DNA of 64,000 nt from Mobula hypostoma. Taxonomy: Eukaryota. Numbering within the stretch: the stretch's first letter is position 1; each line of letters begins with the position of its first letter. Under the pieces are notes generated by a model. That model was given only the letters and a program-made list of their open reading frames with translations. It made no database searches and was not told the origin of the DNA. The stretch is from positions 18,416,001-18,480,000 of the forward strand of contig NC_086097.1 in NCBI RefSeq assembly GCF_963921235.1, written 5' to 3'. Positions 1-64,000 of this stretch are shown here, piece after piece. The position numbers and the translations under genes are program-made.

Positions 1-896
1 GCTGTGGATGATGATGTAGGTTTTCAAAACTTGCAGAGAGATTTAGGACAGTTAGAAGAGTGGGCTGAAAGATGGCAGATGGAGTTTAATGCTGAAAAAT
101 GTGTGGTTCTACATTTTGGTAGAACTAATCAAAATAGGACATACATATTAAATGGTAGGGCATTAAAGAATGCTTTAGAACAGAGGGATCTAGGAATAAT
201 GGTGCATAGTTCCCTGAAGATGGAATCTCATGTGGATAGGGTGGTGAAGAAAGCTTTTGGTTTGCTGGTCTTTATTAATCAGAGCATTGAGTATAGGAGT
301 TGGGATGTAATGTTGAATTTGTATAAGGCATTGGTAAGGCCAAATCTGGAGTATTGTGTATAGTTCTGCTCACCGAATTATAGGAAAGATGTCAATAAAA
401 TTGAGAGAGTACAGAGGAGGTTTACTAAAATGTTGCCTGGGTTTCATCTCCTAAGTTACAGAGAAAGGTTGAACAAGTTGGGTCTTTATTCTTTGGAGCG
501 TAGAAGGTTCAGGGGGGACTTGATAGGGGTATTTAAAATTATGAGGGGGATTGATAGAGTTGACGTGGTTAGACTTTTTCCTTTGAGAGTGGGAAAGATT
601 CAAACAAGAGGACATGGGTTGAAAATTAGAGGACAAAAGTTTAGGGGTAACATGAGGGAGAACTTCTTTACTCAGAGTGGTAGCTGTGTGGAATGAGCTT
701 CCAGCAGAAGTGGTTGAGGCAGGTTCTATGTTGTCGTTTAAAGTTAATTTGGATAGATATATGGACAGGAAAGGAATGGAGGGTTATGGGCTGAGTGCAG
801 GTCGGTGGGACTAGGATAGGGTAAGAGTTCGGCATGGACTAGAAGGGCCGAGATGGCCTGTTTCAGTGCTGTAATTGTTATATGGTTATATGGTTG
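1..896 (+). mobile_element. CR1 LINE, 3' part (RT C-terminus, 3' UTR, tandem tail); runs off the window start
   Basis: ORFs 4-363 and 430-696 contain CR1 motifs (LQRDLGQLEEWAERWQMEFNAEKC, LVRPNLEYCV, LYSLERRR, TRGHGLK); stop at 361; ends in (GTTATATG)n tail at about 877-896. Confidence 0.93.
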
Positions 897-1180
897 TATA
901 GGAGCAGAATTAGGCCATTCAGCCCATCAGCACTAATCTTCCTTTCCATCATGGCTGATTTACTATCCCTCTCAACCTTATCCTTCTGCGTTCTCCCTGT
1001 AACTTTTGATGCCCTGACTAATCAAGAACATATCAATTTCCACTTTAAATATATCCAATGACTTGGCCTGCACAGCTGTCTGTGGCAATGAATAGCACCC
1101 TCTGGCTAAAGAAGTTCCTCCTCATCTCCGTTCTAAATGGACATCTCTCTATTCTGAGACTGTGCACTCTGGATCCAGAG
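897..1180 (-). mobile_element. Older CR1 3'-end fragment
   Basis: GGAGCAGAATTAGGCCATTCAGCCC...CACCCTCTGGCTAAAGAAGTTCCTCCTCATCTC is the reverse complement of the CR1 3' UTR and FFSQRVV region seen at 34180-34440. Confidence 0.8.
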
Positions 1181-1460
1181 ATGCTGCATGTGGGATTAAT
1201 TTAGATTGGCATCACGGTTCTTACAGGTATCATGGGTTGATGAGACCGTTCCTGTGCTGTACTGTTACATATTAATACTAGTAGAGAAGAATGCTGTCGC
1301 TTTGAGACCATCACCCGCTAAAGAGAGACTAACTGCTCTCAGGGCTGTATTGTATGTGAAGCGTCCAGAGACAGCCTGTGAAGATGCCTTAAATAAATAC
1401 CACGTTTGGTTTGAACTCCTCCTCTCTCCTCTGTATCAGTCTCACACTCTGTAACTGGAT

Positions 1461-2330
1461 TGGAATCAGAATCAGAGTCAGGTTTAATATCACTGGCGTA
1501 TCTCGTGAATTTTGCTATTTTGTGGCAGCAGCACAATGAAATGTATGAAATCCCGCTGGTCTCATTGGCTGCATAAGTCTAGGGGAGGCACTCTCCAGTT
1601 CTGCAGGAGATTGAGATGCTCTTCCACCCCAAAACCCCTTTTGTGTGGATGCTGTGTAATTTGCTACCCTGTTACAACTCAGTGCCAAGAAACAACTACA
1701 CACGATTAAAGGAATTATATTTATGACTCTTAACTAAAAGGTTAGTAAAGAAAACAAAAAACAAAAAAGACCCATTATTATTAAACAGTTAAATGTGCAC
1801 CAGTGGAGCACAATTCACTGATCCTCAGTCGATACCACTGTCTGGCTTCATCGAATCATGATCTCCCCACCGAGTCGTATCCTACGATTTGTTCGGTGGG
1901 AGAGGAAGAGAGAAGACACTGGAGAGGACCAAAGACCCAGCTCACATTCCAAAGCATCCGTTATCTCTAACCATAACCCAAGCACTGTTTCTACAGAAAG
2001 ATCATTATGTTAGCATCAAAACTTTCTCCAGGGCATTACGTACATGATTATAAAAAAGAACTATACATTAAAATAAGGAAAAAAAATAAAACAATTAAAT
2101 AGTAGTGCAAAAAGAGAGCAAAAAAAGAAAACAAAACAATGAGGTAGCGTAAATGAATTCATTGTCCATTTAGAAATCTGGTGATGGTGGAGAAGAAGTT
2201 GTTCCTGAAATTTTGAGCGTGTGTCTTCAGGGTCCTCTACCTCCTCCTTGATGGTAACAAGGTCCTGGGAGAAGGGGGTCCTTAATGATGGATGTCGCCT
2301 TTTCCCTTGAGGTATCACTTCAACGCTGTG
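1461..2330 (-). mobile_element. Rex1/Babar LINE 3' end, interrupted by an unidentified ~500 bp insert (about 1541-2044)
   Basis: GAATCAGAATCAG...GGTTTAATATCAC is the reverse complement of the (GATTCT)n tail at 60160-60180; 2190-2310 matches the reversed Rex1 3' coding end. Confidence 0.7.
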
Positions 2331-2384
2331 GAGTCTAGAGCCCATGATGGAGCTTTTTTAGAACTTGTGTTTGGCTTTCTGACT

Positions 2385-3362
2385 AAGACTGCTATCAATA
2401 GTGAGAGACAGCATTACCTCTGCCATGATTATCCTCAATACCGGTGCTCACAAGGTTGCATCCACAACCCACAACTCTGCTCCACGCACATTCTTGACTG
2501 CATGACCTGGTTCAGCTCTAAAGCCATCTGCAAGTTTGGAGATAATACCACTGTAGCGGGCTGCATTGCAGATAACAAGTTGGAGTACAGGAAAGAGTAG
2601 AGGGATTTTGACATGGTGTCATGACAACAACCTCCCCCCCAAAGTCAGCAAATGAGGTGGCCATTGATTTCAGAAAGGGTGGCAGTGTACATGCCCCTGT
2701 CTTCATCAAGAGTGTTGAGGTTGAGAGAGTTGATAAGTTCTAGTTGCCAGGTTTGAACAGCACCAGTAGGCTGACCTGGACCAACTACATTGATGTCACG
2801 GCCAAGAAAGCTCACAAATCCCATTGCTTTCTCAGGAGGCTAAAGAAATGTGGCGTGTCCTCGTCTACTCTCATCAATTTTATCACCACAGAAAGCACTC
2901 TGTCTGCACGTATAATGGCTTGTTATAGCAACTGCTCTGCACATGAGAGCTGTGGACATAATTCAGCATATCATAGGAATAAGCCTCCGCTCTGTGGACT
3001 ATTTATACTTCTCACTGCCTCAGTGAAGCAGCCAGCATAGTCAAAGAACCCACCCACCCAGACATTCTCACTTGTCCCCTCTCCCACAGGGCAGTAGATA
3101 CAAAAGTCTGAAACATGTAACACCAGACCCAAGGACAGCTTTTATTCCAAACTCTTGAACAGACCTCTTGTATGATAGAATCTATTCTTGGCCTTACAAC
3201 GTACTTTGTTAAGACCTGCTCTGCACTTTTTCAGTGCTTTTACACTTTATTCTGCAATGTTATAGTTTTATGCTATTCTAGCTCAATGCACTGTTTAATG
3301 ATTTGATCTGGATAAACTGTATCTCAGTACATCTGACAACAATCAACCAATACCAATACCAA
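2385..3362 (+). mobile_element. Rex1/Babar LINE RT fragment with (CCAATA)n tail
   Basis: Degenerate G-QG, KFGDNTTVAG (FADD box), LTWTNYID-TAKKA and FLRRLKK motifs, collinear with 59130-59900. Confidence 0.8.
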
Positions 3363-5089
3363 CAGGTTCTTTAAGGTTGTCATAACCAGAGGTGGTAGTA
3401 GGGATAAGCTGTCACTACCTATTAAATGGTCCCGATGGTGTGGATGTCAAATAGCCTCTGACGAGCAAGTCCAGCTCCTGGTCTTTATTTATGGCTTAGC
3501 TACTAAGCCCAGCAGAAGCATTTGACAGGAGAAGGGGAGCGTTACTGGTGCCTTAAAACCATTCACTCTGAAAAGATGGGACTCGACAGCTGTGTTTTGC
3601 AGCTCAACTAGGAGAAGGAAAACTTTGATCTTAAACTCTACTGCCTTGTGGCTATTCCCACTCATGGGGGAAGCTTCGGAGTAAACCCCGAGGAAAAATC
3701 TGGCGCTGGCGTCCCTCAGCCAGTCGTGCGTTGAGGAGCCGGAGTCCCTAAGGCAGTCCTACATTGAGCTACATTGAGTTCAATCCTGAATGGCAATTCC
3801 TGTGACACCGCTGGTGCCGAACTGGTCCAGTCTCTGCCATTCCTTTGGATCCATCAGCTGCATGAAGGCGGGGGGAGGGGGAGCATGCTGCATGGGCAAC
3901 AAGTTTACTCTCCATATTGTACTGCCCTTGCTGACATACTGGTTTGCATAGATAACTAGGACGCAACACCCATGGTCAACTCTGATCAACTTAAGGCCTA
4001 CCAATACAGACTATGTCAGCAGTCAAGAATTATTAAGCACATATGCAGTGCATTGAAGAACAGCGGACTGTAAAGCTTACAGTGAGAGAAAATATTGTTC
4101 CGCTATATCAATACTGATAAAATAGGTTTTCTTAGTGTGCCTGACCAAGTGTGTCCTTTCATTCTGGAAAGTAATTCATTTTTCAGAAGCAGCCATAAAC
4201 TATCTCCATTTCCTCTCATTTCAATTACCTCTCTATAAAGGAGAAATCTTGCTTCTGCACTGCACCTATCCTGCATCTGGTAGAATTACGAGACATGCAC
4301 TTTACTCAGAGTAAAAATTTTATCTTAAAACATTTCTTTAAGTCTGTCTCCTGAGGTAGTTAGTTCTCTTCTCCATCAAAATCTGTGTCCAGTTCCCTGA
4401 AGACTTCAGAGTAACAACATATTGGCAATTGCTCAACACTGGAAATATTTTTCATCTCTGAAGATGACATTCTTTTCTCTCTTTGCAACAATTGCAAAGT
4501 ATTATATGCCGCTTGTAAGACTTTACAGTGGTGCTTACAACAATATCTTGTTGAGTAGATGTGATAGGTTGAAGAAATCTGGGCTAAGAGGGCTTGTGCT
4601 TTGTCGTTTGTTCTGTCACAGGACAAGCCTGAAGATTTATTTCATGTCATCTGCAACTTGTCAAAAATTGCATCTCTTCGATAGAGCTAAAAGAGAAGGG
4701 AAAGAGGATGTGAGGCAGTTATCACCTTATTTCTGGAAACTTAGCAATATGAAGTGACAGCCAATGTCATTAGAAAGAACAGACTCAGAACCTGAGCATA
4801 TGAGAAGGAACTGAAGTGCTTTTATAAAACAGTATTTTATACAACTGGCAATTCATTAGCCATTTTTGCAAAGGAAAATCAAAACTCTGATTAGGAAAGG
4901 AGAAGTAGGATACAAGGATAATCAGAGTAGAACTATGAAACAAGCTGTTAAAACTTCCAAAGATATACAAAAGGGCATAGGGAAAGACATTTTCGGTATC
5001 TCAAAGAAAGTAGCATGGGTGAAAAAATAGTATTGGAGAAATTAATGAGAGAGAAAACCAATAACTCCCTAAGATCTGGAGCACAACCT

Positions 5090-6130
5090 TCTGAGTGAAT
5101 GAATTTTCTTGAACTCTCTCTTAAATGAATAACCCAGTGACATCATGATCCATATTCTCCCACAAGAAGACAAAACTCTCCACCTAAGCCCTGACAAGAA
5201 TTTTATATGTTTCAAACATATTCCTTCTCACTTTTCTGCACTTCAGCAGATGCATGACAACGATTCATTATAAAACAATCCGCTTATTAGCATGGTAAAC
5301 CTTACTGGATTGATAAACATTCTCAGAACTGCTTCCAAAGTATTAACACCCTTCTTTAAATAAGGACATTGATAATGTACCGTACATCAGATGTGATGTC
5401 CCCAAGATCCGATGTAATTACAGTATAATCACCCTGAACACAACATTTCTACTTTTCTATTCTGTTGTCCAGGAAATAAACAACAATATGCTGTTACCTT
5501 TTCTACTTGGACTTGAACACCATTCTGTATCCCAGAGCTGTACAATCGCTCACCATTTAGATAATATCAAATATGCTTCTTTATTATTCTGGCCAAGATG
5601 GACAATTTCACATTTTCAACATTATAAACCATTTGTCATGTTTTTGGTTGTCGCCTAACCCTTCTTAATCTCTTTGTGGCTTCTTATTATGTTCTCTTCA
5701 CGACTTACTTTCCTACTCGCGCTTGACTCTATCTGTCCTTGTGTCATTGGGTGATAAGAAATGAGAGGATAATTAGGCTATAAAACATAGGAGAAAAATT
5801 AGGCCATTCAGCCCATAAAGTCTGCTGTACTATTGCAACATGGCTGAATTATTATCTCTCTCAAACCCATTCTCTTGCCTTCTCCCCATAACTATAGAAG
5901 CACCGACCAAGCAAGAATCTATCAGACTTTGCTTTAAATATACCCAATACCTTGGCCTCCACAGCCATCTGTGGCAATGAATTTCACAGATTCACCACTC
6001 TCTGGCTAAAGAAGTCCCTCCTCATCTCTGTTCCAAAGGGACGTCCTTGTAGTCTGTGTCCTCTGGTGCTTGGCTCCCCGAATATGGGAAGCATCCTCTC
6101 CACTTTCACTCTATCTAAGAATTTCAGTAT
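5090..6130 (-). mobile_element. Old CR1 fragments (RT C-terminus and 3' UTR)
   Basis: Reverse-complement CR1 motifs, e.g. GAATTTCACAGATTCACCACTCTCTGGCTAAAGAAG and AGGCCATTCAGCCC. Confidence 0.65.
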
Positions 6131-6822
6131 TTTAGATTATGAGAACACTCAGTCCTCTTTTATTGTCATTTAGAAATGCATACATGCATTAAGAAATAAT
6201 ACAATGTTTCTCTGGCGCGATATCACAGAAAACAAGACAGACCAAAGACTAACACTGACAGAACCACATAATTATAACATATAATTACAGCAGTGCAAGC
6301 AATACCATAATTTGATGAAGAACAGTCCATAGGCACAGTAAAAAAAAAATAGTCTCAAAGTCCCTGAGTCGATCGACTCCCGAGTCCCCGATAGCAGGCG
6401 GCAAAAGGGAGAAACTCCCTGCCATAAACCTCCAGGCACTGTCAACTTGATAGGTTTCAGTGAGATCCCCCCCACCAAGACCCTAAGATTTAATCTGTTC
6501 TTGTGTCAGTGGCTTATGAGAATTTAAAAGATAATACTGTCGGGAGCAGATTTAGTTGTCAGGTTGGATGAAAACACAATGAAGGAACAGCAAGGAACAT
6601 TGTAATTATGCCAGTACAAGAGGTTTGACACCTAAGTAGAATGAACTCAGACCATGGATTGGCTCTGGGGACTGGGGTACCATAGCCATAGCAGAAACAT
6701 AGCTTAGGGAAGGGTAGGGCTGGCAGCCTGGTGCTTCAGGATATAGATGCAATAGACATGACGGAGTGCAGGTAAGAGAGCACATGAAAGGGGACATAAT
6801 AACAGCCCTTAGAGAGGATATT

Positions 6823-7157
6823 CATAGAAACATAGAAAACAGGTGCAGGAGTAGGCCATTCGGCCCTTCGAGCCTGCACTGCCATTCAGTATGATCATGG
6901 CTGATCATCCAACTCAGAACCCTGTACCTGCTTTCCCTCCATACCCCCTGATCCCTTCAGCCACAAGGGCCATATCTAACTCCCTCTTAAATATAGCCAA
7001 TGAACTGGCCTCAACTGTTTCCTGTGGCAGAGAATTCCACAGATTCACCACTCTCTGTGTGAAGAAGTTTTTCCTCATCTCGGTCCTAAAAGGCTTCCCC
7101 TTTATCCTCAAACTGTGACCCCTCGTTCTGGACTTCCCCAACATCGGGAACAATTCT
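6823..7157 (-). mobile_element. Young CR1 3' end, same subfamily as 44240-45186
   Basis: ORF 6914-7168 LFPMLGKSRTRGHSLRIKGKPFRTEMRKNFFTQRVVNLWNSLP; (TTTCTATG)n tail; nearly identical to 44840-45170. Confidence 0.92.
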
Positions 7158-7439
7158 TCATGTATCATTTACAAACACCATGTAGACTGAACCAAATAAG
7201 AGTAACTCTGCTGGGATCGTATTATAGACACCCTCTGCCCCCCAGTAATCAATGGGAATCAGAAAAGCAGATACATAGAAAAATTTCAACTAGTTGTAAA
7301 TATAATATAATATTATGTAAATAATCAAAACAAGGGGCTTAGCCTGAAACATTGACTACTTGTACCTTTCCATGGATGTTGCCTAACCTGCTGAGATTCT
7401 CCAGCATTTTGTGTGTTATTCTCAATCTGCAGAATCTCT

Positions 7440-8740
7440 TGTGTTTATTCATTTCCCTGATATTGACTGGGCCAACCGTGGTGTGGCCCGCTTGGATGAA
7501 GTGGAATTCGTGAAATATGTCCAGGAAAGCTTACTTGTTCATTATTTAGCTGCTGGAGATGGTGTCAACACTAGACCTCTTTCTGCAGAATGTGTTCAGG
7601 CAAGTGTTGGAGCCCTGGCACTTTGGGATGACAAACCAGGGTACATGGTGATTGGTTGGGCATGGTGGAACAACAGTACATGGGAATACAGATGTTATAA
7701 GGAAAGGTTGAATAGGTTAGGACTTTTGGAGTGCAGAATAATAAGGGGAGATCTTATACAGGTATAGAAATTTATGAGGAGTGAAGGCATGCAAGCTTTC
7801 TCCATTCAAGTGGGGTAAGAATAGAACAAGAACTATTTTAGAGTGAAAGTGACATTTTTAAGGGAATTTTTGGGGAAGCATCTTCACTCAGAGGATGGTG
7901 TGAGTGTGGAACAAGCTGCGAGCGGAAGTGGTGGATGTGGGTCCTATTGCAACATGTAAGAGAAATTTGGATAGGAGGTGCTGGGAGGGCTATGGTCCAG
8001 GTGCAGGTAAATGGGACTAGGCAGAAGATCAGGTTAGCATGGACTAGATGACCCAAAGAGTCAGTCTTTGTGCTGAGGTACTCTACGACTTAATGACTCT
8101 ATGTTAGATTGTGAGAAACATAGACAGGGCAGATAGTCAGTATCTTTTTCCCAGGGTAGAAGTGTCAAACATGATAGATTTAAGGTGAGAGGGGAAGGGT
8201 TTAATGGAGATTTATGAGGCATGCTTTTTACAGAGAGAGTTAGATGCCTGGAAAGTCCTGCCAGGGTAAGTGATGGAAGCAGAAATAGCAGCAAATTTCA
8301 AAAGGCACTTAGACACTTGAACAGGCAGGGAATGGAGAGAACTGAGCAAGTGCAGATAGCATTAGTTTGCTTTGGCACAAACATTGTGTGGCGAATGGCC
8401 TGTGGCTGAGTTGTACTTTTCAATGTTCTAGACATTAAAAAGAGATTCAGATAAATTAGACTACTTGCATTTTTATTTGTCTCAAATTGTACCTAAAGTA
8501 CAGTGCTGTGTAGTTTTTTAAAAATATAATTCTGTTAAACAAATAAAACAATATGCCAGAGGAAATGGTTGAGGCGGGCACAGTAACAAGATGTATACAG
8601 CATTCGGACAGTCACGGATATGTAAAGGTTTATATAGATATGGGTCAAATACAGGTAAATGGTCCTAGCTTAGATGGGCACGTTGGTCGGCATGGAAAAG
8701 CTGGCCCAGAGGGGATGTTTCTGGGCTGTTTTACTCCATA
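7440..8740 (+). mobile_element. Cluster of decayed CR1 fragments
   Basis: FPDIDW...EFVKYVQES (endonuclease region), YKERLNRLGL-E-R-IRGDLI, and several 3' UTR copies. Confidence 0.65.
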
Positions 8741-9249
8741 GTTCCATAATAGTTCAGATATGACTATGCTTGTGATCCTTTCCGGATGTCTGTGAAACTG
8801 TCTGGGCACCTCTGTTGCATTCAGTTCTGTTGGTGTTGTATGAGTGAGAGTTGTGGATCATGTGACATGGTTCATGCTTCCTCCATTTCCTGCAAACCAT
8901 CAGTGCCTTTGGGAGAAACATATTCCCTTCATTACTTGCTCTCAATAAACCAGAAGCACATCTCACAGACTCTAGGAATGAGACTTCAATTAAAACCTCT
9001 GCACTGTCACATCAATGACCTGCACACAGCACCCTCAGGATCCTTAGCATCATGTTAGATAATTCACTGGAGGTCTCGTCACTGACAGAAAATATAAATA
9101 CTGAAGTATGTTGGATGCCTGAAATAAAAACAGAAAATGCTCAAAAGGCTCATCTCTGATGAAAGGCTTTCAATTCTGTTTCTCTCTCAACAGATGCTGC
9201 CTGACCTGTTGAATGTCTCTATTACTTTCTGATTTTATTCCTTCACTTA

Positions 9250-9812
9250 AAAAACACAACACAGAAAATGCTGGAGGAACTCAGCAGGTCAGGCAGCAAC
9301 TTTGGAAAGCAGTTTCACGGCAGATGCTGGTGATATTAAATCTGATTCTGATTTTGAAGTAAAACAGTCGACCTTTTGGGCTGAGGCTCTTCATTAGGAC
9401 TGGAAGGGAAGGGGGAAGAAGCCAGAATAAGAAGGTGGTGGGGGGGGGGGGGAGGAGGAGAACAAGTTGGCAAGTGATAGGTGAAGCCAAGTGAGAGGAA
9501 AGGTGGGTGAGTGGAAGAGGAGCGATGAAGTGAGAAGCTGGGAGGCGATATGTGGAAAAACTAAAGGAGTGAAGAAGAAAGAATCTCACCTGGCTTCATC
9601 TATCACCTTCTACCTTGTGCTTCTCACCCTTTCCATCACCTTCTTTTTCTGGCTGCTTCCCCCTTACTTTCCAGAACTGATGAAGGGTCTTGGTCCAAAA
9701 TGTTAACTCCTTATTCCTCTCTATAAATGCTGCCTGACCTGCTGAGATCTTCGAGCATTTTGTGTGTATTAATCTAGATTTGTAACATCTGCAGAATCTG
9801 CCGTGTTTAAAG
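9250..9812. mobile_element. Penelope-like element (PLE) terminal repeats in fold-back arrangement
   Basis: AAAATGCTGGAGGAACTCAGCAGGTCAGGCAGC at ~9264 and its reverse complement at ~9728-9765; the same repeat adjoins GIY-YIG coding sequence at 27503-30094. Confidence 0.75.
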
Positions 9813-11309
9813 CAAGTCGCTTGTAAACTGAGTCACTTTGGTCTGCTCACAGTGCCACAGGCCTGCTTGTGGCCTAGGAGTCTATCAGACCAGTCCATTG
9901 TGAGGGGATACCTCACATTCCTCTTTTCCTGCTCTTCTCCTCACCTCTGCTGCTGTACTGTGGCTGCCTTGGGGAGAGCTCTTTCAGATTCACTTCCCAG
10001 TGAGAATGGAACAGCAGTTGTAAATTGCAGTCCTACTTCAGCGCATGTCTCAGTGTACAAAACATTGAAACCCCATTCTTCACATATTTTTACTTTTTAG
10101 TTTTTTGCACTCTTTGGGAGAGATCAGTATGGGTGGCAGCACTGTGTGGGGAATGTATTAATGTACCCAAAGACAGCAAGCTCCAATGTTTAGTCACATT
10201 ATAAAAATGCTACTCTTTCTTATTTATACAAGACCAAGTATCAATTTAGTGCCTACTTTTGCAGATTTAAATTACAATAGGATCACATATACAATATGCA
10301 TGATAATACACACAAAATGCTGGAGGAACTCAGCAGGTCAGGCGCATCTATCGAGAGGAATAAACAGTTGACAATCGGGTCGAGATGCTTCATCAGAATT
10401 TGTAGAATCTCTTGTGTTTACAGGTATGCATGACAAGATTTTCATTGTATCTTTGTACCTATGAAATAATAGCTCAATTTACCAATTTATCCACCAAAAT
10501 GTACATTCAATACAGGGAACTCCTCCCAATGCAGCTTTGTTAAAAGTGTGAGGACACAATATTTTCAAATTAACTCACAAGCCAAACACAAATTCCAATG
10601 ATGCAGCAAAGAAGTATGAGGATTTTGTGGAGAATAGCTTAATTAATAAAGAACTTCAATGCAAATCTAGAAGGTGGCAAATAGATTCTCTCTTTGGGGG
10701 TATGTCAGTATAGGAACCAATTTGGATAACCGGAGCAGATCCAGAGGCAAGTTAAAGCACTGCCAACAAAGTTCAGAAAAATTCCATGGCTTAAATCATA
10801 GCAGAAAAGTAGAGTGTGAATGATTCTGTGGTGCCACAGTAAGATGTATATGAACACAATGGCTAATAGATAAAGATCTAGCAGCTTTGTAAGATACATT
10901 GGGTAAGCAATTGAACATAACAACAAATGGTTTGTACAAAATGCAGTCAACGTAACACAAAACAAAGGAGAAGCGAAAACAAGAAGGAATTTCTATTGGC
11001 AAAATTATTCTGTCTCCAGTCTGGTGTGTAAAATTGAGATGAGAACACTTGCTGTAAAGTCTGGTTTCCAACACTAAGCTGACCACACTTCATTAGGGCT
11101 GTAATATGTTTTCAGATGGCCAGAGGGGAGGATGGGAACCTCATTAATGCAATTCTTATTTAAGTACCACCAAGATATCCACTTCATGTGCTTTAATCTA
11201 CACGTTAAGTAAGAAATAATAAAGGAGAAAATATTTGAAGCACTCTGGTCAGGCACCATCTGTGAGAGACAAAGAGAGTCAACGTTTCAGGTCAATATAC
11301 ACAAAATAA

Positions 11310-12160
11310 TGATGTTCTAATGAAGGGTCTCAGCCAAAAATATCAAATATTTATTTTCCTCCCATAGATGTTGCCTGACCTACTGAGTTCCTCCAGCATT
11401 TTGTGTGTGTTGCTCTGGATTTCCACTATTTACAGAATCTCTTGTGTTTATGATTTCAGGTTAATGATCAGATTAAGTTATCAGAAATGGGAATAGTTAT
11501 CAGAAATGAGATGACGAGCAACACACACAAAATGCTGGAGGAACTCAGCAGGTTAGGCAGCATCTGTGGAAATGAATAAACAGTTGATGCTTCAGGCCGA
11601 GACCCTTCATTGGGACTGGAAAGGAAAGGGGAAGAAGCCAGAATATGAAAGTGGGAGGAGGGGAAGGAGTAGAAGTTCAAAGGTGACAGGTGAAGCCAGG
11701 TGGGTGGCGGAGGGGAGATGAAATAAGAAGCTGGGAGGTGATAGGTGAAAAAGGTAAAGGTCTGGAGAAGAAGGAATCTGATAGGAGAGGAGAGTCAGCC
11801 ATGGGAGGGAAGGAGGAAGTGCCCCAGGAGGAGAATTAGCCAGGTGAGGAGAAAAGAATAGGTAAGAAGGGAGCCAGAACAGGGAATTGAAGGGGGTTAA
11901 GGGCGGGGGGGGGGTGGTAGGGGAAGAAAGGTTAAATGAAGGTAGAGAAATCAATGTTCACGCTCTTATATTGGAGGATACCCAGATGGAATTTGAAGTG
12001 TTTCTCCTCCAACCTGAGAGTGGATTCATCACACAATAGAGCAGGGCATGGACTGACATGTAGAATAGGAATGGGGATTCAAATTGAAATGGTTGCCCAC
12101 CAGCAAATCCTACGTATTGCAATTGAAGCAAAGGTGTTGAACAAAGTGGTCAAGATTAGA
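11310..12160. mobile_element. Two PLE terminal repeats, tail to tail; the minus-strand one extends toward the GIY-YIG 3' region
   Basis: Plus-strand copy 11310-11452 and minus-strand copy from ~11515; 11950-12150 is similar to 55450-55640. Confidence 0.72.
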
Positions 12161-12699
12161 GATCTTGACTGGTTTGAGATGAATAGTTAGAGATGAAACA
12201 CGTTTTAACCTACAGTGAAAGGGAGGAGAAGAGGAGAGAACAAAAGGGAAGGTCTGAGTGAGAAGGGAAGGCTGGGGCTGAATGATGAACACGGAGCAGG
12301 TACACGGTGAAACAAGGTGGTGATCAGGAACAAGCCTAGAGGATGGGTCACCACAGAAATAGTTCCTGAAATTATCAAAGAAGTGTAGATTTAATTTTGG
12401 AAATCTGAAATGAATTTACTGGGAATGCTGATTTTTTGAAATGATTACACTTGGTATTGAATCTGGAAGATTGTAATATATTCAGTTAGAAGATGAGGTT
12501 GGTTCCACAATAATTTGTCAGTGTACTGAGATGAAGCACCTTAGACTTATTACATGTTGAGCCTCTAAGCTCTGCTGGAATTACATGTGACATTTAATGT
12601 CAGATTGTGCAAAACAAGCATACAATTTGGCTCTCCTGTCCAATATAATCAGAATATGAACACACAGAAAGAGTCAACGAGGATGGCCATACATAAGAC

Positions 12700-13175
12700 C
12701 ACAAGACATAAAAGCAGAATTAGGGCATTCAGTCCATCAACTCTGCTCCATTATTCCATCACAGCTGATTTATTATCCCTCTCAACTGCATCCTCTCGCC
12801 TTCTCCCTGTAACCTTTGACATCCTGACTAATTAAGACTTATCAACCTCCACTTTAAATATATTCAATGACTTGGCGCCTACAGCCACTTGTGGCAATGA
12901 ATTCCACAGATTCACCACCCTCCGACTAAAGAAATTCCTTCTCATCTCCATTCTAAATGGGCATCCCTCTATTCTGAGACGGTGCTCTTTGGTCCCAGAC
13001 ATGCTGCGTGTGGTGGAGGCAGATTCAATAGCAACATTTTTAAGAGACATTTGGACAGATACATGAACAGGCAGGGGCTGGAGGAATAGAGACTACATGC
13101 AGGTATGTGGGATTGGCATTTTGGTTATCATAGATACTGTGGGCTAATGAGTCTGTTTCTGTGCTGTACTGTTGT
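12700..13175. mobile_element. CR1 3' end (minus) joined to an old CR1 3' UTR (plus)
   Basis: ORF 12832-13050 RIEGCPFRMEMRRNFFSRRVVNLWNSLP. Confidence 0.8.
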
Positions 13176-13884
13176 ATCTTAATACTGGTTGAGAACAATA
13201 TGTTTGCTTTAAGACCATCACCCACTAAAGTTTTCATCAGGTGACTAACTGCTTTCAGGGCTGTACCTTATGTGACACTTCCAGAGACAGTCTGTGAAGA
13301 CGCGTCTGCTTTACGGACACATTTCAAAGAGGACTGATCAAGTATCATTATCATGCTTGATGCACACTCCAATCTAGACATGTGTACTGGGAAGATCATA
13401 ATGCTATTGAAGAGGAGGCAGAAGCTTTAATGACTATGAATGAAGATACTGGGTTAATGCCCCTATGACCCCAGGCAGGTTGTGGGATCCATAACCATAA
13501 TGAAAATATTGTAGAAGGGTTCACAAGGTCCTAGATGACAATATATCTGCTGACCTTTTGGTATTGTAAAATGTTGCAGTTTGGCTCCCACATACTGCCA
13601 AGAGCAAAAGGTTACCCTGGAAACAATTGAGGCAAAGAATCTCCTCTTTCCCCCCCAAGAAAAACAAATCTCTTTGGAGAAGTAACACACATCAAAGTTG
13701 CTGGTGAACGCAGCAGGCCAGGCAGCATCTGTAGGAAGAGGTGCAGTCGACGTTTCAGGCCGAGACCCTTCGTCTGCAAATCTGAATCTACATCATGGGC
13801 AAAGCAACAGCACAAACCCCTGGTTTAACTCCTTTTCTTATCATAATGGTGCACAAAACACACACTCTTAGATCCAGTAATATA

Positions 13885-14412
13885 AACTCAGTGGCCATCT
13901 TATTAGATATGGGAGCGGAACCTGGTGTGGTCTTCTGCTGCTATAGCTGATCCACTCCAAGGTTCAATATGTTGTACATTCAGAGATGTTCTTCCACACA
14001 CAACTGTGGCAACATGTCACTATTTGAGTTGCTGTCACCTTCCTCTCAGATTGAACCAGCCTGACCTCTCTCATTAGTAAAGCATTTTTGCTCACAGAAT
14101 TGTTGCTCACTGGATTTTGCTTTGTTGTTTTCTGCACCATTCTCTGTAAACTCTAGAGACTGTTGTGCATGAAAATCCTGGAGATCGGCAGTTTCTGAGA
14201 TACACAAACAACCCTCTCTAGCACCAACAATAATTCCTCGGTCAAAATCTCATTTTTTTCCCCATTCTGATGTTTGGACTGAACAACAGCTGAACGTCTT
14301 GACCATGTCTGCTTGCTTTTATGCATTATGTTGCTGCCGCATGATTGGCTAATTAGATATTTGGATTAAAGAGCAGATGTATATGTGTGCCTAATAAAGT
14401 GGCCACTAAGTG
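13885..14412. mobile_element. Tc1-derived MITE (~528 bp) with TA TSD
   Basis: Ends TA-AACTCAGTGGCCATCTTATTAG and CTAATAAAGTGGCCACTAAGTG-TA are inverted repeats; second copy at 35315-38487. Confidence 0.85.
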
Positions 14413-15099
14413 TATTTCACGAGAAGCTGAAGAAGTCTATGTCTCTCATCTGAGAGTTTATCAGTAAGATAGCTGTTTGATTAATGTTGTCCCAGTTAAA
14501 TTTACATCTTTCTCTCATCCCCAAAATAAATTGTGTTTTTTTTTATTATTAATTTGTAAATCCCATGGGGAGCCGGCAGTCAGGGAATTCAATAACAAAT
14601 TGCATATGCTGCAATTTTCACATATCAACTGCTTGGAGGCTATCTTGCAAAGCAGGGAAGAGTTTTATCTCTCGATTTTTAATGAGTCTTCAGCCAAAGT
14701 GTTTGATATTCAGAGGGAAAGCGAGAAGGACAAAAATATAGCTAAAGGTGAACAATCTTGCAAAAGAGCTATTATTTAAAACAGATCCTATAATTCAGTG
14801 AAGATTCAATTGCAACACGGCACGGCATCACTTGTTCTTTCATGGTGAAGGTAATGTGGTGGAATGATCCTTTAACAAAGCTAAGTACACAGAGATAAGC
14901 TAATTCTATTGAGCGGTTTGAAGAAATTTCTGAAAGAAACCTATTTTGTTCAGAAATTCAATTTCAACTCCATTAACGTTACCTCCAGGGAATCATGCCA
15001 CGGGAAATTTCACCTCGAGGCATGCAGAGTATACTTTGCAGGGTACACTGCAAGGGAGTTGTATATTCGGCCAGCTCCAATGACGGCTCAACCTTCCCC

Positions 15100-16270
15100 A
15101 CCATCGAAGACATGTTCTAGAGACCTTGCCTGAAGAAGGCAGCATCTATTGTTAAGGGCCCGCACCATCGTTTAACTCCATCTTTTTCCTCAAAATGTGA
15201 CTCTGCTACAATTGGAGCCTGCTGGGAATGTCTGTTGGAAGAGAAATCTCAGGATTGTATACTGCAAACATTGATAATAAATGATAATAGATAAGCACTT
15301 TGAATCTGGGGCTTGTCTCTTCTCGTTACTACCACAGAAGCCTAAAGACCCACACTCAATGATTCAGGAAGACTTTCTTTGCCTTTGTTATCAGATTTCT
15401 GAACTGCCCATGACTGCATGAATGCTACCTAATATTCCTATTTTATTCCACTATTTCATTGTTTCATAATTTATAATAATTTTATGTCTTTGCACTGTAC
15501 CACTGCCACAAAATAACAAATTTCACAACATATTAGACAAGTGATAATAATTATGATTTTGATTTTATTTATTCATAGAACATATAGCACGGTATAGGCC
15601 ATTCAACCCACAATATCATGCCCAATCTTTTAACCTACTCTAAGATCAATCTAACCCTTCCCTCCTAAATAGCCCTCAATTTTTCTATCATCCATGAGCG
15701 TAAGAAACTCCTACATGCCCCTAATTTATCTGTCCTCCAATACCACCCCTGGTAGCTGTTCCATGCACCCAACACTCTAAGTAAAATCTACCTCTGACAT
15801 TCTTCCTATACTTTCCTCAGTCACCTTAAAATTACGACCCCTTGGTATTATCCATTTCAGCCCTGGGAAAATGTCTCCAACTCTCTTCATTTTCTATGCC
15901 TTTTATATTCATAAACACCTCTATCAAGTCATCTCTCATCCTGTCAAGTTGTTTCTACTTGTAGTTGAGACTAGAACTATGGGACATAGCCTCAAGATTC
16001 AGAGTAGTCGATATGGGATGGAGATGAGGAGGAACTGTGTTCCTCAGGGAGCTGTGGAATTCTCTGGCCAGGGAAGTAGTAGAAGTTACCTTATTAAATA
16101 TATTTAAGTCACAGTTGAATAGGTTTTGGCATAGCAGGAGAATTAAGGGTTATGGGAGAAAAGGCAAATAGGAGATGAGTCCATTGCCAGATCAGCCATG
16201 ATTTTATTAAATGGTGGAGAAGGCTTGACGGGCCAGATGGCCAACCCCTGCTCCTAGCTCTTATGTTCTT
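15100..16270. mobile_element. Rex1 3' fragment followed by CR1 3' fragments in both orientations
   Basis: AAGAAGGCAGCATCTATTGTTAAGG (Rex1), ACAAATTTCACAACAT tail, TMGHSLKIQ...EMRRN (CR1). Confidence 0.65.
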
Positions 16271-16489
16271 ATTAATTTTGTGGTGATATGGATGGAGCAT
16301 CAGTACAAGCAGTAACTATGCCTTTTTAAACACTGCCTGTTATTGCTGATTGCCCCACGTAGTTGCTTGCAGCTATGAGCAACTGCAGCTTCTCTACATT
16401 GTGGGATAACACATCAATACTGTCAAAATTTCACCTCTATAAGACTTAAAACTGAACTCAAGTGATGCTGCAGATTCAGGACATTGAGA

Positions 16490-16945
16490 TCAATACACAC
16501 AGAATGGTGGAGGGACTCGGCCAGCTGGGCAGCATCTATGGAAATGAATAAACTACTGATGTTTTGGGCCGGGACCCTTCTTCAAGTCTGGAAAGGAAGG
16601 GGGAAGACACCAGAACAAATAAGGTGGGGGAGAGGAAGGAGAACGATCTAGAAGGTGGGTGGTGAGAAGGGGTGGAGCAAAAAGCTGGGAAGTTATAGGT
16701 GGGAAAAGTAAAGGCTGGAGAAGAAGGAATCTGATAGGAGAGGAGAGTGGACCATGGCAGAAAGGGAAGAAGGATAGGCAGGTGAAGAGAAAAGTTTGTG
16801 GAATAGAAGAGGGAATGGGGAGGGGAAAAATGTTCTGGAAGGAGAAATTGATGTTCATGCCATCAGGTTGGAAACTCCCTAGATGGAAGCATCTTCACCC
16901 TGAGAGTGGCCTTATCGTGGCAACAGAAGAGGCCATGGATCAATG
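16490..16945 (-). mobile_element. PLE terminal repeat fragment
   Basis: Collinear with 11515-12070 and 27503-28020. Confidence 0.7.
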
Positions 16946-17469
16946 GGCCTTGCTCCTTAATGAAGACATAATTTTCTCTCAAACCATGGCTGTTGTTAGT
17001 GGGATGCAAGCATTACTGGTAAGGCAGGCATTTATAGAACATAGGACACTATAGTACAGTTCATGATGTTATAACCCACGTGAAGATCAACCTACCCCTT
17101 CCCTCTGACATGGCTCTCATTTTCTATCATCCATGTGCAAGTCTAAGAGTTTCTGAAATATCCCACTGCTCATTATCATTACTCATGCCAGTCTGGGTCC
17201 AGCACAGGGAGACTTGCTGGACCCTTTAAGGGTCAGTGCCTTGGTGATCTGGACTCACCCATCGGTAAGGACAGCACACCGACAATGATCGTGATGAGAG
17301 CAATTCAGTGTCAAGTCTGTCCTTCCTTGTAATGGAACAGTCTGCTTCTGTCCTGCCCTAATTTCTGATTTTAATAACTTCGGTCAAAACCATAAGCCCT
17401 TGTGTACTTGTTATACAAAATAAACTGTGCAGCATCTGTAATGAGTGTATCATAGTGTAGCATCCCTCT

Positions 17470-17786
17470 TTTTTTTGGTGTGCGCCTGCGTGCGTGCGAG
17501 TCTGTGCGTCTGCGTATGTGTGCATGCGCGTCTGCGTGTCCATGATGATGTCTTTTTCATGGCTTCTACAAGGCGCGGAGCGAGAGAGAGAGACTGTGTG
17601 ACACGCCACTCTTCACACAGACATTTTCACAGTATTTTCCTTTTATTTTACGAGGTCGAGTTGCAATCTCGACACTCAACCCATCACGGATGGAAAGCGT
17701 ACTCTGGAGCGGACCCGACTGATTTTGGATCTGGGAACCTCTGCTCCTGGGTCCGGCGCCGATGTCATTGCGCCACCAGCCGGCCC
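17470..17786 (-). mobile_element. tRNA-derived SINE with A-rich tail and 15-bp TSD
   Basis: Minus-strand head GGGCCGGCTGGTGGCGCAATGACATCGGCGCCGGAC; TSD GTGTAGCATCCCTCT (17455-17469) / GTGTAGACTCCCTCT (17787-17801); second copy at 27133. Confidence 0.9.
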
Positions 17787-18074
17787 GTGTAGACTCCCTC
17801 TACGTGATATTTTTTGAGAATCACATTCTTTTTGTGCTGATGTTGCATGACTCTCCTTTGTATTTCGTTGTGTTTCATTTTACTGGCTGATCGCTACAGG
17901 GCCTTTTCTTCTGGCCTAAGTAACACTCAGGCTTTTTAAGAATAAAACATTGTATAGGAAAAGGATTACCATTAGTACATCTGTACATTCATGGTGACAT
18001 GCTGCCATCTTTGTTATTGGACCAAAGCTTTGAAAGTTTCCCTTCTTTAAAAGGCAATGAATATACTTATTTAT

Positions 18075-18615
18075 TGGGCAGCACGGTAGTGTAGTGGTTA
18101 GTGTAATGTTTTACAGTGCTAGAGATCAGGGTTCAATTCCCACCTCTGTCTATAAGGAGGTTGTACGACACATATTTAATATTTAAGTAATGTTTGAGTA
18201 TTCTTGTATTGGTTGTTTAAGCATCCTGTTTGTTTAAACAATTCATTACGGGTTATATGTATAAATACATTAATTGTATACATCATCGCACTACCATAAT
18301 ATACATGCATGACTTGCTTTAAGTAAACCTGTATTTAAATTCACATGTCAGACTCAGTGCCTTCATTTGAAATAATTTAATGTTTTGAAGTTACAAGACA
18401 TAATTCTCCCTATGACTGCATGGATCCAGTTTCCTTGCACATTCCAAAGACGTATGGGTTAGTAAGGTGCAAGCATATTATGTAAGCACTGATATTATAC
18501 TATGGTTATACACAGACAGCAACCCTAGCTTTGGTGGACTGTGCTGGTCGGTGACACAAACAAAACATTTCACTGTATGTTGTGTTGCACATGTGACAAA
18601 TAAAGCTAATCTTAA
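18075..18615 (+). mobile_element. V-SINE-like element split by a solo LTR
   Basis: tRNA head (GGTAGTGTAGTGGTTAG, GGGTTCAATTCC); V-domain TTCTCCCTATGACTGCATGG...CACATTCCAAAGACGT; tail ACATGTGACAAATAAAGCTAATCTT. Confidence 0.75.
18168..18403 (+). mobile_element. Solo LTR of the TGTTGTG...CACAACA family
   Basis: Collinear with 55197-55431 (TATTTAATATT-AGTAAT...GAAGTTACAAGACATAA); interrupts the SINE between TTGTACG and TTCTCCC. Confidence 0.65.
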
Positions 18616-19200
18616 AAAAAAAACATATTTTAATATTTATTTTTGGTTGACACAGGAAAGAATTCCTGGGAATTCTTGGTTACCATCTTCACAGAACTTA
18701 TAAGCCTGCACCCTCTATCAAACCTAAAGCCTTTAATGTCAAACAGCTTGTCTCTCTGATTATCTGAAAACTATTCAAGTCTTATATTTCCAACATTTAG
18801 CACTTCCTATCTTCTTCTGATATTGCAGATTCCATTTGTCTCCTATTGACACCTTATCCAGACATATCCTTAAAACCCTCTTTCAGTCCTTACATCACAG
18901 GTAAAGCACTCCCAATCATTAAGATCATCTACATGAAACATTGTTGTAGGAAAGCAGCATCCACCATCAAAGATTCTTACCTCCCAGGCCATGGTCTTTT
19001 CTCACTGCTGCCATCAGGTAGAAGAAACCTCAGGACTTGCACCACCAGGTTCAAGAGCTGTTACTACCACACAACCATCAGGCTTTCGAACAAAGGGGTT
19101 AACTGCACTCCCATCCATTGAGATGTTCACTCAACCAATAATCTCACTTCAAGGACTCTTTTTCTTGTTATTTCATGTTATTGTTATTTATTACTATTTA

Positions 19201-20788
19201 CAAACCCCATTTCCAGAAAAGTTGGGATATTTTCCAAAATGCAATAAAAACAAAAATCTGTGATATGTTAACTCACGTGAACCTTTATTTAACTGACAAA
19301 AGTACAAAGAAAAGATTTTCAATAGTTTTACTGACCAACTTAATTGTAGTTTGTAAACATACACAAATTTAGAATTTGATGGCTGCAACAACACTCAACA
19401 AAAGTTGGGACAGAGGCATGTTTACCACTGTGTTACATCACCTTTCCTTTTAATAACACTTTTTAATCCTTTTGGAACTGAGGATACTAATTGTAGTAGA
19501 TTTGCAATTGGAAATTTTGTCCATTCTTGCTTGATATAAGACTTCAGCTGCTCAACAGTCCGTAGTCTCTGCTGTCTGATTCTCCTCTTCATGATGCACT
19601 GTACATTTTCAATAGGAGATAGATCTGGACTGGAAGCAGGCCAGTCAAGCACACGCACTCTGTGTCTACAAAGCCACGCTGTTGTAGCCCGTGCAGAATG
19701 TGGTCTGGCATTGTCCTGCTGAAATAAGCATGGACGTCCCGGGAAGAGACGTCGCCTTGATGGCAACATATGTCTCTCTAAAATCCTAATATACGCCTCA
19801 GAGTCAATGGTACCTTCACATAGATGCAACTCATCCATGCCGTGGGCACTGATGCACCCCCATACCATCACAGATGCTGGCTTTTGCACCTTTCGCTGAT
19901 AACAATCTGGATGTCGTTTTCATCTTTGGCACGGAGAACTTGACTCCCGTTTTTTCCGAAAACTAGCTGAAATGTGGACTCATCTGACCACAGCACACTG
20001 TTCCACAGTCTTTCGGTCCATCTGAGATGAGTTCGCCGGCGTTTCTGCATAGAGTTGATGTATGGCTTCCTCCTTGTGTAATACAGTTTCAAGTTGCATT
20101 TCTGGATGCAGCGACGGACTGTGTTGAGTGACAATGGTTTTCCGAAGTACTCCCAAGCCCAGGTGGCTATAATTGTCACAGTAGCCTGACGGTTTCTTAG
20201 GCAGTGCCGCCTGAGGGCTCGAAGATCACGCGATTCAACAGTGGTTTCCGACCTTGCCCTTTACGCACTGAGATGTCTCTGAATTCTCTGAATCTTTTCA
20301 CAATATTATGTGCTGTAGATGTTGAAAGACCTAAATTCTCTGCAATCTTGCGTTGAGAAATGTTCCTTTTGAACTGACTAACAATTCTCTCGCGAATTTT
20401 GGCACAAAGGGGTGAGCCACGACCCATCCTTGCTTGCAAACACTGAGCCTTTGATGGACGCTACTTTTATACCCAGTCATGATACCTCACCTGCTATCAA
20501 TTAGTCTGCTTAATGTGGAGTCTTCCAAACCGGTGTTACTTGAATATTCTGTGCACTTTTCAATCTTATTTTAACTCTGTCCCAACTTTTGTTGAGTGTT
20601 TTGCAGCCATCAAATTCTAAATTTGTGTATATTTACAAAACACAATTAAGTTGGTCAGTAAAACTATTGAAAATCTTTTCTTTGTACTTTTGTCAGTTAA
20701 ATAAAGGTTCATGTGAACTAACATATCACAGAGTTTTGTTTTTATTGCATTTTGGAAAATATCCCAATTTTTCTGGAAATGGGGTTTG
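19201..20788 (-). mobile_element. Full-length Tc1 (DD34E) transposon, IR/DR type, 1588 bp, TA TSD
   Basis: ~214-bp TIRs (19201-19415 / 20575-20788), starting CAAACCCCATTTCCAGAAAAGTTGGGA, with an internal AAAAGTTGGGA direct repeat; TA at 19199-19200 and 20789-20790. Confidence 0.97.
19422..20427 (-). pseudogene. Tc1 transposase pseudogene (frameshifted into three ORFs)
   Basis: MGRGSPL...HTH, GQGRKP linker, VLWSDES, SVMVWGC, FQQDNARPH-(34 aa)-WPASSPDLSPIE. Confidence 0.95.
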
Positions 20789-21189
20789 TATTTATATTTG
20801 CATTTGCACAGTTTGTTGTCTTCTGCATGTTGGTTGATCTTTCATTGATCCTGTTATAGTTACTATTCTACAGATTTGCTGAGTATGCCCATAGGAAAGT
20901 GAACCTCAGCGTTGTGTATGGTGACACATATGTACTTTGATAAAAAGATTTACTTTGATCTTTACCAATACCAGATCTATTTCCTGTGGTCTTCTTCCAT
21001 CACCCTCGTCCCACATTCTGTGACTCAAACATTTTTCATTTCTATCTTTTTCAGTTCAGTTAACAGCTGTTGCCTGTTACTCAGAAAGTTTCAAGAATTT
21101 TCTGATGGTATTCCAAATTGTGGTTCCTGTATCGAAGCTTCTCTGTTGAAAATACTGATGGCGCTATTGCATTCATGATTTAGAATATG

Positions 21190-22230
21190 CAGTAAGTTCC
21201 ACAAGCCAGTCAGGAGGATGATGCAGTACAAAAATCAATCTGTGATGTTTGACTAATTTATTGGACGTTTTTGAAGAAGTAACAAGAGCTGTGTGCATAG
21301 GAGAAGTGTTGGATATGATGTAATTAGATGTCTAGAAGGAATTAATTAAGATGCTGCCTCAAAGGAAATAAGGAAAAAATTAAAAATTATGGAGGAGGAG
21401 ATAACGTAATGATACAGGTAGAAGATCAGGTGGCTACTAAGAAGCGGAGAGTAGGTAGGGATGGGACTTGTCTGGTTGTCAGACTTTAATAAACGGGGTG
21501 CCTCAGGGATTGGTGCTGGAGCTTCAACGTTTAACAACTTATATAAATCACTTTGATGAAAGCCCCAAAGAAATGGCTGCTAAATTGCTGACAACATAAA
21601 GATTAGTAGGAAAGTACATTGTGAAGAGGGCATAAAGGGTTGTAAGGAGATGAGGACTGGCTAAGTGATAAAAAGAATGGATCAATGGAATACATAGTGG
21701 GAAGAAGTAAAATCGTCCATTTTGGAGGAAAACAATAACAATTCAAGCATACAGTGGATTCCGGTTAATTGAAACGTTGGTTAATCAGTGTAGCCGCTCA
21801 ATTGGGACAAGTCTTAAAGAACGAAAGCAAATTGAGAGAATAGCCAGGATTCCCTTTGTTTATTTGGGGCATTCTGCTGCTTAATTGGCACAGGCAACCA
21901 TTGCCGAACATTTTCTAATTAGTGTCAATTGTAGGCACTTGTGCGGTCTTTCACCTCTACCCTATGCTTACAGCAAACAGTTTTTAAATAGCAAACAAGA
22001 GAGAATATTTAAAGCAGCTTGTAAATAGTGTCCCCTGCATGTTGGTGTCTGTGCTGATTTTATTAATTTACAGTCAATGAAGGGAGCATGTCAGGGTACA
22101 ATAAACTGTGCTGTAGTGCTCTATGACATCACTGGTCTCCTTATTTGAGAAAGAATAGCAATGTTTTGGAAGCTTTTCAGAAATTCACTGAACTAATATC
22201 AGGAATGGACACATTTTGTTAGAAGTTTGT
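21190..22230 (+). mobile_element. Ancient CR1 RT fragment containing a truncated pogo/Tigger-like insertion from 21752
   Basis: TTGACTAATTTATTG...TTTGAAGAAGTAAC, GGGGTGCCTCAGGGA (GVPQG) and a degenerate FADD; TA-CAGTGGATTCCGGTTAATTG end at 21750. Confidence 0.6.
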
Positions 22231-22434
22231 TGCTGAATTTGTGTCCACTGGAGGTTAACAGAGGGAAACACATACTGTACAATCCTGATGTTCCATTCAT
22301 GGCAGAATTTAGAACTGGGAGCTCTAGGTATCTTACCAACCCCCACCCTCCACCCAAAGCTAGTTACTGTCTGTCTATAACCATAGTTTAATACCAATGT
22401 ATCCATGTTCTTAGCTATCATTTTCTTAATTTTA

Positions 22435-22959
22435 CGAGGGGTGATTGATAAGTTTGTGGCCTAAGGTAGAAGGAGTCAATTTTAGAAAACCTAGCACATT
22501 TATTTTTCAACATAGTCCCCTCCTACATTTACACACTTAGTCCAGCAATCCTGGAGCACATGGATTCCTTCTTTGTAGAAGTCGGCATCTTGGACCTCCA
22601 GAAAGTGGTCCAAAGCAGGGGTGATTGATAAGTTTGTGACCTAAACTAGAAGGAGATGAGTTAATAATTTCAAACTTTCTGCATAATCACTCAAAGAGTT
22701 GAACTGTACGTGCATGTAACGAGAGCTGTATAACTCATCTCTTTCTACCTTAGGCCACAAACTTATCAATCACCCCTGCTGTGAACCACTTTCTGGAGGT
22801 TCAAGACGCCGACTTCTACAAAAAAGGGATCCATGTGCTCCACGACCACTGGAATAAGTGTGTAAATGGAGGAGGGGACTATGTTGAAAAATAAATGTGC
22901 TAGGTTTTCTAAAATTGACTCTTCCCACCTTAGGCCACGAACTTATCAATCACCCCTCG
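22435..22959. mobile_element. Palindromic mariner-type MITE (525 bp) with TA TSD
   Basis: TA-CGAGGGGTGATTGATAAGTTTGTGGCCTAAGG...CCTTAGGCCACGAACTTATCAATCACCCCTCG-TA; arms of ~228 bp are inverted copies. Confidence 0.92.
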
Positions 22960-22961
22960 TA

Positions 22962-23370
22962 TATGCTCTGTAAGATCCACTCTCATTCTTCTGAATTCCA
23001 GTGAGAGTAGTCCCAGGCAACTCAATCTCTCCTCATAGGCTAAACCCTTCATCTCCAGAATTAACCTAGTGAAACTTCTCTACACCATCTCCAAAGCCAG
23101 TATACCTTTTCTCAAGTAAGGAGGTCATAATTGCCCGCAGTACTTCAGGTACAGCCTGGCCAGTTCCCTGTACAGTTGCAGCATAACCTCCCTGCTCTTA
23201 AATTCAGTCTCTTTAGAATGAAGGCCCACATTCCATTTGCCTTCTCGATAATCTCATGCACAAACACCCCCATATCGCTCTGCACAACAGCATGCTGCGA
23301 TCTTTCACCATTTATCTAATAATCTGATCCTTTTCCTTCCAAAGTTGACGACTTTGCATTTACCAGTATT
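22962..23370 (-). mobile_element. CR1 RT C-terminal fragment
   Basis: Reverse complement of the region at 44440-44800 (CATTCCATTTGCCTTC, CAGTTGCAGCATAACCTCCCTGCTCTTAAATTC). Confidence 0.7.
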
Positions 23371-24134
23371 GGAGTGTTAGCCATTTGACAAGTTGCGATA
23401 AGAGACTTCCCTGCCTCTTATCTATCAGGACGCGATGTAGGATCTCGGCCCGAAAAATCGACCGTTTATTCCTCTCCTTAGATGTTGCCTGACCTGTGGA
23501 GTTCCTTTAGCATTGTGTGTGTTTCTCAGATTCAAAATCAATAGGCTAAGTAGCATCTAATAAAGACACCAGGCAGTCCAATATTGCCCTCAGCTACATA
23601 AAGCAATTAGCAATTGATTAATGAAAGAATAATAAATAACTTAAACATTTTGGTACTCTCATCCAGAGCTAATATTCAACTCTCGGGTTATCATTTTGTC
23701 CTCGTTGCTTGGTGTTGATACAAAGTAATTGTATGCATTAAATCTTCAACCACATTACCACAGTAAACTGTCAAGGAATATGTGTATGGTATTGTCACAA
23801 AAAAAAACTCCCACTGGCCTTTTAAGGGATGAGATAAGCTTTAAAAAAGCAATTTGCTACTTATTCATAATAAATTGGACTGTCAGCCACTTGGCAAGAC
23901 TAGTGAATTAAATGCCATAGGCAGGTTATCTGACTAATAGCATTCTTTGGAAATTCATATTGCTGTGTACTATAAGCAGCATAAAGAGCTTATTCCGCTA
24001 GGAATACTGCACGTGGTCACGAACAAACACATGTACCAATGCTAATTAAACTTTTCATTCCTCCACTGTGCAGGGTGATTCTCATTAAGCTTTGTTTCAA
24101 AACGTTTGGAGCTTGGTAATAGTTTTTTTTTATT

Positions 24135-24420
24135 TTCACACATGCACAGACATACAGATGTGCACACGCATAAATGCATGAGCACACGGTCACAGGCACA
24201 CGCAAATGTGCACACGCACGTACACCATTGCGCATACACACAAACGTGAACATAGGCAGGTGCATATGCATGCACACACACATTCACATCTACATCTATG
24301 TATGGTACACTTTGCACACAGGCAGATAAACACTTGGACGAAGGCATGCATACTTTCATGTGTACACTCACAGACAGACACATACACACTAGTTGAGTGG
24401 GCATTTGTCACATATGTAAA
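24135..24420. repeat. Degenerate (CA/RY)n microsatellite
   Basis: Alternating purine-pyrimidine tract (CACACATGCACAGACATAC...). Confidence 0.85.
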
Positions 24421-25329
24421 CTAGGCCCTTTTGGCCTTGGAGGAAATAACAGAGATAGAGGCTAACAGCAATTATAACAATCAATATAGAAAACAAGGTA
24501 CTATTTGCATGTGTTCCTAATAGCACACAAAGATTATCTGTAAAGCAACCAGAGGTTCGTTGTGTAAAATGCCAAAAAATGTCTCAGTCAGTCTTGATTC
24601 AAGCAAGATGTGTCATGCTGCTTACAAAATGAGATCCAGAACTTGAAAAGCACGCACAAAACCACCACCTTTCTTCTGTGACTGCTTTCTTCTTGGATTT
24701 GTGCAGGTTCCTGATGGTTTTGATGTATGCCAGCTTCTGTCACCCTCTGTGACATCATCTGAGAAGTGTGCATCTTGGCAGAGAAGCCAGCGAACCTTTC
24801 TTAGTCCTATTGTCATTGAAGCCCAGGCAATCGTGCCCCCAGCAAGTTACACTTATTATTTATGCTTACCTGGCTTTAGATTGACTTCTGCGAGCTCCCA
24901 AAGGAGAATTCAAACTCATGCTTATTTTGAGATGCAAGAGACAACTTTGAATTTGTCCCAAAGATACTGGTTTACCAGAAGGGTTAATAGAATATTGCCC
25001 TTTATCCCAAAGGGATGGAATAGAAAGAGAAAATGCTCTGCTTGGTTGTGCATAGCTTTGGTCAATCCCAATACGAAGTGCTACTTTCCATTCTGGGTTC
25101 ACTATCTCAGGAGTAATACATAGAACATTACCACACAGCACAGGCTCTTCAGCCCATTATGCTGTGCCAACCTTATAACCTACTCTCAACTGTGACTAAG
25201 CAATGTTTAGTCCCAAATGATAAGTTGATATTTGTCTCAAAGTTGTGAGGATAGATTGCTGAAATTTGCTTTGCATTCTTTGTACTGGAAGGTATTCTTA
25301 TCGAGTGGAGATTCATGGGAGAAGGGATG

Positions 25330-25960
25330 TAAGAAAGACATGGAAGAAATCCATGACAAGCTAATAAGATATTGGTCAGGCCACATCTGCACTATTGTGT
25401 TCAGTCTTGATCAGCCTGCTAGTAGAAAAGATGGAAAAAGCACAGAAGAGACTTAAGCTGGAAAAAGCATAGAAGAGACTTAAGACAATGCTGAACCTGG
25501 AAAACATACAGTGGAGACTTACGAGGATGTTGCCAGGACTCAAGGGACTGAGTTGTGGAGAGAGGTCAAACTGGCTGGGACTTTATTCATTGGAGCAGAG
25601 GAGAATGAGAGGTGATATTACAGAGGTATATAATATCATGTGGGGCATAGATGGTGTGAATGTGAAAAGTCTTTCTCCTAGGGTTGGAGAATCAAGAACT
25701 AGAGGGCACAGGATTAAGGTGAGAGCGAAGAAATTTATTAGGCACCTAAGGAACAACTTTTTCACCCAAAGAATGGATATGGAATGAGCTACCAGAGCAA
25801 GTGGTTGAGGCAGATACATTAACAATGTTTAAAAGACACTTGGACAAGTAGATGGAATAGGGGAGGTTTAAAGGAATATGGACCAAATGCATGCCTATAG
25901 AATTGCTTTAGATGAGAATATTAATAGGGCCAAATAGCCTGTTTTCATACTATATGCTCT
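25330..25960 (+). mobile_element. CR1 3' end
   Basis: ORF 25488-25787 TRMLPGLKGLS...GLYSLEQRRMRGD...TRGHRIKV...FFTQR. Confidence 0.85.
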
Positions 25961-26369
25961 ATAAGGGAATATTAAGGTCAATATTTTGTGGTTAGCAGGA
26001 AATGAACATACTAAATATTTATGAGACAAGTCCTAGCTCTATAATTTTCTTTCACCATACAACCCTTATCTAGTGCTGGGCTCTATCAACTTACAATTTC
26101 ATTGCAATAGCAAATTTGGCTTCAGCTTTGAAACACAAAGCCCGAGAGCTCACTCTCGAAAAATCTGCATTTTACGATCTCTCTTTTCAATGCTACTTAA
26201 AACCTTTCTTCTTGATCAGGCATTTACCCACCTGTCCTAAAGCTTCATTATATTGTTTAATGTGAAACGCTGGCTAACAGTATTACTGTGACAAAATTAT
26301 GCAACATATTTCAGTCTTTGCTTTAATAGTCAGTTTTTAAAATGTATATATAGCACAAAAGCAAGTCCA

Positions 26370-27105
26370 TCTAGTCTGTGCTGAACTATTAATCTACCTA
26401 GATCCATTGACCTGATCCCAGACCATAATCAAAAATATTTCAAAGGCTTTCACAGAAGATTTGAGATGCACACCAGCAAAACCAACAGGTGATTGTCTCA
26501 TAGTGTCATAGCTTTATCCAGCATGGAAACAGGTCATTCAACCCAACTTGTGTATTCTGATCTTGATTGGCCTACATCCCTCTGAACATTTCCTCTCCAT
26601 GCACCCATCCAAGTTAATTGAACCCTCCTCTATCACTTCCTCTGGCAGCTCATTCAATGCATGAGTTTCCTCTGGGTGCTCTGATTTGCTCCCGGCGTTT
26701 GAAGATATATCGGTCAATAGGTTAATTGGTCGTTGTAAATTGTCCCATGGTTAGGTTAGGGTTAAATCAGGGGTTGTCCTGGGTTGGTGGGGGTTTGGAA
26801 GGGCTTGTTCTGTGGTATGTTTCTAAATAAATAAATACCCACCACCTTCTGTATGAACAATTCGCCTCCCAGTTTCCTCTGAAATGTTTTCCTCTCACCT
26901 TAGATCTACACCTTCTATCTTTACACTTCCCTGCTCTGTGGTATTTAAGTAACCTATGCCCCTCATAATTTTATAAATCTCCATAAGGTTACCCCCTCAG
27001 CCTCCTACACTCAAGGAGTAAAAGTCCAAGTCTATCCTCTTTATTACCCAAGACCCCAGTTCTGGGAACATCCTTATAAACCTTTCTTGCACTCTCTCCT
27101 CAACG
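26370..27105. mobile_element. CR1 3' fragments (minus) with an inserted V-SINE 3' half (~26660-26835, plus)
   Basis: GTTTCCTCTGGGTGCTCTGATTT...GGTTAATTGGTCGTTGTAAATTGTCCC; tail CTAAATAAATAAATA. Confidence 0.6.
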
Positions 27106-27132
27106 ATCAGCTTAAGAATTTTCACTGACTGT

Positions 27133-27426
27133 GGGCCGGCTGGTGGCGCAATGACATCAGCGCCGGACTCTGGAACGGAGGTTCTCGGGTTCAAACCCAG
27201 TCGGGTCCGCTCCCGAGTACGCTTTCCATCCGTGCTGGGTTGAGTATCAAGATCGCAACTCAAACTCGTAAAATAAAGGGAAAAATGCTGTGAAATGTCT
27301 GTGTGGGGAGTGGTGCAACACACAGTCTCTCTCTCGCTCCATGCCTTATAAAGGCATTAAAAAGACATCGTCCCGCCAACATCGCACACGCACGGATGCA
27401 CACACATGCCAAAAAAAAGAAAAAGA
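27133..27426 (+). mobile_element. tRNA-derived SINE with poly(A) tail and 15-bp TSD
   Basis: A box TGGCGCAATG, B box GGTTCAAACC; TSD AAGAATTTTCACTGA (27114-27128) / AAGAAATCTCACTGA (27427-27441); same family as 17470-17786. Confidence 0.9.
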
Positions 27427-27603
27427 AAGAAATCTCACTGAGTCATTCATATTTTGAACAGGTTAGAAAAGTTAATTCTATATCAAATTACTCTATAATT
27501 AGTAAACACAAGAAAGTCTGCTGATGCTGGAAATTCAAAGCAACACTTACAAAATACTGGAGGATATCAGCAGGTCAGGCAGTATCTGTGAAAATAAATA
27601 AGT

Positions 27604-27639
27604 AGTCGATGTTTCAGACCAAGACCCTTCATCAGGACA
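27604..27639 (-). ncRNA. Minimal type I hammerhead ribozyme motif (one decay in helix III)
   Basis: Minus strand: GTC-CTGATGA-AGGGTCTTGGTCT-GAAAC-ATC-GAC. Confidence 0.6.
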
Positions 27640-28273
27640 GGAAAGGAAGAGCGAAGATGTCAGAGTAAAAAGGTGAGGAGAGGAGGAGGGGAAGGAGGCT
27701 AGCTAGAAGGTGATATGTGAAGCCAGGTGGGTAGGAAAGGTAAAGGGTTGGAGAGAAAGAAATCTGATAGGAGAGGAGAGTGGACCACAGGAGAAAGGGA
27801 AAGAGGAGGGGACCCAGGAGGAGGTGATAGACAGATGAGAAGAGGTAAGATGCCAGCGTGGGGAATAGAAGAGAAGCGGAGGGGGAATGAAAACATTGTT
27901 TTACTGGAAGGAGAAGTTGACATTCATGCCATCAGGTTAGAGGCAAGCCCGATGGTGTTGCTCCTCCACCCTGGACCTCATCTTGGCACAAGAGGAGGCC
28001 ATGGACCGATATGTTGGAAGAGGAATGAGAATTAGAATTGAAATGTTTGGCCACTGGGAAGTCATGCTCTTGCAGATGGAACAGAGGTGCTCAATGAAGC
28101 GGTCCCCCAATTTACGGCGGGTATCAACAATGTAGAGGAAGCCTCATTAGGAGCACTGGACACAATAGATAGGCCCAGCAGATTCACAAATGAAGTGTTA
28201 CCTCATCTGTAAGGGCTGTTTCATGCCCTGAATGGAGGTGAGAGAAGAGGTAAGTGGGCAGTTGGGGCACTTA

Positions 28274-29888
28274 CAGTTGAAGTCAAAAGTTTACATACAC
28301 CTTAGCCAAATACATTTAAACTCAGTTTTTTACAATTCCTGACATTTAATCCTAGAAAACATTCCCTGTCTTAGGTCAGTTAGTGTCACTACTTTATTTT
28401 AAGAATGTGAAATGACAGAATAATAGTAGAGAGAATGATTTATTTCAGCTTTTATTTCTTTCATCACTTTCCCAGTGGGTCAGAAGTTTACATACACTTT
28501 CTTAGGATTTGGTGGCGTTGCCTTTAAATTGTTTAACTTGGGTCAAACGTTTTGGATGGCCTTCCACAAGCTTCTCACAATAAGTTGCTGGAATTTTGTT
28601 CCATTCCTCCAGACAGAACTGGAGGAATAAACTAAGTTACTAACTAAACTACATAAAGTAAGTTAACTGTGCCTTTAAACAGCTTGGAAAATTCCAGAAA
28701 ATGATGTCAAGTCTGCTTCATCCTTGGAAGCAATTTCCAAATGCCTGATGGTACCACATTCATCTGTACACACAATGGTATGCAAGTATAAACACCATGG
28801 GACCATGCAGGTGTCATACCACTCAGGAAGGAGACATATTCATCTCCTAGAGATGAATGTACTTTGGCACGAAAAGTGCAAATAAATCGCAGAACAACAG
28901 CAAAGAACTTTATGAAGATGCTGGAGGAAGCAGGCAGACAAGTATCTATATCCACAGTAGAACAAGTCCTATATTCACATAACCTGAAAGGAAGAAGCCA
29001 CTGCTCCAAAACTGCCATAAAAGAGCCAGATTACAGTTTGCAAGTGTACATGGGGACAAAGATCTTACTTTCTGGAGAAATATCCTCTGGTTTGATGAAA
29101 CAAAAGTTAAACTGTTTGGCCATAATGACCATCATTATGTTTGGAGGGAAAAAGGTGAGCCTTGCAAGCCGAAGAACACCATCCCAACCGTGAAGCATGG
29201 GGGTGGCAGCATCATGTTGTAGGGGTGTTTTGCTGCAGGAGGGACTGGTGCACTTCACAAAATAGATGGCATCATGAGGAAGGAAAATTATGTGGCTATA
29301 TTGAAGCAACATCTCAAGACATCAGCCAGGAAGTTTAAAGCTCGATCGCAAATGGGTCTTCCAAATGGACAATGACCCCAAGCATACCTCCAAAGTTGTG
29401 GCAAAGTTGCTTAAGGACAACAAAGTCAAGGTACTGGAGTGGCCATCACACAGCCCTGACCTCAATCCGATAGAAAGTTTGTGGGCAGAACTGAAAAAGC
29501 ATGTGCGAGCAAGGAGGCCTACAAACCTGACTCAGTTACACCAGTTCCATCTGGAGGAATGGAACAAAATTCCAGCAACTTACTGTGAGAAGCTTGTGGA
29601 AGGCTACCCAAAATGCTTGACCCAAGTTAAACAATTTAAAGGCAATGCTACCAAATACTACAAAGTGTATGTAAACTTCTGACCCACTGGGAAAGTGATG
29701 AAAGAAATAAAAGCTGAAATAAATAATTCTCTCTACTATTATTCTGACATTTCACATTCTTAAAATAAAGTAGTGATCCTTACTGACCTAAGACAGGGAA
29801 TGTTTTCTAGGATTAAATGTCAGGAATTGTGAAAAACTGAGTTTAAATGTATTTGGCTAAGGTGTATGTAAACTTCTGACTTCAACTG
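28274..29888 (+). mobile_element. Sleeping Beauty (salmonid Tc1 subfamily)-like transposon, 1615 bp, with ~349-bp symmetric inverted ends and TA TSD
   Basis: Ends CAGTTGAAGTCA(A/G)AAGTTTACATACACCTTAGCC; inner DR CCCAGTGGGTCAGAAGTTTACATACAC; TA at 28272-28273 and 29889-29890. Confidence 0.96.
28709..29682 (+). pseudogene. SB-like DD34E transposase pseudogene, N-terminus deleted
   Basis: SSLEAISKCLMVPHSSVHTMVCKYKHHGT, ILWFDETK, KHGGGSIML*GC, MDNDPKHTSKVVAK...WPSHSPDLNPIE...FKGNATKY; contains frameshifts and a stop. Confidence 0.95.
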
Positions 29889-30445
29889 TATGCCATTTGC
29901 AGGGTTAAGTGCGGGGAGGAAGATTAGTGTGGAGGGATGAATTCACAAGGTAGTCAATGAGGAGAAATCCCTGCGGATGGTGCGGGGTGCGGCAGGGGAG
30001 TAAAGATATGCTCGGTGGGAGGATCCCTTTGGAGATGGCAGAAGTTGCAGAGGGTGATGTTTTGGATATGGAGGCTTATGGGGTGGTAGGTATGGTTATT
30101 TAAAACGAGAGCTTCGCGGGCGTTAGTCCATTGTGCGTGGCCTATCAGCGGTGGCAACTGAGCTCGACAAAGGAGTGCTTCTCGCAGGTCAGAGGCAGTT
30201 ATTTAAAATGAGAGCTTCACAGACGTTAGTCCATTGGGGCTTATCAGTGGCGGCAACTGAGTTTGACGAACTAAATAAAAGTACAGAAGGGATAAGTGGA
30301 GCAGCCATTGTCGGGAGTAGGCCAGTGGCGAAAGTAGAAGTGACAGGCTCTGACCCATTCAGGCTTCGGCAAAAGTGGGCTTCGGCGAGGTAAGTGGTTA
30401 GCTGGAATTTGGTTCATCTTTGAATTTTTTTGAGGAATAGAGAGC

Positions 30446-31377
30446 ATGTTGGTGGGGTTAGCATTTTGCTCGGGGTGTCAGATATGGGAATCCTGGGAAT
30501 CCTCCAGTCTCCCAGATGGCCACATCTACGCCAGGTGCACCGAGATGCAGCTCCTGAGAGACCGTGTTAGGGATCTGGAGCTGCGGGCTTGATGACCTGC
30601 AGCTTATCAGGGAAAGCAAAAAGGAGGTAGAGAGGGGCTACAGGGCGTTAGTTACCCCGAGGCTGCAGGAGTTAGGTAGGTGGGTGACTGTCAGGGAAGG
30701 GAAGGGAAGAGCTCAGTTAGTAGAGAGCACGCTGTGGTCATCCCCCTCAGTAATCTCAGCAATTTTGGATGCGTTGAGGGGGATGACCTGACAGAGGACA
30801 ACCATGGTGATCGGGTCTCTGGCACTGAGCCTGGTTCCGTGGAGCAGAAGGGAAAGAGGAAGATGAGGAATGCAGTAGTCACAGGGGATTCCATAGTGAG
30901 GGGAACAGACAGGAGGTTCTGTCAGCCTGATAGAGATACCCGCATGGTGTGTTGCCTCCCAGGTGCCAGGGTATGGGATGTCTCGGATTGGGTGCAGAGT
31001 ATTCTGAAGGGAGAGGATGAAAGCCAGAAGTCTTGGTGCACGTTGGTACCAATGACATAGGTAGAAGAAGGGAGGAGGTCCTGAACAGAGAATTCAGGGA
31101 GTTGGGTAGGAAGCTGAAAAGCAGGACTTCTAGGGTAGTAATCTCAGGATTGCTGCCTGTGCCACGTGCTAGCGAGTGCAAGGATAGAATGATCAGGCAT
31201 AGTAATGTATGGCTGAGAGACTGGTGTAGGGGGCAGGGATTCAGATTCCTGGATCATGGGGGCCTCTTCTGGGGGAGGTATGACCTGTACAAAAAGGATG
31301 GGTTACAACTGAACCCAAAGGGGTTCAATATCCTAGCAGGTAAATTTAATAGAGCTGTTAGGGAGGATTTAACCTAA
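30446..31377 (+). pseudogene. CR1 ORF1 (Cys/His N-terminus, coiled coil, SGNH esterase)
   Basis: VVTGDSIVRG, CCLPGARV, VHVGTNDIG, VVISGLLPVP, DGLQLN; frameshifted. Confidence 0.9.
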
Positions 31378-31559
31378 TTTGGTAGGGGTCTGGGAACCGG
31401 AGTGATAAGGTTGAGGAAGGGGAAAACAGAAATAAATCAAAGATAGCATGCAACAGAGTTTATAAAAAGAACAGGCAGTAGATGAGGCTTAATCACAGCC
31501 AGTGGCATGAGTTACAGAGCAATAGAAGTGTGGTGCAGTTAAAACAGAAAACAAGAAAT

Positions 31560-34290
31560 ATTGGGCTTAAAGTGTTATATTTGAACACACGCAGCATAAG
31601 GAATAAAATGGACGATCTTGAAATTCAGCTATAGGTTGGGAAATATGGCGTTGTGGCCATCTCTGAAACTTGGCTAAATTATAGCTACCATTGGGAGCTG
31701 AACGTCCTAGTATATACAGTGTATCGGAAAGATAGGTTATTAGGCAGAGGGGGTGGTGTGGCTCTGTGTATAAGAAATAATATTAAATCATTTGAAAGAG
31801 ATGACATAGGATCGGAAGGTGTAGAGTCTCTAGGGGTTGAGTTAAGAAATGGCAAGGGTAAAAGGACCCGAATGGCAGTTGTATACAGGCCTCCAAACAG
31901 CAGCCGGGATGTGGATTACAGATTACAGCAGGAGATAGAAAAGGTGTGTCAGAAAGGCAATGTCGTGATAATCATTGGGGATTTTAACATGAAAATGGAT
32001 TGGGAAAACCAGGCCAGAACTGGACCTCAAGAGAGAGAATTTGTAGAATGTCTAAGGAATAGCTTTTTTGTACAGCTTATTGTTGAGCCCACTAGGGGAT
32101 CAGCTGTGCTGGATTGGGTGTTGTGCAGTGATCCAGAGGTGATAAGAGAGCTTAAGGTTAAGGAATCCTTAGGGAATAGTGAGCACAATATGATCGAGTT
32201 CACATTGAAATTTGAGAGGGAAAAAATAAAATCCAATGTGTCGGTATTTCAGTGGAATAAAGGAAATTACAATGGCATGAGAGGGGAACTGTCTGAAGTT
32301 GACTAGAAAGGGACATTTACAGGAAGGACAGCAGAGCAGCAATGGCTGGAGTTTCTGTGAAAAATGAGGGAAGTGCAAGGCAGATATATTCCAAATAAGA
32401 AGAAATTTTCAAAGGGAAGAAGGAAACTACCATAGCTGACAAGTGAAGTCAAAGCCAAAGTAAAAGCAAAAGAGAGGACATTCAAGGAAGCCAAAACTAG
32501 TGGGAAGATAGAGGATTGGGAAGCTTTTAAAAACTTGCAGAAGGAAACTAAGAAAGTCATTAAGAAGGAAAAGATGAATTATGAAAGGAAGCTGGCAACT
32601 AATATCAAAGAAGATACCGAAAGCATTTTAACGTATATAAAGGGTAAAAGAGAGTCAAGGGTAGATATAGGACCAATACAAAATTACGTTGGAGTTATTG
32701 TAATGAGAGATGCGGAGATGGCAGAGGAACTGAATTTGTATTTTGCATCAGTCTTCACAGTGGAAGACGTCTGCAGTATACCGGACATTCAAGGGTGTCA
32801 GGGAAGTGAAGTTTGTGCAGTGTTAATTACAACTGAGAAGGTGCTAAGGAAGCTTAATAGTTTGAAGGTGGATAAATCTCCTGGACCTGATAGAATGCAC
32901 CCTTGGGTTCTGAAGGAAGTAGCTGGAGAGATTGCAGAGGTATTAATGATGGTCTTTCAAGAATCGATAGATTCTGGCATTATACTGGATGACTGGAAAA
33001 TTGCAAATGTTACTCTGTTATTTAAGAAGGGTGGGAGGCAGCAGAAAGGAAACTATAGACCTGTTAGCCTGTCATCAGTGGTTGGGAAGTTGTTGGAATC
33101 GATGGTTGGGGATGAGTACCTGGAGACACATGACAGGATAGGCCAAAGCCAGCACAGTTTCCTGAAAGGAAGATCCTGCCTGACTAACCTACTGCAATTA
33201 TTTGAGGAAATTACACGCATGGTAGACAAAGGAGATGCAGTAGATTTGGTGTACTTGGATTTTCAGAAGGCCTTTGCCACACATGAGGCTGCTTAGCAAG
33301 ATAAGAGCCCATGGAATTACAGGGAAAGTTACTAGCATAGGAGGAGCATTGGCTGGTCAGCAGAAAACAGAGAGTGGCAATAAAGGGATCCTATTCTGGC
33401 TGGCTGCCGGTTACCAGTGGAGTTCCAGAGGGGTCGGTGTTGGGATTGCTGTTTTTTACAATGTATGTCAATGATGTGGACTATGGTATTAATGGATTTG
33501 TGGCTAAATTTGCAGATGATACAAAGATAGGTAGAGAAGTGGGTAGTGTTGAGGAAACAGAGAGCATGCAGAGAAACTTAGATAGTTTAGGGGAATGGGC
33601 AAAGAAGTGGCAAATGAAATACAATGTTGGAAAGTGTATGGTCATGCACTTTCATGGAAGAAATAAACGGGCAGACTATTATTTAGAGGGGGAAAGAATT
33701 CAAAATGCAGAGATGCAAAGGGACTTGGGAGTCCTTATGCAAGATACCCTAAAGGTTCACCTCCAGATTGAGTTGGTGGTGAAGAAGGCAAATGCAATGT
33801 TGGCATTCATTTCTAGAGGTATAGAATATAATAGCAGGGATGTGATGTTAAGACTCTAAAAGGCATTTGTGAGACCTCACTTGGAATATTGTGTGCCGTT
33901 TTGGGCTCCTTATTTTAGAAAGGATATACTGACATTGGAGAGGGTTCATAGAAGATTGACAAGAATGATTCCAGGAATGGAAGGTTTACTGTATGTGGAA
34001 CATCTGGCAGCTCTTGGGCTGTATTCCCTGGAGATCAGGTGAATGACGGGGGGATCTCATTGAAACATTCTGAATGTTAAAAGGCCTAAACAGATTAGAT
34101 ATGACAAAGTTACTTCCCATGGTAGGGGAGTCTAGGACAAGAGGGCATGACTTCAGGGCTGAAGGATGTCTATTTAGAACTGAGATGCAGAGAAATTACT
34201 TTAGTCAGAGGGTGGTAAATCTGTGGAATTTGTTGCCACGAGCAGCTGTGGAGGCCAAGTCATTTGTGTACTTGAGGCAGAGATAGATAA
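31560..34290 (+). pseudogene. CR1 ORF2 (APE endonuclease plus reverse transcriptase)
   Basis: AISETWL, VYRPPN, IIGDFN, SEHNMI; KSPGPD, NYRPVSL, YLDFQKAF, GVPEGSVLG, KFADDTK; multiple stops and frameshifts. Confidence 0.95.
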
Positions 34291-35593
34291 GTTCTTGATT
34301 AGCCAAGGCATCAAAGGGTATGGGGTGAAGGCAGGGGAGTGGTAATGTCTGGAAGAATTGGATCAGCCCATGATTGAATGGCAGAGCAGACTCGATGGGC
34401 CGAATGGCCTACTTCTGCTCCTATATCCCGTGGCCTTATGGACAAGAAGAGGAATACTCTCACTGTTAAGACAAAGGGAAGATGGCATGAGCGCAGATGT
34501 TCAGGAAATAGAGGAGATGTATGTGAGGGCACCATCAATGGCTATAAAGACGACTAGAACAAAGTAGGAAAGATGAGGCAGGAAGTTGTGTATTCATACC
34601 AGCAATATTTCCAATGCAGCCGGGTTTAGCAGTGAGGAGGGCAGGGAGTCATATTGATCCTTGACACAGTAGCGCCCAACAGGAAGGAGAGCAGGGATTT
34701 ACTCCAGGTTTAGGACACAGCATGATGCCAATCGAAGTGAGTGCCTTTTCCTATATACTGTGAGATAATGGGCTGAAGGACCGGGAACATCTAGTGGACC
34801 AACACAGTGCAAGGCAGTCTGAAACGAGCCTTCCTTGTCTCCCACCATTCACCTTCAGGCTTAACCACGCATTCTGAAGTAATTTGAAAACAAATTTACA
34901 GACAGTTCAAGCAACTGTCAAACTAGTTGAGATCAAAGTGAAAGGTAACCCAGCACCCTCACACTGCAGGTCACTTTGTGTTACAAATAACTAACAGAGC
35001 TGATTATATTCCAGCACAGCACAGCTGTGAACTCCACATTGAAACAGTGTGGACCTGACAGCCCCATTGATTCTAAATACAAACCATCCATTGACTTAGA
35101 ATGAATCTGCTACCTGTGCTCCTTAATGCTCTCTGTTCTTGATAATGTAACTGATGTTGGATTTCTGTCCAAGCCTTTACAGACAATGGAGACAAACAAG
35201 GGAGTGCTTAGCAGTTACTTAGTAGCAAATGACTTGTTATAAAACTGAAAGGACATTACCTAACAAAGGGATTTAGGAAAACATTCAATCTGAAATAACG
35301 TTGGATCAAATATCCACTCCATGGCCACTTTATAAGGTATCTCCTGTATGTCCATGGCCTTCAGCTGTTGTAGTCCATCTCCATCTCCATCAAAGTTCCA
35401 CATGTGCATTCAGAGATGCTCTCCTGTGCAGCAGTGTTGTAACGCATAGTTATTTGAGTAATTGTCACCTTCCTATCAGCTTGAACCAGTCTGGCCATTC
35501 TGCCCTGACCTCTCTCATTAGCAATGCATTTTTGCCCAAAGAACTGCCATTTGGTGGATTTTTTTTTTTGTGTATTATTCTCTGTAAACTCTA

Positions 35594-38241
35594 TGTCATG
35601 TTCACTCACCCATGACTACTGTTGAGACCCAAAGCCAGACAATAGACCAAGCTGGAGTACAAAATAACCCTTTATTCAGTAAAACTACATCAGTCTCAAA
35701 ACTCAACTCTTTTTTTCATTTTTACAGCAGTTGGCATCCACACTGTTGCATTACTGCCATCTTCAGGATTTATTGTCCCTCATTGTCCATTCATTTTAAA
35801 GCCGTCTTTCCAGTTCCGTCGCCCTTAAAAAACTAAACAACCATTTCCTCCCCTGATCATTCCAATAAACCTTTAACACTGTTCTCTACCAGTCCTATTT
35901 TGCGCAATTGTTGTAACATTTGTTGCCTTTCCTGTGCAAATTTCCGACATGAAATAAGGATATGCTCTACTGTTTCAGTCTCCTGACATAGATCGCAAAA
36001 ACCTGTTGGATGCTTATTTATGATGGCCAGAGTATCATTAAGGTTGCTGTGTCCAATTCTCAGTCTACTTATAATTACTTGCTCCTTCTGCTTTACTCCT
36101 CTACTTCTTCCCATATCTACTCTGTTCTGAATTGAATGTAAATGTCTTCCTTTTATTGCTCTATCCCAATGCTGCTGCCACTGTTGATTTATCCTTCTCC
36201 ACACTATGCTCTTCCCCTCTGATTTTGATAGTTTAATATTGACCTCTACAGATCCTTTTTTGACTGCTGCTTTTGCCAGCCTATCTACTTGTCTCATTTC
36301 CCATAATACCCGAATGTGCTGGAACCCACATGAATGTGATATTTTTGCCTTGTCTAGCCAGTCTTGATATTTGCAAACAGGATCTCATAAAGCAGATCCT
36401 GGTGACCTCTAGATGCACCTGCCTTAATGCTTGCAAGGGCCGATACAGAATCGCTACGTATCATAATATTACTACAATCAACCTGCTCACTCCATTCTAG
36501 TGCTAACAATATGGCAAACATTTCAACTGCATATACACTCAAGCAATCAGGTGTTCTCTTGCTAATTTCCACTTGGTAACTTGGTACAACAATTGCAGAC
36601 CCTGTTGCACCTGTTTCTGGATCCTTTGATCCATCCGTAAAAATCTGTATGCCTTTATATTTACATTCCCTATAACTATGATATTCACTGAGTATATCAG
36701 CCGTCTTATTACTGTGCTTAATCTTAAACAATTCCAAATCTACAGAGGGATCATCTAATACCCAGAAAGGTCTAACAGGCCACACCACACTTGGACAAAA
36801 CTCTTTATCGGATACACCCATATCTTTTGCTGTTTGCTCTCCTGTCCAGCCAAAACTTTCTTTTTGTGTCCTCTTCTTCTCCCAACATGTCTGCAACACT
36901 CTTTTTGTAGGATGGCTATCACCATGCCCTCTTAAATTAATCCAGTAATTGGCCTCCAGCTGTTTACGCCGCAGCCCCAATGGCATTTCATTTGCTTCAA
37001 CTTGGAGTGCACACACTGGGGAAGTTCTAACCGCTCCCAAGCACACCCTTAGAGCCCGAGCTTGTACGATATCCAGTTCTGCCAGCACAGATTTTGGTGC
37101 TGACCCGTATACAATACTTCCATAGTCTAATCTTTATCTTATTAATGCTACATAAATATACTTCAGCGATGCAAAATCAGCACACCTTTCCAATCCAGCA
37201 AGACACCTCATGACATTTATCACATTTTTACATTTAGTAACTACATATCTAACATGTTAATCTCAAGTCAAAGTGCACTCCCAAAAACCGAAAACTTTCA
37301 ACTCACTCCAGGTTACTTCCATACAGATTCAAATTAAGTCCCCTGAACTTTTTCCTTGTAAAGAACATGGCTTTTGTCTTCTCTACTGAAAATTTAACAC
37401 CCCACTTTGTCCCCCACTCTTCAACTTGATTAATTCCATCTTGCATTTTCGTAACTATATGTTCAATATTTCTCCCTCTTTTCCACAAAGCCCCATCATC
37501 TGCAAACAATGACCTCCCCACTTCCGTTGGAATATTTACGAATATATCATTTATCAAAATGGAGAATAAAGTTGGACTCACTACACTCCCCCGAGGCATC
37601 CCGTTTTCTACAACATACTGGCTTGATAGCTCTGATCCTATCTTCATCTGAATAGTTCTCCCATTTAAAAAGTCCTTAACCCAATTGAGCATCACCCCCC
37701 CGCCCGATTCCCATTAAATGTAGCTTGATTAGGAGCCCCTCTTTCCATAACGTATCATAAGCTTTCCCAACATCAAAAAAAAACTGCAACCACTGTCTCT
37801 TTATTTACTTCAACCTTTCTTATTTCATCCTCTAGACACAACACTGGATCCATAGTATTCCTTCCTTTCCTAAACCCGCTTTGATACGTAGCCACCATAC
37901 CTCTACTTTCCAAGAAGTACACTAACCTCTCATTTATCATGCGTTCCATAAGTTTACATACATGTGATGTCAAGGCAATTGGCCTGTAGTTTTCTGGCCT
38001 TGCTGGCATCTTCCCCAGGTTTCCTTATTGGAATAATTATTGCCTCTTTCCAGCTCCCTGGTATTCTCTCTTCATCCCAGACTTTGTTATACAGAAGCAG
38101 TCAAAACTCAACTCAAACTCACCCTCCCAGCACAACTAGGTGGATTACCCCAGAACAATTGAGTCCTTGACTGGGACAATGACCAATCAGTGAACATCAG
38201 CCCAGGATTGGTTTCAGCTGATTCTTTCGAGCACTGTAACA
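35594..38241 (-). mobile_element. Solo LTR (~240 bp net) split by the Nimb LINE
   Basis: TGTCATG...TGTAACA termini; imperfect 5-bp TSD CTCTA/CTCCG; TTTATT (minus-strand AATAAA) at 35671. Confidence 0.7.
35710..38100 (-). mobile_element. 5'-truncated Nimb/I-group LINE (RT, RNase H, CCHC) with 14-bp TSD
   Basis: NYRPIALTS, QSGFRKGR, GMPRGSVVSP, LFADD, IFTDGSK...EMFAILLAL...SDSVSAL, RLRIGH...CDLCQETETVEHILISC; TSD TCAAAACTCAACTC at 35696-35709 and 38101-38114. Confidence 0.95.
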
Positions 38242-38489
38242 CTCCGGAGACTGATGTGCATGAAAATCCCAGGAGATCAGCAGTTCCTGAGATACTCAAA
38301 CCTCCCCATCTGGCATCAACTATCATTCCATGGCTAAAGTCAGTTAGTTGATATTTCTTCCCAATGAGGTCTGAACAACAACTGAACCTCTTGACATTAT
38401 CCGCACACATTGAGTGCTGCCACATGACTGGCTGATTGGATATTTGCATTAATGAGCAGGTGAAGCTAACAAACTGGCCACTGAGGGTA

Positions 38490-38795
38490 TAGCAGTTATT
38501 CTAGAGCACCAGTGATTGCCAGTTGGGGTTCTATTCCAGCCGCTGTCTGTAAGGAGTTTGTACATTCTTCCTGGGACCGTGTGTGTTTCCTCTGGGTGCC
38601 CTGGTTTCCTCCCATGTTCTGAGGATGTATGATTCGGGTTAGTAAGTTCTGGGCATGCTATGTTGGTGTTGGAAGCATAGCGACCCTTGCAGTTTGCTCC
38701 GAGCACAATCCTTGCTGATTTCGTTTAACACAGAATGACACATTTCACTATGTGTTTCAATAAGTCGACTACATGTGACAAGTAAAGCTAATCGC
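38490..38795 (+). mobile_element. V-SINE-like element
   Basis: GGGGTTCTATTCC B box; GGAGTTTGTACATTCTTCC...GTTTCCTCTGGGTGCCCTGGTTTCCTCCCA; tail ACATGTGACAAGTAAAGCTAATC. Confidence 0.75.
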
Positions 38796-39556
38796 CATCT
38801 TAACTTTGCTGATGGTGCAGAGATCTATCACCAATCTGATATCTGACTTCACAACAAATTCCGCTCTAGCATATGAAATCCCAACTTTGAAATGTGTTGA
38901 GAAACATTACATTGTGTGTTTCCATCTGCTGGATCACTGGATGCCACAGGAGATCCTTTCTCCCCGTGGCTATAAGACACTACAACTCCTCCTCCTTAAG
39001 TATATAAGTATATGGATTCATTCCACATCTGTATTTTCCACTATTACTTTTTAATGCACATTCTTTATTCTTTTTGTTTACAATGTTTACACTTTGTGTT
39101 TGAAAGTATCTATTTCTGACTGAGCAACCTTGCAACAATAATTTCCCTTGGGATAAAGAAAGTTTTATCTGATCCTATCTTACCTTGTGTATATATGACC
39201 CAGGATGACAGGATGTTGATTGGACAAACTGCAGCCAGATGGACAGTGACTGTGATGCAAAGGCACCTACCAGTTCAGATTCCTGCTTAGTAATGCGGGT
39301 AGTAACAATGAGGCTGAGGGCCGAAGGTGCCATATAGCATCAATTTTTACAAACATCAGTGGAAGGAGAGGCAATGGAAAGGTGAACTGCAGCTGCCTCT
39401 CCTTTCTGGATAGGTCAGCTATGGAACTGCACTTTGGGAGCCGAGCGAAACATGCAGTGCTTCAATACAGGGCGCTTAACGCTGGTAACTGAAGACGAAT
39501 CTCTAGGCTGTTTATTGTTTGATTGTTTGTTTATTTAGAGAAGCAGTGTGGTAACA

Positions 39557-39759
39557 TTTGCCAGCCAGTGGTGAAGTGGACCAGTTCAAGACGAGGTGAG
39601 CGCACCTGGGTTCAGATCAGGCCAGCTCTTTACACACTTTCCATCTGTGCTGGCTTGAGCTTCGAACTAGCAACTCGGTCTCATAAAAATCAGACAAACC
39701 GCTAAAGAAACGGCAAAGTTGCCGCCCGATGTGCCGCAAGATGCAGAGAGGATTAGTTA
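39557..39759 (+). mobile_element. tRNA-derived SINE related to the 27133 family, with a different tail
   Basis: Shares CTTTCCATC(C/T)GTGCTGG-TTGAG...GCAACTC...TAAAA; TSD TGGTAACA (39549-39556 / 39760-39767). Confidence 0.75.
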
Positions 39760-40189
39760 TGGTAACAGGCCCATCCAGCCCAGCAAGACCGTGCCTCCCA
39801 ATTACACCCATGTAACCAATTGAACTATCGAACCCAGGAACAAGTGGGAATTCTACCACTGAATCATCAATCTCAGTGAATTATAAACACATTCATTATG
39901 TTTACAGTTTCCATAGCTTCCCAGTGTGTATTTGCTGCCATAGAATAGCTACACTTCAAAAGTACACCACTGGTGAAATCATCAGAAATTATGAAAAATT
40001 AATTCAATTCAACTCTCTGCCAGATACCTGTTATCCCAATTAAATTACATTTCATTATCACAATTAAATTACTTTTCATCTCCAAACAGTGAGTGCTGCA
40101 ATTAAAAACATGAACAGGAAAGTTTTAGGGTAAAATGGGCCAAATGCAGGCAAGTGGGACTTGGAATCTTGCTCAGCATGGATCAGTTA

Positions 40190-40700
40190 AGTCAGAGCAC
40201 CACTGCACAGAAACAGGCCCTTCAGCCCATCTAGTCCATAGCAAACCGTTATTCTGCCGAGACCCATTGCCCCGCACGTGGATCCCCATTCCATCCATGT
40301 ACTTAACCAAACTTCTCTTAAATGTTGCATTCAAACCTGCATCCAGCACTTCCACCGGCTGTTTATCCACACTCTCACCATCATCTAAATGAAGAAGATC
40401 CCCCTCAGGTTCCCCTTAAATATTTCACTGTTCACCTTTAACTCATCATCTCTGATTGTAGTCCCACCCAACCTCAGTGGAAAAACTCCTGTATGCATTG
40501 ACCCTATCTATACCCCTCATAACTTTGTATACATCTGTCAAATCTCCCTGCATGCTCATACATTCCCGGGAATAAAGCCTTAATCTATTCAATCTTTCCC
40601 TATAACTCAGTTCCTCACGTTCCAGCAACTTCCTTATAACCTTTTCTGAACTTTTTCAAGCTTATTGATATCTTTCCTGTGGGTAGGTGACCAGAACTGT
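40190..40700 (-). mobile_element. CR1 3' end
   Basis: ORF 40446-40628 LSYRERLNRLRLYSRE...GDLTDVYKVMRGIDRV. Confidence 0.8.
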
Positions 40701-41114
40701 TGAAAAGTCTGTTTCCATGTTGTGTGACTCTATGATTTTCAAAGTAAGTTGTTTTTTTATAAATAAATGTGGACAGGAGCTACATCTCCTACATTGTGAT
40801 TTAACCTAACCCCTTCTTAGCTTCTGGGTAACTTAGACATCAGAACTCTTTAAAATGTGTTTGAAAATTTACATAGGCTGAAGGGCTATGCCTCTGCTGT
40901 TGTGCTCCATGGCTTTGACTGAAGGCAAAAACAACAAATGACCGGAATATAACACGCAAATTGAAAATGTTGAAAATGCTCAGCTCAGGCAGCATCTGTG
41001 GAGAGGGAAAGCATAAACAATTTAACCAATTTCCCCCGGGATCAATAAAGTATGACTATGACTATGACAATGACACCTTATCCCTCTGTGCATTCTTGAG
41101 ACATATCAGTTGTA

Positions 41115-41950
41115 ATGTAGAACGCGGAGCTTAGGAGGCATAATAGCACCTAATGACCACTTCTTTGCTTACATCTTTGGAAACAGCTCTATTTCCATCT
41201 TTAATATCTCTATTTTTCTCTTTCAGGGTTCTTTTGAAGACCCTGACCTGGAGTTATGTGCTGACTATGGTTCATTACAGGAATGGGACCCGCTCTCGGG
41301 GTTTCACAACTGGCCGTTGTTCAGCTCGCCAAGGGCTCGGCCTAAGAGCTCCACTCACCTTCGGAGGACCAAGTTTTTGTGGCTCTGCAGACAGGGGGGA
41401 TCGGAGGTCGGTGTACAAGCAGAAGACCGGTGTGTCGTGGGAGATGGAAGATCTAAGGCTGTGTGCCCAGAGACCCGAGATCTTTGGACACAGAGCTCGG
41501 AAAAAGTGACACAATGGACTTTTAATATCATAAACCAGCAAGTTGTTTGTTATGTCTCCCCTCTCGCTGTGGAAAGGAGACAACTCTTTCTCCCTGATTA
41601 GGGAGAGAGAGAGAGCCTGTGGTATGTCGAATGCCGGGTGAACAAGTAGTCTTTGGGGTAACTACAAGTCTGTGTCTTTGCTGTTGCTTTGCTCACGCTT
41701 GAGTGCTCGGTGGCGGGTGCTGATGCTTTTTTTTGCCGGTGGGGGGAGGGGGTATTTTTGCTTGCTACTGCTTACGTGCGGAGGGAGGGGAGTCGGTGGG
41801 GGTGGGCAGACTTCGGTGTTCTAACATTTAACTGCCATTTATTCTTTGGGGGCACTCCTCTGTTTTCGGGGATGGTTGTGAAGAAAAAGCATTTCAGGTT
41901 GTATATTGTATACATTTCTCTGACATTAAATGTACCTTTGAAACCTTTGA
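41115..41950 (+). repeat. Unclassified CpG-richer interspersed repeat with a LINE-like tail
   Basis: Ends CATTTCAGGTTGTATATTGTATACATTTCTCTGACATTAAA...(CCTTTGA)2, similar to Rex1-type tails at 15250-15305 and 20900-20960; no coding motif. Confidence 0.45.
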
Positions 41951-42257
41951 TTAACAACCCTTTACCACCCTCTCTCAACAAGCAACACCACTGCTTAGCA
42001 AAGTCATTCAACCTGCCATGGAGACATCTCCACTGAACATTGTGAAATCAGATTTACAGACTGCAGGATTTCATTACAAAATTTTCTCTATAGCCGGACA
42101 GAAAAAGATGAGAGTTAAACGACGGGGATAAAATTCCTCCTCAAATGAATGCAGAGAGGAGATGAGAAACAATAGTGGTTGCTAGACTTACTAACAGACC
42201 AGGTAAGGAAGCCAGACCTCTTTTGTAGAAAGACTTCAGATTTCAGTGAATCATATA

Positions 42258-42805
42258 CACTACTGTGCAAAAGTCTTAGGCACATAGATATAGCTAGGGT
42301 GTCGAAGACCTTTGCACAGTACTGTAGTAATTTTATGTATTGCACTGTACAGCTGGCACAAAAAAAATCATGACATATGTGAGTGATGATCAGCCTGATT
42401 CTGATATGGGTCTCTGTTGTGGACTGAGAGTGGGGAGGGAGCAGGCAAAGGGGAATCATGGTTGGGAAAAGGGAAAGGGAGAGGGGAGGGAGCGGGAAGC
42501 ACTAGAGAGACATTCTGTAACAACCAGTAAACCAGTTATTTGGAATCAAGTGACCTTGCCTGGTGTCCCAGGGCTGGGTGAGTCTTCACCCGCACCACTC
42601 CTCCCCGCCCGGACACTCCTTCTCTGCCACCTGAAACATGCGCCCCCCATAGCACTCCATCCTAGCCACTCCCAACTTGCTTTATTTCTGCCAGATTTAC
42701 AAACTCTCTCTCTCTGCTCCACGTTGACAAGTACAGTACTGACCAAAGGTCTCAGGCACCCTACCTATATGTACATTATGTGTCTGAGAAATTTGCACAG
42801 TACTA
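42258..42805. mobile_element. Composite Tc1 MITE: two inverted ~70-bp mini-MITEs flanking ~410 bp
   Basis: TA-CACTACTGTGCAAAAGTCTTAGGCAC...GTGTCGAAGACCTTTGCACAGTACTG-TA (42258-42324) and a second unit at 42734-42805. Confidence 0.75.
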
Positions 42806-44239
42806 TGTGTTCTACACTCTTGGGAGTTGAATGGTCGCCCTAACATTTTTCATTCCTGATTTATTTAATTACTTGGTCAAAGTTCCCCACTTGTGAGGTT
42901 TGAACTTGTGTGTCCAAATCAATAGCACCAGCCTCTGGTTCCAAGTCTGGTAATATAACAACATATCACAAATGTCTGTTGCCTTCTTGCTTTTCTCAGC
43001 AGCTGTTTCTCTGGTCTATTATTTCTGCGTATGCTCTGTGCATGATGTCATTGCAAAAGTAGGTGGGTGACAAGCCATGCTGTTAGAATTAGTAGCTGTA
43101 GCAAATGGAGCTCCTTCAATTTTCTCAGTGGTCCTAATGAGAACTGCCTCTCATTGGCACACACTCACATCAGAACAAATGGAACAAGAGTAGCAGGAGG
43201 GCAGATCACGCTTGGAGACCACTTCATCATTCATCAAGATCATGTCTGACCTTTTACCTCAATACCATTTCCCTGCAATGTTCCCTTCTCTCCTGGCTCC
43301 CTTAAAATCCAGATGCCCATTGATTTCTGTTTTGAAATCAATCACTAAATCTCGACAGCTTTCCAGGGTAGAAAATCCCAACTTCCAGCTCCCACTGCAT
43401 GAAGAAATTTCTCTTCATTTCTGTGCTAAATGGACTGCAACAAAAATGCTTTAAAATTCGTTCCTTGTTCATTTCTGATTCCGTCGCAAGAGGTGTTCGC
43501 CATCAAAGGAGGCACTGTTAAAGGTTACATGAAATGACTTTATATGAAGAATAAAACACCAGGAAGAAAGAAAATGGTTAGTGAAATGAACGAGGGATGA
43601 CTTGATAGAGGTGTACAAGATGATAAGAGACATAGATCAAGTGGATAGTTAAAGACTTTTTCCCAGGGAAGAAATGACTAATACAAGGAGGCATAATTTT
43701 ACGGTGATTGGAGGAAAGTACAGGGGGGATGTTGGAGCTAAATTTGTTACACAGTGAGTGATAAATGCATGTAGTGCCCTGCCAGGGTGGTGGCAGAAGA
43801 AGATAAAGGACATTTAAGAGATTCTTAGACATATGGAGGGTTATGGAAGTGTTTAATTGATCTTCAAGTAGGTTAAAAGGTCGGCACAACATTGTGGGTC
43901 AAAAAGCTTGTATTGTACTGTAATGTTCTATGTTCTAAAATAGTGAATGAGACAAAATTAAACCCAGATTCCGATTTTCTTCCGATTCAGTCTCAGATCT
44001 ATTTGTCACGTGCATATCAAAATATACAGTGAACGGTGCCATTTGCATTAACAGCCAGCATAACCAAGGACCTGCTGGGAGCAGACTACAAATGGCGTCA
44101 TGCATGCCAGCGTCACTGTTGCGTGCCCACAGTGAACTGCAGAACAACACAAACAGCTAAACAAGCCCTCTTCCCATCCATCCCAAACCCCCACCCCACC
44201 CACTCACAAACACAGTCAGACCTCCAACCCCAGGGCAGA

Positions 44240-45186
44240 TTGCGGATGACACGAAGCTGGGTGGCAGTGTTAGCTGTGAGGAGGATGCTAAGAGGATGCA
44301 GGGTGACTTGGATAGGTTGGGTGAGTGGGCAAACTCATGGCAGATGCAATTTAATGTGGATAAATGTGAAGTTATCCACTTTGGTGGCAAAAATAGGAAA
44401 ACAGATTATTATCTGAATGGTGGCCGATTAGGAAAAGGGGAGGTGCAACGAGACCTGGGTGTCATTATACACCAGTCATTGAAAGTGGGCATGCAGGTAC
44501 AGCAGGCGGTGAAAAAGGCGAATGGTATGCTGGCATTTATAGCGAGAGGATTCGAGTACAGGAGCAGGGAGGTACTACTGCAGTTGTACAAGGCCTTGGT
44601 GAGACCACACCTGGAGTATTGTGTGCAGTTTTGGTCCCCTAATCTGAGGAAAGACATCCTTGCCATAGAGGGAGTACAAAGAAGGTTCACCAGATTGATT
44701 CCTGGGGATGGCAGGACTTTCATATGAAGAAAGACTGGATGAACTGGGCTTGTACTCGTTGGAATTTAGAAGATTGAGGGGGGATCTGATTGAAACGTAT
44801 AAGATCCTAAAGGGATTGGACAGGCTAGATGCAGGAAGATTGTTCCCGATGTTGGGGAAGTCCAGAACGAGGGGCCACAATTTGAGGATAGAGGGGAAGC
44901 CTTTTAGGACCAAGATTAGGAAAAACTTCTTCATACAGAGAGTGGTGAATCTGTGGAATTCTCTGCCACAGGAAACAGTTGAGGCCAGTTCATTGGCTAT
45001 ATTTAAGAGGGAGTTAGATATGGCCCTTGTGGCTACAGGGGTCAGGGGGTATGGAGGGAAGGCTGGGGCGGGGTTCTGAGTTGGATGATCAGCCATGATC
45101 ATAATAAATGGCGGTGCAGGCTCAAAGGGCCGAATGGCCTACTCCTGCACCTATTTTCTATGTTTCTATGTTTCCATGTTTCTATC
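44240..45186 (+). mobile_element. Young 5'-truncated CR1 LINE
   Basis: Starts at the (F)ADDTKL box; ORFs 44296-44727 and 44708-45079 are separated by one frameshift; (TTTCTATG)n tail. Confidence 0.95.
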
Positions 45187-45248
45187 AACAAATCACTATG
45201 CTATGCCACATCATGTCGAGGGGAACCGCAAGTATCCAAAAGCTTTTC

Positions 45249-45251
<3 letters not shown>

Positions 45252-45285
<34 letters not shown>
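45252..45285. repeat. (CT)n microsatellite
   Basis: Pure TC run. Confidence 0.95.
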
Positions 45286-45289
<4 letters not shown>

Positions 45290-45469
45290 TAGTTCCTGTT
45301 CTGGTCTCCATCTCCAACTCTTAGCACTATTTGACACCCAGCCTAAGAGAAGGTTCCACTTGCACAAACAAATTTCCCCTTTCTATGCCCTTCAAATCTT
45401 TTTCCAAACTCTAAGCTAAGTTTTACTCCAGTACTTTTCTGTCCTTTAGTGGTCCCAGCCTGTACCTTG

Positions 45470-45765
45470 GGCATCCCGGTAGAGTAGTGGTTAGCATGAC
45501 GCTGTTACAGCTCTGGGCATTGGAGCTTGGCGTTCAATCCCAGTGTCCTCTGTAAGGAGCCTCTGTACGTCTGATCTGTAGAATGGGTTGGTTTTCTTCA
45601 GTTGCTCCAGTTTCCTCACACAATCTAAAGACATACCAGGTAGATTAACTGGTCATTGTAAATTGTCCCAGGGTTAGATAAGGGTTAACTCGGGGATTGC
45701 TGGAAGGTGCGGCTCGAAGGGAAGGAAGGGTCTGTTCCATGCTGTATCTCTAAGTAAATAAAAAC
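45470..45765 (+). mobile_element. V-SINE-like element with CR1-type tail
   Basis: GGTAGAGTAGTGGTTAGC, GCGTTCAATCC, GCTCCAGTTTCCTCACACAATCTAAAGAC; tail GGGTCTGTTCCATGCTGTATCTCTAAGTAAATAAAA. Confidence 0.7.
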
Positions 45766-48199
45766 AAATCTCTTGTGACCTTCAGCCGAGGCATATAACT
45801 TGGAAACAGAGACAACAGGTCTGTAAGGAGGAACACATTCTTCACCAGTATCTAATCTCAAGGATGTGTGTTTATATACATATCTGGGTTATTATCACAT
45901 TCCAAGCTGACACATTTGTCTTACCAACTCCCATTTTGCATTACATAGTTTAACATACAACAAGAAGGAACCAATTTTAACTCTTTCCATGCATAGTTCA
46001 CCCTTTAGTCTGAGCCCGTATCCCTGTCTCTGTATTGCTTAGAGAGGGGAAACATCTTTTCTGCATCCGCCTCTTCAAGCCCTGTAAGAATTCTGTAAGT
46101 TTCAATATGATCACCTCTTATTATTTTACACTGTGGAGAATGAGGACCTGATTCACTCCTGGTACCTTAGAGACTTGTGTAACACTTGAACACATATACA
46201 GAAGCGCTGTCACAGGAAAGCAACATCCACCATCTGCTGGTAAACATGAGATAAAAAGCCCTTAAAAATGAGTCCATTGGTTGTGGGAATATTTCAATGA
46301 TGGGTCAAGTGAGGTTATCCCTTTTGGTTCAGGAGCCTAATGGTTGAGGGGTAATAACATCCTGATCCTGGTGTTGTGAGTCCTGAGGGTCCTGACCTTC
46401 TTTCTGCAAACAACAACAACGACAGCAAAACAAGCCACTTTCCCATCCCTCCCACCCACTTATCCAATCGCACAGAGACAGGCCACCACCAGGCCTCAAA
46501 TACTTGACACAGATTCTCAGACTCAGTATTGGACCCACAACTTCAGACTTCACTCCAAGCCTTGCTGATCAACAGGTTTGACCTTTGGGCATCAACTTTC
46601 GGGCTCGCACAGACCCCTGACTCTAGTGATGCGGACTCTCTTGAATCCTTCATGCCCTCGTGTCCCCTTCAGCCTCTATCTTTGGTCCACGACCTTCAGG
46701 CTTCTACCTCCAGCCTCACTCTCGCTTCAACCATCAGCTTTGTCCTCGCCAAGTTTGAGCTCAGATACTTGACTCACATGGACCTTGACTTCCAGACTCA
46801 CATGGACCCCCAACCTCAGTGTTCCTGCAGCGGGTCATGGTGGGTGCCACTAACCCTAATGACTCACTCTCGTAACCAGGAATTACTGCCCTATACAGAC
46901 CCCTGACCCAGGACTGGTCTCTGACCTGGATCAAAGAACTGCTTCCTTGAAAGGGGTGGGTGTGAAAGGAAGAGAGATTGAGTAAGATTGCCATGTATCC
47001 ATTGGAGTTCGGAATAATGAGTGGTAACTTTATTGAACCTTTGAATATTTTGAAAAGGATCTACAGGGTAGATGTGGGGAGCTGTATCCTCAAGTGAAAG
47101 GCTCATGGAGGGATACGTATGGTGTATTCATTGTAGTTTTATGTCACTCTTTGTACAATGGTAAATGTTTTACATTAGCAGTAAAATACTTGGAACTATC
47201 CTGTAATTGAAAGCATTATTTAATTCCAACCATTCCTTCAGTCCTAGATAAACTCTGTGTGTGAGGTTGCAAAAGTAAACCCAAGACTCACCATTATGAA
47301 TATTTACATACCAAAAATTCAGTGGTAGCTAACTTGGACAAAGTCTCCAAACATTGACCTACAACAAAACCCCATGACGATATAACCCTAAAATGCTAGC
47401 AATCTTTAGGCCAGCTATCATCTGCGGAGAAAAGAATAAAAGAGAAAATTATAAAATAGAATGTATCATTTTATCCTGATGGCATTTCAACTGTCACTTA
47501 TTATTCATCTGAATTATTCACTTGGCTTTTCACTGACCATCTGAGCATTTCTGCCAGTTGCGGAGCTGACTTGATGGGCTGAATGGACTAATTCTGCTCC
47601 TATGTCTTATGATCTTATGGTCTTAATATTTTTATTTTTGATTTATTGCATCTGCTCTATTATATACATGTAGGTTCTGAAAATGATAAGAAATAAAAAC
47701 TCATAAATGTCCTGACCAAATACATCAGCAACTTGCGACTCCTCTGTGTTGGGTTCATGCACGTAGTTATAGAAACAGGGTTGACATTCGTATTATATAC
47801 AGCTATGTTGCAACAGCTAATAGCTGGAATCCTAGAAATATGCACCGCCAATCAGCCCATCATGTCTATGTCAGCCAAGTTAGTTCAACTTCCACCACCT
47901 GATCTATAAAACTTGTAAATCATGGTTTTCAAGTTCTCAAGTCAGCATCTCCATTCCACTTCATTTCAGCTTGGACTTGGGCCACTGGCAACACTCCCAC
48001 TAATTATTATCATTTTTTAAAAAAAGCTGCGCATACCGCCCATTGCTCTGAGCGGGAAATTTTGACATGGCCTGAAAACTATGTGGGTCATTAAAAGTTT
48101 AAATGTTAAGAAAATTCCAGCTGTGCGGCAACAAAGGCAATGTGCATGGGAGCATGTTAGTTATTGTGCGGCCGAGAGGGAACAGTGATGACTGGTCCA

Positions 48200-48930
48200 A
48201 CTCAGAATCATGTTTAATGTCATGGGCATATGTCATGAAATTTGTTGTTTTGTGGCAGCACTATATTGCAATATATAATAATTTTAAAAATTAGAATAAG
48301 AAATATATGCTTAAAAATAAATTAAATAAGTAGTGCAAAAATAGAGTAAAAAAGAAAAATATAGTGAAGTAGTTTACGTGGGCTCATTATCCGTCATAAA
48401 TCTGAAAGAAGCTGTTCCTACATGGCTGAGTGTGTGTCTTCAGGCTCCTGTACCTCCTCCTTGATGGTAGCAATGAGAATATCCTGGGTGATGGGGGTCC
48501 TTAATGATGGACGCCGCTTTATTGAGGCATTGCCTTTTGAAAATGTCCTTGATGGTGGGGATCCTATTGCCCATGATGGAGCTGGCTGAATTTGCAGCCT
48601 TTTCTGATCCTGTGTAGTAGCTTCCCACGCCCCTCCCCCCCATACCAGACGGTGATGCAGCCAGTTAGAATACTCTCCAAAGTACATCGGTTGAAATTTG
48701 TGACAGTCTTTGGTGACTAACCGTGTCTCTTCAAACTCTAGTGAAATATAGCCACTGGTGTTCCTTCTTTGTGATTGCCTTCAGAATAGACTTTCAGAGA
48801 TGTTGACACACTGGAACTTGAAACTTCTGACACTTTCCAGTGCTGATGCCTTGATGAGGACAGGTGTGTGTTCTCTCGACTTCCCCTTCCTGAATTCCGC
48901 AATCAATTCCTTGTTCTTGCTGATTTTGAG
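48200..48930 (-). mobile_element. Rex1/Babar 3' end
   Basis: ORF 48440-48643 IKDIFKRQCLNKAASIIKDPHHPG; reversed tail CAGAATCA-GTTTAAT. Confidence 0.8.
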
Positions 48931-48933
48931 TGT

Positions 48934-49310
48934 AAAGGCTGATGTATACTTGTGTGTACGGGTTATGCCGTAGACTACGCTGTAGGCCTGATTTATACTT
49001 TTGCGTAGCCCTACACCATAGCGAGCACGCGCAGTTGTGTCTGCGTCGCTCTGCTATTCACCTCTAAAACGCTAGTTGGCGGTAGGGTTTCTATGTCACT
49101 GTGTTGAGTTTCTTCGTGAGACACATGGACGAGGAAATGCATTTCAAATATTTTCGGATGTCAGCAGGTAGATTTGACGATTTGGTTCATCGTCTCCAAC
49201 CATTTATTTCGCATCAGTGTACAGACATGGCGGAGAAAAGCAACACGAAATGCGTAGGAGGAAATGCGATGCTACCAAGCGGACCAATCACAATTGTTGC
49301 AGTCTGCTTG
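48934..49310 (+). mobile_element. PIF/Harbinger-derived non-autonomous fragment (left end)
   Basis: TAA-AGGCTGATGTATACTTGTG end with internal repeat GGCCTGATTTATACTT; peptide [27 protein letters not shown] fits the Harbinger nuclease N-terminal FRMS motif. Confidence 0.7.
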
Positions 49311-49919
49311 ATGGACAGTTGGTATTCAGCACAAATTCAGCACAGAAGAAGAAGAAGAAGAAGGAGGAGCTGGTTATCCCCAGAAATGAACGCTTCTGCA
49401 GTTCAGTCATTGGTATGAAAGTGTATCTCTGAATCTATATCCAGAGATGTTGCCTCAACCCCCTGAGTATTTCTATCATGGTCCGCTAGAAATAACATAC
49501 AGATGATTCATCATAAACTTCCTGGAGAGATCTCCTGAAATCTCATCACCACTGGATTACTTTGTAGTTGATTCCAATCATTGCATGTGATATCCAGAAA
49601 CTGCTGCAATGCACACAAAATGCTGGAGGAACTCAGCAGGCCAGGCAACATCTATGGAAATGAATAAACAGTCTGCTGACAGCACTGGGTATAGACCTGC
49701 ACTCCAGAACTAGTTGCCAATCTATTGAAGATGTTCCATTACATCTACAATACAGACATCTACCCAACTACATGGAGAATTGCCCATATTGGTCCTTTTC
49801 ACAACTCGCAGGATAAATCCAGTCTAGTTAATTGCTGATGTATGAGGATAGAGTGATTGGGTAGCAAAGTGATGGAAGCAGTCAACAGAGGGGCAGAGTG
49901 GCCTGACGTGGCAAAATCC

Positions 49920-50350
49920 TTCCACAGTCTACAAGGCCCAAGTTGGGTTCCTCTCCAATTGCCTGGAATATGTGTAACTCCAACAATTCCCAGGAAGCTT
50001 AAAACCATCAAAGACAAAGCAACCCATTTGATTGAAACTCCAGTCACCATCCTAAAGATTCAGTTGCTCAATCACTAGTGCAGGGCATGTGCACCATCTA
50101 CAAAATGCACTTTGCAGACTAACCGAGGTTCTTCTGACAGCGAGTCCCTGACCAATGGCCTCTACAGGCAAGAAAGACAAGGACAACAGGTACATGGGGC
50201 ACACCATTCCCAGTGAGAGCCTCTCCAAGTTGCACACCATCCAAACTCAGAAATGTACCACTACTCTTCATTATCAATGAGTCTAAATCCAAGACATTCC
50301 CATACAAAGATAGCAGAAAGCACCATCATCACAGGAACAGCAGCAGTTCA
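49920..50350 (+). mobile_element. Old CR1-group LINE C-terminal fragment of a different family
   Basis: PTIPRKLKTIKDKATHLIETP...CTIYKMH motif. Confidence 0.55.
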
Positions 50351-50364
50351 ATAGCATAGGCTGT

Positions 50365-50685
50365 CTCAGTAGAGTAACGGCTGGCATAACGCTCTACAGC
50401 GCCAGCTATCGGTGTTAAATTTCCACTGGTTTCTGTAATAAGTTTGTGTGTTCTCCCCGTAACCACATGGGTTTCCTTTAGGGTGCCGGAATTTTCTCCC
50501 ACATTCCAAAAACGTGTGGGCTAGTAAGGTATGTGCATGCTATATTGGTTCCAGAAGCATGGCTACACATGCTCTGAGCATATCCTCGAATTGTCTTGGC
50601 CACTGGCGCAAACGATGCATTTCACTATGCTTTGATGCTTAGATGTACATGTGAAATATAAAGCTACTAAAAAAACTAATCTTCA
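50365..50685 (+). mobile_element. V-SINE-like element
   Basis: GTTTGTGTGTTCTCCCCGTAACCACATGGGTTTCC...CCCACATTCCAAAAACGTG; tail GTACATGTGAAATATAAAGCT. Confidence 0.72.
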
Positions 50686-50706
50686 AAAACATGATTTATA
50701 AACATC

Positions 50707-51292
50707 TGTAACATGCTGTAAGGTTTCACTGCTAATTTAATGCCCTCTCTGTAATGTTTCACTGCTAATGCAATGGTTTCTCTGTAGCAGAAATGTTTGG
50801 GTTATGACTAGAGATAATGGGGTTTTGGAATGTGGGGACTACCCAATGAGAGAAATATTGTTCTTTCTTGTGAGACTGGAGATTTTTGCGGTCTTTTGCC
50901 AGGGAGAGATGAGGAGTGAAGGCGTGAATCGAGAGTCTTGGTAGACCGCCAGATGGAGTGGACTTGGAGCGAGGGTCCAAAGGTCAGCGATGATCGAAGG
51001 AGGTCGATAGTGGAAGACGGGCTTAGCGGTGAGCTCCAACATTTGTATGTTAGACTGTTTCATGAGAATGGGCCCTTTTTCTTTTTGTTTTCTTTACTAA
51101 CCATATAGTCAAATTAAGAATTATAAAGCTCAATCATTTAATCGCATATTGTGTACTGTTTGTTATTTCATGGTACTGATTTTTAACAGGGGACACATCG
51201 CGCAGCATCCACCCAAATGAGATTTCCTAAGTTTGGCCAGGCCGGGGACTATCACCCCCTATATTAAGCTGCTAGCTGAAGCGAGAGTTACA
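50707..51292 (+). mobile_element. Solo LTR (586 bp), Gypsy-type
   Basis: Inverted termini TGTAAC...GTTACA; perfect 4-bp TSD CATC (50703-50706 / 51293-51296). Confidence 0.9.
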
Positions 51293-51324
51293 CATCTTTT
51301 CTAATGCCTTTACTTTCTGAGAAA

Positions 51325-51925
51325 GTTAAAGGGAGTTGCATTAAGCTCATCAATGCTCACAACCTTCTACAGCTGCACCGTGGAGAGCATCCTAATCCTA
51401 ACGTGCTGCATCGCTGCATGTGACGGAAAATGAACTGCGGCAGACAGGAAGGCTCTACAACGGGTAGTCAAAAGTGCCCAGTGCATCACTGACACCAGTC
51501 TACATACCATCAAGGACATATATACAGAAAGGTGATGGAAAAAGGCCAGCAATATCATGAACAATCTCACTCAACCCTGCTTATAGATTGCTTGCCTCAT
51601 TCCCTTCAAGGAGGAGGCTACATTGCGTCTATGTCAGGGCCACCAGACTCAAAAGCAGATACTTCCCTCAAGCAATAAGGATGATCAATACGTCCACCCA
51701 CTGACCCACCCCTCCACTCCCCCACCATCTCTACTTTATCATTTTCTGTCAGTCACCTTATGTACAAGGGTCACAATAAATGTACAGTTGTGTTTTTTTA
51801 AAATATTGTGTTTTTAATCTTTTTGAGTTTTTTTTAAGGCTGCATCAGATTTGGAGTAACAATTATTTTGTTCTCCTTTACACTCGTGTACTGGAAATGA
51901 CATCAAACAATCTTGAAATCTTCTC
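51325..51925 (+). mobile_element. Rex1/Babar 3' end
   Basis: ACCTTCTACAGCTGCACCGTGGAGAGCATCCT (FY-CTVESIL), RKALQRVVKSA; tail AAACAATCTTGAAATCTT. Confidence 0.8.
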
Positions 51926-52029
51926 AATGCTGTTAAGGATGCACAATAAATGGAGGTCGAGCCAGTGATGCCAAATCCTGAATATGAATACCAAAGAAAA
52001 AAAAACTACCTTCAGAAACTAAGACGCAA

Positions 52030-54135
52030 ATGGGACTTCAGATACTGGAAACCTAGATCAACACACACAAAATACTGGAAGAACTCAGCCAGTCAGGCAG
52101 TATCTGTGAAGGGAGATAAGCAATGGAAATTTCAGACCAAGACCTTTATTCAGGACTTGGAACAAAGGGTGTAAAATCCAGAATTGAAGAGGAGTGAGGG
52201 GAAGAAGAGCAGGAGCTGGGAGGTAAATAGTTGAGTCCAGATGAGAGGGGGAAGGCAGAAGTGGGAAAAAAGGGAATAATGTGAGAGGCTTAGAGGGAAT
52301 AGGTGGGAAGGACAAACGGCTGAAGAAGAGGGAATCTGATAGAAGAGAAGAGTAGACTATGGAATGAAGGGAAGAAGGCAGGAAGGTGAAGGTGATGGGC
52401 AGGTCAGGTAGTTGGATGAGAAGAAGAGAAAGGGTTAACAGGGTCACAGGGATAAGGGAAAAAGGAGAGGAGTAGTTATTGAAATTTAGTTAAAAATGTT
52501 AATGGTGTTGGAGGCTATCAAGACAGAATATGAGGTGTTTCTTCTCCAATCTGTACCTGGCTTCAATGTGGCAGTGGAGGAAACTGTGGACAGACATGTC
52601 AGTGTGAGAATGGAAAGAGAAATTAAAATAATACATGCAGGTTCTGTTGAAGGGTCTCAGCCCGAACCGTCAACTGTTTACTCTTTTCCATAGATGTTTC
52701 CTGTCCTGCTGAGTTCCTCTAGCATTTTGTGTGTATTGCTTTGATTTCCAGCATTTTCTCTTGTTGGTGAAATTAAAATGGTAGGCTGCCAGGAGATATT
52801 TGTTGTTGTGGTGGATGTATTCAGCAATACAAATTCCCCTCTCCTCGCACATGCATTTCCTTCATTTCCATCATGTTTGGTCCTCCTGCCCCCCCTCCCC
52901 TAACCCAGCTCCATTACCCAACTTTCCAGGTAGAACAGAGGTAGAGTTCCCTGTCCTCATCTTTCACCCGACTAGTTCCCACATCCAACACATCGTCATC
53001 TGGCATCTTTGCCATGTCTAGCACGATCCCACCACCAGTCTTGTCTTCCTCCGTCCTGCTCCGCTTTCTGCTTTCAGCAGATACCACTCTTTTTGTGACT
53101 CCCTGGTCCTCTCAACCCTCCACATCTCCAGCACTTCACCTAAACAGTGTTTCCAGGAGAGCCAGGGGATCACCTCCACCTCTTCCAAAGTGGCCTCCTC
53201 TACACTGGGGAATCTAGGTGTAGACCAAGAGACCATCTTGCAAAGCACCTGTTCTCCGTCTACTCAGGCCATAGAGTAATTGAGTACTACAGCACAGAAC
53301 CATCTGGTCTGTGCTGAACTATTACTGTGCCTAGTTCTATTAACTTTCACCTGGACCAGAGCTCTCCGTACCCCTCCTGTCCATGTACTTATCCAAACTT
53401 CTCTTAAAAATTTGAAATCAAATCCGCATCCACTACTTCCACTGGTAGCTCATTCCACACTCTCACCACCCACAATGAAGCTCCCCCTCAGGTTCCCATT
53501 AAATATTTCACCTTAACCCCTGAACCCATGACCTCTTGTTCTAGTGTCACCCAAACGCAGTGAAAAAGTCCTGCTTGCATTTACCCTCCCCTTTTCCTTT
53601 ATAATTTTGTACACATTTGCGATCTTGATTTTTCAGTCGCATGTCAGTTTAACCCTCCTTCCCACTCTGACACTGACCTCACTGTCCTCTGCCTTCTCCA
53701 TTGGCAGCTTCCAATCCAATCGTATGAACACGGAACGTTCCAACTTTAGGTAAACCACACCCCCAGAGATTTCCTCCCTCACACGGTCACCTCCCACCTA
53801 GTTTTCTTCCTCCTTTGTTCACCTTTCCCATCTCCTCCCTCATCTGGCTTCATCTGCCCATCATTCCCTCCCCATCAGCTTCCATGCATCATTTATCGAT
53901 CTCTGTCAAAGGCCCCATCCCTCACTTTGTTCCATTTTACTCACCATCCTTTTCCACTGGGTTCCACCTGCCCAGCCTTGACCCGTTCCTCATACAGCTG
54001 TACACTGCAATGGTTTTCCTCCATTTCTGCTCTGATGCAGGGTCATGAACTGAAACACCTTCTGTCTTCACAGAGACTGTTTGACACAGAGATCTTTCAG
54101 CGTTCTGTTTTTCTTTTGTTCCACAATCCAGCATC
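52030..54135. mobile_element. Cluster of PLE fragments (fold-back 52030-52760; plus-strand copy 52860-54135 split by a CR1 fragment)
   Basis: Terminal repeat in both orientations; FPVLIFHPTSSHIQHIVIWH motif. Confidence 0.7.
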
Positions 54136-54519
54136 TGAGTCTCAAAGGTTTATAGGTTCTTGATTAATCAGGGCATTTATTATTATCGGGAAAAGGCAGG
54201 AGAATGGGGTTGACAGGGATAATAATAAATCATCCATGATAGAATGCCACAGCAGACTCAATGGACTGAATGACTGAATGGCTTAATTCTGCTCCAATGT
54301 TTTATGGTGTGTGTCTTCAAAGAAATTATACTATTTTACTTGAGGCTTTCACTGTCTGCAGCACACCATTGCATTAGTCTTGATAAAGGTAAACTGATAA
54401 ACCTTTTGCATCATCTTACAGATCTCACTGCATGACTTGAAGGGAGTTTTTTTAAAAAAAAAGGCAGCATAAGGCCCTGGACCACACTTATTCCTCAAAA
54501 AAGCAAATTTGCTCAGGTA

Positions 54520-54692
54520 ATCTATTAATTAATTTCTGCTGTTTCTGGAGCCTTGCTGTGGGTAATTTGGCTGATGAGGTTTTTTTTCCCCCAAGTTATA
54601 TTAGTGTCAGTGCTTGCAAAGTTAATTAAATTGTTGCTGTCTTGTGGCGTTCTGATGACATGCCAGGTGCATTATTAGTACAAGTCTTTCTT
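54520..54692 (+). mobile_element. Ancient Deu-domain/L2-tail SINE remnant
   Basis: CTTGCTGTGGGTAATTTGGCTG...CTTGCAAAGTTAATT...AGGTGCATTATTAGTACAAGTCTTTCTT resembles the recalled Deu-SINE 3' consensus. Confidence 0.45.
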
Positions 54693-55196
54693 ACTGCATT
54701 TAAATGTCAGCCTGATATCATGCAGGAAAGGAGGATGAACAGTGACTGTTCCAATCTATAGTCAGGAACACTTACATAGTCCCGGAATCATTTTTCTATT
54801 CACTTGATATAAAATGGTGATGAAACAAAAATAACATTCATGGTGACCCATATGCCCCTGAACTGAATGGCTCATCAGACAAGGACAGAGTCTGAAATCA
54901 CAATTATATAGTCATACAGCTCGGAAACAGGCCTTCCAGCCCATCTAATCCATACCCATCCAAACTTATGAATAAGTGTTTTTATATGAAGGCATTCTGG
55001 CAAAGGGTGGGGAATTTCCTTTGAGAAGATCTATTTGAAGCCAAGACAAATTTTACTGAGTGTCCAGAACATAGAACAGTACAGCTCTTCAGCTCATGAT
55101 GTTTTGCCGACCTTACAACCTACTCTAATTGCAATTTAAAGTCCCCTCCTACAGAACCTTCCATTTCTCTATCATCCTTAATGTCGTCAATGTAGC

Positions 55197-55431
55197 TGTT
55201 GTGTATTAAATATGTCAGTAATATTTGAGTAATATTGTAAATATTTGATTAAACATTCTTTATTATTTACATAATTCATTGCAGGTCCTATGTAAAAGTA
55301 CATGAATGGCATACATCATTATGCCACCACATCATAAGTGCGCTCCTCACTACAGTAAAATGTGAAGCAGTCATGCATCTCCCTGCGACACGTTTTTCTT
55401 CCAATGAGTTTTGGAGTTACAAAACACAACA
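55197..55431 (+). mobile_element. 5' LTR followed by a PBS-like sequence
   Basis: TGTTGTG...CACAACA, then GTGGTGATGAG (CpG-decayed TGGCGACGAG). Confidence 0.8.
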
Positions 55432-55449
55432 GTGGTGATGAGTTATGCT

Positions 55450-55945
55450 ATCAGTTTTGAGGCTGCCCAGATGGAATACAAGGTGTTATTCCTTCAACCT
55501 GAGTGTGGCCTTATCACAACGGTAGAAGAGGCCATGGATTGACATATCGGAATGAGAATGGGAAATGGAATTAAAATGGATGGCCACTGGGAAATCCTGC
55601 TTCTTCTGGCGGACGGAGCATAGGTGCTCGGCGAAGTGGTCTCCCAATTTTCGTTGGGTCTTACCGATATACGGGAGGCCACACCAGGAGCACCAGACAC
55701 AGTATATAATCCCAACAGACTCACTAGTGGAAAGACTGTTTGAGGCGCTGAATGGTAGTGAGGGACGAGGTGTAGGGGCAGATGTAGCACTTGTTCTGCT
55801 TGCAAAGTCAGTGCCAGAAGGGAGATCAGTGGGACGGGATGAATGGACAAGGGAGTCATGTAGGGAGCAAACCCTGCTGAAAGCAGAAAGCAAGGTGGGG
55901 GGAAAGATGTGTTTGGTGGTGGGATCCCGTTGGAAGTTTGGGAGT
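55450..55945 (-). pseudogene. Penelope GIY-YIG endonuclease fragment
   Basis: FQRDPTTKHIFP...IIYCVWCSWCGLPYIGKTQRKLGDHFAEH...PVAIHFNS--HS. Confidence 0.88.
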
Positions 55946-57460
55946 AGAACTTTTATTAATAAAGCCACAGTAAAAAGACTCAGGAAACAGGTTATTTAGT
56001 AGCAGAAGTTATTAACCCGAAAGGAAAAGTCACACAGTTGGTGAGAACCTAATAATAAGATCATAAGACATAGGAGCAGGATTAGGCCATCTGGCCCATC
56101 GAGTCTACTCTGCCACTCAATCATGGCTGATCCTTCTTTTTCTATCTCTTCCTCAACCACAGTCCCCGGCCTTCTCCCTATAATCTTTGATGCCGTGTCC
56201 AGTCAAGAACCTATCAATCTCTGCCTTAAATGCACCCAACGACCTGGCCTCCACAGCTTCCTGTGGCAACAGATTCCACAAATTCACCACCCTCTGGCTA
56301 AAGAAATTTCTCCGCATCTCTGTTTTGAATGGACGCCCCTCTATCCTGAGGTTGTGCCATCAAATTTTTTAGATTTTTTTGGAACCAGTAAGTTTAATCG
56401 ACTAAAGTCACACAAGCAAACATTTGCACAAAGCCTTTCCCATTTCGTGCAATGAATCTGGAAATAGTGCCAGAACTATGGATATTTGGATAATAGTTAC
56501 AAAAGTATTCTATCCATGGGGATTATGTTACATGGTGAAGGGTCTAATTATTATTGTCTAATGCCTTATGGAGACCATAAACGAATAATGCCAGGATGTA
56601 AAATTTTAGTGGATAAAATGCTAGGACAAGATGCTGCACGAGAAATTGAAAAGACTTCACTCTCAAACAATACAATAGGTCAATGTATTGATGACATGTC
56701 ACATGATACTGAAGAGGTTTTGTGTGATAAACTGAAAAACAACAGTTTCTCTATCCAGGTTGATGAGTCAACAGGGTTCACCAATAAATGCTTTTTGTAG
56801 CACTTTGTAGCATTTGTAAAGATTTGTAAATGATGGTGAAATTCAAGAGATGTCTGACACAAGCAAAGGCCAAGGTATATTTAACGTTTGGTCTTCATAT
56901 CTGGAAACAAAAGGTCTGTCTTGGAGGAACTATATTGGCATCTGTACTGATTGTGCCCCATCCATAGTTGACTCCAGGAGAGGCTTTGTTTCTCTTGTTA
57001 AACAAAATTCTGACATTGTCACAACACACTGCTTCAACATTGTCAGTAGATTTTCATGTCGCAAATAGCATTAATTAAAATCAATTTATAACCTTTATTT
57101 AAATTAAATCTGCCAAGCCCACCTTTAGAAAAATTAAATCCCATTTTGGTTAAGCCAGTTATTTAGCAGAAATTTATTATGTTTGCCTTATGAGTTTTTG
57201 AAATTCATGAAAAGGAAAGAAAGAGATTAATTTCAAGGAAGGTAAACTAAGCTTAATTACCCTTTTTTCTAACAAGGTTGGCTAAAAATTAATTCTCTCT
57301 CGAAAGAGCATTGACAATTATTTTGGATTATTATATCTACAACTTACTGAACACGCTAAAGTACTGTGAGCTATAGATATAATCATTTTTATGCTGGGGT
57401 TCCTGAAACCTGAAAATTATTTCAACAGCTCCTCCATTGCCAAAAGGTTGAGAAAGGCTG
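55946..57460 (+). mobile_element. hAT (Buster/Charlie-type) transposon relic, with a CR1 fragment at ~56057-56355
   Basis: KSHTVGENLI, IMPGCKILVDKMLG...LSNNTI---IDDMS...FSIQVDESTG, IGICTDCAPS, THC; right TIR GGTTGAGAAAGGCTG followed by ATATATAT (nnnTAnnn). Confidence 0.85.
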
Positions 57461-57540
57461 ATATATATTCACTTTATATATGGATATAAGTTGAGATGCA
57501 TTCTACAGTGAGTTGGAGTTTGTAGCTGAGCAAGGAGGAG

Positions 57541-57732
57541 TGTTGTGTATTTAATATTCCAGTAATATTAGAATAATCTTGTACATATATTGTTTGTTTA
57601 AGCATTCTTTGTTTATATACAGTAATTTATTACAGGTTATACATAAAGGTATGCGATAACATATGTCATTACATCACTACATCATGAGTGTGCAAATCGC
57701 TAAAGTAAGAAACGAAGTAGACACACATCTCC
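57541..57732 (+). mobile_element. 3' LTR (truncated) preceded by a polypurine tract
   Basis: AAGGAGGAG|TGTTGTGTATTTAATATT; collinear with 55197-55385. Confidence 0.8.
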
Positions 57733-58209
57733 ATCACCACCCCGGTAGGGTTTTCCATGCACTCACCAATCTCTGTGTAAAAATACTTCACTTTGACATC
57801 CCCCCTATACTTTCATCTGCCCACCTTAAAAGTATGTCCCCTCGTATTAGTCATTTTTGCCCTGGGAGAAAAGTTCTTGATATCCTGTTGATCTACGCCT
57901 TTTATCATCATGTATACCTCCGTCAAGTCACCTTTCATCTGCCTTGGCTCCAAATAGAAAAGCCCTAGCTCACTCCACCTATCCTTATAACACATGCTCT
58001 CTAATCCAGGCAGCATTCTGCAAAGGAAACATAATTCACACAAAATTATAGAAGAAGACAATTAGAACAATAAAATCCATTGTAGTGCAAAGTGCTCAAA
58101 GTGGACACAGCATTGCTATACTGAGGGAATGATGAGATCAAGCAGGTTGCTTCAAGAACTGAATGGTTTCCAAAGACATTAGACAACAGAGCAGAATGAG
58201 GTCATTCAG

Positions 58210-59930
58210 ACCACCAACTTCATTAAAGCCTCTTTAGATGAGTGTGTGCCTTCGAAGACTTACTGTACATTCCCAAGCCAAAAGCCGTGGATGAACCAGG
58301 AGGTCCGTTGTCTGTTGAAGGCTAAATCTGTGGCATTCAAGTCTGGCGACCCAGGTCTGTGCCAGAAAACCAGGTATGACTTGCGGAGGGCTATTTCAAG
58401 GGCGAGGAGACAATTTCAAATGAGTTTGGAGGTGACATCGGATGTATGACAACTCAGGCAGGGTTTGCAGGACATTACTTCCAACAAAGCGAAACACTGT
58501 AACATGAATGGCAGCGATGCTTCACTACCAGATGAATTCAATGCCTTCTATGCATGCTTTGAAAGGGAGAATATAACTGCAACTGTGAAGATCCTTAAAG
58601 CACCCGGTGACCCTGTGATCTCTGTCTCAGAGACCGATGTTAGGCTGTCTTTAACCATTGCAAGGCAAAAGGCTTCGATGGAGTACCTGGTAAGGCTCTG
58701 AAAACTTGTGCCAACCAACTGACGGGAGTATTCAAGGACATTTTCAATCTCTCACTGCTACAGGTGGAAGTTCTCACTTGCTTCAAAAAGGCAACAATTA
58801 TACCAGTGTCTAAGAAGAATAATGTGAGCTGCCTTAATGATTATCGCCCGGTAGCACTCATATCTAGGCTGGTCATGACTAGACTGAACTCCTGCCTCAG
58901 CAAGGACCTGGACCCATTGCAATTTGCCTATCAGCATAATAGGTCAACGGCAGATGCAATCTCAATGGCCTTAGACCATCTGGACAACACAAAACCTATG
59001 TCACAATGCTGTTCATCGACTATAGTTCAGCACTTAATACCATAATTCCCACAATCCTGATTGAGAGGTTATAGAACCTGGGCCTCTGTACCTCCCTCTG
59101 CAATTTGTGCAGTTTGGTGATAACATCTCCTTGGTGATGATCAACACAGGTGCACCTCAAGGATGTGTGTTTAGCCCACTACTCTACTCTCGCTATATCC
59201 TTGATTGTGTGGCTAAGCATAGCTCAAATACCATCTATAAACTTGCTGATGATACAACCATTGTTGGTAGAATCTCAGATGGAGGTGAGCAGGTGTACAG
59301 GAGCAAGATATACCAGCTAATAGAGTGGTGTCACAGCAACAACCTGGCATTTAATGTCAGTAAGACGAAAGAGCTGATTGTGGACTTCAGGAAGGGTAAG
59401 ATGAAGGAACACATACCAATCCTCATAGAGGGAACAGAAGTGAGCAGTTTCAAGTTCCTGGGTGTCAAAATCTCTGAGGACCTAACATGGTCCCAACATG
59501 TCGATGCGGTAATAAAGAAGGCAAGACAGCGACTATATTTCATTAGCAGTTTGAAGAGATTTGGTATGTCAACAAGTACACTCAAAAACTTCCATAGATG
59601 TACCATGGAGAGCATTCTGACAGGCTGCATCACTGTCTGGTACGGGGTGGGGGAGGGGGGGCTACTGCACAGGACCGACAGAGTCCGCAGAGGGCTGTAA
59701 ATTTAGTCGGCTCCATCTTGAGTACAGGACATCTTCAAGGAGCAGTGTCTCAGAAAGGCAGCGTCCATTATTAAGAACCTCCAGCACCCAGGGCATGTCC
59801 TTTTCTCACTGTTACCATCAGGTAGGAGGTACAGAAGCCTGAAGGCACACACTCAACGATTCAGGAACAGCTTCTTCCCCTCTGTCATCCGATTCCTAAT
59901 TGTGCATTGAACCTGTGAACACTACCTCAC

Positions 59931-59981
<51 letters not shown>

Positions 59982-60180
59982 TATGTTTTTTGCATGATTT
60001 TTAACCTATTCGATATACATATACTGTCATTGATTTACTTATTTATTTATTATTATCATTATTATTTTATTTTTAAAAAAATTATTTTCTTCTTCTATAT
60101 TATGTATAGCATTGAACTGAGGCTGCTGTTAACAAATTTCACGACACATGCCGGTGATAATAAACCTGATTCTGATTCTG
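58210..60180 (+). mobile_element. 5'-truncated Rex1/Babar LINE
   Basis: [71 protein letters not shown]; tail AATAAACCTGATTCTGATTCTG. Confidence 0.93.
59935..59977. repeat. (TA)n microsatellite in the Rex1 3' UTR
   Basis: Pure TA run. Confidence 0.95.
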
Positions 60181-61328
60181 AAGCCAGTTCTGCCATTCTG
60201 TCAAGGCTGATATATTATCCCTCCCAAACCCCCCCTCCTGCCTTCTCATTGTAACCTTTGACGTTATGACTGACCAAGAACCTATCACCTCTGCTTTACC
60301 ATAGCTGCTTATTTTAATGAATTCCAAAGATTCACCACCCTCTAGCTAAAGAAATTCCTCATCTCTTTTCTAAATGGACATCCCTCTGCTCTGAGTCTGT
60401 GCATCCTGATTTGAAGACTTACCCACAAAAGGAAGCATCCGCTCCATATCCACTCCACTGAGGCCTTTCAGTATTCGATAAGTTTCAATGAGATCCAAAA
60501 GTCAAAAGTTCATGTGTGATCAAGTATACAACTCTGAAATTCAGCTTTTCCAGGAAGCTATGAAACCAAGAACAAAAAGAAAGGCAGCATGATTATCAAC
60601 CCCAAAATCCCTGCTCCCAACACAAAAAAAATAAGCAAAAACATAACAGGCACATCAACCCCCAAAGCCCTCCTCCTCACAAAAAAAACAAACAAAACGG
60701 AACAGGCACATCAACCCCTGAATCCCCCTCCCCACACAAAAATACAAGAAAGATTGGGCGAAAAACACCGAATATAAGAAATAATAAGACAGAAAAATGT
60801 CCGTTGTCCAAGTCTATATCCAAAATGCAGAAAATCTCCGGGCACAGCGGCAGAACATCCCCTCTCTGATCACAGAGCGATGAAAAGGCAGGCAGCTGGT
60901 GCTCACCTTTCATATTCACCTCGATGTTTCAATCCCTCATTGCTTTAATTGGTGAATAAGAAAAGCTTTAATTGGCAAAATAGAGTCAATGACACTGCCC
61001 ACCACGATGTTTACACACGCTGCCTGTCTCCCAGAATCCTCTTGGAGATGGCGGTGTGGAGAAGCATCCAAACAATCTCCAAACTTCCTCATTCGCCTTG
61101 ATATTTCAATCTTCCTCGACACTTTAATCAGTGAAATAGAATCAAACATTGGCTCACACCCCATCCCACAGCCTGCCCACCACAAAGTTCCCGCATGTTG
61201 CCTCTGTCTCTCGGAGACCGCAGAGCACTGGAACACCCAAAAGATCTCCAAACAGCAAATCACAGACTCCAACACTTCCAGAATCACATCCAAGACAAAA
61301 AAAAACAAACATAAAAGACATAAAATAA

Positions 61329-61497
61329 AAACAACAGGAATTCTGCAGATGCTGGAAATTCAAGCAACACACATCAAAGTTGCTGGTGAACGCAGCAGGC
61401 CAAGCAGCATCTATAGGAAGAGGCGCAGTCGACGTTTCAGGCCGAGACCCTTCGTCAGGACTAACTGAAGGAAGGGTGAGTAAGGGATTTGAAAGTA
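61329..61497 (-). mobile_element. Young PLE terminal repeat
   Basis: CpG-intact; near-identical to 13685-13774. Confidence 0.8.
61427..61462 (-). ncRNA. Minimal type I hammerhead ribozyme with intact core
   Basis: Minus strand: AGTC-CTGACGA-AGG(GTCTCGG)CCT-GAAAC-GTC-GACT; helix I AGUC/GACU, CUGANGA and GAAA boxes, GUC cleavage triplet. Confidence 0.8.
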
Positions 61498-62116
61498 AAA
61501 TGTATGGTTTCTTGATCTATCAAGAAGATGTTGACTGAAGGAGCATTGTACAAAGGTGCCATCTTGACCAGAAGATTCCCCCTTCATTCTTCGAAACTTC
61601 AATGAATACAGGCTCAGAGGCATCAAAATGTTCCTCAGACATTAACCTCTTCATTCCCGGGATCATTCTTCTGAACCTCCTCTACACCCTCACCAATGCC
61701 ACCAAGTCCTTTCTCAGATAAAGTTTTCCACACTTTGCCCCAGACATTCTTAGATGGTCACAATCCTTCCAAATCCCCCAACCTCCCTTCCCCCCAATGC
61801 ACCAGGAATTTCACGCAACGTTCCTCCCATAATACATCCCTCTTCCTTCACTGAAGGGAAGTAGCTGTTCTTGAACCTGGTAGTTCTGCTTGATGGCAGC
61901 TGTGTGAAGATGGCATGGTGCAGATGGTGAGGCTCCTGATAATAGATGTTGCCTTTTTGAGGCAGTGCCTCCTGTAGATACCACTGATGGTGGGGAGGGA
62001 AGTACAAGGGATCTATTGGATAGGGTCCGCTACACTGCAGTTTCTTATGTTCCTGTACATTCAGATGGCTGTAATTTCAACCCTTGCTTTTTTTTCCTAT
62101 TTTGATTTCGCATTTA

Positions 62117-62542
62117 TAGGTGGCAAGGTGGAGATACATCTCTAGGAAAGGAGGTGCAAGGTGTTCCTTCCCTCCGCCAGCCTGCAGGTCACCCTTGGAC
62201 AAGGTGTAGCACCTGTTTATCCTCCTGACCAAGCTATGAGAGCAGGTGGTGGATGGTCATATAAGCAGCTGGTTGCATATCACAAATCCTAGTTATGCGA
62301 CCACTGATGACAGGCAGACAATCTCTGAAGAGTATTGATAATGTCACTGATCATCCATCTTGGAAAGACACTGCCCAGAAGAAGGCAATGCCAAACCACT
62401 TCTGTAGAAATATTTGCCAAGAATAATCATTATCATGGAGACCATGATCAGTCATGTCATACAAAATGGCATGTAATGATGACATCATACAACATGGCAC
62501 ATAATGATGATGGCATACAACATGGCATGTAATGATGATGAA
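62117..62542 (+). mobile_element. RTE/BovB-related non-autonomous element with triplicated tail
   Basis: GAAGAAGGCAATGCCAAACCACTTCTGTAG...TTTGCCAAGAA resembles the BovB/Bov-A GAGAAGGCAATGGCAACCCACTCC motif; (ATG)n tail. Confidence 0.6.
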
Positions 62543-63149
62543 TATTGCTTATTCCTTAAGAAACCAAACTGACCAGATGGGTACTGAGTGATAAAAATTA
62601 AAATATTCTATTCTCTCACAGAGATACTCTTGCAAAGAGAAGAATCTTTCACCCCTTCTGGTCTGAATTTGATCCTAGATTCCTGAGATTTAATGACACT
62701 AGCTGACACTGTATATGTAAAATTGGCCAAGTGGCCATATTTGGTGCAAAACCAAGGAATAACTGTGCACTGAAGCGTAAATAAAGGCACATTTCTTCTC
62801 TGGAGCTGTGACATGTATTTCAGTGGCAATATAATCGTTTCTGTTTGTTTATTGGTAACTCAAAAACAATCTCTAAAGAAGAATCATTACAACTGCACTC
62901 CAGGGAATTCATGATCCATGAAATTTATCAACACCCGTCCACATATTGTGAAAGATTCACAACTACATCAGTTATAGATGAGTGAATGAAATTCGCTGTA
63001 TCATTTTAATGCTGAACCAGATGAGTGATGAGTCTCTTTTTTCTCCCCAGTCGGTTGAAGCACCTGGTTTTGTTCTATTCGTCTTCATAACCCCCAGTCG
63101 ATGAAATATCTGCTTTCAGGTAATTTACTCTAACGTGAAACTTTCTTAT

Positions 63150-64000
63150 ATAGAGTCATAGAGTCATATAAAAGTACAGCACAGAAACAGGCCCCTCAGC
63201 CCATCTAGTCTTTCCCAAGCCATAAATGCCTGCTCACATCGACTGGCAACAGGGACATACGCTCCATGTCCCTAACATCCATGTACAGTACCTATCCAAA
63301 TTTCTCTTAAGCATTGAAATTGAGCTCTCATGCTCCTCTTGTGCTAGCAACCAGTTCTACACTCTTAAGACCCTCTGAGTGAAGAAGTTTTCCCTCATGT
63401 TCCCCTTAAACATTTCACCTTTCACTTGTAGCCCATGACCTGTAGTCGTAGTCCCAGCCAACCTTAGTGAAATAAGCCTGCTTGCATTTACCCTATCTAT
63501 ACCCCTCAAAATTTTGTATACCTCTGTTAAATCTTCTCTCAACCTTTTGCATCCGAGGAATAAAGTCCTAACCTATTCAAACTTTCCCTATATCTCAGGT
63601 CATCTAGACCCTGCAACATCCTTGTAAGTTTTCTCAGTACTCTTTCAACCTTACTTACATCTTTCCTGTAAGTGGGTGACTGAAGCTGCAACAGGGTAAT
63701 CCAAATTAGGTATCGCCAATGTCTTGTACAACTTCAACATAACATTCCATCTCCTGTACTCTACACATTAACTTGTGAAGGCCAATGTGCCAAAAGCTTT
63801 CTTTATGACCCTGTCAACCTGTGACACTACTTTCAATGAACTATAGACTGGCATTCCCAGATCCCTTTGTTCCACCACACTTCTTAGTGTCCTACTGTTT
63901 ACTGTGTCAGATCTACCCTAGTTGGTCCTACTGAAGTGAAACACCTCACATTTGTCTGCCTTAAATTCCAACTGCCATATTTTCCATCTGGTCCAGATTC
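63150..64000 (-). mobile_element. CR1 3' part; runs off the window end
   Basis: ORF 63357-63542 REDLTEVYKILRGIDRV...GHGLQVKG...NFFTQRV; reversed (GACTCTAT)n tail at ~63150-63167. Confidence 0.88.

Follow-up and report, generated by a model that had tools for sequence, protein, structure and literature searches.

Can a Sleeping Beauty (SB) transposon that carries its right end twice, once in place of the left end, be mobilised in nature? This question is raised by an element at 28274–29888 of the window, which is the whole 64,000-nucleotide stretch of DNA analysed here. Engineered SB with two right IRs reportedly transposes poorly. SB serves in the clinic for gene transfer; the asymmetry between its left and right ends is thought to order the assembly of the synaptic complex. 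Reviews (PMC7827188, PMC5224488 and PMC8151067) call the half-DR of the left end a non-essential enhancer. In the accessible part of PMC4505599, the work on right/right SB is cited only for the preference for one end.

Three pieces of the transposase match SB structures only, namely 5CR4 (SB100X; E-values of 5e-56 and 2e-43) and 5UNK (3e-17), and the translation has 34 residues from the second D to the E of the catalytic triad. The intact 340-aa ORF of an autonomous SB is not present here. A 171-bp deletion at 28709, with 2-bp microhomology, has taken away what followed of the 5'UTR, together with the ATG; further downstream, the reading frame has lost 1 bp near 28842 and 13 bp near 28988, is interrupted by a stop codon at 29220–29222 and has gained 1 bp near 29335. 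The element is a dead, non-autonomous SB-clade Tc1 transposon (DD34E). It resembles Sleeping Beauty and the Tss1-type SB clade (Jia et al., 2022; PMC9777934) in its transposase, its IR/DR ends and its TA target. It differs from this clade in having a right end in place of the left, no half-DR, a dead ORF and subfamily alleles of its own.

Relatives were collected by a protein scan of metagenome contigs, which returned 34 loci, three of them from the SB clade (L001, L002 and L024) and two of these complete (L001 and L002). The DNA identity of the element to the two complete canonical copies is 91%. Genome contigs scanned by protein yielded one distant locus (36%), viral contigs four candidates with none confirmed, and the plasmid collection no match to the element. 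Over 28710–29888, the DNA is 91% identical to SB copies of fish type. In the accessible part of Jia et al., 2022 (PMC9777934), Chondrichthyes are not among the groups listed with an SB clade; a ray as host would place the clade beyond that listing and would imply horizontal transfer.

The element has an unusual left end. As the earlier note had seen, 28274–28622 is the reverse complement of 29541–29888, and alignment of both arms over 349 columns gave 94.6% identity with 19 differences. The inverted copy takes in the right IR/DR in full, together with 122 bp from the 3' end of the transposase codons, and its outer part is of the right type when compared with the canonical copy L001 (Table 1). 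The ends measure about 225 bp each, and all four DR cores are perfect, with a spacing of 197 bp in either arm. The differences between the arms are unevenly distributed: the transposase-coding part has 12 in 122 bp, the IR/DR 7 in 227 (Fisher p = 0.012). The higher divergence of the coding part may reflect an AT-rich IR that mutates less readily, conversion that acted between the ends, or constraint imposed by repeated transposition. CpG decay was rejected as its cause, with a CpG in one arm at only 2 of the 12 sites. No second copy of the element was found elsewhere in the window, and Rfam gave no matches over 26000–32000.

Table 1. Features of the right/right element and of its insertion site, in window positions
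Feature	Position	Strand	Remark
Interrupted host repeat, left part	27500..28271	-	multi-copy in the window
Left TA target-site copy	28272..28273	.	adjoins the outer edge of the left arm
Left arm, outer part: right IR/DR in inverted orientation, without half-DR	28274..28500	-	215/225 to canonical right end vs 165/238 to canonical left
Left-arm perfect DR cores	28287..28300, 28484..28497
Left arm, inner part: final 122 bp of the transposase-coding region, inverted	28501..28622	-
10-bp perfect hairpin across the breakpoint	28603..28628	+
Filler from short pieces of both breakpoint neighbourhoods	28623..28649	.
Sole true left-end remnant: damaged 3' half of inner left DR and 5'UTR start	28650..28709	+	57/60 identical to canonical copies
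SB-clade transposase pseudogene (DD34E)	28710..29660	+
Right arm: native right IR/DR, preceded by the 3' end of the transposase	29541..29888	+	218/225 to canonical right end
Right-arm perfect DR cores	29665..29678, 29862..29875
Right TA target-site copy	29889..29890	.	adjoins the outer edge of the right arm
Interrupted host repeat, right part	29891..30030	-

The breakpoint between the left arm and the interior carries a repair signature. Six bases have been added to a 4-bp stem that the coding sequence already possesses, which makes a perfect 10-bp hairpin. The chance of such an extension is about 4e-4, and the hairpin (z = -3.9) was matched by none of 200 shuffles. In the adjoining 28623–28650, 24 of 28 bases are covered by local 6-mers from the two breakpoint neighbourhoods, a coverage equalled by 101 of 20,000 shuffles. 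Snap-back and multi-round SD-MMEJ are described in passages of PMC2943611, and the junction, a putative snap-back hairpin followed by locally templated filler, matches that description. A Pol theta-like enzyme was presumably involved. Beyond the filler, a remnant of the true left end does exist, as the earlier note had stated, but it begins at 28650 and not at about 28665.

The next question is whether this structure is real at all. The assembly could have joined two unrelated copies into a chimera, and the best of 24 read runs contained only 0.32 of the words. The insertion site argues otherwise. The two flanks, aligned separately, match a single paralog in the window at 55687–55792 and 55800–55931, with a spacing of one TA. 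In addition, 74 contigs of run X22 depart at 28261 and resume in the right-flank sequence in register, again with the spacing of one TA. The earlier description of a TA at both ends, with the host repeat contiguous over a single TA, thus holds in the assembly and in the reads. A chimera would have to preserve this register on both sides; it would also have to account for arms that differ at 19 sites, with private changes on each, and for filler at the junction that is non-parental and templated. Since the junction is a templated repair scar, an assembly join is disfavoured, and the probability left to a chimera is very small.

The interrupted host repeat is presumably Penelope-like (PLE), an assignment made from a GIY-YIG-like motif in its translation. 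A Pfam scan of the flank ORF and of the paralog ORF assigned neither to a family. At 11319–11611 of the window, two ends of the host-type repeat meet in inverted orientation and form a palindrome, with 73% identity over about 300 bp.

The origin of the left arm can be traced by comparison with canonical copies. A canonical left end is present in all three SB-clade loci (L001, L002 and L024), and in the complete relatives the left and right ends agree at 170 of 238 positions. A family consensus with symmetric ends everywhere was rejected on these grounds. The left end of L001 has a half-DR-like motif (L001 1571) between its two DRs, which is probably the published half-DR (HDR); the left arm of the element lacks this motif. 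Compared with L001 and L002, 15 changes are common to both arms, 10 are private to the left arm, 8 are private to the right arm, and 1 is ambiguous. Because the 15 diagnostic changes are common to both arms, the left arm was copied from a right end of the same subfamily. Together with the right-type left arm and the missing half-DR-like motif, these changes bear out the earlier proposal that the left end had been replaced by the right end. Against run X22, for which 40 of 122 differences are listed, nine of the changes private to the left arm again prove private. The subfamily alleles of the element occur in none of the 31 full-length relatives with a C-terminus listed (of 35).

When the replacement took place is less certain. 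The end-swapped form probably arose once, in a progenitor in which a break was misrepaired, and was then probably mobilised in trans to the present TA site as a right/right element. In the progenitor, the swap may have begun as a change of template during gap repair, at the outer DR of 27 bp common to both ends, or as a deletion spanning two adjacent copies in opposite orientation. The broken ends would then have been joined by synthesis-dependent end joining, with snap-back followed by more short templated steps of a Pol theta-like kind. Four normally spaced DRs would have sufficed for a helper transposase without the enhancer, and the element would be one among many right-end-rich derivatives in the host lineage. 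In L001 (1–1415), a canonical SB copy abuts a Tc1-like element on the opposite strand, a neighbour identified by eye. Such an adjacent, opposite-strand arrangement could be a source of end swaps.

Alternatively, a normal left/right copy was inserted here, and its left end was overwritten in place by the right one when a break was repaired later, so that the right/right form never moved. This reading is clearly the less probable, at roughly one chance in four. The canonical left and right ends are identical over their first 27 bases; copying could start within this common terminal stretch, and in-place repair would therefore also keep both TAs. The repair scar, too, can form at any locus. Furthermore, the junction has not been met a second time: a pattern scan of metagenome, genome and viral contigs, collections that are mostly microbial with little vertebrate DNA, gave no matches, the junction residues end none of 31 antisense-frame proteins, and neither a contig nor a joint bridging the filler is among those listed for four read runs (15 of 175 joints and 40 of 122 differences). 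The age of the swap bears on the same alternative. Private divergence amounts to 8–11 of 349 per arm and resembles that of the interior (at least 23 changes in about 790 bp among the differences listed), so that swap and insertion should be of similar age, which speaks against a late repair and is still compatible with an early in-place event.

Mobilisation of a right/right progenitor gains some support from read depth. Four of the 24 runs compared (X1, X2, X4 and X22) were mapped on 28000–29500, the small-share RNA runs X15–X20 being left aside, and only X22 among the four covers the host flank and has the subfamily alleles. In X22, the contigs sum to a depth over the right IR that exceeds the 5'UTR remnant 28-fold and the interior 4.6-fold. 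The corresponding ratios in X1, X2 and X4 are 0.7–1.4 and 0.8–1.7. By bins, the X22 depth is 55–69k over 29377–29478 and rises to 177k in the bin mirroring 29552–29602; the arm bin beside it, where private mismatches are numerous, shows no clear excess at 76k. Summed contig depth is not copy number, and short contigs are lost at clusters of mismatches. The mapped stretch held no true left IR, so the X22 ratios say nothing of the abundance of left IRs. Read within these bounds, the right-end excess in X22 is a hint of many right/right or right-end-rich derivatives, and together with the 5'UTR deficit it weighs against a replacement confined to this locus. The 5'UTR-remnant bin has about one quarter of the depth of the 5' interior, and the exact junction is therefore at most a minority form in X22. 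No canonical left-DR joint is among the 15 X22 joints listed; X22 has 6–21 times fewer contigs than the other runs, and neither this zero nor the counts of loose ends were taken as evidence.

A stronger version of this reading holds that right/right derivatives are the dominant mobile SB form in the host lineage, many times commoner than canonical left/right copies. It is offered tentatively and is rather doubtful at present. According to the accessible text of PMC5224488, IR/DR elements hold back copies with internal deletions from being mobilised and show a preference for the left end, which counts against a mobilised right/right element. For the same reason, an amplified right/right family would be worth noting, since IR/DR ends are argued there to suppress the spread of deleted copies.

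Rearrangements of this type have precedents among the mariner transposons. In Rpmar49 of Rhodnius prolixus, represented by 13 independent insertions, the 3' part stands in place of the 5' part (Filée et al., 2015; PMC4678618). Like the present element, Rpmar49 and Rpmar17 are non-autonomous, have their 5' part replaced by the 3' part, and possess long TIRs with transposase homology. The accessible text of the same paper attributes their rearrangement to abortive gap repair. They are simple-IR mariners of less than 1 kb with proven amplification at multiple sites; the element of the window, in contrast, is a 1.6-kb IR/DR transposon whose ends normally differ and whose amplification is only hinted at. 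The Drosophila mariner MITEs Dromar7, Dromar11, Dromar28 and Dromar36 also have one end swapped for the other and unusually long TIRs, as described for seven sublineages in passages of Wallau et al., 2014 (PMC4161770). They belong to the mariner family as well, and the exchange took the opposite direction, with the 5' part replacing the 3' part. As far as these sources go, end replacement as such is already published for mariner, and the right/right IR/DR element is a variant of a known rearrangement.

Among the SB elements themselves, a natural right/right SB or other IR/DR element was not found in print, in a literature that leaves out most subscription journals and the Repbase and Dfam entries. 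The available text of Jia et al. gives SB TIRs of 44–415 bp without describing their make-up, and similar end-swapped cases may be among the long-TIR elements. For salmon, the accessible part of PMC6362248 presents canonical ends only.

If the family did spread in right/right form, this would show that four DRs are enough in vivo and that the half-DR of the left end is dispensable in nature. The elements would then provide natural end variants for assay and would widen the end-replacement route from simple-IR mariners to IR/DR elements. Dominance of right/right derivatives, if true, would further supply a counter-example to the laboratory picture of a needed left end with its enhancer and of suppressed defective copies. 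As a single dead copy, the element is an ordinary repair product.

The earlier note also considered that the element could act as a source of silencing. A read-through transcript would fold into a 349-bp stem that includes transposase sequence, and small RNAs derived from it would have helped to shut the family down. The maize locus Mu killer provides the precedent: PMC3440606 describes an inverted duplication of transposase sequence with two copies of the same TIR. The likeness extends to structure, whereas read-through transcripts and silencing are demonstrated for the approximately 4-kb hairpin of Mu killer and the 349-bp arms of the window element are known from their sequence. The predicted duplex of the arms has an energy of -560 kcal/mol and perfect runs of 63, 49 and 44 bp, and the predicted folding of the whole element reaches -799 kcal/mol, compared with -533 kcal/mol for canonical L001. 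Against such a role stands the loss of most of the 5'UTR and left end, which contribute to transcription according to the accessible literature. Moreover, the 40 of 55 long ORFs scanned gave transposon-type families only and no host protein-coding family, in a search that short exons would escape, and the coding share of the stem is only 122 bp. Long stems are also common here, as the Tc1 element at 19199–20790, 8 kb away and unrearranged, has 217-bp arms that are 96% identical. The formation of dsRNA by such a transcript would be structurally possible, and a past contribution of the locus to silencing is quite improbable.

This Tc1 element lies on the minus strand and belongs to another clade, with 36% amino-acid identity to the SB copy. 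It is near full-length and frameshifted, contains the domains DDE_3 and HTH_Tnp_Tc3_2, and is flanked by TA next to its TIRs.

A further end-modified transposon is located about 6 kb from the SB element. It is a TA-flanked mariner-derived MITE of 525 bp (22435–22959) with two 229-bp arms identical at 209 of 229 positions. Each arm carries transposase C-terminal codons (SETMAR/Mos1 matches with E-values of 7e-5 to 6e-4) and repeats the terminal motif once more internally; like the SB element, the MITE has a 3' end on both sides. Since this mariner MITE also has two 3' ends, end replacement appears to be a process that recurs in the host genome.

The right-hand side of the window holds other retroelements. 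A LINE on the plus strand (30680–33859), with a GDSL-esterase-like ORF1, an endonuclease and a reverse transcriptase, starts about 800 bp to the right of the SB element. Farther right, on the minus strand (35857–37713), lie the remains of a retroelement in which domains of reverse transcriptase and of RNase H are present.
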